From a virus: DNA of 64,000 nucleotides. The position numbers and the translations under genes are program-made. Below, piece by piece: positions 1-64,000 of this stretch (positions within the stretch are counted from its first letter, which is position 1; each line of letters begins with the position of its first letter). Location of the stretch: positions 2,818 to 66,817 of IMG/VR virus record IMGVR_UViG_3300020195_000027, one strand, 5' to 3'. The notes beneath the pieces are model-generated. The model made no database searches and was not told where the DNA came from. It saw only the letters and a list, made by a program, of their open reading frames with translations.

Positions 1-1
1 G

Positions 2-3000
2 CAAGGCGCACGACTCGGCGGCGCAATTGAAACCGATAAGAAGCTTTCTAAAGACCAGATCACCAGACTGCAACGATCATTTGAGCAGGACTTCACAGGC
101 CGCCAAAACCATCACAGGACGCTCATTCTTCCAGAGGGCATGAAGTATCGGACCATCGAACAAAACCCCGGTGAAACGTCTCTAATTGAGTTTAACAAGC
201 AAAATAGAGAGCCAGTGTTATCAGCTTATGGACTTCCCCCGATCAAGGCCGGAATATTAGACGGGGCATCATTCGCCAATGCGCTAACTCAAGAGAAATC
301 CTATTACCAAGATACTATTAAACCACTCTTAGAAATATTACAGCAATCCCTGAATCTATCAGAGAACCTAATCGCAGCAGACAGAAAAATCAGAATCAGA
401 TTCGACATGTCTGGGGTCGAAGCACTACAAGAAAACGAAACAGAAAAATCCTCAACAGCAGCGTCAAAACTTTCTTCTGGAATGACAATCAATGAAGTTC
501 GAAGAGAGGTGTGGGGCCTACCCCCGGTTGATGGTGGCGACCGACTTCATCCGTCCCTATCGGCTCCAGAACCTCCTCCCATGCTTCCAATGCCACCACC
601 TCCTGACACGTCGGGTAAAGGGATAGGCGTAAGCAGTTCCAAAGAAATAATGGACATAGTTAAGGCATTTATCAAGGGTGACATTACGCTAGATGCGGCG
701 GTGATGATTCTTGGACAAGCTTGCGGCATTGACCAAGCGGCTGCATATTCTATGTTGGGCCACAAAGAAAAAATTAACATTCCACAGAACACTACTCCAT
801 CGGACGTTGTGCCAACTACGGACACATTCGAGGCTAGGGTTGCACAGTTGATTTCAATCATGGTTCAAGATGGGGTTGAGGTTGCGGTAGCTACTAGGGC
901 AGCAATTGAGCGCGCTATACTTGAGGGATTTGTCCCATCGGCTCCTATTGAAACCGTTGGAGACGACGGGGATAAAGACGGGGAATGGAATCCAGTTGCC
1001 GTTGGCGATAACGTGGTTAAGCCTCCAAGGCTTCCATCTTATGATGATGAGGATGATTCAGATTTAAAACAATCCGAGATCCCAGAACGATATGCGCCAA
1101 TTAACTTTGAGCCAAGCGACGAAATATCCAAGGAAGCAAGCCAAGGGCTAACTTGGGCTGGTGAGTATTCATTGGGAACAGAATCCCAAAAAGCCAGGGC
1201 CACGAAACTAAAAGATAAAGCAATGATGACTCCACAATCCATTAAGACAATGGCTTCTTTCTTTTCTCGCAATGATGAGAACAGAGGATATGAGGAGGAT
1301 GACAAGCCAAAACCAGGCGAAATTTTATGGAAACTGTATGGCGGGGATTCGGGTCAAGCGTGGGCTAATGAAACCTACGAGTCCATGCTGGTAATAGATG
1401 ACGAGGAAATCAAAAGTCTTAAGACCGAGATCCCGTACACAAAAGAGTTTCTTGATACATATAGAAAAGGTCTAACCGAGGAAAATATTAAGGACATACT
1501 TGAACTACGAGAGGAAGAGGTTGTTTCTTTCTTTGAGAGAGTGTCCAAGCTATTCCTAGACCAAGCAAGAAAACACTTTAGACTTAAAGGTGGCAAATAC
1601 ATAATCAAAGCCGAAGAGAGTCCTTTTGATGCGGAAAAAATCAATAAGTTTATTGAAGAGGAAGCCAAGAGAAATCCAATCGCATTAAGACGGGCGCATG
1701 ATCTTGGATATGATAACACATTAGAAAAATATCCAATAGATATTGACGAAAAGAAAACAACGGCAGCTTTGAAGAATTTAGCCAGATTAAGCATCCTCTC
1801 TGTTGTGGCGACTACAGAAGACGACGTTACCCGAATGATATTTTTAGGAACATCAGAAGGCGACTCCGCAGGAAAGATGAGAGAAAGACTTACCGAATAT
1901 TTTCAGGGAAGCAAAACCCTTTCAAGAATCCAAACAATAGTAAGAACAGAATCATTAATGTCGGTGTCGTTAGGGCAGGACTTAAAAACACAATCACTTA
2001 AAAAAGAATACCCAGAATTGGCGACCAAACTTAGAAAGGTTTGGATTACCGCTCAGGATGAAAGAGTCAGAGGAAATCCTGGTGGAATATATCCCGACTC
2101 AGAATTTAACCATTTCGTTTTAGACGGCGTTGTCATTGACGAAACAAAGAGATTCCCAAGTGGCTTAAGGTATCCAAGAGATCCTGGTGGAAAAGCTGGT
2201 AATATTATTAACTGCTTTCTTCCTGGCACTGAGGTCTCAGGAATATTTATAGCAGGGGTCAAATCTGATTACACTGGACCTGCCATCGAGATAAAGACCG
2301 AGTCTGGAAGGAAACTTAGGGTCACGACCAATCACAAAATACTTACCAAAAGAGGTTGGCTTGCCGCCAAAGATATTAATGGATTTGATGAGGTTATTTC
2401 TTACAAAACCCCAATCGACTCCGCTCTTGTGGTAGGAGAGATCAACAAAGATAATAAACCATCCCTGGTCGAGAATGTATTTAAGTCTCTTCTTATAGAT
2501 GGGGAATCTTTGCGTAGGGATTTGAGAGCCAATGATCTCAATGGCGATTCTGAGTTTATCAATGGAAGCGTCAATGTTGTAATTTCCAATAGCCTTTTGT
2601 TCAGTGACGGTAAATCCGTTGTTCGTCAAAAAATTAATGATACTATCCTCAAACAAAAACTTATGAGTCTTTCTAATTTGTCTGGTTTTAGCTCTAGCAA
2701 TTTTAGTGGAGACAAGATCGACCTGCCCGCGCCTAGCGTTCCAGGCAGAAGAGCATTGTTGAATGACTCTCTTTCTATCGTGTTTGATTCTGGACCACTT
2801 CAAGGACTCGGATTCAGAAGAACCTCGCTGTTGGAATCCAAGTTTATTGAAGTGTCGGACGATAGAAATCCTGCTGATCCCGTATTTATTCGAGAGTTCG
2901 TTAACAGAGAATCCGATTTTATGTTCTTCGATAAGGTCATTGAAATTAATCTTTTTGACTATTGCGGCCATGTGTACGATCTCCAATCTCTAAGTGGTTG

Positions 3001-4129
3001 TTTAATGTCTGATGGCGTATTAACGCATAATTGTCGATGCACACATCTTGTTTTCGTATCAGAGGATGAGGATGACGTATTGGATAGTCTAGGAAGATCA
3101 CCAGCTAAAGGTGGTCCAGGAAGCGGTTGCAGGGGTCCAAGCTGCGGAAGACCTCGCGGATCGGGAAGCGGGGATAAAATAGAAGAGGTATTGGAAGCCG
3201 TTGGCGCACCAAATCCCAAGGGTGGATCATCACAAGCGGCGTGGCAGTTATGCGATCCGGCTTGTCGCTACACAGAAAAAAGAGCAGCACTACACAATCA
3301 AACTGTAGCCAGAACATTAAGAGATGGAAAAAAGGGAAATCCACCAATAGCTATATTAACGGCTGGTGGCGGTGGGGCTGGTAAATCCACAACCATGCAA
3401 TTAGTTCTTACACAATTTCCTCAAAAATTTGTACATTTGGATTCAGACAAATTCAAAAAAGAATTGCCAGAATATCGTGCGTTGACAAAGGCGAAGAATC
3501 CCAAGGCTGCTTCATTTGTTCACGAAGAGTCCAGCGACCTAGTTGCTAAGGCGTTTAAAGAATCAATTACAAAAAACAAAAACCTAATTTATGATTCTAC
3601 CTTCTCTAATCCAGATAAGGCGACTAACATAATAACCAGACTAAAAAGCGAAGGATATAAAGTTCACCTTGTTTATACTGATGTGCCAGCTGCCACGGCA
3701 ATTGAACGGGCGGCTGGTAGAGCAAATAGAAGCGGTCGGTCTGTTCCTTTGGACGTGCTTAAAAAAGCTCACGCTGGAGCTATCCTCACGCTTAATAAGG
3801 TTAACTCTTTACCAGATACCGTTACGGTTTTTTCCAACATTGGAAAGACACCTAAAATTGCGTATCAAAGACTTGGTCCATCCGAGACAGTTATCAATAA
3901 TCTACTTCTAAACGAAATGAAAGTTAGGGGCCACTCAATCAAAGCTCTTGGAAACAATGAGGATGTATTCGAGATCGATCCTTTATTCATGGAGTTTATG
4001 AATACTTGGTATGAAACCGAAGTCCAAGAGGATGACGACATACTTGATGTTTATGACGAGGGTGTGGACATTGACCAGTATCCAGAGGCAAAAGAAAACG
4101 CCGAATCTGGTGAAAAAGGAGAAATTTAA
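2..4129 (+). CDS. Portal-MuF (minor head) fusion polyprotein with intein and C-terminal zeta-toxin-like P-loop kinase; 5' end lies outside the window
   Basis: The frame is open from base 2 (QGARLGGAIETDKKLSKDQITRLQRSF...TLILPEGMKY). It shows an HK97-type portal C-terminal half (AYGLPP..AG, GMTINEVRREVWGLPPVDGGD), MuF motifs (RIQTIVRTE, KVWITAQDERVR, LRYPRDP, IN/CRC) and zeta-like motifs (ILTAGGGGAGKST, LDSDKFK, HEESS, IYDST). Confidence 0.85.
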   Translation, partial: QGARLGGAIETDKKLSKDQITRLQRSFEQDFTGRQNHHRTLILPEGMKYRTIEQNPGETSLIEFNKQNREPVLSAYGLPPIKAGILDGASFANALTQEKSYYQDTIKPLLEILQQSLNLSENLIAADRKIRIRFDMSGVEALQENETEKSSTAASKLSSGMTINEVRREVWGLPPVDGGDRLHPSLSAPEPPPMLPMPPPPDTSGKGIGVSSSKEIMDIVKAFIKGDITLDAAVMILGQACGIDQAAAYSMLGHKEKINIPQNTTPSDVVPTTDTFEARVAQLISIMVQDGVEVAVATRAAIERAILEGFVPSAPIETVGDDGDKDGEWNPVAVGDNVVKPPRLPSYDDEDDSDLKQSEIPERYAPINFEPSDEISKEASQGLTWAGEYSLGTESQKARATKLKDKAMMTPQSIKTMASFFSRNDENRGYEEDDKPKPGEILWKLYGGDSGQAWANETYESMLVIDDEEIKSLKTEIPYTKEFLDTYRKGLTEENIKDILELREEEVVSFFERVSKLFLDQARKHFRLKGGKYIIKAEESPFDAEKINKFIEEEAKRNPIALRRAHDLGYDNTLEKYPIDIDEKKTTAALKNLARLSILSVVATTEDDVTRMIFLGTSEGDSAGKMRERLTEYFQGSKTLSRIQTIVRTESLMSVSLGQDLKTQSLKKEYPELATKLRKVWITAQDERVRGNPGGIYPDSEFNHFVLDGVVIDETKRFPSGLRYPRDPGGKAGNIINCFLPGTEVSGIFIAGVKSDYTGPAIEIKTESGRKLRVTTNHKILTKRGWLAAKDINGFDEVISYKTPIDSALVVGEINKDNKPSLVENVFKSLLIDGESLRRDLRANDLNGDSEFINGSVNVVISNSLLFSDGKSVVRQKINDTILKQKLMSLSNLSGFSSSNFSGDKIDLPAPSVPGRRALLNDSLSIVFDSGPLQGLGFRRTSLLESKFIEVSDDRNPADPVFIREFVNRESDFMFFDKVIEINLFDYCGHVYDLQSLSGCLMSDGVLTHNCRCTHLVFVSEDEDDVLDSLGRSPAKGGPGSGCRGPSCGRPRGSGSGDKIEEVLEAVGAPNPKGGSSQAAWQLCDPACRYTEKRAALHNQTVARTLRDGKKGNPPIAILTAGGGGAGKSTTMQLVLTQFPQKFVHLDSDKFKKELPEYRALTKAKNPKAASFVHEESSDLVAKAFKESITKNKNLIYDSTFSNPDKATNIITRLKSEGYKVHLVYTDVPAATAIERAAGRANRSGRSVPLDVLKKAHAGAILTLNKVNSLPDTVTVFSNIGKTPKIAYQRLGPSETVINNLLLNEMKVRGHSIKALGNNEDVFEIDPLFMEFMNTWYETEVQEDDDILDVYDEGVDIDQYPEAKENAESGEKGEI
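2213..3031 (+). mobile_element. Intein (273 aa) inserted in the NCRC motif of the MuF domain
   Basis: It starts CFLPGTEV, has block B LRVTTNHKIL and block F GHVYDLQS, and ends THN followed by +1 Cys. Removing it restores GNIINCRC. Confidence 0.92.
2237..2971 (-). CDS. HTH plus DUF559/Vsr-like PD-(D/E)XK endonuclease encoded antisense inside the intein
   Basis: 244-aa ORF with GGAG 9 nt upstream of the ATG. N-terminal HTH-like segment (FSVNELSNKYGISRISIVRHFNKLG), then FEDSIINFL..NG....EQKAIGNYNIDASIDKLRIAIEIIG...RLKYILDQGWFIIFV, the DUF559/Vsr pattern. Confidence 0.8.
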   Translation of the reverse strand: MAAIVKKINFNDLIEEHKIGFSVNELSNKYGISRISIVRHFNKLGFQQRGSSESESLKWSRIKHDRKRVIQQCSSAWNARRGQVDLVSTKIARAKTRQIRKTHKFLFEDSIINFLTNNGFTVTEQKAIGNYNIDASIDKLRIAIEIIGSQIPTQRFPIYKKRLKYILDQGWFIIFVDLSYHKSGVDWGFVRNNLIKSINIFGGKPTSFGKYFVIGRDPKFPSRLGLYLDGRSSVIRFDPCYKYS

Positions 4130-4180
4130 CATGGATCACAAAATTAAAGATGCAAGTAAAACCGTACAAAGGGGAGCGAC

Positions 4181-5158
4181 ATGAAAGATAAATCCGTAGA
4201 CGTAAGCAAAATGAAGACATTGGATTTCGATGCTACGTGGAAAATTTCAGATACTAAAGCCGCCGATGGATCTTGTATCATAGAGGGCTACGCCAACACT
4301 GTTGATAAAGACAGGGTTGGAGATGTGGTTTTACCTGAAGCGTTTAAGAATACTCTCGAAACATATAATAAGAATCCCGTACTACTATTTCAGCACAATT
4401 GGGAGAAGGTAATCGGGCGAGTAAGTGAATGTGTAATAGATGAAAAAGGATTAAAAATTAAAGGAATTATTTCCAAGGCAAAAGATGTCGAGGACGTAAG
4501 AACAAAGATCAACGAGGGAATCCTAAAGACTCTCTCTATTGGTTACAACGAAGTAGTAAGTGAGTACGACGAAGCGAAGTGCGCCAAGGTAATCAAGCAA
4601 TTGGAACTTCTTGAAATCAGCGTTGTCACGATCCCTGCGAATGTTGAAGCATCTTTCACCGTAGTTGGTGGAGGTCAACAGGAACCAGACGAATCAGGTG
4701 ACAAAAGTCTATCTCTTGAAGGGAAGTTTGAGGAATTGGCAAATGAGTTTAGAGGTATGTCAGACTGCGTAAAACAAATTATGAAGGAGTCAAAAATGTC
4801 ATTGAAAGATAAAAGCGAAACTCCTCCTGTATTAAACGAAGAACATCCGAAGCCAGAGGGCGACGTTCCTGCGGTTGATAAACCAGCAATGGACGACGAG
4901 ATGAAAGGCCACATGAAAATTATGGCTGAGAAAACAGGGGAAATGCTTGAAGTTATGAAGGAAATGCTTGAGGTTCAGAAATCTGCTAAAAAAGCGGACG
5001 AAAAGCCTAAAGAAGAGGAAGAATTGGAAAAACCTGAAGAGGAAAAACCTGAAGAGGAAAAACCTGAAGAGGAAAAATCCATTGAAGCCTTAACTGATGA
5101 GCAAGCAGAAATTGAACTAGAAAAAACAATAAACGAATTAGAAAATTTAGAAAATTAA
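4181..5158 (+). CDS. HK97-family prohead protease with acidic scaffold-like C-terminus
   Basis: IEGYANT, DRVGDVV, LLFQHNW, LSIGY and LLEISVVTIPAN motifs; lies between portal and capsid. Confidence 0.93.
   Translation: MKDKSVDVSKMKTLDFDATWKISDTKAADGSCIIEGYANTVDKDRVGDVVLPEAFKNTLETYNKNPVLLFQHNWEKVIGRVSECVIDEKGLKIKGIISKAKDVEDVRTKINEGILKTLSIGYNEVVSEYDEAKCAKVIKQLELLEISVVTIPANVEASFTVVGGGQQEPDESGDKSLSLEGKFEELANEFRGMSDCVKQIMKESKMSLKDKSETPPVLNEEHPKPEGDVPAVDKPAMDDEMKGHMKIMAEKTGEMLEVMKEMLEVQKSAKKADEKPKEEEELEKPEEEKPEEEKPEEEKSIEALTDEQAEIELEKTINELENLEN
5027..5077 (+). repeat. 15-bp tandem repeat (GAAAAACCTGAAGAG x3) encoding EKPEE repeats
   Basis: Seen directly in the protease tail. Confidence 0.85.
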
Positions 5159-5169
5159 TTGGAGGAAAA

Positions 5170-6537
5170 ATGTCATTAATTAAGAACAAATTATTAGAAG
5201 CAAAAGCATTATTAAAACAAGAAAAAGAAAAGCGTTTAGCGGCTGGTGTTAATGGAAAGCCCATCACAGTTGATAAGGGTGCTTATGCTCCTGAAGCTAA
5301 AAAACATTTGGCTCGATGGGGTGTTAAATCTTTTGATGAATTAGCAGTAGTAAATACCGCTGATTCTAAATATTCTTACATGTCCAAAGAAGATAAAGAG
5401 AAAGTAAAATCTTTCAAAGAACATATCGACGTCGCGGTTATGTGTTCCAAGATCTTCAAAGTGCCAGTAAAAGAAACCAAAGCATATCAAGACCTCCTGT
5501 CTTTTGACATGAAGGCTTTCGGTATCGCCGGCGGAGATGACGGCTTTGAGTGGATTCCTACAATGGTAGCTGAGTCATATATTGATGAGTTCAATCTTGA
5601 TAGAAAAGTATCTGGAATGTTCGCAGAAATCAAGATGCCTTCTAACCCGTATAAATTTCCAGTGTTGTCAAATGGATCAATCGCTCGACGAGTTGGTGCA
5701 ATTACGGCATTGTCCCCCGCTCAAGCATTCAAAACAGATAAAACTATCTTGTTTGATGCTGTGAAGTTAACAAATCAATACGAGTTACCCGAAGAACTAA
5801 ACGAAGATAGCGCAGTTGATATGATCAAAGCTATCCGACAAGAGTTAATCGAAGGTCAAGAAAAAGCATTAGAGATCGCTATTCTTGAAGGTGATGCAGA
5901 TGGTACTCATCAACATCATTTCTCTCAGTTACCAGACGTTGTTGCTGGAACAACCATTGCATCAATTCTGGCCGAAACTCCTGAAGCGGTGTTTGATGGT
6001 TTGAGAAAAAGAGCGTTGGGTGCTGGTGCTGCGGGAACTGTTGATGCTGGTGGAAACTCAATTACTGAAGCAGAACTTTCTCAAGCGCGTGGCAAATTAG
6101 GAAAATTCGGAGTTGATCCAAAAGGATTAGCCTGGATTCCTTCTCCAAAAACTTACAACCAAATGTTACAATTAGATGACGTTCGTACTCTTGAGCAATA
6201 CGGCCAACAGGCTACAGTGTTGTCAGGTGAGTTAGCAAAATACGAAGGCGCACCAGTCGTTCCTTCTGAGTGGTTACGTGAAGATTGCGCTGCCACAGGT
6301 GTAAATACTGTTGGTGGACCAAACGACACTGGATCAATCATCCTAGTAAACAGAAAACGATTCTTCGTTGGAATGAGACGCGGAATCCAAGTGCTAGTTG
6401 AGAAAAATCGTACTCAGTATGATGTACTAGACATGGTGTCCTTCTGTAGAAAGGCTTTCCAAGGCGTATTGAAGCCAGATGCTTCAAACTATGCTTCTGA
6501 AAGTTCAGTTGCTCTAGTTTTTAACATCGGGCTATAG
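5170..6537 (+). CDS. Major capsid protein, HK97 fold, with N-terminal delta-like domain
   Basis: GFEWIPT, ELNEDSAVDM, ILEGD and GAPVV motifs; follows the protease; strong GGAGG RBS. Confidence 0.92.
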   Translation: MSLIKNKLLEAKALLKQEKEKRLAAGVNGKPITVDKGAYAPEAKKHLARWGVKSFDELAVVNTADSKYSYMSKEDKEKVKSFKEHIDVAVMCSKIFKVPVKETKAYQDLLSFDMKAFGIAGGDDGFEWIPTMVAESYIDEFNLDRKVSGMFAEIKMPSNPYKFPVLSNGSIARRVGAITALSPAQAFKTDKTILFDAVKLTNQYELPEELNEDSAVDMIKAIRQELIEGQEKALEIAILEGDADGTHQHHFSQLPDVVAGTTIASILAETPEAVFDGLRKRALGAGAAGTVDAGGNSITEAELSQARGKLGKFGVDPKGLAWIPSPKTYNQMLQLDDVRTLEQYGQQATVLSGELAKYEGAPVVPSEWLREDCAATGVNTVGGPNDTGSIILVNRKRFFVGMRRGIQVLVEKNRTQYDVLDMVSFCRKAFQGVLKPDASNYASESSVALVFNIGL

Positions 6538-6554
6538 AGTTCGGTTAATATTTT

Positions 6555-6580
6555 AGGGGTGGGCCTTTGGGCCTACCCCT
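6555..6580 (+). terminator. GC-rich hairpin after the capsid gene, probably a leaky terminator
   Basis: AGGGGTGGGCC-TTTG-GGCCTACCCCT forms an 11-bp stem with a weak U tract. Confidence 0.65.
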
Positions 6581-6599
6581 CGTTATGTTAGGAGGATAA

Positions 6600-6827
6600 A
6601 TGAAGTTTAAAATTAAATCGGAACCAGAAAAAGTTATGGAGTTCTTAAAAACAAACAGGCCACTAAAGGTCGGTGATGTACTAACAAGCCCAGACGATTT
6701 CTCAGTAAAGAAGTTTTCTCAGGCACATCCTGACTTGGTAGAGTTAATCGAGGATGACAATAGTGTTATTCCAAAGCATAACAAAATGTTTCAGAAGTCC
6801 GATGTTAATAAATACGGCAGTAAATGA
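6600..6827 (+). CDS. Small hypothetical protein in the head region
   Basis: AGGAGG RBS; typical position after a capsid gene. Confidence 0.7.
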   Translation: MKFKIKSEPEKVMEFLKTNRPLKVGDVLTSPDDFSVKKFSQAHPDLVELIEDDNSVIPKHNKMFQKSDVNKYGSK

Positions 6828-6833
6828 TAAACC

Positions 6834-7688
6834 GTGGCAGAAATTGATAAATATTTAAACTTATGGGAGACTCATACCCTCATCCAAGGCAAGGCTTTCG
6901 CGGGAAGTTCCACGAAACTTTACAATGTGGTGACGGGGTCAAGGATAGTCTTTACCCTTTACGTTTTTAGCATATCTCTTGGCGCAAGCATTGAGATAAA
7001 GGTAAAGAATCAATTTGCCAAGGACATTCCAACAGACGAATTATTATCAATCGTAGCCAATGCTCCAGGATCTACAAAAAGAGTCCTGGCAGACTTTCAT
7101 AACTACTTTGAAATAGAGGCCACCGTTACCGGAGGAACGGCCACGTTTGCATTTGGCGGAAGAATCATAGACAATGCCCTGGCAACTAAAATAGAAAACG
7201 CAGTAATAGAAGTTGATTTATCTCACACTCCAGGAATAGACGGGCGTTATGATTCGGTTAGGATAGGCGACGGGATTGATTTATTGGGGGTTAACCCCGA
7301 TGGTTCACTCAATGTAAACATAGTTAGCTCAACATCTACACCATCAGAGGTTATCAGGTCAGAATTTGACACAGCCGTTGGGGTTATTGCAAATACTGAA
7401 ACAGAGATTGTTTCATACACAGTACCTGTCGGTAAGTCCGCGCTACTACAAAGAATTACCTACGGCGGCGAGAATGTTGCTGAATACGACATTTACATTA
7501 ATAATATTATTAGGGAGCGTCGAAGAACCTATCATGGAGAAAATCTTTGTGGTGTTGCAGACTTCATTGGCGGTTCAGAGGAGGGCCTTCCACTTGATGA
7601 TGGTGACATCGTTTCGTTGAAATTAACCCACATCAGAACATACGCCTCGGATCACGAAGGAAGAATACAGGTTTTAGAAATTGGATAA
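6834..7688 (+). CDS. Beta-rich putative virion accessory protein
   Basis: Long operonic ORF; its C-terminal domain resembles that of 7885..8691. Confidence 0.6.
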   Translation: MAEIDKYLNLWETHTLIQGKAFAGSSTKLYNVVTGSRIVFTLYVFSISLGASIEIKVKNQFAKDIPTDELLSIVANAPGSTKRVLADFHNYFEIEATVTGGTATFAFGGRIIDNALATKIENAVIEVDLSHTPGIDGRYDSVRIGDGIDLLGVNPDGSLNVNIVSSTSTPSEVIRSEFDTAVGVIANTETEIVSYTVPVGKSALLQRITYGGENVAEYDIYINNIIRERRRTYHGENLCGVADFIGGSEEGLPLDDGDIVSLKLTHIRTYASDHEGRIQVLEIG

Positions 7689-7700
7689 CACGGGGGAAAC

Positions 7701-7883
7701 ATGAGCTTAGAAATAAAGAAACTAGAATACCAACTTGCACAAGTAGCAGCGGCAAGAATGGGAATGGAAATTAAAATTGAAGAGCTGCTTCAACACATAG
7801 AAAAAATTAAGGGCGACATAAATAAGCAACTTGAGCGCGAAGATGAATTAAAAAAAGAACTAATAGAAACGAAGGGAGTTTAA
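7701..7883 (+). CDS. Small coiled-coil protein
   Basis: Heptad pattern, GGGG RBS, operonic spacing. Confidence 0.6.
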   Translation: MSLEIKKLEYQLAQVAAARMGMEIKIEELLQHIEKIKGDINKQLEREDELKKELIETKGV

Positions 7884-7884
7884 G

Positions 7885-8691
7885 ATGGCTGGTACAGATT
7901 ATGAAAGTGGTTTACCGATCAGATCGGAAGCAGACGGGCTTGACGAACGAGTCCAAACGAAAATAGTCGGAACTACAACGGGCGGGTTGGGAGATACTGC
8001 CAGCAATCAGATGATTGTTGACAACGACAAAAACGCACATGTAGAGGTTCACGGAAACGATCCAGCGGGATTAGATGTTCCTGAAGCTCTTACCGAAGAG
8101 GGTAGAAGTACCGCTCGCGGAGATTACGATGCCGTTACAAATACAAAACCAAGCTCAAACGGACTGGTCATTCATGAACGAGTTGTAAGTCCAGATGAAA
8201 CCAATCAGGTTTTTAGACCAACAGGGGTTAACTCTTCTGTCAACAGTGACGTATGGGTGCAAGACGTTGGTATTCGAGACGAGCAAGGAAATCCTTTTAC
8301 AGACGAGAATCCTCTTGCTGTGACTTTTGTTGATTCAGAAGGAACGGAAATAAATGATCCAGATTTAGTGGTAACAACCGTGGCTGCCGGTGGGTCTCAA
8401 GCCCACATTTACACTGTGACCGCATTAATGAAATTTGTTTTCACAGCAATTAGAGCGTCGGCTTCAGGTAAAATGAAAGTAGAAGTAGAAATTGAAACAG
8501 GGGTGCTGACTGGGGTTTACACAAGAAAGTTTACTTTCTTTAACTCAACAGCGTTTACAAGTGTTTCAGATGATCTTCGTGAGCCAATTAAAGTAGCGGC
8601 TGGTGTTCGGGTGAGATTGACTAAATACAATTTAGATAATCAACCTCAAACTCTTTACTCTACAATTTCTGGACATGAGATATTAGCGTAA
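7885..8691 (+). CDS. Putative virion accessory/decoration protein
   Basis: Operonic, T/V/G-rich; shares the MAGTD N-terminus with the next gene. Confidence 0.6.
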   Translation: MAGTDYESGLPIRSEADGLDERVQTKIVGTTTGGLGDTASNQMIVDNDKNAHVEVHGNDPAGLDVPEALTEEGRSTARGDYDAVTNTKPSSNGLVIHERVVSPDETNQVFRPTGVNSSVNSDVWVQDVGIRDEQGNPFTDENPLAVTFVDSEGTEINDPDLVVTTVAAGGSQAHIYTVTALMKFVFTAIRASASGKMKVEVEIETGVLTGVYTRKFTFFNSTAFTSVSDDLREPIKVAAGVRVRLTKYNLDNQPQTLYSTISGHEILA

Positions 8692-8700
8692 GGATAAAAA

Positions 8701-9591
8701 ATGGCGGGTACAGATTTAAGTGACATAAATTCAGCGGAGTCGGTTAAAGTAATCGGCTCCGACTTAACTGGTGTAGAAACTTTTCCAATAAATTCTACTC
8801 CAGAGGGAGATCAGCACAATTCCCCCGTGAACAGAAGGTTAAATGCATCTGCGTCTATTTCTGCATTGAATGGAGATCTGTACTCGTCTACCGATGTTTC
8901 ACAATATAAATCAGCTTGTATCCAACTAACAGGAACTTGGAGCGCGACGGTTACTTTCCAAGCATCTAACAACAATGTAGCATTTGTAAGCGTTGGGGCT
9001 TTGAATCTAAATGATCCAGCAAGCTCCGCTGGTAATACAGCAACGGCGAACGGGATGTATCACATTCCAGTCTTCTTTAAATTCCTAAGAATAAGAGTTA
9101 CCGCTTACACTTCAGGAACGGTGGTTGGGACCACTTTAATAAGCTCCATGCAACCGTTTGATTTGAGCGCAAGATTTGTAGACATCAAATCCGGTCAATT
9201 AGTACCAACGATCACGAATAAATTTAGAATAAGATCAAATGTTGGTGACATAAACATAAATCCTACCTATACGACAATGTTTACTCGGCTTGGAGTTGGA
9301 TTGTTTTTTGGTTTTCAGGCATCATTTAATCACGCGGAAATAATAATGAAGCTGACATTAGATGGCGGTGTTGTTTTTGAATTAAACCTTAATGACATAA
9401 GACAATTCAAATTCAACGACACAACAACCACCAGAACTCAAATGGGCGGTTTCCTTACTACCATAGGAAATGTTTTAGATTTTAGCTCTAAATTTGCAAT
9501 CCCTTATTCAACCGATCTAACAATTGAAATGAAGTCGGTAACGGGAACAAGAAAAAATACTAACTGGATTGTGTTTTTAACAGAGGATTAA
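8701..9591 (+). CDS. Putative virion accessory protein with a beta-sandwich domain
   Basis: SISALN..GTW..TV.F..S...F....TAYTSGT domain shared with 9594..11096. Confidence 0.6.
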   Translation: MAGTDLSDINSAESVKVIGSDLTGVETFPINSTPEGDQHNSPVNRRLNASASISALNGDLYSSTDVSQYKSACIQLTGTWSATVTFQASNNNVAFVSVGALNLNDPASSAGNTATANGMYHIPVFFKFLRIRVTAYTSGTVVGTTLISSMQPFDLSARFVDIKSGQLVPTITNKFRIRSNVGDININPTYTTMFTRLGVGLFFGFQASFNHAEIIMKLTLDGGVVFELNLNDIRQFKFNDTTTTRTQMGGFLTTIGNVLDFSSKFAIPYSTDLTIEMKSVTGTRKNTNWIVFLTED

Positions 9592-9593
9592 TA

Positions 9594-11096
9594 ATGGCAT
9601 CTTTAAACACGGAAAGCATTAGTGCGTTAAACGCATCGGTAGCCGCAAGACCTCTGGATAATTTCGGAACAGCGGGAATTATCATATCTGGAACATGGGT
9701 GGGGACAATTTCGTTTGAAGGTTCCTTGGACGGGATTAATTTTGTTTCTATATTTGCGATGAGGCTTTCTGATAGTTTTTTTCTAATAAGCGCAGCCAGC
9801 AACGGACAGTTTCTAATAAATGTATCTGGGATGGTTGCTATAAGAGCGAAGCTGACCGCTTACACTTCGGGAACGGCAGATATTGTTATTCAAGGTAATG
9901 CGGCAGTTTCAATAAATAGAGCTCTCTCCACAATAGTTGGAGCGACAGATGGAACCCAGATCGGAAATGATTCAAACGCCCTTAAAGGGTTTATTTCAGG
10001 AAGAGATTCTTTATCTGTTTTAAGAAGCGTACAAACAAAAGTCAGGGGGGATGGGCTTACGGCTTTAGTCACGGACGCCAGTGGAGTTGTCGAGTCTACG
10101 CTTGGATTTGATCAACAGCCAGATTCGTTTTTTCAAATTATTAATACAGGTGCCGCAGGAAATACGTGGACAATATTTATTGCAGGTACAAGCGCCGATC
10201 CTACAGGCCCAGATAGAGATTTACCAGACTACACAAAAGTTTTCACGGTTTTAGCTGGTGAGGTTGGCGACGAATTAAAACTAAGAGACAGAATAGTTCA
10301 AGAGTTAAATTCCGATCCTGTTTTTAAGAGTACAGTATTTTTGAAGGCTGCTAAGGCTACCGACAGGGCGATAGTTCACATTCAAAGCCAGAAGTTTTCA
10401 GTTAGTGGTGACTTTTATGAAAGACCTTTTTCTGGAAACTTTAATGTAACAGTGACAGGAACAGCGGTAAGGATTGTAGGATTCGATAATTTAATTTCAA
10501 GATCAAAACCGGTTACTATTTCGAGAGATAGAGATAGTCCACACAGATTAGGACTTTTCGGGGTTACTGGATCGGTTTCAGTAACAGCCAAAGAATTGTC
10601 AGGTTTATTTGTAGCAGAGGCTACGAACGCAGGATCAAGTGACATGAGGGTGAACGGATCACTCGCTAGTCCGATTGACTTTCTTGTTCCCGCCAGCACA
10701 ACGACAGATATTTTTATACAAGATTTAATATTTGATGCTGGTGGAAACGGTATGAAATTTGGAAAATTTTTATCAAAAAGCTCAGCAATTGTAAACGGAG
10801 TAGAGGTTCAGATAAAATCAGACGATATTATTACAACATTTCAGCCAATATTTACAAACGAAGAATTTAAGAACAAATGGGCAGCACTTTCTGGAAGTGG
10901 TGCGGCTTTTAGAATTGATGTCCAGGATGGTGAAGACGAGCTGCTTGCAATTTTACACCTTGATAATCCATTTATACTGAGGGTAGCCGGATCGTTTACA
11001 ACAGATGACTTTATAAGAGTAAGAATAAGAGACAATCTTTCAAGTCAAATTGCACGTTTTAATTTCAGAGCTAAAGGATTCGAGAAGGAGCCATAA
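9594..11096 (+). CDS. Putative virion accessory protein
   Basis: 500-aa operonic ORF whose N-terminal domain is paralogous to the previous gene. Confidence 0.6.
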   Translation: MASLNTESISALNASVAARPLDNFGTAGIIISGTWVGTISFEGSLDGINFVSIFAMRLSDSFFLISAASNGQFLINVSGMVAIRAKLTAYTSGTADIVIQGNAAVSINRALSTIVGATDGTQIGNDSNALKGFISGRDSLSVLRSVQTKVRGDGLTALVTDASGVVESTLGFDQQPDSFFQIINTGAAGNTWTIFIAGTSADPTGPDRDLPDYTKVFTVLAGEVGDELKLRDRIVQELNSDPVFKSTVFLKAAKATDRAIVHIQSQKFSVSGDFYERPFSGNFNVTVTGTAVRIVGFDNLISRSKPVTISRDRDSPHRLGLFGVTGSVSVTAKELSGLFVAEATNAGSSDMRVNGSLASPIDFLVPASTTTDIFIQDLIFDAGGNGMKFGKFLSKSSAIVNGVEVQIKSDDIITTFQPIFTNEEFKNKWAALSGSGAAFRIDVQDGEDELLAILHLDNPFILRVAGSFTTDDFIRVRIRDNLSSQIARFNFRAKGFEKEP

Positions 11097-11097
11097 A

Positions 11098-11706
11098 ATG
11101 ACATTTGATCTATCTAGGTGGGAAGAATTTAAAGCATTCGCTGCCACCAGAAGTTTATCAATTCAGTTCAGAGAAGACGCAGAATTTTATTATATGAAAT
11201 GCGCTGACTCTTGGTTTTCACTGAGTTGCAACTTACTAAAGGCTGCGGACACCTCTGAAGTTGCGGACTTTGAGGCAAATTTTAAAGCTTCAGGAAACAA
11301 ACCTATTTATTCCTTGGCCTCCCCGTTTGCATCTAAATCGTATGGGTCTAAAAAACTCTATAAAAGAGTTCACGGGGTTAAGTTGGTTTGTATCGCAGGG
11401 TCAAATGAATCAATTTACGAAATAACCTATCCTTGGGTCAAGATCACGGGGATTGAGTTAACGTGGGGAGAAGCCGGAGATACGGTTTCGTTTTATGTTT
11501 TGGACTCTACTACGGGACTTTTAACTACCGTTCCAAATTTAGTTTTAAATCAATTTGGTTTTAATGTAAATGTTGCAAAAGACTACTATCATCATAAATC
11601 AGAGTTCGATGCAGACATTTATCAAACACTTCAATTAAAAACAATTTACAATTCTGTGTCCGCAAAAACCGTTGGAATAAACTTCATACTGAATGAGCTA
11701 AAATGA
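11098..11706 (+). CDS. Hypothetical protein, probably virion-associated
   Basis: ATG at 11098 follows AAGGAG and the upstream stop; overlaps the next gene by ATGA. Confidence 0.6.
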   Translation: MTFDLSRWEEFKAFAATRSLSIQFREDAEFYYMKCADSWFSLSCNLLKAADTSEVADFEANFKASGNKPIYSLASPFASKSYGSKKLYKRVHGVKLVCIAGSNESIYEITYPWVKITGIELTWGEAGDTVSFYVLDSTTGLLTTVPNLVLNQFGFNVNVAKDYYHHKSEFDADIYQTLQLKTIYNSVSAKTVGINFILNELK

Positions 11707-12230
11707 AAATACTTATAGCCTACACCGTCCCGATTAATAGGTTTCCTGTGATTGGGTATTTGTTCAGTTGGGCCATTAGGAAATTTGACAAGTCACAAGC
11801 CTCTCATACTTGTGTGATTTGGTACTCAAACACGGCCGAAGAATATATTGTTTATCAAGCCGCCGAGTTTAGTCTTCATTTTGTAGGGTATGAGTTGTTC
11901 AGACAAAAAAATAAAATGGTCAGGTTGTTTGAAACAGAAGTAACCGATAACGCATACAGGGCCGTGATGAAATACTGCCTGAGAAAAGCAGGAACACGAT
12001 ACGGGTTAAAGTCGGTGATTGGCGTTGGCCTAAAAAAGATATTCAAATTAAAAAACAATCCATTTGCCGACGGTGAGAAAACTCAATTCTGTAGTGAGAC
12101 AGTGGGATATATCATCAAGGATGTAATTGGTTTTAGGATAGATCAGGACTTCGAGGCTATTGGCGTAAGGCAGACCTTGGACATCATGATCGAGTACAAA
12201 GAATTTAGAGAGGTTCAACCGTGGCTTTAA
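11703..12230 (+). CDS. Permuted papain-like NlpC/P60 enzyme (YiiX/YaeF-like)
   Basis: His precedes Cys: ASHTCVI ... GTRYG ... QFCSETV. Confidence 0.75.
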   Translation: MKILIAYTVPINRFPVIGYLFSWAIRKFDKSQASHTCVIWYSNTAEEYIVYQAAEFSLHFVGYELFRQKNKMVRLFETEVTDNAYRAVMKYCLRKAGTRYGLKSVIGVGLKKIFKLKNNPFADGEKTQFCSETVGYIIKDVIGFRIDQDFEAIGVRQTLDIMIEYKEFREVQPWL

Positions 12231-13246
12231 AAGAATACACTTTCATAACGCTTGGCGAGATGTCAGATTACCTCAAAATAGATCATCGAGTTGTGGGTCT
12301 TGACGGTCTTGTGAAGGCTACAAAAACAATACAAAATTTGATTTACACAGCAGTTGCCGGCGGACCTGATGGAAACAACATCCAGATAGAATATACCTCT
12401 GGGGGAACCGCAGGGTCAGAAGTCGTTACCGTGACCAACGAATTAATCTCAGTTCAGATTGATGACTCTGTTTCTACTGCTACCCAAATAAAAGATGCAA
12501 TAGATTTAGTTGCTACCGCTTTGGTTTCAGTTGCGACTACCGGATTGGCATCGACCGCTCAAAATATAGTTCCTCCCACAAATTTGGCTGGTGGAGCATA
12601 TAGTCAACTCCATGACGCAAGACTGGTAAGAGTTCTCAGTGAGATAATAAACTCAGCGTGTCAGAAGATTGAAAAAATGATTGATGGTCCAGTTTTAATC
12701 AGAGAGTTCACAGAAGAACAGGATGGATCTAATTCAAATTCCCTCAAGCCACATCATCATCCAGTGGTTTCGATCACTGAAATAAAAATAGATTATAATA
12801 GGAATTTCGTAGCAGGAACAGAGATCAATCCAGCGCAATATTTTGTTCGAGGTGGATCTGATATTCGTCAAACTGGCACAGATCCAGAGATCAGAATTGT
12901 TGGAAATGACGTTGTGTTACGAGACGACAATGAACAGTTTATCCTGGGTCGAATTTTTGCGGGTTCGGTGCTTGGATCTATCAGAATAAAATACAAAGCG
13001 GGTTGGGGTAAGGACTTAGACGACATTCCATCGGATCTTAAACTAGCTTGCTATATGCTTGCGAAATACTTTTGGTTTCAGCGAGAAAACAATGACGTGG
13101 GAGTAACATCAAAATCAGTTAAGGGTGAATCCTATACTAGAATGAAAGACGGTGTTCCAGAAGCGGTGTGGGAAATGACTAGTCCGTACCAAGACTTGAG
13201 CTTGGGAACAAGGCCAGTTCCCCAAAGGAACTATTTTAGTATATGA
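12221..13246 (+). CDS. Head-tail connector (gp6-like) with an inserted beta domain
   Basis: ITLGEMSDYLKI, IINSACQKIE, HPVVSITEI and IKYKAGW..IPSDLKLAC motifs; insert at about 12314-12595. Confidence 0.8.
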   Translation: MALKEYTFITLGEMSDYLKIDHRVVGLDGLVKATKTIQNLIYTAVAGGPDGNNIQIEYTSGGTAGSEVVTVTNELISVQIDDSVSTATQIKDAIDLVATALVSVATTGLASTAQNIVPPTNLAGGAYSQLHDARLVRVLSEIINSACQKIEKMIDGPVLIREFTEEQDGSNSNSLKPHHHPVVSITEIKIDYNRNFVAGTEINPAQYFVRGGSDIRQTGTDPEIRIVGNDVVLRDDNEQFILGRIFAGSVLGSIRIKYKAGWGKDLDDIPSDLKLACYMLAKYFWFQRENNDVGVTSKSVKGESYTRMKDGVPEAVWEMTSPYQDLSLGTRPVPQRNYFSI

Positions 13247-13809
13247 TTATAAAAATCACCGGTCAGGGGACTATAAGTGAAACTGAAAAGAGACTAACCG
13301 TTGGTGTTGCTAGATATAAAAAAGCCCTTTCCTTAGAAATGTGGAGGTCCCTTACTTTAATTGAGGCCGCAATTATTCAAGAGATAAGAAAGAACTTCAA
13401 CACAAGGACTGGAGGCCTGTTAAATGCAGTAGAATCCACCGTGGTTGAAACAAAAAACGAAGTCATAGGTTTGATCAATGTTAACAAGGTGTACGCAGCA
13501 ATACACGAATTTGGAGGGATTATAACCCCCAAGAGAGCGCAGTATTTAAGATTTCCAGTAGCATCAAATATGAAACCCGACGGCTCCCCAATTGTGACAG
13601 ATAGCGGCATATCTCAAAAGGTTATGCTTCCTTTGAGAAAAGGCGACGGCTGGTTGATACTGGACGGGGCAAGAAATGCCCCAATGTTTTTGTTAAAAAA
13701 ATCTGTGACCATACCAAAAAGACCATACGTTGCACCAGCTTTTGAAAAAACTAGAGATCGAGTCTTTGAAAAGTTCGGATTCATCATACAATCGGAGTTC
13801 TTAAAATGA
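13243..13809 (+). CDS. Neck/tail completion protein (HK97 gp10 / Mu gpG-like)
   Basis: RTGGLLNA, YAAIHEFGG and IPKRPYVAPA motifs. Confidence 0.85.
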   Translation: MIIKITGQGTISETEKRLTVGVARYKKALSLEMWRSLTLIEAAIIQEIRKNFNTRTGGLLNAVESTVVETKNEVIGLINVNKVYAAIHEFGGIITPKRAQYLRFPVASNMKPDGSPIVTDSGISQKVMLPLRKGDGWLILDGARNAPMFLLKKSVTIPKRPYVAPAFEKTRDRVFEKFGFIIQSEFLK

Positions 13810-14303
13810 TAATCCCACCACCAAAAGTAGCAGAATTTCAAGCATATATAGAAACAATTGATTCAAAAAGGATGAGGATTCTTGAGGCAATGAGGCTTTT
13901 ACTTCGAGAGGTAAAAGTAGAGAACGGATACAAAACTGAGATTATGGAAGTTTCCTATGACGTTAAAATGTGGCGCGACAAGTCAATCGGTCAAACTCCT
14001 GTAGTTTACATTATAGATGACACGTCAAATTTGGTAACTCATGCTGGACATATTAGAGAATATGTCTGGAATATAAGGCTTTTTGGCGTTATCAGAGAAA
14101 AGACGATTGTTGAATTTGAGGAATTTATCTCAGATATGGAAACGGCAATTTACGATAACAACACTCTATTTGGCCAATGTAACCTTGTGAGAGTTCGAGA
14201 AATATCAACAGATAATCAGTTGTTTTCAGAATTGGATGGAACGCATCTATTTGAAATGAACGCCGAAGTTCTATACACAAGAAAATTTGATAGACCAAAG
14301 TGA
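13806..14303 (+). CDS. Putative tail terminator protein
   Basis: Size and position before the tail tube; composition fits. Confidence 0.55.
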   Translation: MIIPPPKVAEFQAYIETIDSKRMRILEAMRLLLREVKVENGYKTEIMEVSYDVKMWRDKSIGQTPVVYIIDDTSNLVTHAGHIREYVWNIRLFGVIREKTIVEFEEFISDMETAIYDNNTLFGQCNLVRVREISTDNQLFSELDGTHLFEMNAEVLYTRKFDRPK

Positions 14304-14372
14304 GTATAGATACTGTGTAGACCTTAATCGGGAAGCCGCATGGTGCGGTTGAAAGATTAGGAAGGAACAAAT

Positions 14373-15002
14373 ATGTCTTTATCAAAATCCCTTTACCGTA
14401 CTTCTTTAACCCCTGCAAAAAAGACTGCTCTTTTAAAAAAGATCAGAATTTATGCGGCGGCAAAAAATTCGAGATTCAGTGTCCGAAAAGGACGGTCAGT
14501 TTTCAAAGGAAACGAGCTTGCAGACTTCACAATAGATGAGAACGCGACTTTGAACACTCTGATGATTGACACAGGAGATGTCGCAAAAGGCGTAATCCCA
14601 GCAAGTGCCATTGTTCAAGACCTAACCTATACAGCAAAACAGGTTGGTCAATTTTATGCCAACGACGCAACAATAGAATACATCGATCCAGGAACAGACG
14701 GGGTCATTTCTGTTGGTGTGATTGGAAGGAAAATTTCTGTTACCTTGGCCTATTCCGTTGGTGCCGTAACATCAGATGCCGACCAAGTAAAAGCGGCCAT
14801 AGAAGGATACGCACCAGCGAACGCTTTGGTTTCAATGGTTGTTAGTGGAGTTGGAGTAACCGTACAGTCAGCCCAAATAGAAACTGGTTTAGCTGGAGGG
14901 AGTTCCTCTCAGAATTTTGACAAGGCTGATATATTAAAGATTCGCAGATTGCGGTCTAAAAAGTATCAAATAGTAATCGCTGAAGGCGCGGATATTGCAT
15001 AA
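14373..15002 (+). CDS. Hypothetical tail-region protein carrying the shared QDLTY domain
   Basis: VQDLTYTA...ADQVKAAI...LAGG module inserted in a basic protein. Confidence 0.6.
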   Translation: MSLSKSLYRTSLTPAKKTALLKKIRIYAAAKNSRFSVRKGRSVFKGNELADFTIDENATLNTLMIDTGDVAKGVIPASAIVQDLTYTAKQVGQFYANDATIEYIDPGTDGVISVGVIGRKISVTLAYSVGAVTSDADQVKAAIEGYAPANALVSMVVSGVGVTVQSAQIETGLAGGSSSQNFDKADILKIRRLRSKKYQIVIAEGADIA

Positions 15003-15014
15003 AAGGAGAAAAAA

Positions 15015-16580
15015 ATGGCACGTAATTTATTAAATAGATCATTTGAAGTAATAGGACTAGACCAAAGAATCTGGCTATCTCAAGAAGTTGGGGGATACGG
15101 TGAAGACGCTACTGCTGGACTCGTGCCAGTGGCGGCGGGTGCTGCTGAACATATCAGTGGTAACGTAACTTTCGACATTCCAAGAGATGATTCTGCCGCA
15201 AGGTCAGGACGATCACTTGTAACTAGATTGTCTGGAAAGAAAACGGTTGAAGTAGCTTGGGAGTCTTACATTATCCCAGGAACACCAGATGGGTTAGGAA
15301 ATCCTACCCTTCCACCACTTCATCCTATTCTCTTATCAGCTTTCGGCGATACTGATTTGTCCGATCCTACAAAAATCATTTACAAACTTTCAAGATTGAA
15401 TGACAAAACATTCAGAATGTTGGAAGAGGCTTCACACTATAGCCGACTGGCTACGGGTTGCGTTGGCGAATCTGTCACATTTAATCTTGCTGGAGACGAT
15501 AAAGCACAGTTTACAATGGAAGGTTTTGGACAGGACGTTTTAGTTGCTGGATCTTCTTTCTTAGATCAAGCACTAACTGGATCGCCCGTTGCGGCCACGC
15601 TAGTAGTTCAGGACTTAACCTACACTTCTGTGTCGCTAGACTCTTCAGGAAACCTAGTAACCATCCAATATACCGCTGGTGGTGTTGCTGGATCAGAGGC
15701 TGTTAACGTAATTGGATCAGCTATATCGGTTCAAATTGAAACAGGAGTATCAACTGCCACTCAAGTAAAAACAGCAGTAGATGGATTCCCCGCAGCGGCG
15801 GCACTGGTAACAGTAGCTGTAAGCGGAGTTGGTGCAAATGCTCAGGGTGCATACGTTCCAAACAATTTGTCAGGTGGATTAGGTGCAAACGAGTTAAAAG
15901 TTTCACTAGATAACGGGCAAAAATTTGAAGTCGGTGCATACATTGACACAATTGATGTTGCAGATGGAAATACTTACACCAACACAGCGAAACTAATCGT
16001 TGCGGTTGGCGCAGGTGTGAACAAAGACATTATTCAGGTAGGTTCAGCGCTAGCGGCTGCTCTTTTTGGGGATTTTGTAGTTGGTCACGCGCCATCGGTG
16101 TACGAGCCAATAACTTCAGAGAACGCTTTATTGGGCTTAAAAGGATCAATAATCTTTGCCGGTGTGTCAGGTACTCCATGTGAGATCATTAGTGCAGAAA
16201 TTACACTTACAAACAACTTCACTAAAAAAGACTTCCTTTTTGGAACATCCAAGAGTTGCGGATATATTCCCGATAAGAGACGAAGCGTAGAACTAAAAGT
16301 ATCCATGTTGTTAAATAAGGATAACTTCTCTTTCTTCATGAGAAATAAAAGATTTGTTCATGAGAATGTGACAATTACCCTTGAGCCGCAAGATATTCCT
16401 GCTCCAAGTTTTACAACTTCTACTGGTAGAACATTTAAGTTCGAGTTTCCAAAGGTTGAATTTAACATTCCACCGATTGAACAGCCGGCGGACAGTTATG
16501 TGACATTGGAACTAGAGGGAGTGGCTCTTGCTGATGACATTAATAACACAGATAATGAGATGGTTTTAACGATAGAATAA
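15015..16580 (+). CDS. Major tail tube protein with inserted domains
   Basis: GCVGESVTF and EITLTNN...RSVELKV...FKFEFPKVEF tube-like pattern; sits upstream of chaperones and tape measure. Confidence 0.8.
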   Translation: MARNLLNRSFEVIGLDQRIWLSQEVGGYGEDATAGLVPVAAGAAEHISGNVTFDIPRDDSAARSGRSLVTRLSGKKTVEVAWESYIIPGTPDGLGNPTLPPLHPILLSAFGDTDLSDPTKIIYKLSRLNDKTFRMLEEASHYSRLATGCVGESVTFNLAGDDKAQFTMEGFGQDVLVAGSSFLDQALTGSPVAATLVVQDLTYTSVSLDSSGNLVTIQYTAGGVAGSEAVNVIGSAISVQIETGVSTATQVKTAVDGFPAAAALVTVAVSGVGANAQGAYVPNNLSGGLGANELKVSLDNGQKFEVGAYIDTIDVADGNTYTNTAKLIVAVGAGVNKDIIQVGSALAAALFGDFVVGHAPSVYEPITSENALLGLKGSIIFAGVSGTPCEIISAEITLTNNFTKKDFLFGTSKSCGYIPDKRRSVELKVSMLLNKDNFSFFMRNKRFVHENVTITLEPQDIPAPSFTTSTGRTFKFEFPKVEFNIPPIEQPADSYVTLELEGVALADDINNTDNEMVLTIE

Positions 16581-16600
16581 ACTCGTCGGTAATATAAATG

Positions 16601-16635
16601 TGGACTCATATTAAAGTGGGTCCATAAGTTTTTTT
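16601..16635 (+). terminator. Hairpin plus T-tract after the tail tube gene
   Basis: TGGACTCA...TGGGTCCA followed by a T7 run. Confidence 0.5.
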
Positions 16636-16646
16636 ATGGGGGTTTC

Positions 16647-17096
16647 ATGGCAATTGTTAGAATTAATCCAAACGCTAGGTTCAAACTAGTTTCATCTACA
16701 GATAGTGCGATAGATCGGGACAAGTGTCCAAAGATCAAGAGCGAGGCTTCCGGAGAGCAATTGAAGTATTCCGAATCTTTGAGCCTAGAAGACCTTGTAT
16801 TTTTTGAAGATAAAAAGCCAACTTACTTTGTTTGCAGGAACTTAACTGCGACCGAACAGGTTGCGCTTTACAAAAACCATCAGCAGTTTGACGTAGAAAA
16901 AAGGAAGGTCGTTCATAATGATATGCAAACTCTTCTACTTAAGATCTTTGAAGCTTGCTGCAAAGAGGTAGAGGACGATGGTGTTAAATCAGCAATAGGG
17001 GTGGACGAAGTTCCATACGAAGTTGTCCAGGAATTAGGCTCATCTATATTGGTGAGAATGTCTCTTGGGGATACAGAAAAAAAAAGTTCCAAGTGA
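16647..17096 (+). CDS. Tail assembly chaperone (G-like)
   Basis: Between tube and tape measure; ends at an A9 slippery run. Confidence 0.8.
   Translation: MAIVRINPNARFKLVSSTDSAIDRDKCPKIKSEASGEQLKYSESLSLEDLVFFEDKKPTYFVCRNLTATEQVALYKNHQQFDVEKRKVVHNDMQTLLLKIFEACCKEVEDDGVKSAIGVDEVPYEVVQELGSSILVRMSLGDTEKKSSK
17077..17086 (+). other. Programmed -1 ribosomal frameshift site of the G/GT chaperone
   Basis: GAA AAA AAA AGT; a -1 shift reads KKFQVIMDL into ORF 17093..17485. Confidence 0.75.
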
Positions 17097-17485
17097 TTAT
17101 GGACCTACAGTTAGATCCAATTAAAGGAAATGCTTTTAATTGCGCGAGCTGTAGTCCTGGTTTACAAAAATTAAGAAATTGCACTGGTGATGGTCCTGCG
17201 GGAAAAAATCTTATCAATGGCAACCACTACCCGCGATGCCCGAGAGCAATGGCAATCGATAGCCCAGAATTTGAGCATATCGTTTGGCTATACGGGGAAT
17301 CAAGGGACCATCACACCTTACCCTTCGGAGAAAGCCCAGGTAATCAAACGGTATTTTCCCAACATTCGTTTGCTTATCTGGACTATTTAGTTGGTAAGCA
17401 CAGAAAGAAACAAGAGGAAGAACACGGTAAAAAAATGGATAAGTTGACGAAACAATCCAAGAATAAGTCTAAGGGGAAAACGTAA
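17093..17485 (+). CDS. Tail assembly chaperone, frameshifted T-like part
   Basis: In the -1 frame relative to the upstream gene; stop abuts the tape measure start; CxxC...C...CP motif. Confidence 0.75.
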   Translation: MIMDLQLDPIKGNAFNCASCSPGLQKLRNCTGDGPAGKNLINGNHYPRCPRAMAIDSPEFEHIVWLYGESRDHHTLPFGESPGNQTVFSQHSFAYLDYLVGKHRKKQEEEHGKKMDKLTKQSKNKSKGKT

Positions 17486-20400
17486 GTGGGAGACGTTCGA
17501 GTCAAGATTGAAGCCGAAGACGATTTAAGCCCAGCGGTTTTGAAAGCCATTGAGTCGCTTAAAAGATTTGAGGCATCCACTAAAAGCGCATTTGGCAATG
17601 TCACAAAAGCGACCGAAAGTGCTGCAAAATCTACACAACAATTAAACGAAAAAATCGAAACCACCCAAGGGTTGTCCGTGGGATTAAAAAAACTAGGAAA
17701 CGAAGCCAAGTCTGTAGAGACCGATTTCGCTTTTTTTGGTGGTGCATCCGTTGGTCTATTCGCTCTGGAAAAGACATTTGGAATTTTAACTATAGCGGTA
17801 CAAAAAACCTCAGCGGCGGCTGCTGCATTTTCAAACAGAGCGGCTGCGATTTCTCCAGATATTGGTAAAGTTGGCGCAGCGTTAAGGGGCACATCCTTAG
17901 ATACTGCGAGCATGATGCGGTTCATGGATGTGGCAAAACAAAGCCTAAATGGATTTGCCGCCTCTGCTTCCCAAGCTATAGCTCAAGGACTTACGCCTCT
18001 TAAAAACGCATTGGGATCAACCGCGGGCGCATTAAAAGCGATAAACACAGTTACCTTACAGGCTACCGCAATGGCAGTGTCTTTAGGCAAGGTCGCGGTT
18101 CAATCTGTTACGTCTTTTGCTAAATACGAAACCGGACTGGCTGGATTAGTATCAAAATTAGGACTAGCATCTGCGGCGACTGGAATTTTGGCAATCCATA
18201 TGCTGAAATCAGATTCTATTATCGGAAAACTTGCAGGGGTGGGATTGCTTGCCCTAACCGCAGCTTTGGGTGGAGCTATATTTCTAATCCAACATGCTTT
18301 GGTTGCTGTCGGGGGGCTGATAGTTGCTTTGGGTACTGGCCTTGTAAACGCAGCAACAGCCCAAATACAATCATTTGAAAAAGCAGAGATTAAAACTTTA
18401 GCGTTTACTCAGACAATCGTAGCGATGGCGGCGAGCGCGGAAGAGGGGTCCAACAGTTTACAAAAATGGAACACATTCCTTGGTGAAATGTCGTCAAAGA
18501 CCGGAGAAACCCAAGCAAATCTTCAGGTAATCACAGCGGAATTTATAGGAGCCACAAAAGCTCTTGGGTTTACCGATGATGTTCAAAAAAGATTAATCAG
18601 TTCGACTGTTGACGTTGCTTCAAAATTCAAATTGAATCTTGTGGACGCTGCTCAACAGGTTTTAGGGGTTATCAATGGGAACTCACAGAGTTTTCTAGCC
18701 CTAAACCTTCACATGAAGGATTCTGAAGTCGGCGCAAGCAAAGCTGGCGGTGCATTTAAGGACACTTTTTCAAAAATGGAGGATGGTAATAAAACTGCCG
18801 TTCGTACCAATGTACTCTTCGAGAAATTAGGCAAGACAGGAACCACAGGATTTGCCATAGCTGCGGCTGATACCTATTCCAGATCACTAGAAATTCAAAA
18901 AAATGCTCAAGACCAACTTAACTCAGAGTTGGGTAGAGGGGCCAGGTTAATCGAAGGGCAAGTAATCTTTGGATTAGCGGAGGCGACTAGGTGGTTTACG
19001 GAAATGACCAAGCCTTTGTTGCCACTTGTGGGGTTCTTAGAGGCATTATTTGGTAGATTATTACAGGGTGTTGGAACAATCGCTCAACACGCAGTTCAGA
19101 TTTCGTTATTGATAGCCGTATATAAAACACTTCAAACAGTTTTGGGGGGAAAGTTCTTTCAAGAATTAATCACAAAACAAATACCGGTGATGAACAAAAG
19201 TTTCGTTCAGCTTGCGTCTCAATTGGGGGCGACTAATGTCAGCTTTAAATCATTAGGAGACGTTGGAAAATCATCACTTCAAATAGTCAAAGCTCAAGCC
19301 GTGGGAGCAATAGGTGGTTTAACGGGAGTCAAGGTTGCTGGTCAGTCTGCAATGAGGGCAATGATGGCGATAACCTCGGCTGCGGCTCCTTGGCTTGCAA
19401 TAGCGGCAGCGGTGTTTATTTTGGTTAAAGCCGTTCAGTTTATTGAAGAGGAAACAGGAATATTCTCAGAAATTTGGGGTCAACTTGTTGGTGTCTTCAA
19501 TGAAACGTCGGCGGCACTGTCTTTTTTAGGCCCGATCTTTCAAAGAATAGCAAATTTATTTCAAGGAGCATTGTCTGGATCTATAAGAATTGTTGCCGGT
19601 TTATTAACCTCCCTAGCTTCTGGCTTTATTGTTTTTGCACTAACCGCCGCCAAAGCTACAAACGCATTAGCTGGACTCGCAGGCAAAACATTAATTGCAA
19701 AGGAAACCATTCAGTCATTAGAGCAAGCGTATTTAAAAACAAACGAAGCCGCTGGAAAATTTGCGGCACAGGGTATAGCAAATGTTGGGAGTGGTATTGC
19801 AGGAACATTCAAAACTGCCGATAGGGCATTGGCTTCAAACCAAGATGCTTGGAAAAACTCCACCGCTGCCGTAACCAAAGCAGTAGAAGAGCAAAAGAAA
19901 AAAGTAGATGAGCTTAAAAAGGTTTTGGGAGCCTTCGGAGGAGTTGGGGGACAAGCAGAATTAACAGCACAACTTCAAATGGTTCAAATAACCGAAGACG
20001 AGAAAAGAAAAATCATTGTTGATGGTCAAAAATCTGGAACTATTGATGCAAAATTAGCTCAAGACGGTTTACTCGCAATAAGAAGAGAATCAATCACAAA
20101 ACAATTAGAACTAGAGGCTGCGTTTGCACAGCAAAAAGCTGATATATTAGCAAAGGATGTTCAATCTGGGGGCGATTCTCCCGAAACAGCACTACAATCT
20201 AAGTTTGCTGCTCAAGCTGCGGCTGAAAGCGCAAATCAAGCAAGGGCAGCGCAATTCAGAGGCCAAGAAATAACCGCACAGCAAGCTCATGACCAAGCAT
20301 TAACAGCACTGGCTGCTCAGGGAATAACTCAGAGGACAGTGATTGAGCAATCATTAATGCAGCAAAGAGCCGACCTATTGGGAATATCAGATGCCGGACT

Positions 20401-21241
20401 CCAGGAAAAATTAGCTCAAGAGGAAGAGAGATTTCAGTTAGAGCTTGAGCAAACAAAGATGCGATCAGAGCAGATTTTACTGACAGATGCCGAAAAGAAA
20501 ACGGCTATAGAAGAGGCTGAGTTAAATCATCAGGCCAACATGGAAACTATTAAGCAGGAAAATCTTGAAAAGGACATACAAAGAAACGAGACGTTAGGAA
20601 ATAATAACGCCGCTTTTATGAAAAGATTAGAATTGTCTCAACGTAAACACGGTGCGGTAATGGGAACTTTAAAAGCAGCTCAGGCTTCCGCAGAATTTGG
20701 AGCATTACAACAAGGGTTAGGCGCAGCATCAGAATTGATGGCATCAGAAAATAAGACGCAGTTCAAAATTGGGAAGGCTGCCGCGACTAGCCAAGCCCTA
20801 ATAAATACCTTTTTAGCTGCAACAGGAGCTTTTGCGTCATTATCTAGTATACCAATTGTTGGCCCATTTTTGGCAATTGCCGCCGCTGCGGCGATAACTG
20901 CAGCCGGTATGCTTCGAGTCAAACAAATTAAAAATACGCCACTTCCTGGCGGTCAGGCCGATGATGGTATGACTGAGATTCCAAAAAGTCTCACCGGAAG
21001 ATCGTTTATTATGGATGGTGGAGAACGCGTTATCAAATCCAGACAAAATAAAGACTTAACAGAAGCATTGTCAAAAATTAATTCTGGGGATTCTAATAAA
21101 ACAAATAACATAAGCATTAATGTTCAGGGTAATGCTACCCAAGACACGGTGCGAGACATAAGAGAAACTATTATTGACGTGATACGTCAAGAGTCTGAGA
21201 GAGGAAAGCCGGTAATTTCTTCTCGTGGGGTGACTGGATGA
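17486..21241 (+). CDS. Tape measure protein
   Basis: 1251 aa, Ala/Gly-rich and helical; N-terminus VRVKIEAEDDLS, C-terminal GERVI motif. Confidence 0.92.
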   Translation: MGDVRVKIEAEDDLSPAVLKAIESLKRFEASTKSAFGNVTKATESAAKSTQQLNEKIETTQGLSVGLKKLGNEAKSVETDFAFFGGASVGLFALEKTFGILTIAVQKTSAAAAAFSNRAAAISPDIGKVGAALRGTSLDTASMMRFMDVAKQSLNGFAASASQAIAQGLTPLKNALGSTAGALKAINTVTLQATAMAVSLGKVAVQSVTSFAKYETGLAGLVSKLGLASAATGILAIHMLKSDSIIGKLAGVGLLALTAALGGAIFLIQHALVAVGGLIVALGTGLVNAATAQIQSFEKAEIKTLAFTQTIVAMAASAEEGSNSLQKWNTFLGEMSSKTGETQANLQVITAEFIGATKALGFTDDVQKRLISSTVDVASKFKLNLVDAAQQVLGVINGNSQSFLALNLHMKDSEVGASKAGGAFKDTFSKMEDGNKTAVRTNVLFEKLGKTGTTGFAIAAADTYSRSLEIQKNAQDQLNSELGRGARLIEGQVIFGLAEATRWFTEMTKPLLPLVGFLEALFGRLLQGVGTIAQHAVQISLLIAVYKTLQTVLGGKFFQELITKQIPVMNKSFVQLASQLGATNVSFKSLGDVGKSSLQIVKAQAVGAIGGLTGVKVAGQSAMRAMMAITSAAAPWLAIAAAVFILVKAVQFIEEETGIFSEIWGQLVGVFNETSAALSFLGPIFQRIANLFQGALSGSIRIVAGLLTSLASGFIVFALTAAKATNALAGLAGKTLIAKETIQSLEQAYLKTNEAAGKFAAQGIANVGSGIAGTFKTADRALASNQDAWKNSTAAVTKAVEEQKKKVDELKKVLGAFGGVGGQAELTAQLQMVQITEDEKRKIIVDGQKSGTIDAKLAQDGLLAIRRESITKQLELEAAFAQQKADILAKDVQSGGDSPETALQSKFAAQAAAESANQARAAQFRGQEITAQQAHDQALTALAAQGITQRTVIEQSLMQQRADLLGISDAGLQEKLAQEEERFQLELEQTKMRSEQILLTDAEKKTAIEEAELNHQANMETIKQENLEKDIQRNETLGNNNAAFMKRLELSQRKHGAVMGTLKAAQASAEFGALQQGLGAASELMASENKTQFKIGKAAATSQALINTFLAATGAFASLSSIPIVGPFLAIAAAAAITAAGMLRVKQIKNTPLPGGQADDGMTEIPKSLTGRSFIMDGGERVIKSRQNKDLTEALSKINSGDSNKTNNISINVQGNATQDTVRDIRETIIDVIRQESERGKPVISSRGVTG

Positions 21242-22050
21242 GCGCGAACACTCAGGGAATAAGTTTTCTTCACAGATTTGACCTTGGAAACAGGGACTTA
21301 GTAGATCCGGGGTCCAATATACTCTACGTTAGCTCAACCGCTGTCGGTGATTTTGACAAGGCTAATCTAACCACAGAATCCGTTAGAAATGTTTGGAGAT
21401 CCGCGGATATTTTAACAGAACAAGAAATAATAATAAGGGCAGAATTGCCTTCAATAATAGACACCTTTTCCATAATAGGACACAATCTAACGCCAATAGC
21501 CGTAGTTAGGCTAGAGGCTAACACGTCGAACAATTTCGTAGCTCCTCCGGTTCAGGTTGTTATTCCGTGGGCAAAACACACGATGGTAATGACGCAGAAT
21601 CTTGGTCAAACATACGAGTATTATAGGCTAAGAATTTTAGATCCTGCAAATCCGTGTGGATATATTGAGGTAGGCAGAACTATCGGGGGGCGAGCTTTTA
21701 CATTCACTAATAACGAGGACATGGAAGATGATTTCGATATTGCAAAAGACGATAATTCAGAAAGAATGAAGTCCGAGGGATTCTTTAGGGTGTCGGCTGA
21801 AAGAGTTAAAGCCAAATCTTTGAGATTTAGGTTCTCTAAAATAAGAACAGATGCTCCCAATGACGACAATTACAACGGTCTTGAGGATTTATTCGACCAC
21901 GTAGGAATAACAAAACCATTTTTGACAATAATAGATAGGAACGATCCTACTTTTAACCCCATTTGGGGCCAAATGGACAGAATACCAGGATTCGCATACA
22001 CGGTGAATAGGTTTGCTTCGACAAGCATGACTGTCCAAGAGGTATTTTAG
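21238..22050 (+). CDS. Putative distal tail protein
   Basis: Directly follows the tape measure; IIGHNL and YYRLRI.D......YIEVGR pattern. Confidence 0.6.
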   Translation: MSANTQGISFLHRFDLGNRDLVDPGSNILYVSSTAVGDFDKANLTTESVRNVWRSADILTEQEIIIRAELPSIIDTFSIIGHNLTPIAVVRLEANTSNNFVAPPVQVVIPWAKHTMVMTQNLGQTYEYYRLRILDPANPCGYIEVGRTIGGRAFTFTNNEDMEDDFDIAKDDNSERMKSEGFFRVSAERVKAKSLRFRFSKIRTDAPNDDNYNGLEDLFDHVGITKPFLTIIDRNDPTFNPIWGQMDRIPGFAYTVNRFASTSMTVQEVF

Positions 22051-22067
22051 AGTAAATAAAGGATAGG

Positions 22068-24611
22068 ATGAGCCAGGCCATATTTTTTAACCCATTCGTT
22101 TCGTCTGCACCAATCCTAGTAGGGGCTGGTAACGGCACACTTACGGTTAATAGGTTAACACACTTCACCGTAACCCAGACATATACCGCGGTGTGTACCG
22201 CCATTGCGCCATTCGTCGTGTTTCAGGTTATCGGATCTCTTGACGGTCCCGTAGGTGTTGCTCAAGTAGGGCAGGAATTTTCAGACGAAGACTTAAAAAT
22301 ATTCTTTACGATTAATCAGGGGCCAACGCTTTTCGATATTGGGGACACGTTCACACTATCTGTTACGCAAGGCACCGATGTAGAGCAGTTAAACATAGAT
22401 TTATACGATGAGTTACCACAAAAGAATTTCGGTGACGGTGTAATTGGGGATTTCAAGGGCGATCACAACGTGAGATTTGAGAATCTCAACAACGAAGCCG
22501 AAAGAACCATACAAGATTTGACGTTTACCTCTCTATTAGACAATGAAGAGGGTAACGGAATCCTTATCAGGTACGCAAATGCTCCTGGAAACGTCAACGC
22601 TACGTTAATTTTGCAAGACCTAACCTACGAGGCGGTCGCAACAGGGACTCCTGGAAACGCCATTACGGTTGAATACGAGGATTATGATCCAGCGGTCAAC
22701 GCGACGGTAACAATTCAAGACTTGTTGTATGCTGCTAGCAACGCGGGAGCAGATGGAAACAATATTTCTATCGAATACACTACGGGAGCAACGGCTGGAC
22801 TTGAAGTTGTAGTCGTAACGGTTGACGCTATATCGATTCAAATTGAAGCAGGAGTATCAACTGCCGATCAAATAAAAACAGCAATTCAAACAACTCCCGC
22901 AGCCATCGCTTTAGTAACGCCATTCACAGCGGGAACAGGATTAGAAACTCAAACGGCTCCAGAGGGTCCTACATTTTTGTCAGGTGGCCTTGATGCGGTA
23001 GGCGATGCTGGGAATGAAGTCGTAACGGTAGTTTTAGATGCGATAAAAGTAAAACTTCAAACAGGAGTATCAGCAGCAACACAAGTAAAGGCTGCGCTTG
23101 ACGCAAGTGTTCCTGCTTCGGCCATAGTTACTGCCACAATAAGCGGAGTTGGGCCTAATGCTCAAACCGCTCCAGTAGTTCCAACTAATTTAGCCGGCGG
23201 TGTAACGGGCAGCGGCGGTCCGGGGTTTGAAATAGTCACTGTTAATGGGACTTACATATTGGTTGAGTTCCAATCATTAGCATCTAACGCAACACAAATA
23301 AAAACAGCAATTGCCGCTAACGTAGATGCTGCGGCAATTGTAGCTATAGACATTAGTGGGACGGCTTCAGATCCACAGTCCGCTCCAGCGATTAGATTCC
23401 TTAGAAGTGGATCACCAGTAGATTATTTTTCGTTTAACAAACGAGAGTTAAGCGTTCCTCTAGAGTTTTACGAAGGTAACGCCAATTTATTAGGCAACAA
23501 AGGGATATTTCAAAGCGATATTTGGGGATTTGGAAACACTACTCTTCGGGGAATTGTTAAACTCGACGACATTAGGTCGGTAGATAACATTTCGGGCGAT
23601 CCGATATATAATCTTCAAAAAGAAACAAACATATTAATACAGTTCAAATCACAGCTTCAGATCACTTTAGACGAAATAAACCCCAAGAGGGTTAAACTAT
23701 CGGGTGCTGACATCGAGTTACTTGATGGCAGGATCCTGAGACAAGAGATTTCAAAAAAGATCATGAAGTTCGAGGGTGCCGTCATTGATTTGGAGACAGG
23801 TGATGTTTTCGAGTCGGACGGCATAACTCCATACCCCGATAGCTTCTTGCCATCTGCAATTCCAATTGCAAATTATGGCTGGTATTCAATTGGTCTAATT
23901 CCAGACATTGCTGATTCCGAAAACAGAATGACCGTAAAGGTCAGGGTTGAGCCGGCAATCGGATTTAACGTAACAAGTGAGTCGGCTCCAAGAGCTAACT
24001 TTGTTGGATCCAAACCAATCGGTGAGGTTTTCGTACAGTCTGATGGTGTAACAATCGAAAACTTACTAGAAGAGAACATTTCTCAAATGGGATTTGGTGC
24101 TGGTGGTGGCGGTGGGGTAGGTTATCAAGAAATCCCGACGGGTTTGGTAAACGGACTCAATGATACTTTCGCATTAACAAAAGTTCCAAGCGATAATAAT
24201 TCGGTTCTATTGTTTATAGACTTTGTAGCAGTAGACAGGGCTGCTTATAATCTTTTAAATCAAGTAATAACAATCACTGATCCAACTTGGGTTCCCCAAA
24301 TTGGGCAGCAAATGTATGCCTTCTATCTTATTGATGGATCTGGTGGCGGTGGCGGGCCAGCTCCTACGGGAACAGAGTATGTAGAATATAGAACATTAAC
24401 GGCTCCAGAGGCGACGGCAAAACAATTAGTATTAGCTGCCACTCCCGCGTCTATTTTAAAGGTCAAGGTCGATATAATCGGCGGGACTTCTCAGGAGTTT
24501 GGAATTGATTTTACGGTAATTGGTAATGTTTTAGGTTGGAATGGGTTGGGAATGGATTTACAAGGAATTGCATTAACAGGTGATAAACTAAGAGTAACGT
24601 ACTTTAACTAA
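22068..24611 (+). CDS. Large tail-associated structural protein with nested repeated domains
   Basis: Three QDL-x-Y/F N-halves followed by three EV/IV..A.Q.K.A C-halves; C-terminal QEIPTG and GIDFTV modules. Confidence 0.7.
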   Translation: MSQAIFFNPFVSSAPILVGAGNGTLTVNRLTHFTVTQTYTAVCTAIAPFVVFQVIGSLDGPVGVAQVGQEFSDEDLKIFFTINQGPTLFDIGDTFTLSVTQGTDVEQLNIDLYDELPQKNFGDGVIGDFKGDHNVRFENLNNEAERTIQDLTFTSLLDNEEGNGILIRYANAPGNVNATLILQDLTYEAVATGTPGNAITVEYEDYDPAVNATVTIQDLLYAASNAGADGNNISIEYTTGATAGLEVVVVTVDAISIQIEAGVSTADQIKTAIQTTPAAIALVTPFTAGTGLETQTAPEGPTFLSGGLDAVGDAGNEVVTVVLDAIKVKLQTGVSAATQVKAALDASVPASAIVTATISGVGPNAQTAPVVPTNLAGGVTGSGGPGFEIVTVNGTYILVEFQSLASNATQIKTAIAANVDAAAIVAIDISGTASDPQSAPAIRFLRSGSPVDYFSFNKRELSVPLEFYEGNANLLGNKGIFQSDIWGFGNTTLRGIVKLDDIRSVDNISGDPIYNLQKETNILIQFKSQLQITLDEINPKRVKLSGADIELLDGRILRQEISKKIMKFEGAVIDLETGDVFESDGITPYPDSFLPSAIPIANYGWYSIGLIPDIADSENRMTVKVRVEPAIGFNVTSESAPRANFVGSKPIGEVFVQSDGVTIENLLEENISQMGFGAGGGGGVGYQEIPTGLVNGLNDTFALTKVPSDNNSVLLFIDFVAVDRAAYNLLNQVITITDPTWVPQIGQQMYAFYLIDGSGGGGGPAPTGTEYVEYRTLTAPEATAKQLVLAATPASILKVKVDIIGGTSQEFGIDFTVIGNVLGWNGLGMDLQGIALTGDKLRVTYFN

Positions 24612-24623
24612 CAGGGAGAACAA

Positions 24624-25520
24624 ATGGCACAGATTAATAAACGTAACATACTAGACAACGCGGTCGGGGCTGCAAAAATAAGAATAGAAAACAATGCCTT
24701 TCTAAGAGCTAGAAATTTCGCTGATTCGGCTGATGTAAACATCGCAAAAGTCAATGCGTCTAACGTAATTGAATTTGCAAGTTTACCTCAAGCTGCGGGA
24801 ACTCCAGCGGCAAACAGCGACTTAGTAAACTACAGCTTTTTACAATCCTTCGTAGCTGGAATGAGAGATCCAAAAGATGCGGTTCAGTTAGCAACTGCGG
24901 CTGCACTACCAGCTTTTACTGCCGCAGGATCGGGCGTAGGAAAGACATTAACTGGAAACGTGAACGGCGCTCTAACGGTGGATGGAGTTTTAACAATAGC
25001 TGGATACAGAGTACTTAATAGAAGTTCTGGAGCCACTCACATTGATAATGGTATTTATGTTGTTACACAAGTTGGGTCTGGTGCTTTACCATTTATATTA
25101 ACAAGAACAACAGACGCAGATGAAAACGCCGAAGTCACAAATGGTCTTTGGACTTGGTCTGTATTTGGAACTGCCAATGCAAGAAAAGGATGGTTGTTAA
25201 ATACTGCCGATCCTATCACTGTTGACACAACTGCTTTAGGATTCGTAGAAATTCCAATCCCAACAGATCAACTTTTTAACAAAGAATCAATCACTCTTGT
25301 TGCTGGTGACATTACAAACCAATATGTAGATTTAGCTCAAGAAACTGTAGCTAATTCTTTAATTCTACAATTCGGTGGAGTGGTACAAATTGAAGGTGTT
25401 GATTACACTTTATCTGTAGTGAGTTCAGTAACAAGAATAACCTTCGCTGGTGACTTGGCAACTGCTGGAGCGTCTGAGCTTATAGCTACTGATATTTTAC
25501 GAGCACAATACGCATATTAA
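24624..25520 (+). CDS. Tail fibre / structural protein
   Basis: KDAVQLATAA, RVL...NGIYVVT...LTR.TDAD fibre-type motif; C-terminal EGVDYT module. Confidence 0.7.
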   Translation: MAQINKRNILDNAVGAAKIRIENNAFLRARNFADSADVNIAKVNASNVIEFASLPQAAGTPAANSDLVNYSFLQSFVAGMRDPKDAVQLATAAALPAFTAAGSGVGKTLTGNVNGALTVDGVLTIAGYRVLNRSSGATHIDNGIYVVTQVGSGALPFILTRTTDADENAEVTNGLWTWSVFGTANARKGWLLNTADPITVDTTALGFVEIPIPTDQLFNKESITLVAGDITNQYVDLAQETVANSLILQFGGVVQIEGVDYTLSVVSSVTRITFAGDLATAGASELIATDILRAQYAY

Positions 25521-25528
25521 GGAATTAA

Positions 25529-25777
25529 ATGAGAGCAATTAGTAGAAACCTAGATTTGATATTCGTTCAGGAAGTTCCTACTGGAACAATCAATGGGTCG
25601 AATGTGACGTTTAGTCTAGGTTTCGCTCCTGCTTTTCCTCTGGGAGTAATGGGTTACTGCGATAGGCTACCCCTTATAAACGGAGTGGACTACACGATAA
25701 GCGGAGTCACTATAACGATGGGTGCGGCTCCAGCTTTGGGACAAGACTTGTTTTTTTCATACATGAGGAGGAACTAA
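25529..25777 (+). CDS. Small single-domain structural protein (QEVPTG module)
   Basis: QEVPTGTINGSNVTFSL...GVDYTISG..ITM..AP. Confidence 0.65.
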   Translation: MRAISRNLDLIFVQEVPTGTINGSNVTFSLGFAPAFPLGVMGYCDRLPLINGVDYTISGVTITMGAAPALGQDLFFSYMRRN

Positions 25778-26610
25778 TGGGCTTAGGTAGAATACAAAAC
25801 GAGGACTTAAAAACAGTCGCCCAACTGATAGCCTCTGGTGCGAGCGCAGCCAGTCTTCCGAATGATGATAAGATTTGGGTTACTGCCAATGGGATTTTAA
25901 AAACTCTAAAGCAAGCAATTGAAGATGGTGATTTAAGCGGTGGCGGTTTAGAAACTTATACCCAAGAAATGCCATCCGGTACCGTTAACGGTGCAAACGT
26001 AACTTTTACTGTTGCAGGAACTCCGTCAGCCGTTAGAAGATATTTTAAAGAAGTTCCTTCAGGCACAGTCAATAGTTCTAATACGGTTTTTACCTTAGCA
26101 AACATTCCAGTATCTAGTTCTTTAAAGTTAACTGTGAATGGTTTGCTAAAAAGATTGACCACTGATTACACTTTGGCAGGTTCTACAGTTACATTTGTTG
26201 TTGCGCCGACTACTGGTTCTAATTTATATGCCGATTATGGAAACGATGATTTAAAAACATTCTATTTATACAGAAACGGTATTTTAGTTCAACAAGGCTC
26301 CGGTTTAACGAAATATACAATTTCAGGATCAACAATTACATTTGGAACCGCGCCTCTTACTGGAACAGATCTTTACTGTGAATATAACACGAACTTCAGA
26401 GAGATACAGGAAGTGCCGAGCGGTACTGTAAATGGAAGTAATGCTGTGTTTATCACAAGCCTATCTCCGGTTGGATCCTCTATAATGAGAGTTTGGTTGG
26501 ATGGGTTAGAACAACGATTAACAACCGATTATACATTCTCAGGAAACACAATCACTTATATGCCTGCACCAAGTATCGGACAATTGCCTTACTGTGGATA
26601 TGAATTTTAA
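25777..26610 (+). CDS. Structural protein with three E-x-PSG modules, one nested
   Basis: The repeated modules are visible; N-terminus is shared with the three Kelch-like proteins. Confidence 0.7.
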   Translation: MGLGRIQNEDLKTVAQLIASGASAASLPNDDKIWVTANGILKTLKQAIEDGDLSGGGLETYTQEMPSGTVNGANVTFTVAGTPSAVRRYFKEVPSGTVNSSNTVFTLANIPVSSSLKLTVNGLLKRLTTDYTLAGSTVTFVVAPTTGSNLYADYGNDDLKTFYLYRNGILVQQGSGLTKYTISGSTITFGTAPLTGTDLYCEYNTNFREIQEVPSGTVNGSNAVFITSLSPVGSSIMRVWLDGLEQRLTTDYTFSGNTITYMPAPSIGQLPYCGYEF

Positions 26611-26622
26611 TAGGAGTATAAG

Positions 26623-27975
26623 ATGAGTTCAAGAATATTACAGGGTAGTGATTTAAAAACGAGCGCGGAAAGCGGCGGCGATGCAAATCTAAATCCAGAT
26701 ACTCAAATTTATGTCACCGGAAACAGTTTGAATAAATTATTTAGTGCCGCCGTTATAGCTCAAGATTTTTCCGCATCAATACCGCAAGTCATCACAAATG
26801 CCGCCACTCCGTACAGCATGACTTCCACAGTCAATAGAGCAGTTTTAAAAAATACAGGAACGGGTATTATCATATATCAGCTTCCCACAGCCGTTGCTGG
26901 AAAAAATTTTACGTTTATACAAGGTGCCGGACAACGAACAGATGAGATCCAAATACTTCCCGAAAGTGGTGCTTCGATCTCTTTAGGTAATAACGTAACG
27001 GTTAACCCCGGTCACGTGAAAATAATAAGACGTGGAGTTCAGGTCACGTTGGTTGCGCTTAATTCTACAACGTGGATTGTGCAAAAAGTAACATCCGTAC
27101 AGCATCAAAAAAATACTTCAATCGGAGTTTCGGATAAAGAACTCTCATTAGTTGGCAGGAATACTTGGGTGGCCAGAGCTACCGGAGGAACCGCCAGGGA
27201 AGAGTTGGCGGGATTTTCACTAAACGGCTACGGATACATTTGTAGCGGGACTACTGGAGCGAATACAAGCGAAGCCAATCAATTTAACGACTCAACCAAT
27301 GCATGGATAGGTAGGGCGGGAGCAGGCACAGCTAGAACAGGACCGGCCGGATTTGCACTAAATGGGTTTGGTTACAATTGCGGCGGTTTCGTTGGAGCGC
27401 AGGTAAGCACAGCAGATCAATTTAACGACTCAACCAATGCTTGGGTTGGCAGAACGGGCATAGGTACAGCTAGATATCTCCTGGCCGGCTTTTCACTAAA
27501 TGGGTACGGTTATGTTTGCAACGGAAATGCTAATACCAATGAAGTTAACCAGCATAATGATTCTGCAAACACGTGGACAATCAGGGCTACTGGAGGAACT
27601 TCCAGACATGGAATCCCGGGGTTCCAACTCAATGGATACGGCTACATTTACGGAGGGTTTGCGGGAGCGAATACAAGCGAAGCCAATCAATACAATGATT
27701 CATCGAACACATGGGTGCTTAGGGCGGGTGCGGGTACAGCCAGAAGCAGATCAGCCGGATTTTCTGTAAACGGATATGGTTATCATTGCAATGGACAGAA
27801 CCCAACAATCACAAACGAAGTTAACCAGTATGATGATTCTACAAACACGTGGATAATCAGGGCTACTGGAGGAACCGCAAGGACTAATCCCGCTGGATTT
27901 TCTGTAAACGGATATGGTTATCTTTGCAACGGGAATACCGGAGCGGTTACAAATGAAGTTAACCAATATAATTAA
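26623..27975 (+). CDS. Kelch-like beta-propeller protein 1, putative receptor-binding/fibre protein
   Basis: About six ~46-aa repeats GFSLNGYGY..G.....NQ(F/Y)NDS.N.W..RA. Confidence 0.75.
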   Translation: MSSRILQGSDLKTSAESGGDANLNPDTQIYVTGNSLNKLFSAAVIAQDFSASIPQVITNAATPYSMTSTVNRAVLKNTGTGIIIYQLPTAVAGKNFTFIQGAGQRTDEIQILPESGASISLGNNVTVNPGHVKIIRRGVQVTLVALNSTTWIVQKVTSVQHQKNTSIGVSDKELSLVGRNTWVARATGGTAREELAGFSLNGYGYICSGTTGANTSEANQFNDSTNAWIGRAGAGTARTGPAGFALNGFGYNCGGFVGAQVSTADQFNDSTNAWVGRTGIGTARYLLAGFSLNGYGYVCNGNANTNEVNQHNDSANTWTIRATGGTSRHGIPGFQLNGYGYIYGGFAGANTSEANQYNDSSNTWVLRAGAGTARSRSAGFSVNGYGYHCNGQNPTITNEVNQYDDSTNTWIIRATGGTARTNPAGFSVNGYGYLCNGNTGAVTNEVNQYN

Positions 27976-27986
27976 AAGGGGAATAA

Positions 27987-29351
27987 ATGCCTAATCGTAT
28001 TCAGGGGAGTGATTTTAAAACACTAGCAGAGCTGGGCGGCAGTGGAAATGAATCTAAATTTATTGGCGATGACCAAATTTTTATGACCGCCAACTCTTTA
28101 AATAAAACTTTAAAACAGGCTATTATAGATGGAGATATGGGCGTTATCGCAAACTTAGCTGTAATCAATAATTCTACTCCAGGAAATTACAGCATGGCCG
28201 CTACCGCGAGTGAAACGCAAATATATCATACGGCCAATATCAGCGTAATATACCAATTGCCGTCAGCTCCAGGGGACACTAGAACATTTTCCTTTTATAA
28301 TGGCGGTATAAATTCAACCAATTTACTGAATGAAGTGAGGATTCAACCAGCCTCAGGAGCAATAATTAGATTTAGAAATCAGGTGGTAGGATTTCCGGGA
28401 TTCGTAGCTGTTGCAAAAAGGGGTGGCTCGGTCACTATAATTAATATTAGCCCGACCGTATGGGTAGTTACAGACGCTTCATATCAGGATCATCAAAAAA
28501 ACACTTCAATCGGAACAGTGCGGGACATATCGTTAGTCGGTAGAGACACATGGATAAGTAGAGCGGCAATGCCCGTGGCGCAATTTGCGCTTTCATCGTG
28601 GATTCAAAACGATTTTGCTTATCAGTCCAACAACGCTGTTTACCAGTACAATGGTTCCGCAAACACCTGGGCGACAAAAACTACGCAACCAAATAACCCA
28701 ATATCTAATACGATGGCTTATTTTCTAAATGGTTTCGGGTATTCTGTCGGGGGATTTTTTGCCGGAGCAAGAAGGTCGTACAACGATCAATACAATGACG
28801 CTACCAATGCTTGGACTTCAAGAACCGGAACAATTACTGCACGAAATTCCGGAGGGGGAATTTCACTGAATGGATATGGATACGTATTCAATGGTTTCGA
28901 CCCAGGTGGGCCTATTAGTCTCGCAGAACGATATAACGATTCCGCCAATAGTTGGTCGGCTATGGCTGTTACCGGGACCGCAAAATACAGCCTCGTGGGA
29001 TTTTTACTAAATGGATACGGCTATGGTGCGGTAGGTGCAGGACCCGTTAGTGATCATAATCAGTACAATGATTCATCTAACACTTGGATCGGTAGAAAAG
29101 CTTATCCCCTCTCGTTAGAGGCCGCAGGCGTGTTTGCTAACAATAATTATGGATACGTCCTTGCCGGCACAACGGGAACAGAGGTGAGCTCAGTGTACGA
29201 GTACAATGATTCATCTAACACTTGGTCTTTAAAATCGCCCGTAGATGCCGCGTATGACGGGCAGGGAATGGGTTTTGCTGTTGGTGGTTTTGGATACAGA
29301 TCTGGGGGGCGTGATGGAGTGGCACGCAGTTCAGTTCAACAATATAACTAA
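27987..29351 (+). CDS. Kelch-like beta-propeller protein 2
   Basis: Same architecture and repeats as protein 1; ends QYN. Confidence 0.75.
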   Translation: MPNRIQGSDFKTLAELGGSGNESKFIGDDQIFMTANSLNKTLKQAIIDGDMGVIANLAVINNSTPGNYSMAATASETQIYHTANISVIYQLPSAPGDTRTFSFYNGGINSTNLLNEVRIQPASGAIIRFRNQVVGFPGFVAVAKRGGSVTIINISPTVWVVTDASYQDHQKNTSIGTVRDISLVGRDTWISRAAMPVAQFALSSWIQNDFAYQSNNAVYQYNGSANTWATKTTQPNNPISNTMAYFLNGFGYSVGGFFAGARRSYNDQYNDATNAWTSRTGTITARNSGGGISLNGYGYVFNGFDPGGPISLAERYNDSANSWSAMAVTGTAKYSLVGFLLNGYGYGAVGAGPVSDHNQYNDSSNTWIGRKAYPLSLEAAGVFANNNYGYVLAGTTGTEVSSVYEYNDSSNTWSLKSPVDAAYDGQGMGFAVGGFGYRSGGRDGVARSSVQQYN

Positions 29352-29364
29352 TAAAGGATAATTT

Positions 29365-30735
29365 ATGAGTAAAGTGAGTGGTGGCGATTTTAAGAACTCA
29401 ACGGATCTCGCTGGCAATTTAAGTCAATTACCAAACGATACGAAGTTCTATGCAACGGGACAGGTGAAGACAATATTTCAAGCGATCACAGATGGAAATA
29501 TTGGTGGATCGCCCGTTCTTCCTAGTATCGTTACAAATTCCGTTGGAGGAAATTACAGCATGTCCGCTACGCCGGATAATACGTTAATTAGACATACAGC
29601 TACCACTTTTTCGACTTATCAGCTCCCTACTCCGGGTTCGGCAGCTAAAAAGTTTTATTTCATGAACGATGCGTCCACTATTCTTCCGAGATCTAGTGTT
29701 AGGATTCAGCCAGCATCTGGACATGGAATCCGTATGGGCAATGAAGTAGTGCAATTTCCAGGATATATTTCGTTGGATAGTAATGGGCCCATAGTATCTA
29801 TTCAATCCCTGGATTCAACAAATTGGTTTGTAGTAAACAACACTAGTCAAATGCACACCAAAAACACAACAATAGGATATCCAAAAGAGGTCGCGCTAGT
29901 TGGCAGAAATACTTGGGTTCAAAAAGGTAACGATATAGCAAGAACAAGTCAGGGCGCGTTTGCACTAAACGGCTACGCGTACGTTGCGGCGGGAGGAGCT
30001 TTCCTCTCTACCGTAAATAGATACAATGATTTGGCCGACACGTGGCTAGGCAGAACTGCTATTCCGGTTGCAATCTCCCAGACTAGCGGAATGGCTTTTA
30101 ATGGATTTGGTTATATCGTCGGCGGAACTACAGGAACTGCAGTCTCAACTAACTATCAATACAATGATTCAGCTGATACTTGGGCCACTAAACTGGCAAC
30201 ATTATCAGCACTAGATTTTCTGGTTGGTGTTGGTTTTAACGGCTACGGTTATGCTCTAGGCGGGCGTAATGCAGCCGGCACACAACAATCCGCTGTGTAC
30301 AGATACAACGATTCCGCGGACACACAATTGGCGATGGCGGCTCTAAGTCTTACGCGACAAGCGGCTGGGGTTGGGGTATTAAACGGTTACATTTATCACG
30401 GGACCGGCGCTTCTTCACTGAGCGTTATAGAACAATACAATGATTCATCTAACACTTGGATAACACGAGCAAACTATCCAATAAGCGTGAGCGATACTTT
30501 TGGCGGTTTTGTCAATGGCGGTTACTTTTTACTAGTAGGAGGCACCACAACTTCTTCTAGTAATTCCTACAATGACGCTACTAATGCCTGGACCGCAAAT
30601 CTTAGTTTTTCAGGGAGTCCCACTCCAACAAATACTGGATCAACGTGCGGTAGTTTTGTATTAAATGGTCAGGGGTATGTGTCGGGCGGGCAGTATGCGG
30701 GCGTTTCAGTAAGCTCAACGTATGAATATAATTAA
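29365..30735 (+). CDS. Kelch-like beta-propeller protein 3
   Basis: Same architecture and repeats; ends EYN. Confidence 0.75.
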   Translation: MSKVSGGDFKNSTDLAGNLSQLPNDTKFYATGQVKTIFQAITDGNIGGSPVLPSIVTNSVGGNYSMSATPDNTLIRHTATTFSTYQLPTPGSAAKKFYFMNDASTILPRSSVRIQPASGHGIRMGNEVVQFPGYISLDSNGPIVSIQSLDSTNWFVVNNTSQMHTKNTTIGYPKEVALVGRNTWVQKGNDIARTSQGAFALNGYAYVAAGGAFLSTVNRYNDLADTWLGRTAIPVAISQTSGMAFNGFGYIVGGTTGTAVSTNYQYNDSADTWATKLATLSALDFLVGVGFNGYGYALGGRNAAGTQQSAVYRYNDSADTQLAMAALSLTRQAAGVGVLNGYIYHGTGASSLSVIEQYNDSSNTWITRANYPISVSDTFGGFVNGGYFLLVGGTTTSSSNSYNDATNAWTANLSFSGSPTPTNTGSTCGSFVLNGQGYVSGGQYAGVSVSSTYEYN

Positions 30736-30747
30736 AGGAGATTTTTT

Positions 30748-31059
30748 ATGACAATTCTAGAATTTAAATATGATGCAAACGGCGAAGGAAATTCAGTAAT
30801 TCCCAATTGGGCTAATCATTCAATTGCTCCTATGTTTTACAAAGCGGCGAATCACACACATGTCGGCATTAGGCTTTCTGATGCTATTAAAGTTCCAGAT
30901 GCGGTTTTGAGAATTGCAGACAGGGCGGCGCTCAAAACTAGAAATCGAGGTGCTGGTTTGCAAAAACTAGATGTAGATGGAGTTACTTTAATCGCAATGA
31001 CAAATGCTGAGTGTGATGCTGCTACTGATGTTTGGTGTAACTTGGTGGGAATTGCTTAA
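30748..31059 (+). CDS. Hypothetical protein, possibly a fibre-associated chaperone
   Basis: AAGGAG RBS; operonic. Confidence 0.6.
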   Translation: MTILEFKYDANGEGNSVIPNWANHSIAPMFYKAANHTHVGIRLSDAIKVPDAVLRIADRAALKTRNRGAGLQKLDVDGVTLIAMTNAECDAATDVWCNLVGIA

Positions 31060-32126
31060 TGAAAATTGGATTCTTTTCTGGGAGAGCATGGGAAAGTTGG
31101 GACGCTACTTCTCCACTTAAAACAGGGATCGGCGGATCTGAAACGTGCTTAGTATATTTATCTAAAGAGCTTGCTAGGTTCGGTCATGATGTATCTCTAT
31201 TTATAGATACTGATAAATCTAGCGTGGTGGATAATGTAAAATACTATCCTTTCCCAGATATTAAAGAATCCAAAGAAGAGTTTGATTTCTTTATTCATTT
31301 TAGAACTATTCAAGCATTAGAATTTGCTAAGTCGAATGTTCATATAGGATTTGCTCAAGATACTACTCTGCCAACTCCCGACGATAAAAAGGATCTAAGT
31401 AACGGTAAATTAAATTATTTATTTAGTCTCTCGAAAGCTCATACTGATTACTTATCAGAACAACACAATTTCCCAATAGAAAAAATTAGAATGACGGCTA
31501 ATGGGGTTGATCCAAAACGATATGATAAAAAAGTTGATAAGATTAGAAACACAATTTTTTATTCGTCTTGTCCTTCCAGAGATTTAGATAGACTGCTTTG
31601 GTTGTCTCAAGACATAGCTAAATATGTTCCTAATTTTAAACTTATTGTAGCTTATGGGATGCAGACTTGGGAGGGCTTACTAAGGCAGGGCCGTGGGGAT
31701 TATAAAAAACATTTCGGCACTACGGACATGATGAAGAATTTTCCATGGGTTAAATACATTGGTCGGCAAAATCAAAACGATTTAGCGGATTTACAAATGG
31801 CTTCGAGGGGTTGGTTTTATCCAACATCATTCCCCGAAACATTTTGTATCACGGCTGTCGAAGCGGGATTTGCAAGATGTCCAATTCTAACCTCAAATTG
31901 TTTTGGCTTGGAAACTACTGTAGGTAGCTCTGGTATCATTATTAAAGAAGAGCCGGAATTTGGGGAGAAGTTTATAGCGCACGCAATTAGACTATTGACC
32001 GATGAGCCATACTGGAGAGAATGGTCTGAAAAAGCCCATAGTGGAATGAAAAAATATACATGGGAAAATGTGGCACTTCAGTGGGATGAGTTTTTCAAAA
32101 CTAACAACTGGGAGGATATACAGTGA
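31059..32126 (+). CDS. GT-B fold glycosyltransferase (GT4-like)
   Basis: GIGGSE, GHDV, NGVD, YP..FPETFCITAVEAG and YTWENVA motifs. Confidence 0.9.
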   Translation: MKIGFFSGRAWESWDATSPLKTGIGGSETCLVYLSKELARFGHDVSLFIDTDKSSVVDNVKYYPFPDIKESKEEFDFFIHFRTIQALEFAKSNVHIGFAQDTTLPTPDDKKDLSNGKLNYLFSLSKAHTDYLSEQHNFPIEKIRMTANGVDPKRYDKKVDKIRNTIFYSSCPSRDLDRLLWLSQDIAKYVPNFKLIVAYGMQTWEGLLRQGRGDYKKHFGTTDMMKNFPWVKYIGRQNQNDLADLQMASRGWFYPTSFPETFCITAVEAGFARCPILTSNCFGLETTVGSSGIIIKEEPEFGEKFIAHAIRLLTDEPYWREWSEKAHSGMKKYTWENVALQWDEFFKTNNWEDIQ

Positions 32127-32959
32127 GCGACATTAAGTCAGAATCAACGGAATTGGTTAGGGATGAATTAAATAATAACCTTATGGCTTTATTGCCCGAA
32201 GAACAGATCAAATTTGTTCAAAATGTGGCAGCTAAATTTATGCCTATAAATATTGATGGTAATGGAAAGCAATTCTGGAAAGATGTAATCCTTTCCTCAA
32301 CAAAAGATTATCCGACGGACTCCACGGCGTACTATCAAGTTATTCGAGAGGGCAAAGGCAGAGTATCAAGATTGCTAGATGAGGCGATTGCCCATCAGGA
32401 GCTGCTTTTAGATGTAGAAGAATTGGAAGTTCAAATTAATTGTCTAAACGAATCACTGCTAGAAATGGTGGTTGGTAGTTCCCAAGAAAAACTAAAGACT
32501 ATTGAAATAAGACGAGCAGAATTAAAACTAAAACAAAAGAAAATACGGATAGAATTTTCTAAAAATTCAGTGGCTTCTACGCTCGACGAAATTAAAGATT
32601 TTGATGCTCTTGCTGAAGATTACAAGAAATCTGATATTAAAGAATTCAAAGAAGCTAGAGTGGAAGAGATGCAAAAGAAAAAGGTAGATAGATACTTACA
32701 CTTTATTTTAACGGGAACTGCGCTATCAAATCCAGAATGGGCATATTATTATAAAGATGGATTTGTTGTTCCACCAGTTGAAGTTATTCAGCGATTAAAA
32801 GATATTGGACATTTTGAATTAGCTAACCAAGAACAGAATAAATTAACGACCTATCAAAATTGGAAATCTGGAATTAAAGTACAACCAATTAAACAATTAC
32901 CCTTGAATGATGATCTGGGCATTAAGATTGTTAGTAAAGAAGAGGCTATGAAGCAATGA
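32123..32959 (+). CDS. Coiled-coil hypothetical protein
   Basis: YPTDSTAYYQVIRE followed by a long heptad region; coupled to both glycosyltransferase genes. Confidence 0.65.
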   Translation: MSDIKSESTELVRDELNNNLMALLPEEQIKFVQNVAAKFMPINIDGNGKQFWKDVILSSTKDYPTDSTAYYQVIREGKGRVSRLLDEAIAHQELLLDVEELEVQINCLNESLLEMVVGSSQEKLKTIEIRRAELKLKQKKIRIEFSKNSVASTLDEIKDFDALAEDYKKSDIKEFKEARVEEMQKKKVDRYLHFILTGTALSNPEWAYYYKDGFVVPPVEVIQRLKDIGHFELANQEQNKLTTYQNWKSGIKVQPIKQLPLNDDLGIKIVSKEEAMKQ

Positions 32960-33636
32960 GCAACATATTCATGAGCCAGCCTGGATTTTTGGGATGGACA
33001 CATCAAAAAAATGTAAACTCCATGCTATCAATGTCGAAGGAACACCACATAAGATTTAGATTTATCGAGAACTGTTCTTTAATTACTCTCGGAAGATCAG
33101 ATCATATAAGTCTTTTTTTAAAAGAAAAAGAGTACGACTATTTCCTTTCTGTTGACAACGATATGTTAATTCATCCTCCTGGGTGTTTAGATTTAATGAT
33201 TAGAAAATTAAAAACATTAGGTGGATTAAGTATCATAGGAGCAGTGTATGCAAAAAAAGCTCACGATGTTAATGGTCACTGTCCCGTAAATGGGACTAGA
33301 TTAGATGAATCTGAACCGTGGGTCATGGACGGTCGTTTAGTTGAGATGGAAAATTTACCAACTGGATTTATGCTTGTACCTCGTGATGTTGTTTGCGCAA
33401 TGGTTGAGTCATATCCTATGCTAGAATACAAAGCTAATGACGGAAATCAATCGTGGGCTTTGTATATACGAATTGTTGAAAATAAAATGTTTTATTCAGA
33501 GGACTTTAGTTTTTGCAAACGAGCTAGAGATATTGGAGTTAAAATTTGGGCTGATACAGGTATATCAATAGGACACGTCGGTAATTTCCTCTATACGTTA
33601 CAACATTTAATACCAAACGAAAACGAGAAGAGTTAA
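32956..33636 (+). CDS. GT-A fold glycosyltransferase (GT2-like)
   Basis: SLITLGR, DYFLSVDND (DxD), PTGFMLV, SEDFSFC.R and IWAD..I.IGHVG motifs. Confidence 0.88.
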   Translation: MSNIFMSQPGFLGWTHQKNVNSMLSMSKEHHIRFRFIENCSLITLGRSDHISLFLKEKEYDYFLSVDNDMLIHPPGCLDLMIRKLKTLGGLSIIGAVYAKKAHDVNGHCPVNGTRLDESEPWVMDGRLVEMENLPTGFMLVPRDVVCAMVESYPMLEYKANDGNQSWALYIRIVENKMFYSEDFSFCKRARDIGVKIWADTGISIGHVGNFLYTLQHLIPNENEKS

Positions 33637-33965
33637 TGAACGACCTACTAAGCCAGGCCTTAATGAGCCTCTTTAGTGGAAGTGTAGTTGCTGGAGTGAT
33701 GACGTTTTTTATGAAGCGAATGATTTCAGAATATGACTCTAAACACAAAAAGACCGAGGACAGTCTTGGTTTAACCACAGCCCAATATCATGAATTGGAT
33801 AAAAAACTAATATCAATTCAATCTGACATCAGAGATGTGGCAAAAACAAAAGACCAAATTGCAATTCAGGAAAAGTCTATTTGGGCTTTGGATTCTCAAA
33901 TGAAAGCAGCGTGGAGGTATATAGATTCCGCTGATAAAAAAAGAGCGTCTGACCGTGACGAATAG
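33636..33965 (+). CDS. Membrane-anchored coiled-coil protein, holin-like
   Basis: One N-terminal transmembrane segment followed by a coiled coil. Confidence 0.5.
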   Translation: MNDLLSQALMSLFSGSVVAGVMTFFMKRMISEYDSKHKKTEDSLGLTTAQYHELDKKLISIQSDIRDVAKTKDQIAIQEKSIWALDSQMKAAWRYIDSADKKRASDRDE

Positions 33966-33973
33966 GGGGGCTG

Positions 33974-34891
33974 GTGGAAAACATATTCTTCTTTTTTTGG
34001 AACCTGAAAGCAATAGTAGTTGGATATTTTAGATATAAAGAAATAATGAAGGGTCCTCAAATCATGAAAACAACCGTAGGGGCCTGTATGCCTAACGGTG
34101 ATGGTGATTTTGAAAAAGCAAACAAAATGGGTGCTGCGTTTTATCGTTTTGGAATAAACGAAGCTAAAAAAGTTAAGAACATTAGCTCCATGAGTGGTCC
34201 ATACGCTCTTTTGATGGATGGAGTGAGCGATAAAGAATACTTGGCGTTAGCTGAAAGAATCAGGGACGCTTGGAATACCCTAAAGATCAAACCTGAGATA
34301 ATACTTTGCTCAAACGAAAACAACCATATTTCATACACAACACCCAAAAACGTACGGGCTATATTAAACAATACAATTCACGTTCCAATCGTAAAGGGTC
34401 CATTTAGATGCGCGGTTGAGAGTGATGCAAGAAAGAAATACTATAGGCTTTTAAAAAACAAAAGTGAGCTTGATAGTCCTAGGCTCCCAGAGGTTTTCAA
34501 TTATTATGAGAAGCCGCATTGGGAGGGAAACAAACGCGAAAACCTTCGCAGAAGATGTGTTTTCACATATATAGTCACCGAGCTCAGGAAATATGGAATT
34601 ACAACATTCTACGTTACCGAGTTCCACGACGGCACAAAAGAAAAAGTAATAGTAATTCCAAAAAAAGAATTAAGACCTTTCACCATAAATACAGAGGGGT
34701 CAAAAGACGGTGACGAAATAGTACAGGATTATGGGGTTGTTTACGCGGTGAAAAGACATGAGGGTGATTTTGTTTTTGCATCTAAAGACGGAATTGAATC
34801 GATTTTGAATTTTTTCGGTCGCCTTGAGATCAGGGCTGCCATGTATTATTGCGCTCCGTTTATCGGTAGAAATGGAAATACGGTAGCATGA
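33974..34891 (+). CDS. Hypothetical protein; true start may be 25-30 codons downstream
   Basis: Long operonic ORF; no family recognised. Confidence 0.55.
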   Translation: MENIFFFFWNLKAIVVGYFRYKEIMKGPQIMKTTVGACMPNGDGDFEKANKMGAAFYRFGINEAKKVKNISSMSGPYALLMDGVSDKEYLALAERIRDAWNTLKIKPEIILCSNENNHISYTTPKNVRAILNNTIHVPIVKGPFRCAVESDARKKYYRLLKNKSELDSPRLPEVFNYYEKPHWEGNKRENLRRRCVFTYIVTELRKYGITTFYVTEFHDGTKEKVIVIPKKELRPFTINTEGSKDGDEIVQDYGVVYAVKRHEGDFVFASKDGIESILNFFGRLEIRAAMYYCAPFIGRNGNTVA

Positions 34892-35046
34892 TAGAAAAGT
34901 TTGAAGAATTTATCTTTGATTTAACTTGGGATCTTAAGTTTAAGATAAGGTTTTCTCATTGCGAGCAAGAAAAAGAATATTCCATGAAAATGTTAGGGTT
35001 TATAGAACAATTATTACAAAAGCATGGTCTTGAGGAGTTGCTGTGA
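34888..35046 (+). CDS. Small hypothetical protein (52 aa), not in the ORF track
   Basis: MIEKFEEF...GLEELL; overlaps both neighbours by 4 nt (ATGA, GTGA). Confidence 0.5.
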   Translation: MIEKFEEFIFDLTWDLKFKIRFSHCEQEKEYSMKMLGFIEQLLQKHGLEELL

Positions 35047-38000
35047 GTTGTGGGAATGGCGGCAGGACGCACTGGATTTATTCTGGAAATCAAGTTGGAT
35101 ACTTAAACTTTGTTGGACTAATGAATTTCGTGGCTGGTGGTCCAGATGGTTCTGGAATATCGGCGGGAAAATTAGTTTCACAATTTATTAGACCTCCGAT
35201 TTCACGGGAACCGTGGAACGATTCAGACGCTCAACTTAATCAGCAATTATTAGACGCTTCTTTTCCTTTTATTCAATTAAATTGGATTGCAAATATTGAC
35301 ATTGGAAATGGTGTCCTCTTTAGGGTTTCAGATAAAAATGTTTACGTTGAAGATTCCGATGGAACTCCTAGATTTTATGAGGCTAGGGCTGACAGTGGTC
35401 CAACATTATTGCTAACCAATGGCGAATGGCTTGCGCCTAGTTTTGAAATAGGTGATTTGAGTCTTAAATTAAATAATCGAGATGGCTTCTTTAATAAATA
35501 TCTTGCCCAGGGTGATGAATACAATCAGTGGATGGGCGGGAGAATTGATGTCTTAGTGGGCTTTGGTGAAAAAATATCAAACTACTTCAATGTTTTCACC
35601 GGCTTCATAGCTTCCAAAAAAGGAATCACAGTAACAGATAAGGACATTAGCATAAGGGCTTATGACCTATTTGAAAATGATGAGGTGCCAATACCTGCAA
35701 CAGTTTTCGATAATATAAGCTATCCAGATATTCAGGAAGGGGCTTCAGGAAAGTCAGTTCCTCTTGTTTATGGGGACTGGAGCGAAGAGGTTGGGGACTT
35801 TGGAGAAATTCCAGGATTTTGCACTAACGCTTTTGCGGACATTCCCGCAAACTTCATATTTCAAATATCCCAAAATCAATTATTTGAGATCGGGGATGTT
35901 TATTTGCACCGAGGGGACAGAGTTGCTGGGTCTATTGAGGGTCCAATTCTTTTAGACGACACTCAGTTTACAAAGAGTCCTGAATTTGGGCAAATAGTAA
36001 TCCCTGCAAACGCTCCAGCACTTACAGATTTCGCTGTGGTAATAGATAACTCACAAGCGGGGTCTGGATCTGGATTAAATGAAATAACTTCAAACACAGC
36101 GGAATTAAACTTTATCATTAAGGGTGTTAAGGCTAACGATAAAGTTTTCAAAACAAAAACATCAGAGGTTGCTGTTGTATTTTCAGTGGCATCAAACCAA
36201 TTAATTTTAACTGGTGGAATAACTTTTGATGAAAATGACGAGTATTCCATAAGAACAAAAAACTATTCTTACTTTAAGGGCGACAAGCTAAGCGTGTTTT
36301 GCAAAGGAAAGAATGTAAGGAACATTTCACTTAATCGCTTGTCAGATGCGGGTCTTGGAGCTTCTGTTCCAAGGGGTCTAACGGTTGGTCTTGATGGAAC
36401 ATATTGGTTCTGTGATAATGACTCCCAAAAAATATACCAAGTTACGTTTAAAAACGAATTAGTTAAACAAATCAACTACTTAGACATATCTCCTGAGATA
36501 ACTTCTATCTCAGGATTCAGTATTCAAACAGACAATACCCTTTGGATATTCGACGATCTGCAAAGCAAAATATATCGATGGTTAATTGATGATCAGGCTC
36601 TGGGCCTTTCTTTTTCTACGGTTGATATTTTTGGCTTGGGAACCGCTCTAACAAGTGGCTCTGGTCTTACGGTTGATACTGGAAATTTAATTTATATCGT
36701 TGATAATTTCAGCGGTGAGTTTTACGTAATAAATCCCTTTGCCAATCCTGCTCCCACGCTTGTTTATCAGTGGAACAGAAGCGCATTTGAGGCTTCGGCA
36801 GTAGACATTTATGACCTTTCGGTTGATGTGAATCTTCAGGAGGTATTGGTAGCGGACAGGAATAATCAAAAGTATTATAGAATAGACGCTACTAATGGCT
36901 CATTTATAACAGAATATGCGTTTTCATTAATAGCAGATAACGCCACTTTCATAGTTGGAATAAGTGCCGCGCAGGACGGGACAGTGTTTCTGCTAAACAG
37001 AGAAAACAATACGCTTTATAATTTCAACGAAGAGCCGGATGCTTCAAACAATGCTGGATTCATTTGCAGAGATTTGGTTCAGGCATATACTGGCAAGGTT
37101 TCGAGCGACTTTGACCTTAACTTCAATCAAACCAGTAGAGAAGATTTATCTAAATACAAATGCAGAGTCTACATAGACAGTAAAACAAATGTAATAACTG
37201 CGGTAAATAAAATCCTACAGCAATATAATACTGTTCTTTACATCAAGTTCACAAGATATGCCCTTTTTCACATTACGTTTGATAACTTCAGAGAAGACGG
37301 GGGGTTAATAAACGAGGGTGACATACAAGAAAACTCATTCAAAGCCAATAAAGAGTACGGTCAATATTTCAATTCTGCGTTTGGAGATTATGCCGATCTT
37401 CCTTTTAGTCAAGGAAAAACAAGATCAGACACATACGTTTCACCAAAGGGCATAGAGTTCGCAGGAAAAGAAATATCTAAGCGAATAGATATGCCCAACG
37501 TGTATTTGAGAAACGATGTTGATAAGCTAATGCCTTTATTTGTAAGATTAGCCGCTCCAGAGCCGGAATTTTTGACATTTACCACTTCGTGGAGATTCAT
37601 ATTTACCCAACTAACTCAATTTTTCAGAATGAACTTCTACGAAATGCCAGATTGTGAGACTGGATTAAAAAAGGGTGGTAGAAGGTTTGAAAAAATACCC
37701 TGCTTCATAAGAGAATTAAGTTTTGATTTAACTTCATTCACAATTCAAGTAAAGGCATGGTCTTTGGGCACTACACAGTTTGGAACATTCATTCCTAATG
37801 GTCCTTTTGCTGGGGGCGAAAGTGATAAAATAGTTTTAACCAATCTTGGAACCGTAGGATATATTGCGCCTGTCGGATATATTACTGCCGCTACTGTCAA
37901 TTCAATAACAATCGCAGATGTTGGTGGAGATAACGCAGAAAACAGAACCGCTCCCGTTGTGGGTAAGGCCTGGCTTCCTGGATACAGGGTTGCCATAATA

Positions 38001-38327
38001 GATGCCATCACTCAGGCGGCTGTTGAACACCCAACAATTAGCTCGGTGGTTGGTCAGGTAATAACTTTTACCGAAAACTTAGCGGCTCCTGTTGTGCCAA
38101 GCGTTTTAAACTCGGCGGGATTCGTCGTTGGCGGGTACTATGTTAAGTATGCAAATTACGAGTTTACTTCAGCAGATCAAAAAGATGATTACGCTTATTT
38201 TGGCCGTCCCGAAGTCGGTTACCCAACGTCGGGTTCTCAAGAGGTGGAGGAGCAACGTGCTGGACTTCACTCGTTTGAAGATGATCGGCAACCGTACGTC
38301 CTCTTCCCCGCAGGATTTGTCCCGTGA
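35043..38327 (+). CDS. Tail tip/hub protein with an inserted NHL-like beta-propeller
   Basis: LNNRDGFF and GKSVPLVYGD hub-type motifs; central PRGLTV..DGTYW..D / TLWIFD / LIYIVD repeats. Confidence 0.7.
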   Translation: MSCGNGGRTHWIYSGNQVGYLNFVGLMNFVAGGPDGSGISAGKLVSQFIRPPISREPWNDSDAQLNQQLLDASFPFIQLNWIANIDIGNGVLFRVSDKNVYVEDSDGTPRFYEARADSGPTLLLTNGEWLAPSFEIGDLSLKLNNRDGFFNKYLAQGDEYNQWMGGRIDVLVGFGEKISNYFNVFTGFIASKKGITVTDKDISIRAYDLFENDEVPIPATVFDNISYPDIQEGASGKSVPLVYGDWSEEVGDFGEIPGFCTNAFADIPANFIFQISQNQLFEIGDVYLHRGDRVAGSIEGPILLDDTQFTKSPEFGQIVIPANAPALTDFAVVIDNSQAGSGSGLNEITSNTAELNFIIKGVKANDKVFKTKTSEVAVVFSVASNQLILTGGITFDENDEYSIRTKNYSYFKGDKLSVFCKGKNVRNISLNRLSDAGLGASVPRGLTVGLDGTYWFCDNDSQKIYQVTFKNELVKQINYLDISPEITSISGFSIQTDNTLWIFDDLQSKIYRWLIDDQALGLSFSTVDIFGLGTALTSGSGLTVDTGNLIYIVDNFSGEFYVINPFANPAPTLVYQWNRSAFEASAVDIYDLSVDVNLQEVLVADRNNQKYYRIDATNGSFITEYAFSLIADNATFIVGISAAQDGTVFLLNRENNTLYNFNEEPDASNNAGFICRDLVQAYTGKVSSDFDLNFNQTSREDLSKYKCRVYIDSKTNVITAVNKILQQYNTVLYIKFTRYALFHITFDNFREDGGLINEGDIQENSFKANKEYGQYFNSAFGDYADLPFSQGKTRSDTYVSPKGIEFAGKEISKRIDMPNVYLRNDVDKLMPLFVRLAAPEPEFLTFTTSWRFIFTQLTQFFRMNFYEMPDCETGLKKGGRRFEKIPCFIRELSFDLTSFTIQVKAWSLGTTQFGTFIPNGPFAGGESDKIVLTNLGTVGYIAPVGYITAATVNSITIADVGGDNAENRTAPVVGKAWLPGYRVAIIDAITQAAVEHPTISSVVGQVITFTENLAAPVVPSVLNSAGFVVGGYYVKYANYEFTSADQKDDYAYFGRPEVGYPTSGSQEVEEQRAGLHSFEDDRQPYVLFPAGFVP

Positions 38328-38387
38328 AAAAGTGTTTGGCTTACGGACTGGTGAGCCTGTTAAGAAAAGAAAAAAGGAGTTGATTCC

Positions 38388-38912
38388 ATGATAACAATTC
38401 CAGAAAAAAAACCAGAGCTACTAAAAAACCTTGAGGTGGATTTTGGAACAACTATTGCTCAGTCAATTTGGCAGCGGGTAGCTTGGCAGTTAAATTTCAT
38501 GAGCGCGTCCGTTCCAATTGGTCTGATAATGTATTTTTATCAATCTCAAACTCTGGCTGGTGGGGGCTCGATTCCCGCACCAGTAGGTACTTGGCAGTTT
38601 TGTGATGGGGTTTCTATTACAGATGCAGACTCTCCTTTATTTGGACAAAACACCCCGGATTTTAGATTGCTTATTAAGAAGCAGGATACTCCTATTTTAA
38701 CTACTGGTGGGGTTGCCACTCATGACTTGGCTCATGATCACGAGGGGTTCACTGGATTTACAACAGATCTTGAGGCTGGAAATTTTCGAACGGATTTTGG
38801 ATTCGATAAGGCTCAGGGGAATAGCCATCGACACGCAATTTTAAGTGCGCTTGGAGACATCAGCACACTTCCGCCTTATGTTGAGCTTCAACCGTACATG
38901 AGGATAAAATAA
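38388..38912 (+). CDS. Tail-collar-like protein 1
   Basis: VPIG.I, WQFCDG, TPDFR, HDH/HRH and LPPY....YMRI motifs. Confidence 0.75.
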   Translation: MITIPEKKPELLKNLEVDFGTTIAQSIWQRVAWQLNFMSASVPIGLIMYFYQSQTLAGGGSIPAPVGTWQFCDGVSITDADSPLFGQNTPDFRLLIKKQDTPILTTGGVATHDLAHDHEGFTGFTTDLEAGNFRTDFGFDKAQGNSHRHAILSALGDISTLPPYVELQPYMRIK

Positions 38913-39424
38913 TGCCCGTAGAAATAATAAACGATGACCTTGGAAACTTTGGGGACATATCTTCTCAGGAGTTGGCGTTAAAATTAAAAAATTCTTTGGA
39001 CCTAATTGACAAAATGCTTCCCGTTGGGTGGATTGCTCCCATCATGGTGAACATGGCAGGGGTGTTACCAGATCCTAATATTTGGCAATTATGCGACGGG
39101 TCCGAAATAACAAATCCCAACAGTCCTCTCAGGAGCATTCCTGGCACGCCCAGGTTCTCTCCCAATCTATCGGACAGGTTTTTACGGATGACTACTACCC
39201 TTGGTCTGGTTGGCGATTCTGGGGGCGTTAAGGCGCATAGTTTTCAACATGATCATGGCGGTCGAACAACAGAGCATGAATCACAAGAGGGCGCGGACTC
39301 TTCCAAGAGTGGTTTGGAAAATACTGCGTTTACCCATAAGCACACTGTTGTAAGCTCTCTCCCTGGAGACAAACAAATGGAGCCGCCGTTTATACAAGTT
39401 CAATTTTATATAAAGATACAGTGA
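38912..39424 (+). CDS. Tail-collar-like protein 2
   Basis: LPVG.I, WQLCDG, PNLSDRFLR, HDH/HKH and EPPF...FYIKI motifs. Confidence 0.75.
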   Translation: MPVEIINDDLGNFGDISSQELALKLKNSLDLIDKMLPVGWIAPIMVNMAGVLPDPNIWQLCDGSEITNPNSPLRSIPGTPRFSPNLSDRFLRMTTTLGLVGDSGGVKAHSFQHDHGGRTTEHESQEGADSSKSGLENTAFTHKHTVVSSLPGDKQMEPPFIQVQFYIKIQ

Positions 39425-39430
39425 GGAAAA

Positions 39431-39973
39431 ATGGCACAAATAACACCACCAATTTTTACATATATTCATGACGAAGAAACCAACTATAAAATAAGCAAAT
39501 CCGAGGAATTGGCCAGAAAAATTATTCACGATACTAACTACATGAGCGGGGTACTTCCGCTTGGTCAAATAATGACCGCGAATATAAATCAAGTTGGTGC
39601 TATACCAATAAATCTAAATGTTTGGCAGCTATGCGATGGCTCCGAAATAGTAAACCCCGCCTCCCCATTGAGAAGTATAGGGGTAAATATAAGGTTTACG
39701 CCAAATATGCCCGATACTTTCATGCGAGGAGCAAACACAGTTACGGGAAATCCTACGGGAGGTTCTCAGAACTTTAATTTAGCCCATGATCACTCTGGGG
39801 GAACTCAGGGAGACGATCCAAGCGGATTAACAGCGTATCAGGATGACGGAGATCCTGGTGCGAGAAGGTACAGGGAGAGTCACGGGCATGGGCTTGGTCC
39901 TCCAGCAATAGGAAATATCGTAATTGATTTTCCAAAGTGGTTTAAGGTTGCTCCATACATGAAAATACAGTGA
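39431..39973 (+). CDS. Tail-collar-like protein 3
   Basis: LPLG.I, WQLCDG, PNMPDTFMRG, HDH/HGH and PKW....YMKI motifs. Confidence 0.75.
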   Translation: MAQITPPIFTYIHDEETNYKISKSEELARKIIHDTNYMSGVLPLGQIMTANINQVGAIPINLNVWQLCDGSEIVNPASPLRSIGVNIRFTPNMPDTFMRGANTVTGNPTGGSQNFNLAHDHSGGTQGDDPSGLTAYQDDGDPGARRYRESHGHGLGPPAIGNIVIDFPKWFKVAPYMKIQ

Positions 39974-39980
39974 GGGAGTT

Positions 39981-40568
39981 ATGACAGGAACATATAATTT
40001 AAAAGCTCAAATATTTGTAGAAGCTGCTTTAAAGTTTGTTGGAGTAACCGAGAATGGCGGCGACAACAGGGGTCCAGAGGTTGAAATGTTTCAAAAGGCT
40101 GTTGATGGAAAGGCGGCTCAAGAGGCTTGGTGTCTTGGGTTTTCTCAATATTGTGTAAGGGAAGCAGATAAAAAATACTCAGAACTTTTTGAGGGGACTA
40201 CTCCAAAAAACATATTGTTTCAAACCGAACACGTTCTTACGCTGTGGAATAAAACTCCAAAAGAAAACAGAATAGAAAAGCCGCACGTTGGTTGTTTGAT
40301 TTTGTGGAACTATTACAAGGATGGAAAACAAACGACGCTCGGACACGTTGGAATAGTATCAAAAATAATTGATGATACGTTTTGCCAATCAGTAGAGGGT
40401 AACACGTCGCCATCAAACTCAGTGCAAAGAAATGGTGACGGGGTGTACCTAAAAACCAGAGCATACAGTAGCACAGCGTCAAACATGCGCATACTTGGAT
40501 TTATTAGCTGTTGGGATGTAAATTTTGACCACGACAGAAGATTAAGACAAATTATTCCGCTGGTGTAA
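39981..40568 (+). CDS. CHAP-domain peptidoglycan hydrolase (endolysin)
   Basis: GVTE..GDNRGPEV, AWCLGF, GHVGIV and SVEGNT motifs. Confidence 0.88.
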   Translation: MTGTYNLKAQIFVEAALKFVGVTENGGDNRGPEVEMFQKAVDGKAAQEAWCLGFSQYCVREADKKYSELFEGTTPKNILFQTEHVLTLWNKTPKENRIEKPHVGCLILWNYYKDGKQTTLGHVGIVSKIIDDTFCQSVEGNTSPSNSVQRNGDGVYLKTRAYSSTASNMRILGFISCWDVNFDHDRRLRQIIPLV

Positions 40569-40617
40569 TAAAAAAGGTTTGTAATATCTTTGATTATCAA
40601 ACAGAATTTATTACATA

Positions 40618-41358
40618 GTGCAATTACAACTAATCCAAACCGAATCGCGCAAGTCTGTTGCTAAAAAAAAACCAAGCCGGGTTGGGTCTTTTAAACGAGT
40701 TTGTGTGCAATCTACTCTGTGGAACTACCTTGACATAAAATCCAAGAAAAAAAAGTTAGCGCAATCACGGCGGGTAAAAGAATATGAAAAAATGGTGCTC
40801 TCATTTGTCAACGACATGATGGCAAAAAAAAGAATACATGACATTTCAATAGATCGAGAAGACTTAATCCAGGTTGGCATGATGTACGTGTGGGAAGCTA
40901 TCAATCAATACGATCCTAGTCGTGGGGCCAAGGAAAGCACGTTCGTATATCTAAAGCTACTAACCAAGTTCATTAACCTAACAAAAAAATCTTCAAACAA
41001 AAACAGGATTACAAAAAACTTCTCTGAGTTTTCAAACATGGGAAGCATTTGCGACTCTTCAGAATACGAAGGGGATCTTTTTTCGGGACGTATTTCAAAA
41101 GACTTTATCCAATCTTTGGAGGTGGATATGTTTGAACACATAGATTTGAGCTTATTTATGGAAAAAATGGGAGGTCCAGAGCGGTATGTCCTTCAAAAGC
41201 GTCTTGAGGGATGTAATTTATTTAAAGAAATCAAAAACGATGACATTAGTTCGGTAAAATCCCTAAGTGTTTCAATGAAAAAGATAAGGGAAGGTTATGG
41301 AAGATTTACAGAAGGACATAGAGAACGACCTGAAAGGTGTCGGAATAAGGGTCATTGA
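40618..41358 (+). CDS. Sigma-70-family (region 2/4) factor
   Basis: DREDLIQVG....WEAINQYDPSRGAKESTFVY region-2 motif. Confidence 0.8.
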   Translation: MQLQLIQTESRKSVAKKKPSRVGSFKRVCVQSTLWNYLDIKSKKKKLAQSRRVKEYEKMVLSFVNDMMAKKRIHDISIDREDLIQVGMMYVWEAINQYDPSRGAKESTFVYLKLLTKFINLTKKSSNKNRITKNFSEFSNMGSICDSSEYEGDLFSGRISKDFIQSLEVDMFEHIDLSLFMEKMGGPERYVLQKRLEGCNLFKEIKNDDISSVKSLSVSMKKIREGYGRFTEGHRERPERCRNKGH

Positions 41359-41833
41359 AAAAGAAGAGTTCGACTTGCCAAAAGATACCAGCATGAAAGT
41401 AAACTGCTTTGTTGATATAGAAAATAACCCCGGTCTTGAGGGGTTGATATTTGAAAAAACCACCAAGAGAGGTAGTAAGGTTTTTGTTTATAGTTTTTCT
41501 CATGCTGATGGGTGCCTTAAATTCAGCGTAGGAACAAAGCCACACAAATCATTCCTTGAAACCTACGAGTTTAAAAATAATTCAATTTGCATGGCTTTTA
41601 TGGACTTTTGTTGGGTCTTGTCTGATGGAACAACCAACGAAAGTGCGCAAGAAAACAAAACCAGGGTAGATCCATCGTTAAAGTTGGGTGACTTAACTTG
41701 GTGCTTACCCTCTAAATTTGCAGACGACGTTATAGATGTAATCGGTCTTTTAAACGTATCTGTTTTATCAGGAATAATGGAGAACTCATTTTTATATGGA
41801 CCAATTTTTGAAAAAAATATTGCTGTTGTTTAA
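41297..41833 (+). CDS. Hypothetical protein
   Basis: GGAAGG RBS; operonic. Confidence 0.55.
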   Translation: MEDLQKDIENDLKGVGIRVIEKEEFDLPKDTSMKVNCFVDIENNPGLEGLIFEKTTKRGSKVFVYSFSHADGCLKFSVGTKPHKSFLETYEFKNNSICMAFMDFCWVLSDGTTNESAQENKTRVDPSLKLGDLTWCLPSKFADDVIDVIGLLNVSVLSGIMENSFLYGPIFEKNIAVV

Positions 41834-42008
41834 AAAAAATGACGAAACTAAAATTTTAGACGCTGTTATATCCACCCTTATCATACAAAAGTGGGAAAGG
41901 TCCGGATATATGCACGGATTTTGTGATGGAATTATCCATGCAAGATCATTAATGAAAAAAGATGAACCAAAATATCTTGAGGATATTGGAAAAACAAAGG
42001 AGACATAA
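41796..42008 (+). CDS. Hypothetical protein
   Basis: Operonic ORF coupled to the next gene by TAATG. Confidence 0.5.
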   Translation: MDQFLKKILLLFKKNDETKILDAVISTLIIQKWERSGYMHGFCDGIIHARSLMKKDEPKYLEDIGKTKET

Positions 42009-42442
42009 TGTTAAATGGAATCAAAGGAGCCTTAATTGGCTTGATAGGATCAAAGAAAATACAATCTGCGGCAATAGGAGCTTTAACCGTATTGGTTCTA
42101 AAAGTTATCCCAATGGATCAAGCACTAGCGGCTGAACTAGCTAACGGTGTGTTCATTGTATTCTTAACGCTCATTGGAGCTCAGGGGTTAACGGATCTCG
42201 GAAAGGGTGACTCTGATAAGCCTAGCGGTCTTGTGGACGCATTAAAGAAATCTTTCGGTGGGTTGATGCAATCAAAGAAGTTTTACACAGCCATAGCTGC
42301 TGTTTTGGCTTATGGGGTTGTTAAAATTCTTAAATTAGATTCTGAATCTGCTCAGAAAACATCTGAGGGGATCTTGGCTGTTGCTGTTGTTCTTTTGGGA
42401 TCTCAGGGCCTAACTGATTTAGGTAAAGCTAAGGCTGAGTGA
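42008..42442 (+). CDS. Holin-like membrane protein made of two tandem 2-TM units
   Basis: SKK...GAQGLTDLGK and SKK...GSQGLTDLGK repeats; four hydrophobic segments. Confidence 0.65.
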   Translation: MLNGIKGALIGLIGSKKIQSAAIGALTVLVLKVIPMDQALAAELANGVFIVFLTLIGAQGLTDLGKGDSDKPSGLVDALKKSFGGLMQSKKFYTAIAAVLAYGVVKILKLDSESAQKTSEGILAVAVVLLGSQGLTDLGKAKAE

Positions 42443-43284
42443 AAATGTTAACAGCATTGTTATTATTTGGGTGCATGACTTCAAATCATAACAAAGACCA
42501 TACTCTTCCCACGTTTGGGCTAAACTATCCTTCCGTGGAGTTTTTGGCTTGTGGGGAGCGTTTTGTCGGCGTTGGAATCTGCGCGTTGAAAAACATTAGT
42601 GATCTAAAATTAAAAATATTGGGTCTTCACAAAGGATCTATTATTGTTACGTCAACGTGCGGATACAACTTTTCAGTAATGTATTCAAAGACAGAAGAAA
42701 TAAACATTCCAATAGAAAAACTTAAGACGTGTTGGTATTCGTTCATGGTTCAGGTGTTGGTTGATGGCGTTCTTGTTCATCCTATTGACGGTCATTTGTG
42801 GGTCACAACAGAGGATGATGGTAGGACGTTTGTAAGCAAATACCAAAGAGAGTACGACCAAGTCATCCAGTTTGTTGCTGATCGCCCAACGATAGTCACT
42901 TTCATTGGTTGCGGAATAAAATACCATAAACTTAGAATACCCGAAGATGGTAACATTTCAGTTTCTACTTACGAAGTTAACGTCAAAGAAAAAAAATGTA
43001 TCCTATTTGGGCAGTTTGATTCTGAGATGGTTTACTGGCTATTGTGGAGACACGAAAAAGGGACATCTACGCTCCCAGAGCCAACGGTAAAAAGAAATAT
43101 GTTTTCAACAAGTGTTTATGCAGACGGCTCGGTTTTGATGATCGCGGTAGATAATGAAGTAAAATTTGGAAACAGTGTAACATTTTGGTTTAAATCAAAG
43201 TGGGAATACATAAGACTTTTCACTACAAGCGGAAGGGTTCTTGTGGGTAAAAAAACAGGAGATGATATAATATGGATGAATTAA
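42439..43284 (+). CDS. Putative lipoprotein
   Basis: MKMLTALLLFGC lipobox-like N-terminus; Cys-rich. Confidence 0.55.
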   Translation: MKMLTALLLFGCMTSNHNKDHTLPTFGLNYPSVEFLACGERFVGVGICALKNISDLKLKILGLHKGSIIVTSTCGYNFSVMYSKTEEINIPIEKLKTCWYSFMVQVLVDGVLVHPIDGHLWVTTEDDGRTFVSKYQREYDQVIQFVADRPTIVTFIGCGIKYHKLRIPEDGNISVSTYEVNVKEKKCILFGQFDSEMVYWLLWRHEKGTSTLPEPTVKRNMFSTSVYADGSVLMIAVDNEVKFGNSVTFWFKSKWEYIRLFTTSGRVLVGKKTGDDIIWMN

Positions 43285-43550
43285 AAATTATAGACACATT
43301 CCTATCAATAGTAAATTCACAAGACGGGGCAATTGGAAGCATATCAAAGGCAGCTCTTCTAATGATCGGTGCCGTAGCCGTGTGGTTCATAACAAACAAA
43401 CGAAAACAAATTGAAATAGAAAAGGTAAAAGAAAACACAGCGTTAGGATTAAACTCCGCAACAGAGGAGTTAAGGGAATCTAACAGGATATTAACCAGTG
43501 GGACCAAAGCAGATCTTGAGGAATTTAAAAGATTTAAGAGAAAAAGATGA
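43272..43550 (+). CDS. Small membrane protein
   Basis: One transmembrane segment and a charged helical tail. Confidence 0.55.
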   Translation: MDELKIIDTFLSIVNSQDGAIGSISKAALLMIGAVAVWFITNKRKQIEIEKVKENTALGLNSATEELRESNRILTSGTKADLEEFKRFKRKR

Positions 43551-44287
43551 CTGTGCTTAGTCTGGACCTTGCCACTAAGACGGGTTGGGCCTTATTAGAA
43601 AAGGCAGAAGAAAAAATAAAACTTCGACAATATGGTCTAATAGAAACACCATTGGAAAAGTTTGCATATCCATATCCCAAAAACCTTGTATTGTGTGCCA
43701 ATGAAATGTCAGAACAGCTGATAGGAATTTACAACTTATTCAAACCGGACATGGTTGTAATTGAGGAAACAAACATCCCAAGGGGGGGATATGGGTCAAG
43801 ATACAGTCACAAAATATTAGAGTTTATTCACTTTGCTTTCAACGATTTATTAATTTCTAAAAACAAAATCGCTCACTATATCAGTACAAGTGAGTGGAGG
43901 ATGATTTCTGGGGTATCTCTAGGAAAAGAGCAGCGGGATCTCAATAAGGAGATTGCAAAAGATCGGGAGAAAAGAAAAGACATAATATCAGAAGAATTGA
44001 TGGGTCAAATAAAAGAGCGGTATGGCTTGGGTATTATTGACAATAAGGAGGAACAAAAAAGAGTTAACAAGCTAATTAAAGAAGAGTTTAAAAAAAGAAT
44101 TAAAAAAAGGGTTTCAAAAATGTCTAAAACTAGAGTTGGCGGGGTCGTTACTCCAAAGGTAACCATTAAAGACGCTTCTGTTATTAGGGTTAATGAGATG
44201 TTTGGAACTTCGTTTGGTAAAAAAAATCACGATACAGCCGAAGCCATTTTGCTTGGGGTTGCATTTATAAAGAAGGGGAAGCTATGA
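43547..44287 (+). CDS. RuvC-like Holliday junction resolvase with a basic helical insert
   Basis: VLSLDLATKTGWA, VVIEE, SEWR and HDTAEAILLG motifs. Confidence 0.85.
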   Translation: MTVLSLDLATKTGWALLEKAEEKIKLRQYGLIETPLEKFAYPYPKNLVLCANEMSEQLIGIYNLFKPDMVVIEETNIPRGGYGSRYSHKILEFIHFAFNDLLISKNKIAHYISTSEWRMISGVSLGKEQRDLNKEIAKDREKRKDIISEELMGQIKERYGLGIIDNKEEQKRVNKLIKEEFKKRIKKRVSKMSKTRVGGVVTPKVTIKDASVIRVNEMFGTSFGKKNHDTAEAILLGVAFIKKGKL

Positions 44288-44841
44288 ACCAAGAAACAAT
44301 ACAAAAACTTAGCGAATATAATATTCCAGAGCTTGAGCATCTAAAAACAGAGTTCGCTTTAACGATGGAGGAACACAACGACCTTAAACAACTTCATCCT
44401 GCGGTTAGCGGTTTGGTCAAGACCTACATGAATAAGTTCGTAGACGAGCAGAATAAAATATTTACAGCATATACCCTTCAAATTGCCACTACGCTAAACG
44501 GCGTGATGGGGAGGGAGTTTTCTTCATTAACCCAAAAGGTTAACGATTTGTTCGCTATTAGAAACGCCATAAAATACTTGCTGAGCGGGGTTAATTCTCG
44601 GCTTGAAAACATGGAGTGTTTATTAAGGTCCCACATGGAAGAAATGTGCAGAGAATTTGGGGTTGGTAAAACAGACGAGGAGTCTCTTGAGTTCTTTAAA
44701 AAGATGGATGAGAGAATTTCTGTCAGAACACAGGAAATAAAAGCGGATCTTATACGGATAGCCAAAGAAGAACTATTGACGGCTAAACAGGAGGGTCCGG
44801 GTGTTCAAGAAAAAGAAAACACTGAAGACAGCAACGGATGA
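44284..44841 (+). CDS. Helical hypothetical protein
   Basis: ATGA overlap with the upstream gene. Confidence 0.6.
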   Translation: MNQETIQKLSEYNIPELEHLKTEFALTMEEHNDLKQLHPAVSGLVKTYMNKFVDEQNKIFTAYTLQIATTLNGVMGREFSSLTQKVNDLFAIRNAIKYLLSGVNSRLENMECLLRSHMEEMCREFGVGKTDEESLEFFKKMDERISVRTQEIKADLIRIAKEELLTAKQEGPGVQEKENTEDSNG

Positions 44842-44995
44842 CGATATTGCCTACGCAAAAAAGGTCGTAGACAGTGTCTTTTATCCAGTTATTAAGAAGC
44901 AAATTGATTTGATAAACAAAACTCTTGAGAAGAGAAACATTAGAGCAGGAATAGAAATTAAATGGTTTTTTGACAGGTTCGAGGGGGAACAATGA
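44801..44995 (+). CDS. Small hypothetical protein
   Basis: GGAGG RBS; ATGA overlap with the next gene. Confidence 0.55.
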   Translation: MFKKKKTLKTATDDDIAYAKKVVDSVFYPVIKKQIDLINKTLEKRNIRAGIEIKWFFDRFEGEQ

Positions 44996-45345
44996 AGTCA
45001 GAAGTTTTTGAATTTACACGGTCTATGAAGACTCCAAACAATATTGAAAGCACAATGAACGAATTTTTGAAAAAGGTGTCTTTAAAAAAGGTCATTCAGG
45101 AAGAAAACGCATCCTCTGGGAAAATTTATTACACTTTATTTTACACAGATAGCTCCGAGGGTGATTGCGAGGTGAGGGTTGTAAGGGCTATTGGTGCCAA
45201 GGCAATAGCTAAGTCTATAAACGAAAGTATTAAGAACGCCGATCTTTTTGAAGTGACTCAGACTTCACAGAATAGCGGTCACACGGTTCTAACGGCTCTC
45301 TTCATTAAAAAGAAGAGAAGTAAAAAAGATGAATTGGAAAATTGA
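44992..45345 (+). CDS. Hypothetical protein with a weak internal two-fold repeat
   Basis: IESTMNEFLK...SGKIYYTLFY versus IAKSINESIK...SGHTVLTALF. Confidence 0.55.
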   Translation: MKSEVFEFTRSMKTPNNIESTMNEFLKKVSLKKVIQEENASSGKIYYTLFYTDSSEGDCEVRVVRAIGAKAIAKSINESIKNADLFEVTQTSQNSGHTVLTALFIKKKRSKKDELEN

Positions 45346-45931
45346 CAATAAGCTGTTGAGTCTTAGTGAAAAAGAAAAGCACAGAATCGGATTAGAAGTA
45401 GAGCATTTCTTAAAAAACGATCTGGGATATTTGGTGAACAAAAACATAATGTACTGTGAGAAGCTGGTGGGTGATGTTTTTGGTTGGGATAGAGATGATC
45501 TATTACAGCAGGTTCGTATTCAACTATGGAGGGCTTTAGCTGTGTTTGACGAAAAAGCCACCGCTTCAAAGAGGACGTTTCTTAGCGTTGCGGTATCAAA
45601 CTACTTTATGACTCTTGTCACCAAATCAAAAAGAAAAAAGAACATCAATAATAGTTTGGTTTTGTGTGGTGAAGACGACCTCTCAAGGGTTATCGACGAC
45701 CAAATAATTTGCCCTATAGATTTATATGCTGGTGAAAAAATGATAGATGATTTAATTGAAAAAATGAACGGGCATCATCTTGAGGTATATTACCACATGA
45801 TGATTATGAAAAAGGGAAGGTGTTGGGTGACCAAGCGCCTTAACTTAACGAGAAAAAAAATGACCGCGGTTATTCGGGAAACAAGTCAAATAGTAGATGA
45901 TCATTTAAAACAAGTGTCGAGGGGGTCTTAG
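45329..45931 (+). CDS. Second sigma-70-family factor
   Basis: DRDDLLQQVRIQLWRALAVFDEKATASKRTFL...VSNYF region-2 motif. Confidence 0.78.
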   Translation: MNWKIDNKLLSLSEKEKHRIGLEVEHFLKNDLGYLVNKNIMYCEKLVGDVFGWDRDDLLQQVRIQLWRALAVFDEKATASKRTFLSVAVSNYFMTLVTKSKRKKNINNSLVLCGEDDLSRVIDDQIICPIDLYAGEKMIDDLIEKMNGHHLEVYYHMMIMKKGRCWVTKRLNLTRKKMTAVIRETSQIVDDHLKQVSRGS

Positions 45932-46290
45932 TGTTTCAAGAGCAAATGTATTATAAGAAGAACGATAAATATGCCATACATATTTCAAACGATAATGACA
46001 ACAATGCGGTATTTCAGGTTGTTAGATTTTGTGAGCAAAGGCTTTTGAAAGATAGTGAAAAATACCACACAAAGATTGTTCTGGTGTCGGTGTGGGAAAA
46101 AAAAGTGCCAACAGAAATGCAAAATAAAAATCCAAAGAATCCCGCTGACTTCAAAAGGGAGTTTCAATCAACTTTAAAAGAAGCCAATATTGAATTTGAA
46201 AAACACAACATTAAACGCACGATCATGGTTGGTGCTTTAACTGACTCTTGGTCACAGTGCAAGGGTTTAAATGAGTCAAAGTGTATTTGA
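45931..46290 (+). CDS. Hypothetical protein upstream of the terminase
   Basis: GAGGGGG RBS; no clear small-terminase motif. Confidence 0.5.
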   Translation: MFQEQMYYKKNDKYAIHISNDNDNNAVFQVVRFCEQRLLKDSEKYHTKIVLVSVWEKKVPTEMQNKNPKNPADFKREFQSTLKEANIEFEKHNIKRTIMVGALTDSWSQCKGLNESKCI

Positions 46291-47662
46291 AATAAACTAT
46301 CAGAGGCACACTGGTCAACAAGAGGTTATTAGCGAGCTTGTAAGAAGAAAAAAAGAGTGGGACATTGCCACTATTGTTTGTTCTCGCGGCTGGGGTAAAA
46401 CTCTTTTTGGAACGTGTGATATCCTGGTTCCCACCATGCTCAGTTTAAAAAACTCGCAGTCTATGTGGGTTGCTCCAACATATAAACATTGCGGAGCTAT
46501 GTTCGACGACGTGTGGAAAGGCATAGACGAGAATACAGGGAAAAGGTTTATTCCTGATACTTGTGAAAATACGGGAATAAAATTCTTTGAACATAAAAAG
46601 GGTGTTTATGAGCTTCACTTATTTAACGGCTCAAAAGTTTTTGCGAGATCCACACAAAATCCAGACAACATTGTCGCCAAGGGATTCAATCTAATTATAA
46701 TAGATGAGGCTTCCCTCATTAATAAAGATATATTTTATCACCAGATTCTAGGAACCGCTCGACGAAAAGGAATCAAGATCATCATAATCACTACTCCAAG
46801 GGGTAAGAATTGGGTTTATGAGCTTTACCTAGCGGGACAAGAAAAAGGCAACGGGACCTATATTTCGTTCAGGCAGCCGTGGTGGAAGAGGCCAGATTAT
46901 CCAGAGTTCCTAAAAAAGATAATGCTGGATATTCCAGAGCATATTAGAAAACAAGAATTTGAGGCTGAGTTCATTGATGACGGGTCGGGGGCATTTACCA
47001 ATTTTTCTAATATCTTTAAGGGAGATTCAATTGATTTTCCAGGACAAAATCAACACTGGGAGCGTCCTTTAAGCCAAAAGGAATTGGACGAGGAAACATT
47101 TGTCCTGTCGGTGGACTTTGCAAAATCTGTGGATTATACGGTAATAGTCGGGATGACGCAAAACACAAGAAGAATGTTTTATTATAAGAGGTTCAATAAA
47201 ATGGACTACAAGCTGGTGTTGGAAGATTTGAGAAGAATAGCCAAAAAATACGAAGCCGATATAATATTCGATGCAACGGGAGTGGGCGCAGGATTGCAGG
47301 ATTTCCTGAGTGGCGACTTCAATGTCCATCCATTTAAATTCACCAACGAATCAAAAAATGAGATAATAAATAAAATGATATTAGCGTTTCAATATGTAGA
47401 AATAGAGCTTCCAAACATCACCACGATGCGGAATGAGTTTGAACTATTCACCTACACTATGAGCAAAACAGGAAAAATACTATATTCTGCTCCAGACGGA
47501 AAGCACGACGACACTGTGATAGCTGTGGCTATGGCGAACTGGTATTGTTTAGAAAACGCTGGTGCTGGTCAGGTTAGGGCTGTTGAGGATTATTTTAGCG
47601 TAATTAATGATATATATTCACCAAGATCTAAACTTCAGCAGTTAATGGATGAGGATGACTAG
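46271..47662 (+). CDS. terL: Terminase large subunit
   Basis: Walker A CSRGWGKT, Walker B IIIDEA, ITTPRG, and nuclease motifs SVDFAKSVDYT, FDATGVG and HDDTVIA. Confidence 0.93.
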   Translation: MSQSVFEINYQRHTGQQEVISELVRRKKEWDIATIVCSRGWGKTLFGTCDILVPTMLSLKNSQSMWVAPTYKHCGAMFDDVWKGIDENTGKRFIPDTCENTGIKFFEHKKGVYELHLFNGSKVFARSTQNPDNIVAKGFNLIIIDEASLINKDIFYHQILGTARRKGIKIIIITTPRGKNWVYELYLAGQEKGNGTYISFRQPWWKRPDYPEFLKKIMLDIPEHIRKQEFEAEFIDDGSGAFTNFSNIFKGDSIDFPGQNQHWERPLSQKELDEETFVLSVDFAKSVDYTVIVGMTQNTRRMFYYKRFNKMDYKLVLEDLRRIAKKYEADIIFDATGVGAGLQDFLSGDFNVHPFKFTNESKNEIINKMILAFQYVEIELPNITTMRNEFELFTYTMSKTGKILYSAPDGKHDDTVIAVAMANWYCLENAGAGQVRAVEDYFSVINDIYSPRSKLQQLMDEDD

Positions 47663-47685
47663 GGTATAATAAACCAGGAGGATTT

Positions 47686-47928
47686 ATGGCAAATAGCATA
47701 GAATCAATAGAAAAAGAAATGTCTGGAGTTCTGAAAAAAATATCGGACTCTAAGGCAGAGCTTGATCTAGCAAAGAGAGATTTTCTATCAGCAAAAAGCA
47801 CTGGCGACGTTGAGGCTTTAGCGGTTTCAAAGGTAAATCTTGCCAGGATACAAGAGCATAGAGACAGATTAAAACAAGACTTCTACGCTTGTAACGCGGA
47901 AATTATGGAAATCGGGAAACGAGTATAA
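47686..47928 (+). CDS. Small coiled-coil protein
   Basis: AGGAGG RBS with TATAAT upstream. Confidence 0.6.
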   Translation: MANSIESIEKEMSGVLKKISDSKAELDLAKRDFLSAKSTGDVEALAVSKVNLARIQEHRDRLKQDFYACNAEIMEIGKRV

Positions 47929-47935
47929 AAAGGGT

Positions 47936-48175
47936 ATGAGCTTGTTTAATCAATGGCTAAAAGAAACTAGGGTTCGCCTGGGGATGACTCAAAAAGAACT
48001 TGCCGTAGCGGTCGGCCTTAATTCATCACAGTCAATTGCAAACATTGAACGCGGAGCATCTAGGTTTCCTATGAAAAGGATTGCCCACTTGTGTGCATTG
48101 GCAAAAGTAAAAAAGGGAACCGTTATTTCAATTCTTGTTAAAGATTACAAAACTCACCTTGAGTCCAGGGTTTAA
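47936..48175 (+). CDS. XRE-family HTH regulator
   Basis: LKETRVRLGMTQKELAVAVG..SQSIANIERG. Confidence 0.88.
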   Translation: MSLFNQWLKETRVRLGMTQKELAVAVGLNSSQSIANIERGASRFPMKRIAHLCALAKVKKGTVISILVKDYKTHLESRV

Positions 48176-48176
48176 C

Positions 48177-48392
48177 GTGGATGTTTCAAACAAAATAACT
48201 TGGTGGAAAACTGGTAATGCTACGTGGGAAACAAAACAAAATCAGCGTGGATATACTGGCGAAATAACCATAGGGGCCAAGCCGTCTCCTTATCAATTAC
48301 AAATAAATCCTGGTGCGCTAGTTAGCCAACACGAAACCCTCGGAATAGCAAAAAGTCACTTCAGGAAGTTTCTCTTCGATAAGCCCGTATAG
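48177..48392 (+). CDS. Hypothetical protein
   Basis: GTG start directly after the upstream stop. Confidence 0.45.
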   Translation: MDVSNKITWWKTGNATWETKQNQRGYTGEITIGAKPSPYQLQINPGALVSQHETLGIAKSHFRKFLFDKPV

Positions 48393-48636
48393 ATTCCTTA
48401 AGTGTTTCAAAAGTTTTTTTCTTGCAAAACCCTACTGTGCTTTGAACGTCTTCAGATTTACTAGCTGCAACAATACCAACCTTGGTGTAGAGATCCTGAA
48501 AAGAAATCATTATTCCCGAAAGGGCCTCTTCTGCTCCCCTTTTGATTTCCCAAGAAATCATTTTGTCTAATTCTTCGAGAGTTGCTCTTATTCCCATGTC
48601 TTCTAAATCATTCAGCCATCCCAACACTCTATTCAC
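48361..48636 (-). CDS. Hypothetical protein
   Basis: GGAGG RBS before a GTG start. Confidence 0.55.
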   Translation of the reverse strand: MNRVLGWLNDLEDMGIRATLEELDKMISWEIKRGAEEALSGIMISFQDLYTKVGIVAASKSEDVQSTVGFCKKKTFETLKESIRAYRRETS

Positions 48637-48758
48637 TCATCCTCCCTATTACCCAAAGCAAAATCATTGAGTTAAAAAGTAAGTTTGTCATCAACAAAAA
48701 CAACCTCTTCTTGATAATCTTTCCGCTGTTTTTTCCATTTCTGCCTCATCCATAAAAC

Positions 48759-48790
48759 TATAACTTTAATATTATACTTTTAAAGTTATA
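48759..48790. promoter_or_regulatory. Operator-like inverted repeat upstream of the HTH-methyltransferase unit
   Basis: TATAACTTTA-N12-TAAAGTTATA, a perfect 10-bp inverted repeat in an AT-rich divergent intergenic region. Confidence 0.65.
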
Positions 48791-48831
48791 AGTTTAAGGT
48801 TATACTAAGGCAGCAAGAAGGCAAGGGCAAT

Positions 48832-49101
48832 ATGGCTGAAAAGAGCAAGAAGAACGCTCCAAAAACAAAACTTAGATTTTCGGAGCTGCTGGGCGATCTT
48901 TCGATTGGACGGTTGGCCAAGGAGATAGGCGTTACCTATACCCAGCTCTACCCTTACAAAAAAGACGGAGCCAATCCGACGCTTTTTGTTCTGGAGCAGC
49001 TTGCCGAAGGACTCTCAAAACTTAAAAATCAGGATGTCTCGGTTATTGATTTGATCGAATCACCGAAGCAGAAAGGGAAGAAGAGAAACTTCCTGAAGTG
49101 A
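48832..49101 (+). CDS. Cro/C1-type HTH regulator, possibly an RM controller
   Basis: SIGRLAKEIGVTYTQL...ANPTL..LEQLA; directly precedes the methyltransferase. Confidence 0.8.
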   Translation: MAEKSKKNAPKTKLRFSELLGDLSIGRLAKEIGVTYTQLYPYKKDGANPTLFVLEQLAEGLSKLKNQDVSVIDLIESPKQKGKKRNFLK

Positions 49102-49140
49102 CTTTTTACTGTCCGCTGGACGGTTGCGTAGGGAGACAAA

Positions 49141-50457
49141 ATGCAGAAGCAAAGACTTGAACTAGACTGGATCGGCAAAGACGAAGAACCAAGACTTGAG
49201 CCACGTATTTTAATCCAAGATGGTGAACTCTCCTTCGGGGACGCCGACGGAAATAAGATTATCAACGGCGATAACCTGCTCGCTCTAAAGGCACTAGAGC
49301 AGGAGTATTCTGGCAAAATAAAGTTTGTCTATATTGACCCTCCCTACAACACGGGAAACACCTTCGAGCACTACGACGACAATCTTGAGCACTCAACTTG
49401 GCTCAATTTGATGAAACCTCGGTTACAGCTTTTGCGAAAACTTCTACGAAACGATGGCTTCATCTGTGTTCACATTGATGACGCGGAAGGAGCATACCTA
49501 AAAGTTCTACTCGACGAAGTTTTCGGCAGACCCAATTATCTAGCCACTTTCTATATCCAAGTCCGTTACCCTGAAAAGACACTCAAAGAGAACATGGCAT
49601 TTCACAAGGGAATCGAACAGGTTCATATCTACCGAAAGACGCCAGAGGCCCAGCCTATACGGAAGGCAATCACGAAGACCCTTGATAAGTTCTGTTGGTA
49701 TGTGGAGGAACTTGGCAAGGGCAAGGAACTCAATCTGGGCGGGAAGTCAGTAAAGGTTTTCAAGCCAGGAGAGTTTCGACTCACTGAGGGCGATGCCAAT
49801 GTCGACGGCCTAAAGGAAATATGGGCCGCAGGAACAATCCTTGATGGCAATTCTAGCGGTCGTTTCTTTCGGGATTTCCTGACAAACCGGAAGGAAAAAG
49901 ACGGATTAGGAGTCCTCTATAAGGTTGAAGGAATTGGCGATGACGGACTTGGGCACCGTTACTTTACTGGACCAGCGAGAGCATCAGCAACAAGGGGAAA
50001 ATACTTTCAAGGTGTGCCGGTAGACCAGAGGGAAACTGGACCCAAGACTAGCTTTGTCCCTATTGAGAACTATTATAATTTGGCAGCTGACTTCGGCAAT
50101 TGCCGACATGAGGGTGGAGTCGAGTTTCGTAGCGGAAAGAAGCCTGAAAAACTCTTGGCAATGCTCTTGGAACACTTCTCTGAAAAAGGTGATTGGGTGC
50201 TCGACTCATTTAGTGGATCGGGGACAACCGCCGCCGTCGGTCACAAAATGGGGCGAAAATGGATTGCGATAGAACTGAAAGACCATTGCATCACGCACAC
50301 CCAGAAACGCCTTCTAAATGTATGCACTGGACAGGATAAAACTGGTGTTTCAGAACAGTTCCAATGGACGGGCGGAGGTGGATTCACGTTCTATCGCCTA
50401 GCACCTTCGTTGTTGATGAAGGATTCCAAAGGAAATTGGATCTTCCCGCCGGCATAG
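49141..50457 (+). CDS. Type III Mod-like (beta-class) DNA methyltransferase, probably C-terminally truncated
   Basis: GDNLLALKAL, YIDPPYN, KKPEKLL and LDSFSGSGTTAA motifs; stops soon after GGGF.FY.LAPSLL.KD..GNW; no res gene follows. Confidence 0.88.
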   Translation: MQKQRLELDWIGKDEEPRLEPRILIQDGELSFGDADGNKIINGDNLLALKALEQEYSGKIKFVYIDPPYNTGNTFEHYDDNLEHSTWLNLMKPRLQLLRKLLRNDGFICVHIDDAEGAYLKVLLDEVFGRPNYLATFYIQVRYPEKTLKENMAFHKGIEQVHIYRKTPEAQPIRKAITKTLDKFCWYVEELGKGKELNLGGKSVKVFKPGEFRLTEGDANVDGLKEIWAAGTILDGNSSGRFFRDFLTNRKEKDGLGVLYKVEGIGDDGLGHRYFTGPARASATRGKYFQGVPVDQRETGPKTSFVPIENYYNLAADFGNCRHEGGVEFRSGKKPEKLLAMLLEHFSEKGDWVLDSFSGSGTTAAVGHKMGRKWIAIELKDHCITHTQKRLLNVCTGQDKTGVSEQFQWTGGGGFTFYRLAPSLLMKDSKGNWIFPPA

Positions 50458-50651
50458 TGCGGTGGATGATTTACAGGATCTTTTTCCATTAGAAAATTAT
50501 TATAGATGAGCTTTAATTTGGCAAGGGGACTGCCATTGAACGCACTATATAGTCCATTCTGCGTTAAAAGCCCCGCAATTCAAGGATAAGATAAAGATAT
50601 ACTTCACTATATATCATACAGTATATGTAGTGAAGTATAGGGGGGATTTAG

Positions 50652-50828
50652 ATGACCAGCAGAGAATGCCTAAACGAACAAAAGTTCGGAACAAGGATTG
50701 AGTACTGTCTTGAAAATTACCACGTTCCAGCATGGCGATATGAGAAGGATACTGACCACCCAGGATCAAATCGTCTCAAGCATCCAGGTAACTGCGGATG
50801 CGGAAAGTGCGTTAATGGACAAAAGTGA
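50652..50828 (+). CDS. Small Cys-rich protein (58 aa), not in the ORF track
   Basis: GGGGGA RBS; MTSRECLNEQ...HPGNCGCGKCVNGQK. Confidence 0.5.
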   Translation: MTSRECLNEQKFGTRIEYCLENYHVPAWRYEKDTDHPGSNRLKHPGNCGCGKCVNGQK

Positions 50829-50988
50829 CAAAGACATTCTCCGTGATGTCAGGCTTATCCAAACAGCTCTTGATAGGCTGTATGATAAAGTTCCCAAGAT
50901 TGCGTACATGAATTGTTATTGTCTAAGGCAAGCTTCTAAAGATTTGCAGCATTACATTGATGAGCTGGAAGGGAAGATTAAAAAATGA
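50815..50988 (+). CDS. Small hypothetical protein (likely real start of track ORF 50698..50988)
   Basis: ATG overlaps the end of the previous small ORF; helical. Confidence 0.45.
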   Translation: MDKSDKDILRDVRLIQTALDRLYDKVPKIAYMNCYCLRQASKDLQHYIDELEGKIKK

Positions 50989-51054
50989 ACATAGAAAAAG
51001 AAATCAACCATATAACGCACTAAGATTTCTTTGGCACATCGCTTGGCTTACAAG

Positions 51055-51126
51055 GGGACTGCCTGCTTGCCCTTTAATCTGTTCTAGACTCTAGAAGGGA
51101 GGGCAAGTATGGGCTGTGGCAGTCCC
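51055..51126. other. Long interrupted hairpin between convergent transcription units
   Basis: Nested stems GGGACTGCC/GGCAGTCCC, TGCTTGCCCT/AGGGCAAGTA and TTCTAG/CTAGAA. Confidence 0.65.
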
Positions 51127-51276
51127 AATACGATTATCGGCGATCCTACGTCTGAGAAGAATGGGAAAAATAGCCCTACTTCCTATTTATTTTTCTGGAA
51201 ATCTTTTGAGTTTTAATCAATTTACGCCTCTTAGCTTTCTTCTTATTCGCTTGGAGCCACCTGTTCTTGGTTTTGT

Positions 51277-52617
51277 TTACTTTAGAAATGATGCTACCTC
51301 GACTTCGTAAGTAGAGAAGTCCTTCGTCCCATCGACAAATTCAATCCTTGGAACCATTACTGTGTGATAAGTTGATCCCATTTCTTCAATTAGGATCCAT
51401 GAACGATTTCCGCCGTCTTCTTTATTTAAATCAATTACTGCGGCCGCAGTTGTCCCCGATCCGCCGAAATAGTCCATCACACGCGCGTCCTTTTTCGGAA
51501 ACGCTTTGATCAGTTCTTTGATGAATGCGACAGGCTTGGGAGTAGAGAATTCGACTCCGGGCGGAAGATCCTTTTGCCCACCGTAACCGGTTTTAATCAC
51601 CGACGGCAAGCTCTGTTCCATTTTCTCGTCTAGATATTGCAACTTGCGAGGTACGGTTGTTTCGTTGGAACCATATACGATTTGTCCAGCAATGACGAAC
51701 CCATCACCAACTACAATTTCTTTTTCTTTGTAGTCGGCCATCCTAAGAAGTGTTTCTTCTGACCACTTCCAGCCCTTTGCAGGAACCTCACAAGATTTCT
51801 TGGTAACCGGATGTTTTAGCTTGTAGTGCGATCTGCTTTTCGGCTTATCGTGTGCGCAGCTCGGCGTAGATTGAAAAGGTCGAAAGGTCTTAGGGTGCAA
51901 CATCTTGTATGGAGATTCACCCGAGCTGATCAACCCGGCTTTCTCGGATTCTGAAATCCATTTTTTGAAGACTTTTTGCGCTTCACTATATGATAGGCCG
52001 AACTTTTTAAGTTCCAGCGCTTTTTCGATCATCATTTTTGCTGCTGGTTTTTCTTTCACCAACGAATGTGCTTCGCGCGCATTTTTTCCGTAGACTAGAA
52101 CGTATTCATGCACGGCGGTGAGGTGTCGGCCCGCGGAACCTTGGCTTTTATCCCAAATAACTGTGCCTAAGCAGTTATCTTCACCAAAAATTTGGTCCAT
52201 TAAAATTTTGAGACGGCAGAATTCGCCATCGCAAATATTAATCATCATTACGCCATTATCGGTGAGAAGCTGACGTCCTATTTTCAAGCGAGGCTCCATA
52301 AAGTCGAGAAAAGCACCATGATCACCAGCCCAGTCACGCTCTTTTTCAGACTGACCTTTCCACACATTTCGATACCCCTGATCACCACCTACGTTGTAGG
52401 GAGGGTCGATCACGATGAGGTCAACTTTTAAACTATCTTGAGCAGTTCCGAAGCCTGCTTTAAGCGCAGCGAGAGCCGTGAGATTTTCGCCGAAGATCGC
52501 CATATTTTCGCTGCTCTTACGTCCACCTGTTCGTCTAATTAAGCTCATTTTTGCTTTCCCCTTCACAAATTCCGTTAAACTTTCGCGTGGCTTAAATTGA
52601 AGTACAGCATCACCCAT
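51277..52617 (-). CDS. Beta-class (Mod-like) N6/N4 DNA methyltransferase, orphan
   Basis: FGENL.AL, VIDPPYN, FSTPKPV and MDYFGGSGTTAA motifs. Confidence 0.9.
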   Translation of the reverse strand: MGDAVLQFKPRESLTEFVKGKAKMSLIRRTGGRKSSENMAIFGENLTALAALKAGFGTAQDSLKVDLIVIDPPYNVGGDQGYRNVWKGQSEKERDWAGDHGAFLDFMEPRLKIGRQLLTDNGVMMINICDGEFCRLKILMDQIFGEDNCLGTVIWDKSQGSAGRHLTAVHEYVLVYGKNAREAHSLVKEKPAAKMMIEKALELKKFGLSYSEAQKVFKKWISESEKAGLISSGESPYKMLHPKTFRPFQSTPSCAHDKPKSRSHYKLKHPVTKKSCEVPAKGWKWSEETLLRMADYKEKEIVVGDGFVIAGQIVYGSNETTVPRKLQYLDEKMEQSLPSVIKTGYGGQKDLPPGVEFSTPKPVAFIKELIKAFPKKDARVMDYFGGSGTTAAAVIDLNKEDGGNRSWILIEEMGSTYHTVMVPRIEFVDGTKDFSTYEVEVASFLK

Positions 52618-53080
52618 TTGCGACCTCCTTGGTTTCGTTGACTGAAATCAGTATACCCTTTCTTATTAACTCCAAAGCATCTGAAACCATGAAAGACTTA
52701 GTGCAGAATATGTTTCCTCTAACCGAACACGCCGCCACCATTTTACACGCAAAATGATCCTCAAACGATTGTCCGTAGGTTCTTTTAAGTAACTTTGCAA
52801 TATCACCTCTGGGAGATCCTGCAATTATGCTGTCTAAATGCCTCTGTAGTGCGCCTTTAATGTCCTCCCCTGCGTGTCTGTTGATTGCAATTTGAGCAAG
52901 CTCTAGGGCTATTTTAGAGCATATTTCGGGTGGCATAACTGATCTGGCTACCCAAAATCTATCAATCTCAGGTATTGACGCGTCGTTTATTATGTCAACC
53001 AGGTCTGAGACTTCGCCGTATTTGTCCCATTTGCTGGTGTCATAGCAAGAATTTTTTAGTTGCTCTCTGGTAACCTTCAT
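52610..53080 (-). CDS. Hypothetical phage protein
   Basis: Overlaps both neighbours; AAGGA RBS. Confidence 0.6.
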   Translation of the reverse strand: MKVTREQLKNSCYDTSKWDKYGEVSDLVDIINDASIPEIDRFWVARSVMPPEICSKIALELAQIAINRHAGEDIKGALQRHLDSIIAGSPRGDIAKLLKRTYGQSFEDHFACKMVAACSVRGNIFCTKSFMVSDALELIRKGILISVNETKEVANG

Positions 53081-53316
53081 TGTGTTTCCTTCATATTTCT
53101 AAAAACTGGATACTCTCCATCCTCCCTTGGATAAAGATGGACTAGCTCTCCCTGATGAAATTTGAATACAGGATTTCTCAAATCATAAACAAAACATTCA
53201 GACATGTAAACACAATGTAGCCCTGCAAGGGTTATCGCATCAATAAAGTGTAAACCACCGTCTATTTTACTACAAACCATCCCGGGGTGCAAAACGTATC
53301 TTTTCAATAGCCTCAT
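53077..53316 (-). CDS. Hypothetical phage protein
   Basis: ATGA overlaps at both ends. Confidence 0.55.
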   Translation of the reverse strand: MRLLKRYVLHPGMVCSKIDGGLHFIDAITLAGLHCVYMSECFVYDLRNPVFKFHQGELVHLYPREDGEYPVFRNMKETQ

Positions 53317-53534
53317 TTGTTTTTATAACCAAAAGCCCCACCTACTGCTGAATATCTCGCTGAGTGGGCGTGAAGAAGGTAGGTCCACGCAATGTTCATT
53401 GTGATAATGAAGAGTTCGGCTTTGAACTGGATCGTCGGATTATTATAAATCTGCACGGCTGCAAGGGCGGCCTCGCGGGATTTCTGGAGCAGCTCATCGG
53501 CGATAGATTTTACCCTGCGCTTGCGTGCCGTCAT
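53313..53534 (-). pseudogene. Truncated DUF3644-like gene (N-terminal fragment)
   Basis: ELLQKSREAALAAVQIYNNP...FKAELFII.MNIAWTYLLHA matches my recollection of the DUF3644 N-terminus; the ORF then runs into unrelated sequence. Confidence 0.65.
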
Positions 53535-53609
53535 TACGATATCCCCGCAATGGAAAGTTCACCGGATAGGAGACGAGGCAGCAGAAGGTCTCTTGTATTG
53601 GATAGAGTC

Positions 53610-54923
53610 TTACTCTCCTCTAGGTTTTGGTGAAGCAATCGGACATTCTGCTCCCTCCGATGAAGAGGCAGCAAGCCGAAACAGAAGGCGAGGGAGAAGT
53701 AGGTCACGCGCTTGCGCTAGAGTGGTAGATTCGATTGAGTTAGCGCGCATCATTTGAAACATCGGCTTTACCAAAGTACCGAAGGCCGTCGCGACAGCTT
53801 GAGTTGGCTTTGCAAATGAAAAGCGGCTTAGGCAACTCTCTGGCACTCTCTGCCTGCCAGAGGAACCGGACATGTTGGTCATTAAGTGGGTACGGAAACT
53901 TTCTTCCCTGGCTAGTAGATACGATGCCTCAAGTGGGAGTGGATCTCTTGATCTGAGGACGATGAACTCAGTAGAGCCCCAGCCGACCTGGCTATCATCC
54001 AAGTAATCGACGAAAGCTGTTTTGCCGTTTTCGAGGCATGGAGTGATGCGCGCTATCAACGTATCACCATTTGAGAAGCGGGAACCAGACGTAAACTCTC
54101 TGAGTCTGCCTCCAGAGACGCTCATCGAACCCATAGGCAGATCGGCCATCTCGGTATATGGAAATTCTGCGCCTTTGGTCAAACTATACCTCGGGTTTAC
54201 CTCGAATAGTTCGCTGACGACTCCAGCACTCCACCCTTTCGGAATCTCGCCCATCTCCGACTTCTCGAAACTGTCGGGGAAGAGCGCGGTGGCGTCATCC
54301 ATGCCGAAGGGTTTCTTGACTTGTCGCTTGGCGTGGACCGGGTCGAAGTCGATGAACCAGGACTTGAAGATCGCGCGGGCCATCTGCTCCAGCGTCTCGT
54401 TCATCTTGCGGTTGAGTTCGATCTTGTCGTCGAGCAGCTTCAGTGCGCGAGCTACTCTCTCTTGGTCTTTCAATGTTGGAAGTACGAGAGGCATTTTCTT
54501 AGCAGACTCAACATTAAAGTGTTGCTGTACGGCGCCCACTAGGTGACTGGCCACATGATGTGCCCCAGTGCAGTTAATAAAATAGGCTAACCAATAGGGG
54601 TTTACTTTTTTCCCAGGCCTTATAACCACCAAATCAGAACAGTTTGCATCGTTGAGCCATTCCGGGATTACAACTGCAGCACCTGGCTTTCCAGTTCTTA
54701 CAACAACTACATCACCAGGCTTAAGCTGCGATTTTTTGAGTTTTTGATGGAACTCTTGGCTAATGTACTTGAGGCCATTCTTCTTTATGTTTAGCGGTTC
54801 AATATTTAGAGAGCGAAGGAACGGAACCCCAGTGTCGACATATTCACTTGCCATTGAACCAACGAAACCAACTGTGATCTCATCGACAACTTCGCCAAGA
54901 GTGGTGCTTTTTTCACTGGTCAC
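53610..54923 (-). CDS. hsdS: Type I RM specificity subunit
   Basis: Two target recognition domains; [35 protein letters not shown] spacer, IPKGW and RDLLLPRL. Confidence 0.93.
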
Positions 54924-56512
54924 TTAATCAGCTCCAGAGTTTTAGTGATTTGATTGCCAAGCGTTTGGCCATCTTTTATTAGAGAAATTAGTGAGCCTTT
55001 TAGGGCCAAAAATCGCTCTTCAAATGGGCCCCCGTCATCAATGATGTCCTCTGCTCCTACAAAGCGCCCCGGAGTAAGTACATATCCATGGCCCTTGATC
55101 TCCTCTAGCGTGGCACTCTTGCAGTAACCCTTAACATCTTCATATTTGCCAGCACCCTTGTCGCCACGCCAAGCATGATAGGTAGCGCCGATTTTCTCGA
55201 TCTCTTCCGTTGTGATCTCTGCATGTGAGCGTTCAACCATCTTCCCCATCTTGCGGGCATCGATGAACAGCGTCGTGCCTCGTCGATCACGGAACTTGTG
55301 GTTCTTGCGGTCACGAGCCAAAAACCAAAGACACACGGGGATCTGGGTCGAGTAAAAAAGCTGGCCTGGTAGGGCTACCATGCAATCGACCATATCGTTC
55401 TCGATCAACGATTTTCTGATTTCGCCTTGACCTGACTGGTTGGACGACATCGAACCGTTCGCCAGAACGAAACCTGCCGCGCCTGTCGGCGATAGGTGAT
55501 GAATGAAGTGTTGGACCCAGGCAAAGTTGGCGTTTCCAGACGGAGGCGTTCCGTACTTCCAACGGATGTCTCCCTTCAGTCTGTCGCCGCCCCAGTCGCT
55601 GTCATTAAACGGAGGGTTTGCGATCACGTAGTCGGCTTTCAGATCAGGATGTAGGTCACGATGGAAAGTGTCGGCATTCTCACTCCCCAGATTGGCTTCG
55701 ATGCCACGAATTGCGAGGTTCATCTTCGCGAGCTTCCAAGTTGTTGGGTTCGACTCTTGACCGAAGACGCTGATGTCGCCGAGCTTACCGCGGTGAGCCT
55801 CGACGAACCTCTCTGACGACACAAACATCCCGCCTGAACCGCAAGCGGGGTCATAAACACGACCCTTGTACGGAGCCAACATTTCGACGAGTAGCTTGAC
55901 GATGCAACCAGGGGTATAGAACTGGCCGCCGCGTTTACCTTCGGCGCTCGCAAACATCGAGAGAAAGTATTCGTACACGCGGCCCAAGAGATCCTTCGAC
56001 CTTGACTGCTTGTCACCCAAGCCGATGGAGCCGATGAGGTCCATGAGTTCTCCGAGCCTTGTCTTATCGAGACCTGGCCGTGCGTAGTCCTTCGGGAGAA
56101 CTCCCTTCAGCGTCGGGTTCTCCTTCTCGACCGCGATCATGCCATCGTCGATGAGTTTTCCGATGTTAGGTTGCTTGGCTTTGGCTTGCAGATCCGTCCA
56201 ACGGGCGCTTTTGGGGACCCAGAAGATGTTCTTGGGCTTGTACTCGTCACGGTCTTCTGGATCAGCGCCCGACTTTGCGTTGGCCTTAAGCTCGGTGTGA
56301 AGCTCCTCGAATGCGTCCGAAATGTACTTGAGGAAGATAAGTCCCAAGACGACGTGCGTGTATCCCGCCGCGTCCATATTAGCGCGGAGCTTAGCGGCGG
56401 CAGCCCAGAGCGTTGCCTCAAACCCGAGCTGTGCGTTTCCGTTTGCTGCTCTGCCGTTCTTCTTCGGTTTTGTCTCAGTCTTGCTTTTTTCTGTTTTTTT
56501 GGTCTTCGCCAT
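54920..56512 (-). CDS. hsdM: Type I RM methyltransferase subunit
   Basis: [28 protein letters not shown] and ANPPFN motifs. Confidence 0.95.
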
Positions 56513-56515
56513 TAT

Positions 56516-56728
56516 TCACTTCTCCGTTGCAAATTCACGTTGTCCGTCAGGGGAGGCACTGCCACGCAGGACCCACGCATCGATCTCCGACGCCCGGAAC
56601 TTCCAGAGCTTCCCGACCCGATGGGCTGGGATCTTTTTCTTTTCCAGCCATCGGTACACGGTTTCTTTAGAGACCCTCAGATAGACGGCAATTTCCTCAA
56701 CCGAGAGCCAAGATTCTAGTTCCGTCAT
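56516..56728 (-). CDS. Excisionase-family HTH DNA-binding protein
   Basis: WLSVEEIAVYLRVSKETVYRW....IPAHRVGKLWKF; GGAGG RBS at the ATG 56728, with an in-frame upstream GTG at 56782. Confidence 0.88.
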   Translation of the reverse strand: MTELESWLSVEEIAVYLRVSKETVYRWLEKKKIPAHRVGKLWKFRASEIDAWVLRGSASPDGQREFATEK

Positions 56729-56791
56729 TAGTTCCTCCGAAATGGATAATATTGCATCAATCGCGTGTGCCGATTCGTACACAAAGTCCTC

Positions 56792-57013
56792 CTAGTTTGG
56801 TTTTCGTTTCTTATTTTTTAAAAACTCTGTGTTCCTTGCAAATGAAATCGGTTCATTCGCCTTTGCAAAATCAATGGGCTTCGCTCTTTCGGCTAGAGTC
56901 TGCCGCACGTTCGATTCTCTATACGTTTGATATATGTGTGCTGAACAAACAAGGACGGCGGCTGCCGTAATAGCTGCCAATCCGTGCTTATTAATCTCAA
57001 GTTCTATTTTCAT
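56792..57013 (-). CDS. Small membrane protein
   Basis: One hydrophobic segment. Confidence 0.5.
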   Translation of the reverse strand: MKIELEINKHGLAAITAAAVLVCSAHIYQTYRESNVRQTLAERAKPIDFAKANEPISFARNTEFLKNKKRKPN

Positions 57014-57063
57014 ATTATCTTTCTATATTAGAGCAGTTTTAAAACGCACTCAGGTTATTTGTT

Positions 57064-57591
57064 TTATTCCAAACCCAATTGATCTGCTGCGGTTTCGTTT
57101 TTTATGTTTTTTATTTCTTTTAATAGATCCAGCCTTCTTGTTTTTCTGTGTAGCTCATGGTGATGATCTTTGCAAAGCCACATTACGTTCAGGTGATTAA
57201 TATAATCTTCGTGGTGCGCCTGAACCTTAACTTCCCCACAAACCTCACATGGTTTTTTTATTATATCCCCTGCGCCTACCGCCATCTTTGTTTTCTGTCT
57301 TGTTAAATATTTTGATCTGTGTTTAACCCTGTTGTTTACGCTTCTTTTATTGAGGGCGGCCCTTCCCTTGTCTGTATTCTGGTTTTTTTTTGTTCTTTTC
57401 AAAACATTATCTTTGTTAGCCAAATATCTATCCCTAGAGTGAAGCCTTCTTTCTAATCTGTTTTTTTTGCTGTATTTGTTCCAGCTAATTCTTTCACTAG
57501 CATTTACGCAATAAGGAGAACAATATTTAGTTCTGCTGTGATAAGAAACGAATCTGACTGCACAAATATGACAACTAATTTTTTTTATCAC
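57064..57591 (-). CDS. HNH-like endonuclease with an N-terminal Zn finger
   Basis: CHIC..YCSPYC; CEVCG...QAHHEDY...VMWLCKDHH. Confidence 0.75.
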   Translation of the reverse strand: MIKKISCHICAVRFVSYHSRTKYCSPYCVNASERISWNKYSKKNRLERRLHSRDRYLANKDNVLKRTKKNQNTDKGRAALNKRSVNNRVKHRSKYLTRQKTKMAVGAGDIIKKPCEVCGEVKVQAHHEDYINHLNVMWLCKDHHHELHRKTRRLDLLKEIKNIKNETAADQLGLE

Positions 57592-58846
57592 TCTTTATCT
57601 CTCCGTTTTCTATGTAAATGGAATTAGCATCAGGGCCGTTCCCAACAATCTCTATCCAAACTTGAAAATCATTAGTCTCTGATATTTTCTCTATCTCTTT
57701 CATTGCATCATCATCTAATAGAGATCCGTTTTTAATCATAGCAACTCTGAGCCTTGGGTTCATTGCAATCGCTATAGAGAACGAAACCCTAATTTGCTCC
57801 GATGTGGATAACTGCGAAAATGGAATCCCATTAAAAGTAATCTCAGCGTCTCCGAATCCCAATCCTTCTATGGGCATCGTTGCGTTAGACAGCATTTCCC
57901 TTTTGCTTTCGTTTATTTCCTTGAGTGATTCATCCAATGAACTCCACTTGCTTCTAAGTTCGGTCACTTTAGATTCTGCGGCCCGCTTGTCTTGAAATCT
58001 TTTATAGTCGGCCTTTATTTTCTGATATTTTTCTACTTCAGAATCAAATCCACTAACGTCAATCTTTTCTTTTTGAGCCGTTTGTAAAAAATCTGCCTTA
58101 ACGACCCCTTGATTAGCTACTTCTTTTTGGATTGATTCCTTTTGGCTTTGGAGCTTGGCTATCTCATTGTTTATGTTAGAAATGTTCTTATTAAAGAAAT
58201 CTATTTTGGCTGTCACGGCACCGGCATCGGCCAATGCCTTGTCAATGTTTCTATTAATTTCCTGGGCGGCTTTTCTTTCTTCCCTGACCTTTCCTATGGC
58301 TTCGTCGGACGGGTGATCTACGGCCTCTATATCAGCGTATTGCGATAACATGGCCTTTGCTTGCTCTCCGTCCCTTCCGGTGTCCCTTCTTTGTTCGTAA
58401 AGCACCTTATGCTTTTCGTCAAGATCGGTGAAGTCTACTTTTGTAATCGCCCGAAGAGTTTTCAAACGCTTCCCAGGCTCCATAGTAGCAAACTCAAGGG
58501 GGTCAAAAGTAAGATCTCCTATGAGCTTGTCTAAGATGGTTTGAGCGTTAGTAACCTTTGCGCCGTCTTTGGTTTCCAACTTAAGATAGGACGCTAACGG
58601 GCTAGTCCACCATCTAGTTACTAAGTAATCGCCTAGATCGACGGTTATCCTAGCCTCCTCTTGACCTTCTCTGACTGGCTTTTCTGGAATTAGTTTAGCT
58701 CCGCCAAGGGCCATAGCTATAGCATCCATTGTTGAAGTCTTACCGTTTGCATTTTTGCCAGAAATAATCACTGAATTTCCGCTTGGTGTAATGTCCACCA
58801 CTTTTATTTTTTTAATATTTTCAACGTGTAGATTTAATATTTTCAT
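57575..58846 (-). CDS. SMC/Rad50-like ABC ATPase
   Basis: VENIKKI, Walker A GKNANGKTS, coiled coil, LSTSEQ signature, GSLLD. Confidence 0.88.
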   Translation of the reverse strand: MKILNLHVENIKKIKVVDITPSGNSVIISGKNANGKTSTMDAIAMALGGAKLIPEKPVREGQEEARITVDLGDYLVTRWWTSPLASYLKLETKDGAKVTNAQTILDKLIGDLTFDPLEFATMEPGKRLKTLRAITKVDFTDLDEKHKVLYEQRRDTGRDGEQAKAMLSQYADIEAVDHPSDEAIGKVREERKAAQEINRNIDKALADAGAVTAKIDFFNKNISNINNEIAKLQSQKESIQKEVANQGVVKADFLQTAQKEKIDVSGFDSEVEKYQKIKADYKRFQDKRAAESKVTELRSKWSSLDESLKEINESKREMLSNATMPIEGLGFGDAEITFNGIPFSQLSTSEQIRVSFSIAIAMNPRLRVAMIKNGSLLDDDAMKEIEKISETNDFQVWIEIVGNGPDANSIYIENGEIKSDKKN

Positions 58847-59106
58847 TTCTTTTCTCCTTGTAGCCTAATCCATGTGTTTTTATAAATATCTGCGTATTCT
58901 GCAGAAAGTCTTCTCTCTGTGGCTTTCCACGTCGCTGTTGTAGAAAAATATTTCCAATCATAGGAACCCCCTTTAAGTTTTAGGGGCAACCATTTGTGTT
59001 GATATAACCATTTCAAGTCTTTTTTGATCTTCTGCGACTTTATGTAAACAGTTTCCTTGCATTTTGTCCTCGCTTTTTTGCTGTTCCTAGCTCTTTTAAA
59101 ATACAT
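58843..59106 (-). CDS. Hypothetical basic protein
   Basis: Operonic; ATGA overlap. Confidence 0.45.
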   Translation of the reverse strand: MYFKRARNSKKARTKCKETVYIKSQKIKKDLKWLYQHKWLPLKLKGGSYDWKYFSTTATWKATERRLSAEYADIYKNTWIRLQGEKK

Positions 59107-59249
59107 TCATCCATTTTTTTATCAATAATACGCTCCCAAGCCTTGATGGTTAAAGGCTTGGGAGATGTAAAAAACTTTTTAATTTGCTTTCCGGTTTCGG
59201 GAATACTAAACTTAACAAATATCACCGAGGACTTAACTTGTCTTGCCAC
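59040..59249 (-). CDS. Hypothetical protein
   Basis: GGAGG RBS before a GTG start. Confidence 0.5.
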   Translation of the reverse strand: MARQVKSSVIFVKFSIPETGKQIKKFFTSPKPLTIKAWERIIDKKMDECILKELGTAKKRGQNARKLFT

Positions 59250-59290
59250 TTACCCTCCTAATAACCGTAAAAGAAATGTCAAAGCTATCC

Positions 59291-59491
59291 CTAAAAATTA
59301 TGAATACCAAGCAGCTCAACGGTTTCATCATGCGCACACACAGCCTCTTTTACCATCTTGTGAATTTTTTCAACTTCTGCTTGCTCTAGTATGCTCATGA
59401 GACAATCTAAATAAACCTGTCTTTCGGCACTACACCTTTCAATCATTCGTCTAAGCTCTGGGTTTTCATCATCTGTAAATGACTTATCCAT
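59291..59491 (-). CDS. Small hypothetical protein whose C-terminus duplicates part of the upstream gene
   Basis: DETVELLGIHNF versus DEIVELLGIHNS. Confidence 0.55.
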   Translation of the reverse strand: MDKSFTDDENPELRRMIERCSAERQVYLDCLMSILEQAEVEKIHKMVKEAVCAHDETVELLGIHNF

Positions 59492-59625
59492 TGTTCGCTC
59501 CTTTTAACTTTGCTAAAATTGCGCTCTTATCGTGATCCTCATCTGGAAAATTAAAAAAATCACCCCGCTTGGATTGCTTGTCTTTTATAGAATTATGAAT
59601 ACCAAGCAGCTCAACGATTTCATCA
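59296..59625. repeat. 35-bp direct repeat, 34/35 identical, at 59296-59330 and 59591-59625
   Basis: AATTATGAATACCAAGCAGCTCAACG(G/A)TTTCATCA. Confidence 0.9.
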
Positions 59626-60302
59626 ACCGTTGTAAGATCCATTTTGTGACCAAGCTTCTCTTCCATCATTTCTTGTGAAACTCCTAAGTCCTTAAAAGCC
59701 AATACCATTCTTTTAATTCTGTCTGAAATCGGCTCTCCCGTTCCCTTTGCAATTGTTAGCTTGCATTGGTTTACTGCGGCCTCCACAATATCGCCTGGGA
59801 TGACTCCTAGTATGCACGCTCTCATCCTGCGCGCTCCGTTGTTAGCAACTATTTCATACAAATCTCTGGGGTCGGTTAACCGTTTTTTTTGACCACCCTT
59901 TAACTGTATTTCGTGCGGAACTTCAAAAATCTTTACTTGTCTCACGTTTGTTTCGAGATCCAGACAATACGCTTCCGCAACACTCACTCCATTCCGCCGC
60001 TCAATTTCTTTAATTCCAAAATCTAGGTTCCCGTAGTTTTGAGCCAAGACTTCGGCCAATCTAATCGATGGACCGACGACCGTCGCACCACCCCTTGGGT
60101 ATCTATACATCGCCTGGCTTGCTAATGAAGACCGTTTACACGCCTCCATAATCCTTGTGTAAGCCTGATTAACGTCCCGCGGGAACTTCTTTGCTATCAC
60201 ATAGCCAGCCTGAACTTCCTGAATGGCTCTGATTTGTTCAACCGCAGCCATCACGGTTGTTTTTTGTTCAACCACTTCTAAATTTGTAAATTCTTCGCTC
60301 AT
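59484..60302 (-). CDS. Putative ssDNA-annealing recombinase partnering the RecE-like exonuclease
   Basis: AKKFPRD, GPSIRLAE.LAQ.YGN and ARRMRACIL..IP motifs; directly downstream of the exonuclease. Confidence 0.65.
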   Translation of the reverse strand: MSEEFTNLEVVEQKTTVMAAVEQIRAIQEVQAGYVIAKKFPRDVNQAYTRIMEACKRSSLASQAMYRYPRGGATVVGPSIRLAEVLAQNYGNLDFGIKEIERRNGVSVAEAYCLDLETNVRQVKIFEVPHEIQLKGGQKKRLTDPRDLYEIVANNGARRMRACILGVIPGDIVEAAVNQCKLTIAKGTGEPISDRIKRMVLAFKDLGVSQEMMEEKLGHKMDLTTVDEIVELLGIHNSIKDKQSKRGDFFNFPDEDHDKSAILAKLKGANNG

Positions 60303-61174
60303 AATCCCCCCGCGCTATTTGAGACAAACCACTGCGGAACAAAAATTCTCTCAGCCTCAACCTGTCTTTGTTGCCATTTATTTTGATCTATACACATTTT
60401 TAATTTGTCTAAACTCATTCTATAATCTGAGTGAGCTTGTCCTAAGTCCTCATCGAGAAAATAATACACCCCACACTCGTATGGTGGGTTTTTTTCAACA
60501 ACTACATGAACGTGGATGTCTGGTTTCTTTCCCGTTATGTATTTAATACCCTCAGAGTACATATACATTTGGAAGTCATATCTATAATCATAAGCCGAGC
60601 TTCCGTATTTTCTATTATCTGCCGACCTTGTAGATTTAAAATCTATCAACTTAGTTCCATCGAACGAAAGAAAGTCGGGCCGTATCTTTAATTTTATATT
60701 GGTTTCAGGATCAACAAAGAATCCCGATATTTCTGGCTTGCCGTCTCTTAAAAGAGAAGACGCATATTCGTGTTCCATTACGGACTCAACCACTCCCCTA
60801 ATCGTTTCTTTTTCTTTTTCTGTAACAACAATAGTTCCTGCTGGAAGGTCGTTTTTCCACTCGTCTCTTTTGTCTCTATTTTTAGAAGATCTAAAATCGC
60901 CGAAGTCAGGCATTTGGACATACTTGGATAAAAACTTCGATCCCTCTAGTACGGCAGAATGTAACATCGTTCCAATCTTCATGTCGTCCGTTGGCTCCTG
61001 ATATTCCCCAATGAAAAAATCGTGATAAAAAGCCTTTGGAGACGAGAGCATTTTCCTCAGACTGCTTGAGCCAACAAACCCTTTATTGACGTGATAGTCC
61101 GCATCGCTTAATCCCTCCACCCAATTTGGCTGGTAGTGCCCTTCTGATAATATTGATCTTGTGTTTGCGTCCAC
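60299..61174 (-). CDS. RecE/ExoVIII-like PD-(D/E)XK exonuclease (DUF3799-like)
   Basis: DYH....GSSSL, GTMLHSAVLE, PEIS, KIRPD, IDFKST and YDFQ..MY motifs. Confidence 0.88.
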   Translation of the reverse strand: MDANTRSILSEGHYQPNWVEGLSDADYHVNKGFVGSSSLRKMLSSPKAFYHDFFIGEYQEPTDDMKIGTMLHSAVLEGSKFLSKYVQMPDFGDFRSSKNRDKRDEWKNDLPAGTIVVTEKEKETIRGVVESVMEHEYASSLLRDGKPEISGFFVDPETNIKLKIRPDFLSFDGTKLIDFKSTRSADNRKYGSSAYDYRYDFQMYMYSEGIKYITGKKPDIHVHVVVEKNPPYECGVYYFLDEDLGQAHSDYRMSLDKLKMCIDQNKWQQRQVEAERIFVPQWFVSNSAGGL

Positions 61175-61265
61175 TGTTTCCTCCTTTTATTTTGTATCGT
61201 ATTTGCTACTTATTTGTTACATACAAAAAACAGAAATGAAACAAAAAAATTACAAGGAGGTTAAA

Positions 61266-61463
61266 ATGTTTAAGCTGTTTAATATAAAGACAAAAGAAGA
61301 TTTGAAAATGTTTGCGTCAATATTTTTTAGTGTTATTTTAATAATGTGGGTTTGTTATTTGTTCTTTGGGATGAAATCAAAAGTCGCTCTTTATGAAAAA
61401 ATGAACTCTGAAATAATAATGGTCGTTAAGGATCTCGTTAGGCCAGAGTGTCTGGTAAAATAA
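61266..61463 (+). CDS. Small membrane protein
   Basis: AAGGAGG RBS before the ATG; one transmembrane segment. Confidence 0.55.
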   Translation: MFKLFNIKTKEDLKMFASIFFSVILIMWVCYLFFGMKSKVALYEKMNSEIIMVVKDLVRPECLVK

Positions 61464-61464
61464 T

Positions 61465-61737
61465 ATGGTGAAGAAAAAAAGAATTGTAGATAAAAAACTG
61501 TTGCAGGAAGTTTCTCAACTCCCATGTCTTGTGTGTGGTCGTGGCCCATCGGACTCAGATCATTTAAAAACAAGAGGCGCGTATGGTGACGACACAGAAA
61601 ACAATGTGTGGTCATTATGCAGAAAACACCACGTTGAGAGACATAAGACTGGAATATTAACTTTTGTAAAAAAATATCCGACGTGTGAGTCTTGGCTTTT
61701 AAAGCATGGCCGAGAAGACATTTTGGACAAATTATGA
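61465..61737 (+). CDS. Small HNH-fold nuclease
   Basis: PCLVCG..PSDSDHLKTRGA.GDD...N...LCRKHHVERH. Confidence 0.8.
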   Translation: MVKKKRIVDKKLLQEVSQLPCLVCGRGPSDSDHLKTRGAYGDDTENNVWSLCRKHHVERHKTGILTFVKKYPTCESWLLKHGREDILDKL

Positions 61738-61777
61738 AAAAAAACAATTTGGCTAACTTAAGGTCAGGGGAGAAATT

Positions 61778-62161
61778 ATGGATTTAAACCGTGTGCAAAT
61801 TAAAGGGAAACTTGGTGCAGATCCCGAAGTCAAAACCACGAAAACTGGAAAGACTGTTTTAAATTTCAATGTTGCCACCGGACAAGAGTTTATAGATAAA
61901 AAAACAGGGGAAACACGGGGTTCTACAGAATGGGTCCGGGTTGTGTTTTGGTGTAACAAGCCAGAAAGTGCCGTTGGTTTAAAAAAGGGAACACAGGTTT
62001 ATTTAGAGGGAAAGCTCCAAACAGGAATGTGGCAAGATGACCAAGGAAAGAAAAACTATACCACCGAGGTAGTGATAAATAGCATAGATGTAATTCAGAA
62101 AAGACCATCGGCTTCTGAAGGCACAGAATATGTAAACCCTGCCGACGACATGCCGTTCTAA
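61778..62161 (+). CDS. ssb: Single-stranded DNA-binding protein
   Basis: LNRVQIKGKLGADPE, TEWVRVV and VYLEGKLQT motifs; acidic DDMPF tail. Confidence 0.95.
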   Translation: MDLNRVQIKGKLGADPEVKTTKTGKTVLNFNVATGQEFIDKKTGETRGSTEWVRVVFWCNKPESAVGLKKGTQVYLEGKLQTGMWQDDQGKKNYTTEVVINSIDVIQKRPSASEGTEYVNPADDMPF

Positions 62162-62382
62162 TGAATGTTCAGTTTCAAGACGAAAAATGTCTTATTATAT
62201 CCACTAAAGACTTGGTTGTCCCCCCGTTCATAGGAGCAGCCTTCGCTATTAGTGACGAGAAAAAGAAAAACACTCAGGTCTATAGAATCATAGATGTGAT
62301 ATTTGTAGATTACAGGCCCGTTGACTTCTATTTGGTTAAGATGCAATGGGTAGGAGAAGAACCATACTTAAGAATAGTATAA
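62161..62382 (+). CDS. Hypothetical protein
   Basis: Coupled to ssb by TAATG. Confidence 0.55.
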   Translation: MNVQFQDEKCLIISTKDLVVPPFIGAAFAISDEKKKNTQVYRIIDVIFVDYRPVDFYLVKMQWVGEEPYLRIV

Positions 62383-62392
62383 GGAGTAAATC

Positions 62393-62563
62393 ATGCCAGA
62401 AAAAATAATAACAAGAACGCCGCCAAAATTGTTAGTGCCAATTTATTTGGATCTTGAGGGGAACATAACGGGAACCACGTACGCTATCGATATTCTCGAT
62501 ATATGTAAGGATAACATTATATATATCGTGGACGCCGTCAAAGCTCTGGAATCTGGAATGTAG
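62393..62563 (+). CDS. Small hypothetical protein (56 aa), not in the ORF track
   Basis: AAGGAG RBS; MPEKIITRTPPK...ALESGM. Confidence 0.5.
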   Translation: MPEKIITRTPPKLLVPIYLDLEGNITGTTYAIDILDICKDNIIYIVDAVKALESGM

Positions 62564-62735
62564 GCCACGACTTAGAAACAAGGACCGGCCACCAACCGTC
62601 ATTAACAAAAGACTCAAGGGTAAAAGAAAACCCGTTTGATAGGTCGTATTTAATTCTATAAACCTGCGGGGACTTCGCCACCAAGTCCCTACAGGCTCTA
62701 AATGCTCTTATTCTGCTTATCTCTCTTGCAGCCAT
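62538..62735 (-). CDS. Hypothetical protein
   Basis: GAGG RBS; overlaps the upstream gene. Confidence 0.4.
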   Translation of the reverse strand: MAAREISRIRAFRACRDLVAKSPQVYRIKYDLSNGFSFTLESFVNDGWWPVLVSKSWPTFQIPEL

Positions 62736-62902
62736 GCCTCTATTGTCCTTTCTATAAACTCCCTAATTTTAAGGTTATTCTTTTTTAGTTTGATTTTGAA
62801 ACGTTCAGCCGTAACCGTGTCAACGTATACCATTATTGGGGTTTCCTGTTTTTCTACAGGCTTATCTCTGTTTAATAAAATGTTGCTAATTGGCTTTTTC
62901 AT
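62717..62902 (-). CDS. Ribbon-helix-helix-like DNA-binding protein
   Basis: PIMVYVD strand followed by two helices (AERFKIKL, IREFIERTIEAWL). Confidence 0.55.
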   Translation of the reverse strand: MKKPISNILLNRDKPVEKQETPIMVYVDTVTAERFKIKLKKNNLKIREFIERTIEAWLQER

Positions 62903-62944
62903 GATTCTAAATTTCCTTTAGTTGTTTTGTATTGTTTTGATTAG

Positions 62945-62980
62945 AGCATTAGACTAAGCCTACTGCTAGGGTCTAATGCT
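62945..62980. terminator. Intergenic hairpin
   Basis: AGCATTAGAC ... GTCTAATGCT, a 10-bp inverted repeat. Confidence 0.5.
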
Positions 62981-63043
62981 AAACCAATTTGAATCCTTCC
63001 ATGGACTAGCTTCATTGTAGCTGCCCACAAGAGTTTTTGTATC

Positions 63044-63265
63044 TCATTTTACACCTTTGTCTGAGTGTTTCGGGTACACTATGTAGCCCATTCCCATTTG
63101 GTCCCATTGGCATTTTATTTTTGTATTAGATAATACGTCTTGAATATCTTCAACTCTAACAGCAGGTCCCTCCCACATAAATCTACCTCTGTAATGGTCA
63201 ACTTTCATTCCTGCTCGCTCCATGTCTTGCACAAACTCTATACAATCTTTTTTTGAATATTTCAT
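63044..63265 (-). CDS. Hypothetical phage protein
   Basis: GGAGGT RBS; HYRGRF.WEGPAV...WDQMG.GYIVYP. Confidence 0.65.
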   Translation of the reverse strand: MKYSKKDCIEFVQDMERAGMKVDHYRGRFMWEGPAVRVEDIQDVLSNTKIKCQWDQMGMGYIVYPKHSDKGVK

Positions 63266-63369
63266 AAGTACCTCCTATTCTTCAAACATTTTTCCAGTTA
63301 TGTCCTCAATAGAACACATTGTTTTTAAAATTTCTTGAGCAAAATATCTTGCTGTGTCGTATCTTGCTA

Positions 63370-63573
63370 TCATAATACCTCCACAGTGGTACTTCCACTT
63401 TTTTGATGAAGCTCAAATTCAGTAAATCTTATTTCAGAAGTAAAAAGAAATTCTCCTGCATGGGTAAACCATTTGTTGTTGTCGTATTCATCTTGGTCTC
63501 CTCTTTGGTAGGCTTCTTTTATCAAAGCCCTTGCTTCTAGTTCGTTATGAACTGTTTGCTTTTTTTGATACAT
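63370..63573 (-). CDS. Small hypothetical protein, paralog A
   Basis: AAGGAG RBS; EYDNNKWFTHAGEFLFTSEIRFTEFELH...TVEVL. Confidence 0.6.
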   Translation of the reverse strand: MYQKKQTVHNELEARALIKEAYQRGDQDEYDNNKWFTHAGEFLFTSEIRFTEFELHQKSGSTTVEVL

Positions 63574-63643
63574 ATTATCTCCTTTGGCCTTCTGGCCTAT
63601 TAAATTTTTAATTAGGTTTTCAACCCCAGGCATATAAGTTTTT

Positions 63644-63805
63644 TCATAATACCTCCACAGTGATGCAGCCGCTGTAAGATCCGTCGGCTCTATTGGTATG
63701 AAGTTCAAATTCAGTGAGTCTTATTTCAGACCTAAAAAGAAATTCTCCACCATGAGTGAACCACTTGTTGTTATCATATTCACGCCCTTTCCTTATAAGT
63801 TCCAT
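63644..63805 (-). CDS. Small hypothetical protein, paralog B, not in the ORF track
   Basis: MELIRKGREYDNNKWFTHGGEFLFRSEIRLTEFELH...TVEVL. Confidence 0.5.
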   Translation of the reverse strand: MELIRKGREYDNNKWFTHGGEFLFRSEIRLTEFELHTNRADGSYSGCITVEVL

Positions 63806-64000
63806 CGGCATTGAACCAATAGTTAAAAGATTTTTCTATTTCCTCTGGAGTTCTGTCAAACAACTCTGGGAACGCCTTCATTACCTTCAAAGCCTCACAG
63901 TCCTCTTCGTACCATCCATTGTGATTAACTAACCCAACTGGCATTTTTGCTCTAAGAGCTTTCTTCACAAAGAATCCTCCATGCCCAGGAGTCCCGTAGA
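63780..64000 (-). CDS. Hypothetical phage protein, probably extends past the window edge
   Basis: WYEEDCE motif; the frame appears open upstream (TPGHGG). Confidence 0.5.
   Translation of the reverse strand, partial: YGTPGHGGFFVKKALRAKMPVGLVNHNGWYEEDCEALKVMKAFPELFDRTPEEIEKSFNYWFNADGTYKERA

Follow-up and report, generated by a model that had tools for sequence, protein, structure and literature searches.

In canonical bifunctional inteins, the nuclease is part of the intein polypeptide, encoded in frame as a LAGLIDADG or HNH domain. The intein described here lies in a 64,000-nt stretch (the window; IMG/VR record IMGVR_UViG_3300020195_000027) from an uncultured virus of a microbial-mat metagenome, with about 40% G+C. 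It resembles canonical inteins in placing a mobility function between Hint lobes and in occupying a conserved site within an essential gene, but its nuclease is a separate predicted product of the other strand. A preprint counts 712 of 784 actinophage inteins as canonical and describes full inteins in actinophage minor capsid proteins with anti-sense VSR-like endonucleases (Gosselin, Arsenault, Gogarten, bioRxiv 10.1101/2025.01.02.630785). The preprint reports an HHpred match of these endonucleases to 3R3P, names REQ3 as having a minor-capsid intein, and, citing Gorbalenya 1998 and Gogarten et al. 2002, mentions anti-sense LAGLIDADG endonucleases in the inteins of Synechocystis DnaX and a Chloroflexus SpoVR-like protein. 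The architecture, which the preliminary description had taken to be new, is therefore already known from that preprint, and the window is a further example of it, not a new kind. The main text of the preprint contains no start-codon, ribosome-site or promoter terms, and uses the word 'purifying' once, in a general remark.

As in the actinophage examples of the preprint, the intein of the window is contiguous and sits in a minor capsid (MuF) protein, the opposite strand carries a Vsr-like open reading frame (ORF), and there is a structural match to 3R3P. Unlike those inteins as the preprint presents them, its host gene is a portal-MuF-kinase fusion of a microbial-mat virus of about 40% G+C, its relatives (1319 clusters) extend to phages of Pseudomonas, Vibrio, Salmonella, Escherichia, Haemophilus and Idiomarinaceae, and its antisense ORF starts inside block F and crosses block B to sense residue 10. 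With the anti-sense LAGLIDADG inteins, as cited there, it shares an endonuclease frame opposite the intein strand, but the nuclease family and the host genes are different.

Two other systems bear on the comparison. In the 'fractured genes' (Dassa et al. 2009, PMC2677866), as here, a Vsr-like endonuclease gene lies between the N-terminal and C-terminal intein parts, for the most part in phage DNA; that paper does not use the words antisense, reverse strand or complementary strand. There, however, the intein is split, the host gene is in two ORFs, and the endonuclease gene is free-standing with an overlap of only 6–69 bp, whereas the sense frame of the window is open and about 730 bp are double-coding. 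I-Bth0305I, the prototype of the EDxHD homing endonuclease family (Taylor et al. 2011, PMC3239194; PDB 3r3p), is similarly built from an N-terminal DNA-binding region and a C-terminal Vsr-like catalytic domain, and is the best or second-best structural match of our antisense product. It is encoded on the sense strand of a group I intron and has the residues E-D-x-H-D, whereas the antisense family retains E, D and E and lacks a conserved His.

Layout of the double-coding intein

The intein (2213–3031, + strand; 273 aa) is translated in frame within the portal-MuF-kinase fusion ORF (2–4129) and interrupts the MuF INCRC motif between N and C. The N-extein side of the insertion site, NIIN (2201–2212, +), forms the motif together with the C-extein side, Cys+1-Arg-Cys (CRC; 3032–3040, +). 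The splicing elements are all present, as first proposed: the intein starts with Cys, has block B (TNH, residues 39–41) and block F (GHVYDLQ, residues 252–258), and ends in THN followed by the Cys of CRC. Residues G252, G262 and N273 are invariant among 25 sense inteins. Pfam detects Intein_splicing (42 bits versus a cut-off of 35.8) and no other family, and the top Foldseek matches are intein splicing domains, e.g. 2imz. We take it to be a class-1-type Hint domain (Cys1 ... His-Asn/Cys+1).

The AlphaFold model of the sense product contains an N-terminal Hint lobe with blocks A and B (residues 1–66; 2213–2410, +; block-mean pLDDT 84–95 for residues 1–60 and 67 for 61–70) and a C-terminal Hint lobe with blocks F and G (residues 235–273; 2915–3031, +; 87–96 for residues 241–273). 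Between them, the block means are 82 (residues 81–90), 73 (91–100) and 49–56 (101–130), and pLDDT is below 50 for residues 127–222. The Hint lobes are confidently modelled.

The antisense ORF (2971–2237, − strand) comprises 244 codons and a stop, and its translation (2971 to 2240) is stop-free over all 244 residues. Antisense residue j faces sense residue 254−j, and the two frames are therefore in exact, codon-for-codon register. The ORF reaches back to sense residue 10, so the overlap of its C-terminus with block B, noted earlier, is also borne out, and about 730 bp of the intein code on both strands. Its ATG (2969–2971, −) is the reverse complement of the block-F His253 codon CAT, and a GGAG Shine-Dalgarno-like motif (2981–2984, −), 9 nt upstream, is the reverse complement of CTCC in Leu257-Gln258. 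This derivation of the start signals from block F had been pointed out for the window, and it recurs in relatives: ATG or GTG occupies the start column in 34 of 41 unique loci, GGAG or GAGG lies 8–15 nt upstream in 29 of 41, and 25 of 41 have both. The block-F His codon is CAT rather than CAC in a ratio of 24:10, versus 130:202 for the other His codons of these sense ORFs (Fisher p 7.8e-4).

In this genome TTA or CTA make up 47% of Leu codons and TCA 26% of Ser codons. Within the overlap, TTA/CTA is used for 0 of 25 Leu and TCA for 0 of 28 Ser in the sense frame, and for 0 of 15 Leu and 0 of 23 Ser, respectively, in the antisense frame. The probability that the antisense frame is open is 3.7e-11 given the sense protein and the codon usage of the window, and the probability that the sense frame is open is 8.8e-8 given the antisense protein. 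The 676 same-register antisense open runs elsewhere in the window are at most 170 codons long, and their median length is 11 codons. Double coding at this site is far beyond chance in the window.

Family and predicted fold of the antisense product

The antisense product has 1319 relatives (clusters) at E≤1e-3, and its AlphaFold model has a pLDDT of 90.2 and a pTM of 0.73. The N-terminal part (residues 10–43; 2843–2944, −) is predicted to form a helix-turn-helix (HTH) DNA-binding module, with helices at 10–19, 23–30 and 34–43; VIA-align matches it to repressor and resolvase HTH domains (Z about 5), and Pfam finds HTH_58 in 14 and HTH_7 in 11 of 36 family members. The C-terminal part (residues 102–215; 2327–2668, −) is predicted to form a Vsr/DUF559-like nuclease domain. 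Specifically, VIA-align matches the model to Vsr (1cw0, Z 10.8), I-Bth0305I (3r3p, Z 9.6) and a DUF559 protein (3hrl, Z 9.0), the top Foldseek match is 3r3p (TM 0.77, normalised to target), the family profile matches 3hrl (E 1.8e-4), and MTES_1575 and DUF559 are found in 24 and 16 of the 36 members. The copy in the window scores below the curated Pfam cut-offs (MTES_1575, 23.2 versus 38.2 bits; DUF559, 14.8 versus 20.6). Judged from its family and model, the antisense product is a real protein and a putative homing endonuclease, in keeping with the HTH and Vsr-like parts that the preliminary description had read from the letters.

Residues E108 (2648–2650), D134 (2570–2572) and E145 (2537–2539, all −) are the candidate catalytic residues: all three are invariant and align with acidic residues of 3hrl. 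The window's copy keeps every family invariant (R49, E108, D134, E145, W171 and Y211) and departs from near-invariant residues at four places (Y17H, A54S, R56S and V144I). Its nuclease motif reads E-I-I-G, where the family consensus is A-V-E-V. In the family alignment, neither the D-G..H of Vsr/DUF559 nor a conserved His is present; the family thus lacks the EDxHD motif, and catalysis is therefore putative. All of the family shares the absence of D-G..H, which does not point to decay of this copy, the possibility raised earlier.

Selection on the two frames

Column tests were performed by resampling synonymous codons in 45 related sequences under a pooled codon model, and the z-scores are therefore relative measures, not probabilities. 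At antisense residues 11–130, 85 of 118 columns are constrained in the antisense frame versus 10 of 118 in the sense frame. Opposite antisense residues 191–244, the sense frame is the constrained one (32 of 47 columns). Constraint on both frames is seen at sense residues 83–123 (2459–2581, +), the stretch facing the catalytic core of the nuclease (sense, 17 of 41 columns; antisense, 20 of 41), and residues such as Phe90, Asp108, Gly111 and Asp112 have sense selection of their own. In particular, Phe90 is kept in 35 of 44 sequences while the facing antisense residue varies among E, K and R. Antisense Ala143 is encoded by GCC in 43 of 44, and the sense residue facing it is Gly in 44 of 44. Antisense Trp59 is TGG in 42 of 44. 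Among the codon changes in four independent close pairs, 76 leave the antisense residue unaltered, versus 35 that leave the sense residue unaltered.

These comparisons show selection on the antisense frame at antisense residues 11–130, on the sense frame at the Hint lobes, and on both over about 40 codons. The double-coding layout is confirmed as real and under selection, including purifying selection on the antisense frame. The sense centre of about 170 residues, described earlier as a shadow throughout, has to be divided: residues from about 124 to 234 (2582–2914, +) behave as a passive shadow of the antisense gene and are predicted to be a disordered read-through linker, while residues 83–123 are under selection of their own.

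Recurrence of the element and its probable mobility

We collected 52 related loci (47 from IMG/VR, three from GenBank phages and two from bacterial metagenome-assembled genomes). In 52 of 52, the strand opposite the match is open in register 0 and encodes a MuF intein, located at N/C...N/CRC, and the antisense frame is intact in 51. In all 51 GenBank phage records matched by tblastn (Pseudomonas, Gordonia, Rhodococcus including REQ3, Salmonella, Escherichia, Vibrio, Haemophilus, Idiomarinaceae and others), the match coincides with a CDS that is of minor-head or MuF type or is unnamed; in the four records examined in detail, it is antisense to that CDS. We found no free-standing member of the full-length antisense family among the relatives examined.

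It is very improbable that the antisense ORF is unexpressed and owes its openness and conservation, as a by-product, to selection acting on the sense polypeptide or on the DNA. In codon-for-codon register a conserved sense motif does yield a conserved antisense motif, and opposite frames are often open in GC-rich genomes, with 14 of 29 weak cellular matches (72–135 codons) open in register. The window, however, is AT-rich, and the openness found there (P 3.7e-11) argues against such a by-product, as does the imbalance of constrained columns. Moreover, every synonymous codon occurs at the invariant Gly, Ser, Arg and Ala columns of the antisense frame, including both TCN and AGY and both CGN and AGR, and the facing sense residue therefore scatters; within the centre, nucleotides vary most at the third position of antisense codons; and the sense centre is predicted to be disordered, whereas the antisense product is modelled at pLDDT 90 with a known nuclease fold. 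That the sense centre is itself an endonuclease or another folded functional domain, with the antisense ORF secondary, is extremely improbable: the constraint at residues 83–123, where AlphaFold places a helix and two strands with moderate confidence, would fit such a domain, but Intein_splicing is the only Pfam match of the intein, residues 127–222 fall below pLDDT 50, and residues 124–243 show little or no sense-frame constraint (10 of 118 columns).

A functional antisense protein could also reside in the intein without being a site-specific homing nuclease, acting as a regulator or as a nuclease in inter-phage competition. We regard this as unlikely, although the strong HTH module, the lack of D-G..H and of the EDxHD His, and the vertical-inheritance patterns of some VSR-like intein groups noted in the preprint (bioRxiv 10.1101/2025.01.02.630785) would suit it. 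Against it stand the invariant E108, D134 and E145 with their counterparts in 3hrl, the closest folds, one from a mismatch nickase and one from a proven homing endonuclease, and the distribution of the gene. The gene is found only inside one intein type at one site (52 of 52 loci), and the whole element is absent from close extein relatives, with INCRC uninterrupted in seven of the seven nearest (viral_contigs); this is the pattern expected of a homing unit.

Our preferred reading, which we consider probable, is that of a mobile intein carrying its homing-endonuclease gene on the antisense strand. The sense strand would encode two Hint lobes joined by about 110 residues of opposite-strand read-through, probably disordered, and splicing would remove the intein from the portal-MuF-kinase protein. 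The reverse complement of block F would supply a start codon and a Shine-Dalgarno motif to the antisense gene, whose product would be a separate 244-aa protein. In it, a helical linker would connect the N-terminal HTH to a Vsr/DUF559-like nuclease of PD-(D/E)XK type, with E108, D134 and E145 as its triad. In mixed infections this nuclease most likely cleaves MuF alleles that lack the intein, at the INCRC-coding site or close to it; when the cut is repaired from the intein-bearing genome, intein and nuclease gene would be copied together. As the preliminary description proposed, the layout may also allow early expression of the nuclease and keep it out of the head protein. We infer that the antisense gene is transcribed and translated, that its product cleaves DNA and where it does so, that the element homes, and that the intein splices out. 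Two observations count against expression: a simple sigma-70 scan placed no promoter-like site ahead of the antisense start on the minus strand, its three sites lying elsewhere, and the antisense ORF is oriented against about 50 kb of plus-strand genes.

An intein and an antisense reading frame in one gene

The virus record is 66.8 kb long, is estimated to be 84% complete, and includes the window as a part. One continuous plus-strand frame, from 2 to 4129, encodes a fusion composed of a portal domain (PF04860) in its N-terminal part, a MuF-like region that contains the intein, and, close to the C-terminus, a Zeta_toxin/AAA_33 P-loop kinase domain (Pfam, E 1.4e-36). No Pfam MuF model matches this ORF at E<=1, and the MuF label is taken from the NCRC motif, in which the intein is inserted, and from the annotations of relatives, which are named MuF-like minor capsid or head morphogenesis proteins.

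The intein (2213-3031, plus strand, 273 residues) comprises the nucleophile Cys1 (2213-2215), the TNH of residues 39-41, the block F sequence GHVYDLQ (residues 252-258), and a terminal THN followed by Cys-Arg-Cys, which provides Cys+1. Block B carries the Thr-x-x-His pattern, with T38, N40 and H41 positioned within VTTNHKILT. Cys1 is invariant in 25/25 aligned sense inteins, as are H41 and N273 among the aligned sequences, and the curated intein profile PF14890 scores 42 bits against a cut-off of 35.8. In the AlphaFold model, computed with the 25 sense inteins, block means are 84-95 at residues 1-60 and 87-96 at residues 241-273; confidence is moderate at residues 81-100, where a helix (86-96) is followed by a strand, and pLDDT is below 50 at residues 127-222. 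Foldseek places intein splicing domains at the top of its matches to the model, the Mtu RecA mini-intein among them. The motifs and the model point to a Hint-fold intein at 2213-3031, the splicing of which is predicted.

In the seven nearest N-extein relatives in IMG/VR (one with 41% identity, six with 32-33%), INCRC is uninterrupted in all seven; the insertion point of the intein is thus precisely the Asn-Cys junction of this conserved motif, and the element is missing from close relatives. The contigs of two DNA runs contain no joint that skips the intein; since contigs drop rare variants, this has no bearing on intein-free alleles in the sample. In one of the DNA runs, X1, a 52-letter contig (depth 4) passes from 3302 (3273-3302) into letters identical to 3946-3967; this joint would skip 643 bases, comprising most of the kinase domain, has the same 8-base word at both edges, and may reflect either a minor variant with a deletion or an artefact of the assembly graph.

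On the opposite strand, 244 codons (2971 to 2240, minus strand) run without a stop, each exactly opposite a sense codon, so that about 730 bp are coded on both strands. TTA, CTA and TCA matter because in this register they read as stops on the opposite strand. TTA or CTA accounts for 47% of Leu codons and TCA for 26% of Ser codons in the genome, and the overlap uses none of the three in either frame. The probability of such openness by chance is 3.7e-11 with the sense protein fixed and 8.8e-8 with the antisense protein fixed; comparable open runs elsewhere in the window reach at most 170 codons, with a median of 11. The translations, the PF14890 match and these probabilities confirm the preliminary description of an intein faced codon for codon by an antisense ORF. 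Among ORFs of at least 150 aa in the first 50 kb, all are on the plus strand except the antisense ORF and 17383-17925 (minus strand), a 180-aa ORF that overlaps the start of a 1251-aa plus-strand ORF (17486-21241) and that may correspond to the 170-codon run, the longest other same-register one, and may be due to chance.

The start signals of the antisense ORF are embedded in block F, as the preliminary description had claimed. Specifically, the ATG is formed by the reverse-complemented His253 codon, and Leu257-Gln258 faces a GGAG located 9 nt upstream of it. Of 41 unique loci, 34 have a start codon (ATG in 24, GTG in 10) opposite the block-F His, 29 have GGAG or GAGG 8-15 nt upstream of this column, and 25 have both signals; where the start is missing from this column, the antisense ORF is longer and carries an N-terminal extension. 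Furthermore, the block-F His codon is CAT in 24/34, versus 130/332 of the other His codons in the same sense ORFs (Fisher p 7.8e-4), a bias that fits selection for ATG. A promoter and terminator scan of 1800-3600 gave no promoter-like site upstream of the antisense start and three such sites overall, versus 4.0 expected from shuffles, and is uninformative.

Fold and family of the antisense protein

Among 1.84 billion representatives scanned in full by HMMER, the antisense protein has 1319 relatives at E<=1e-3, of which 512 reach E<=1e-10; most are 230-300 aa long and have aligned N-termini. A word-index homologue search, which is insensitive compared with the full scan, gave none at E<=1e-3; a related-locus search by the single protein found no relative, and blastn of 1500-3600 against phages returned a single 68-bp match and nothing else.

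In an alignment of 36 family members, R49, E108, D134, E145, W171 and Y211 are invariant. The AlphaFold model computed with this alignment has a pLDDT of 90.2 and a pTM of 0.73 and is weak in the last ~25 residues only. Foldseek ranks the I-Bth0305I homing endonuclease domain (3r3p) first, with a TM of 0.77 normalised to the target, and VIA-align matches the model to Vsr (1cw0, Z 10.8, 114 residues, rmsd 2.7), to 3r3p (Z 9.6, 93 of 98 residues) and to a DUF559 protein (3hrl, Z 9.0). The N-terminus resembles the helix-turn-helix (HTH) domains of repressors and resolvases (Z about 5). Folding the products of both strands, as had been proposed, thus yields confident Hint lobes for the sense product and a nuclease plus HTH fold for the antisense product, and the Vsr-like character ascribed to the latter is borne out by the model.

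The family profile matches 3hrl with an E of 1.8e-4, with E108, D134 and E145 paired with acidic residues of 3hrl; the D-G..H segment of DUF559 and Vsr is not conserved in the family. MTES_1575 matches 24/36 members and DUF559 16/36 at E<=0.01, while the protein of the window scores below both Pfam gathering thresholds (23.2 versus 38.2 bits for MTES_1575, 14.8 versus 20.6 bits for DUF559). By profile comparison, the antisense protein is best described as a distant relative of DUF559 and MTES_1575 and not a member by the Pfam rule. We also considered membership of the EDxHD family, which was defined with the characterisation of I-Bth0305I in Taylor et al. 2011 (PMC3239194). The Vsr-like catalytic domain is common to both; however, the columns that are invariant or at least 90% conserved in the 36 members include E108, D134 and E145 but no His, and the general-base His of E-D-x-H-D is thus not conserved. 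Strict EDxHD membership was therefore rejected, and the family is placed in the wider Vsr/DUF559-like group.

A profile search of 401 genomes of one bacterial order gave two full-length matches (G001 and G059), with G001 in an intein context. In another 46 genomes of the order, the profile matched weakly and over the nuclease domain alone, in short or very long ORFs; these matches are probably distant cellular relatives. In loci L069-L092, from the same order, weak matches lie in ORFs of ~100-300 aa or open frames of ~860-2000 aa, which may be where the cellular Vsr/DUF559-like domains of the order sit.

Selection on the two frames

The frame under selection, a check that the preliminary description had put forward, changes along the overlap. 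In 45 unique sequences, the antisense frame has the lower amino-acid entropy at antisense residues 11-190, except at 141-160, where the two frames are roughly equal, and over 11-190 the nucleotide that varies most is usually the antisense third position. Antisense residues 1-10 and 201-244, opposite the Hint blocks, show the reverse. Wherever Gly, Ser, Arg or Ala is invariant in the antisense frame, its synonymous codons all occur, those of both Ser and both Arg families among them, and therefore the sense residue scatters over S/A/P/T or G/C/S/R. Opposite antisense Trp59, the sense Pro is held to CCA in 42/44.

We resampled the alignment by redrawing synonymous codons with the residues of one frame fixed and scored a column as constrained at z<-3; because of the relatedness of the sequences and the pooled codon model, the resulting figures are comparative only. 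At antisense residues 11-130, 85/118 columns are constrained in the antisense frame and 10/118 in the sense frame; at residues 191-244, the counts are 17/47 and 32/47. Four independent close pairs show 76 antisense-synonymous versus 35 sense-synonymous codon changes in the centre, the sense stretch between the Hint lobes, and no contrast in the Hint overlap, where 7 changes are synonymous and 16 non-synonymous in both frames. Extein GC3 exceeds GC1 in 21/25 loci, and GC1 exceeds GC3 in the sense frame of the centre in 21/25, which is the expected direction with a modest effect, some extein spans reaching into open frame past the true gene.

Between these regions, at antisense residues 131-171, 20/41 columns are constrained in the antisense frame and 17/41 in the sense frame. 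This stretch (2459-2581), the most unusual feature of the element, comprises ~40 codons that place sense residues 83-123 opposite the nuclease catalytic core. The antisense strand encodes Y131-N-x-D134, A-V-E145, R162 and G-W171, while the sense strand encodes P83-x-x-I-E-D-V-F90-x-A-L93 and D108-[FL]-H-G111-D112-A. Sense Phe90, Leu93, Asp108, His110, Gly111, Asp112 and Ala113 are kept through codon choices that are synonymous or variable in the antisense frame. In particular, Phe90 is kept in 35/44 although the opposite antisense residue alternates among E, K and R, and antisense Ala143 is GCC in 43/44. CGG is never used at antisense Arg162 and GGG almost never at antisense Gly170, either of which would place a Pro in the predicted sense helix. 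The centre had been described as a passive shadow of the antisense gene; this stands for about residues 124-234 and fails for residues 83-123, where the sense residues are selected.

It is conceivable, though we consider it rather unlikely, that 2459-2581 is fully bifunctional, encoding the nuclease core on the antisense strand and, on the sense strand, a part of the intein that is structured, under selection of its own and situated beyond the canonical N-terminal Hint lobe. In that case the intein would have co-opted the translated complement of the nuclease gene for a function of its own, such as drawing the Hint lobes together across the disordered 110-residue linker. The two strands would specify two unrelated folds, an outcome not expected if a free-standing gene had simply been inserted into a linker. 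The nuclease start codon and ribosome site within splicing block F would then lock both functions further together.

Recurrence of the layout and relation to known systems

A tblastn search with the antisense protein matched 51 GenBank phage records at 22-30% identity (15 from Pseudomonas, 14 from Gordonia, five from Salmonella, four from Escherichia, three from Vibrio, plus others). The match always lies under a CDS that is minor-head, MuF-type or unnamed; two records carry the annotation 'minor head protein with inserted intein', and none of the 51 has an endonuclease annotation under the match. In four records examined in detail, the match is antisense to the MuF-type or minor-head CDS in all, and Salmonella phage PK1 is the sole one with CDSs on the antisense strand (1420-2229 and 1706-2152, antisense to the MuF intein), both annotated as hypothetical proteins.

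Homologous MuF inteins, the comparison proposed at the outset, were collected as 52 related loci, including 47 from an IMG/VR scan and two from bacterial genomes, and share the layout in 52/52. The opposite strand is open over the whole match in the same register in every locus, the sense ORF is unbroken throughout, and each sense translation has the character of an intein-bearing MuF-type protein, with the junctions N|C(F/L/Y).. and ..N|CRC wherever the locus covers them. Of the antisense frames, 51/52 are intact. The exception, locus L046 (3001-3633), has a premature antisense stop at match residue 25, in the HTH, with its sense intein still open, which may indicate decay of the endonuclease gene or an error in sequencing. 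In five other loci the antisense frame ends 4-9 residues short of the tblastn match end.

The preliminary description took this architecture to be undescribed, which does not hold. A 2025 preprint (Gosselin, Arsenault and Gogarten, bioRxiv 10.1101/2025.01.02.630785) reports 63 non-canonical actinophage inteins, including ones with VSR-like and LAGLIDADG endonucleases on the anti-sense strand, some of them in minor capsid proteins, and an HHpred match to 3R3P, cites older reports of anti-sense LAGLIDADG endonucleases, and proposes that a free-standing endonuclease gene invaded an intein. Like the inteins in that account, the present one is contiguous rather than split, has its endonuclease ORF on the antisense strand with a Vsr-like fold related to 3R3P, and resides in a minor capsid or MuF-like protein; the element thus opens no new category. 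Literature searches on inteins with an opposite-strand endonuclease or on MuF found no paper on the layout apart from the preprint. We also considered a fractured gene with a split intein, as in Dassa et al. 2009 (PMC2677866), which places Vsr-like endonuclease genes between split-intein halves, and rejected it, the sense ORF being continuous from 2 to 4129. The evidence supports an intein with an antisense gene for a putative homing endonuclease, which, if expressed from that strand, would cleave the empty site and promote homing.

Beyond what the available part of the preprint describes, our analysis adds spread far past actinophages, to a low-G+C microbial-mat virus and phages of many Proteobacteria, frame-by-frame selection at the codon level, start signals inside block F, and a ~40-codon stretch constrained in both frames. 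Few instances of sense/antisense double coding in phage DNA are as long or as well conserved as this element, which is almost unannotated and offers a natural system for exploring the limits of overlapping coding; its codon-level map yields testable predictions of how a homing endonuclease can be coupled to an intein yet remain outside its polypeptide.

The tblastn search also matched the MuF genes of Gordonia phages Affeca, Angelicage, Keitabear and Sedona (hits H50, H55, H69 and H70, E 7e-10 to 1e-4), which the preprint (10.1101/2025.01.02.630785) gives as intein-cluster examples in an endonuclease VII-like, frame-3 passage; either these genes hold traces of both endonucleases, or the passage means another grouping. 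A subgroup of the antisense family (P0005, P0009, P0010, P0020 and others; loci L025 and L053) is 285-320 aa long, with an N-terminal extension carrying a second HTH, or an inserted HTH. The inteins of this subgroup are longer, about 313-355 aa, and therefore the double-coded stretch can grow.
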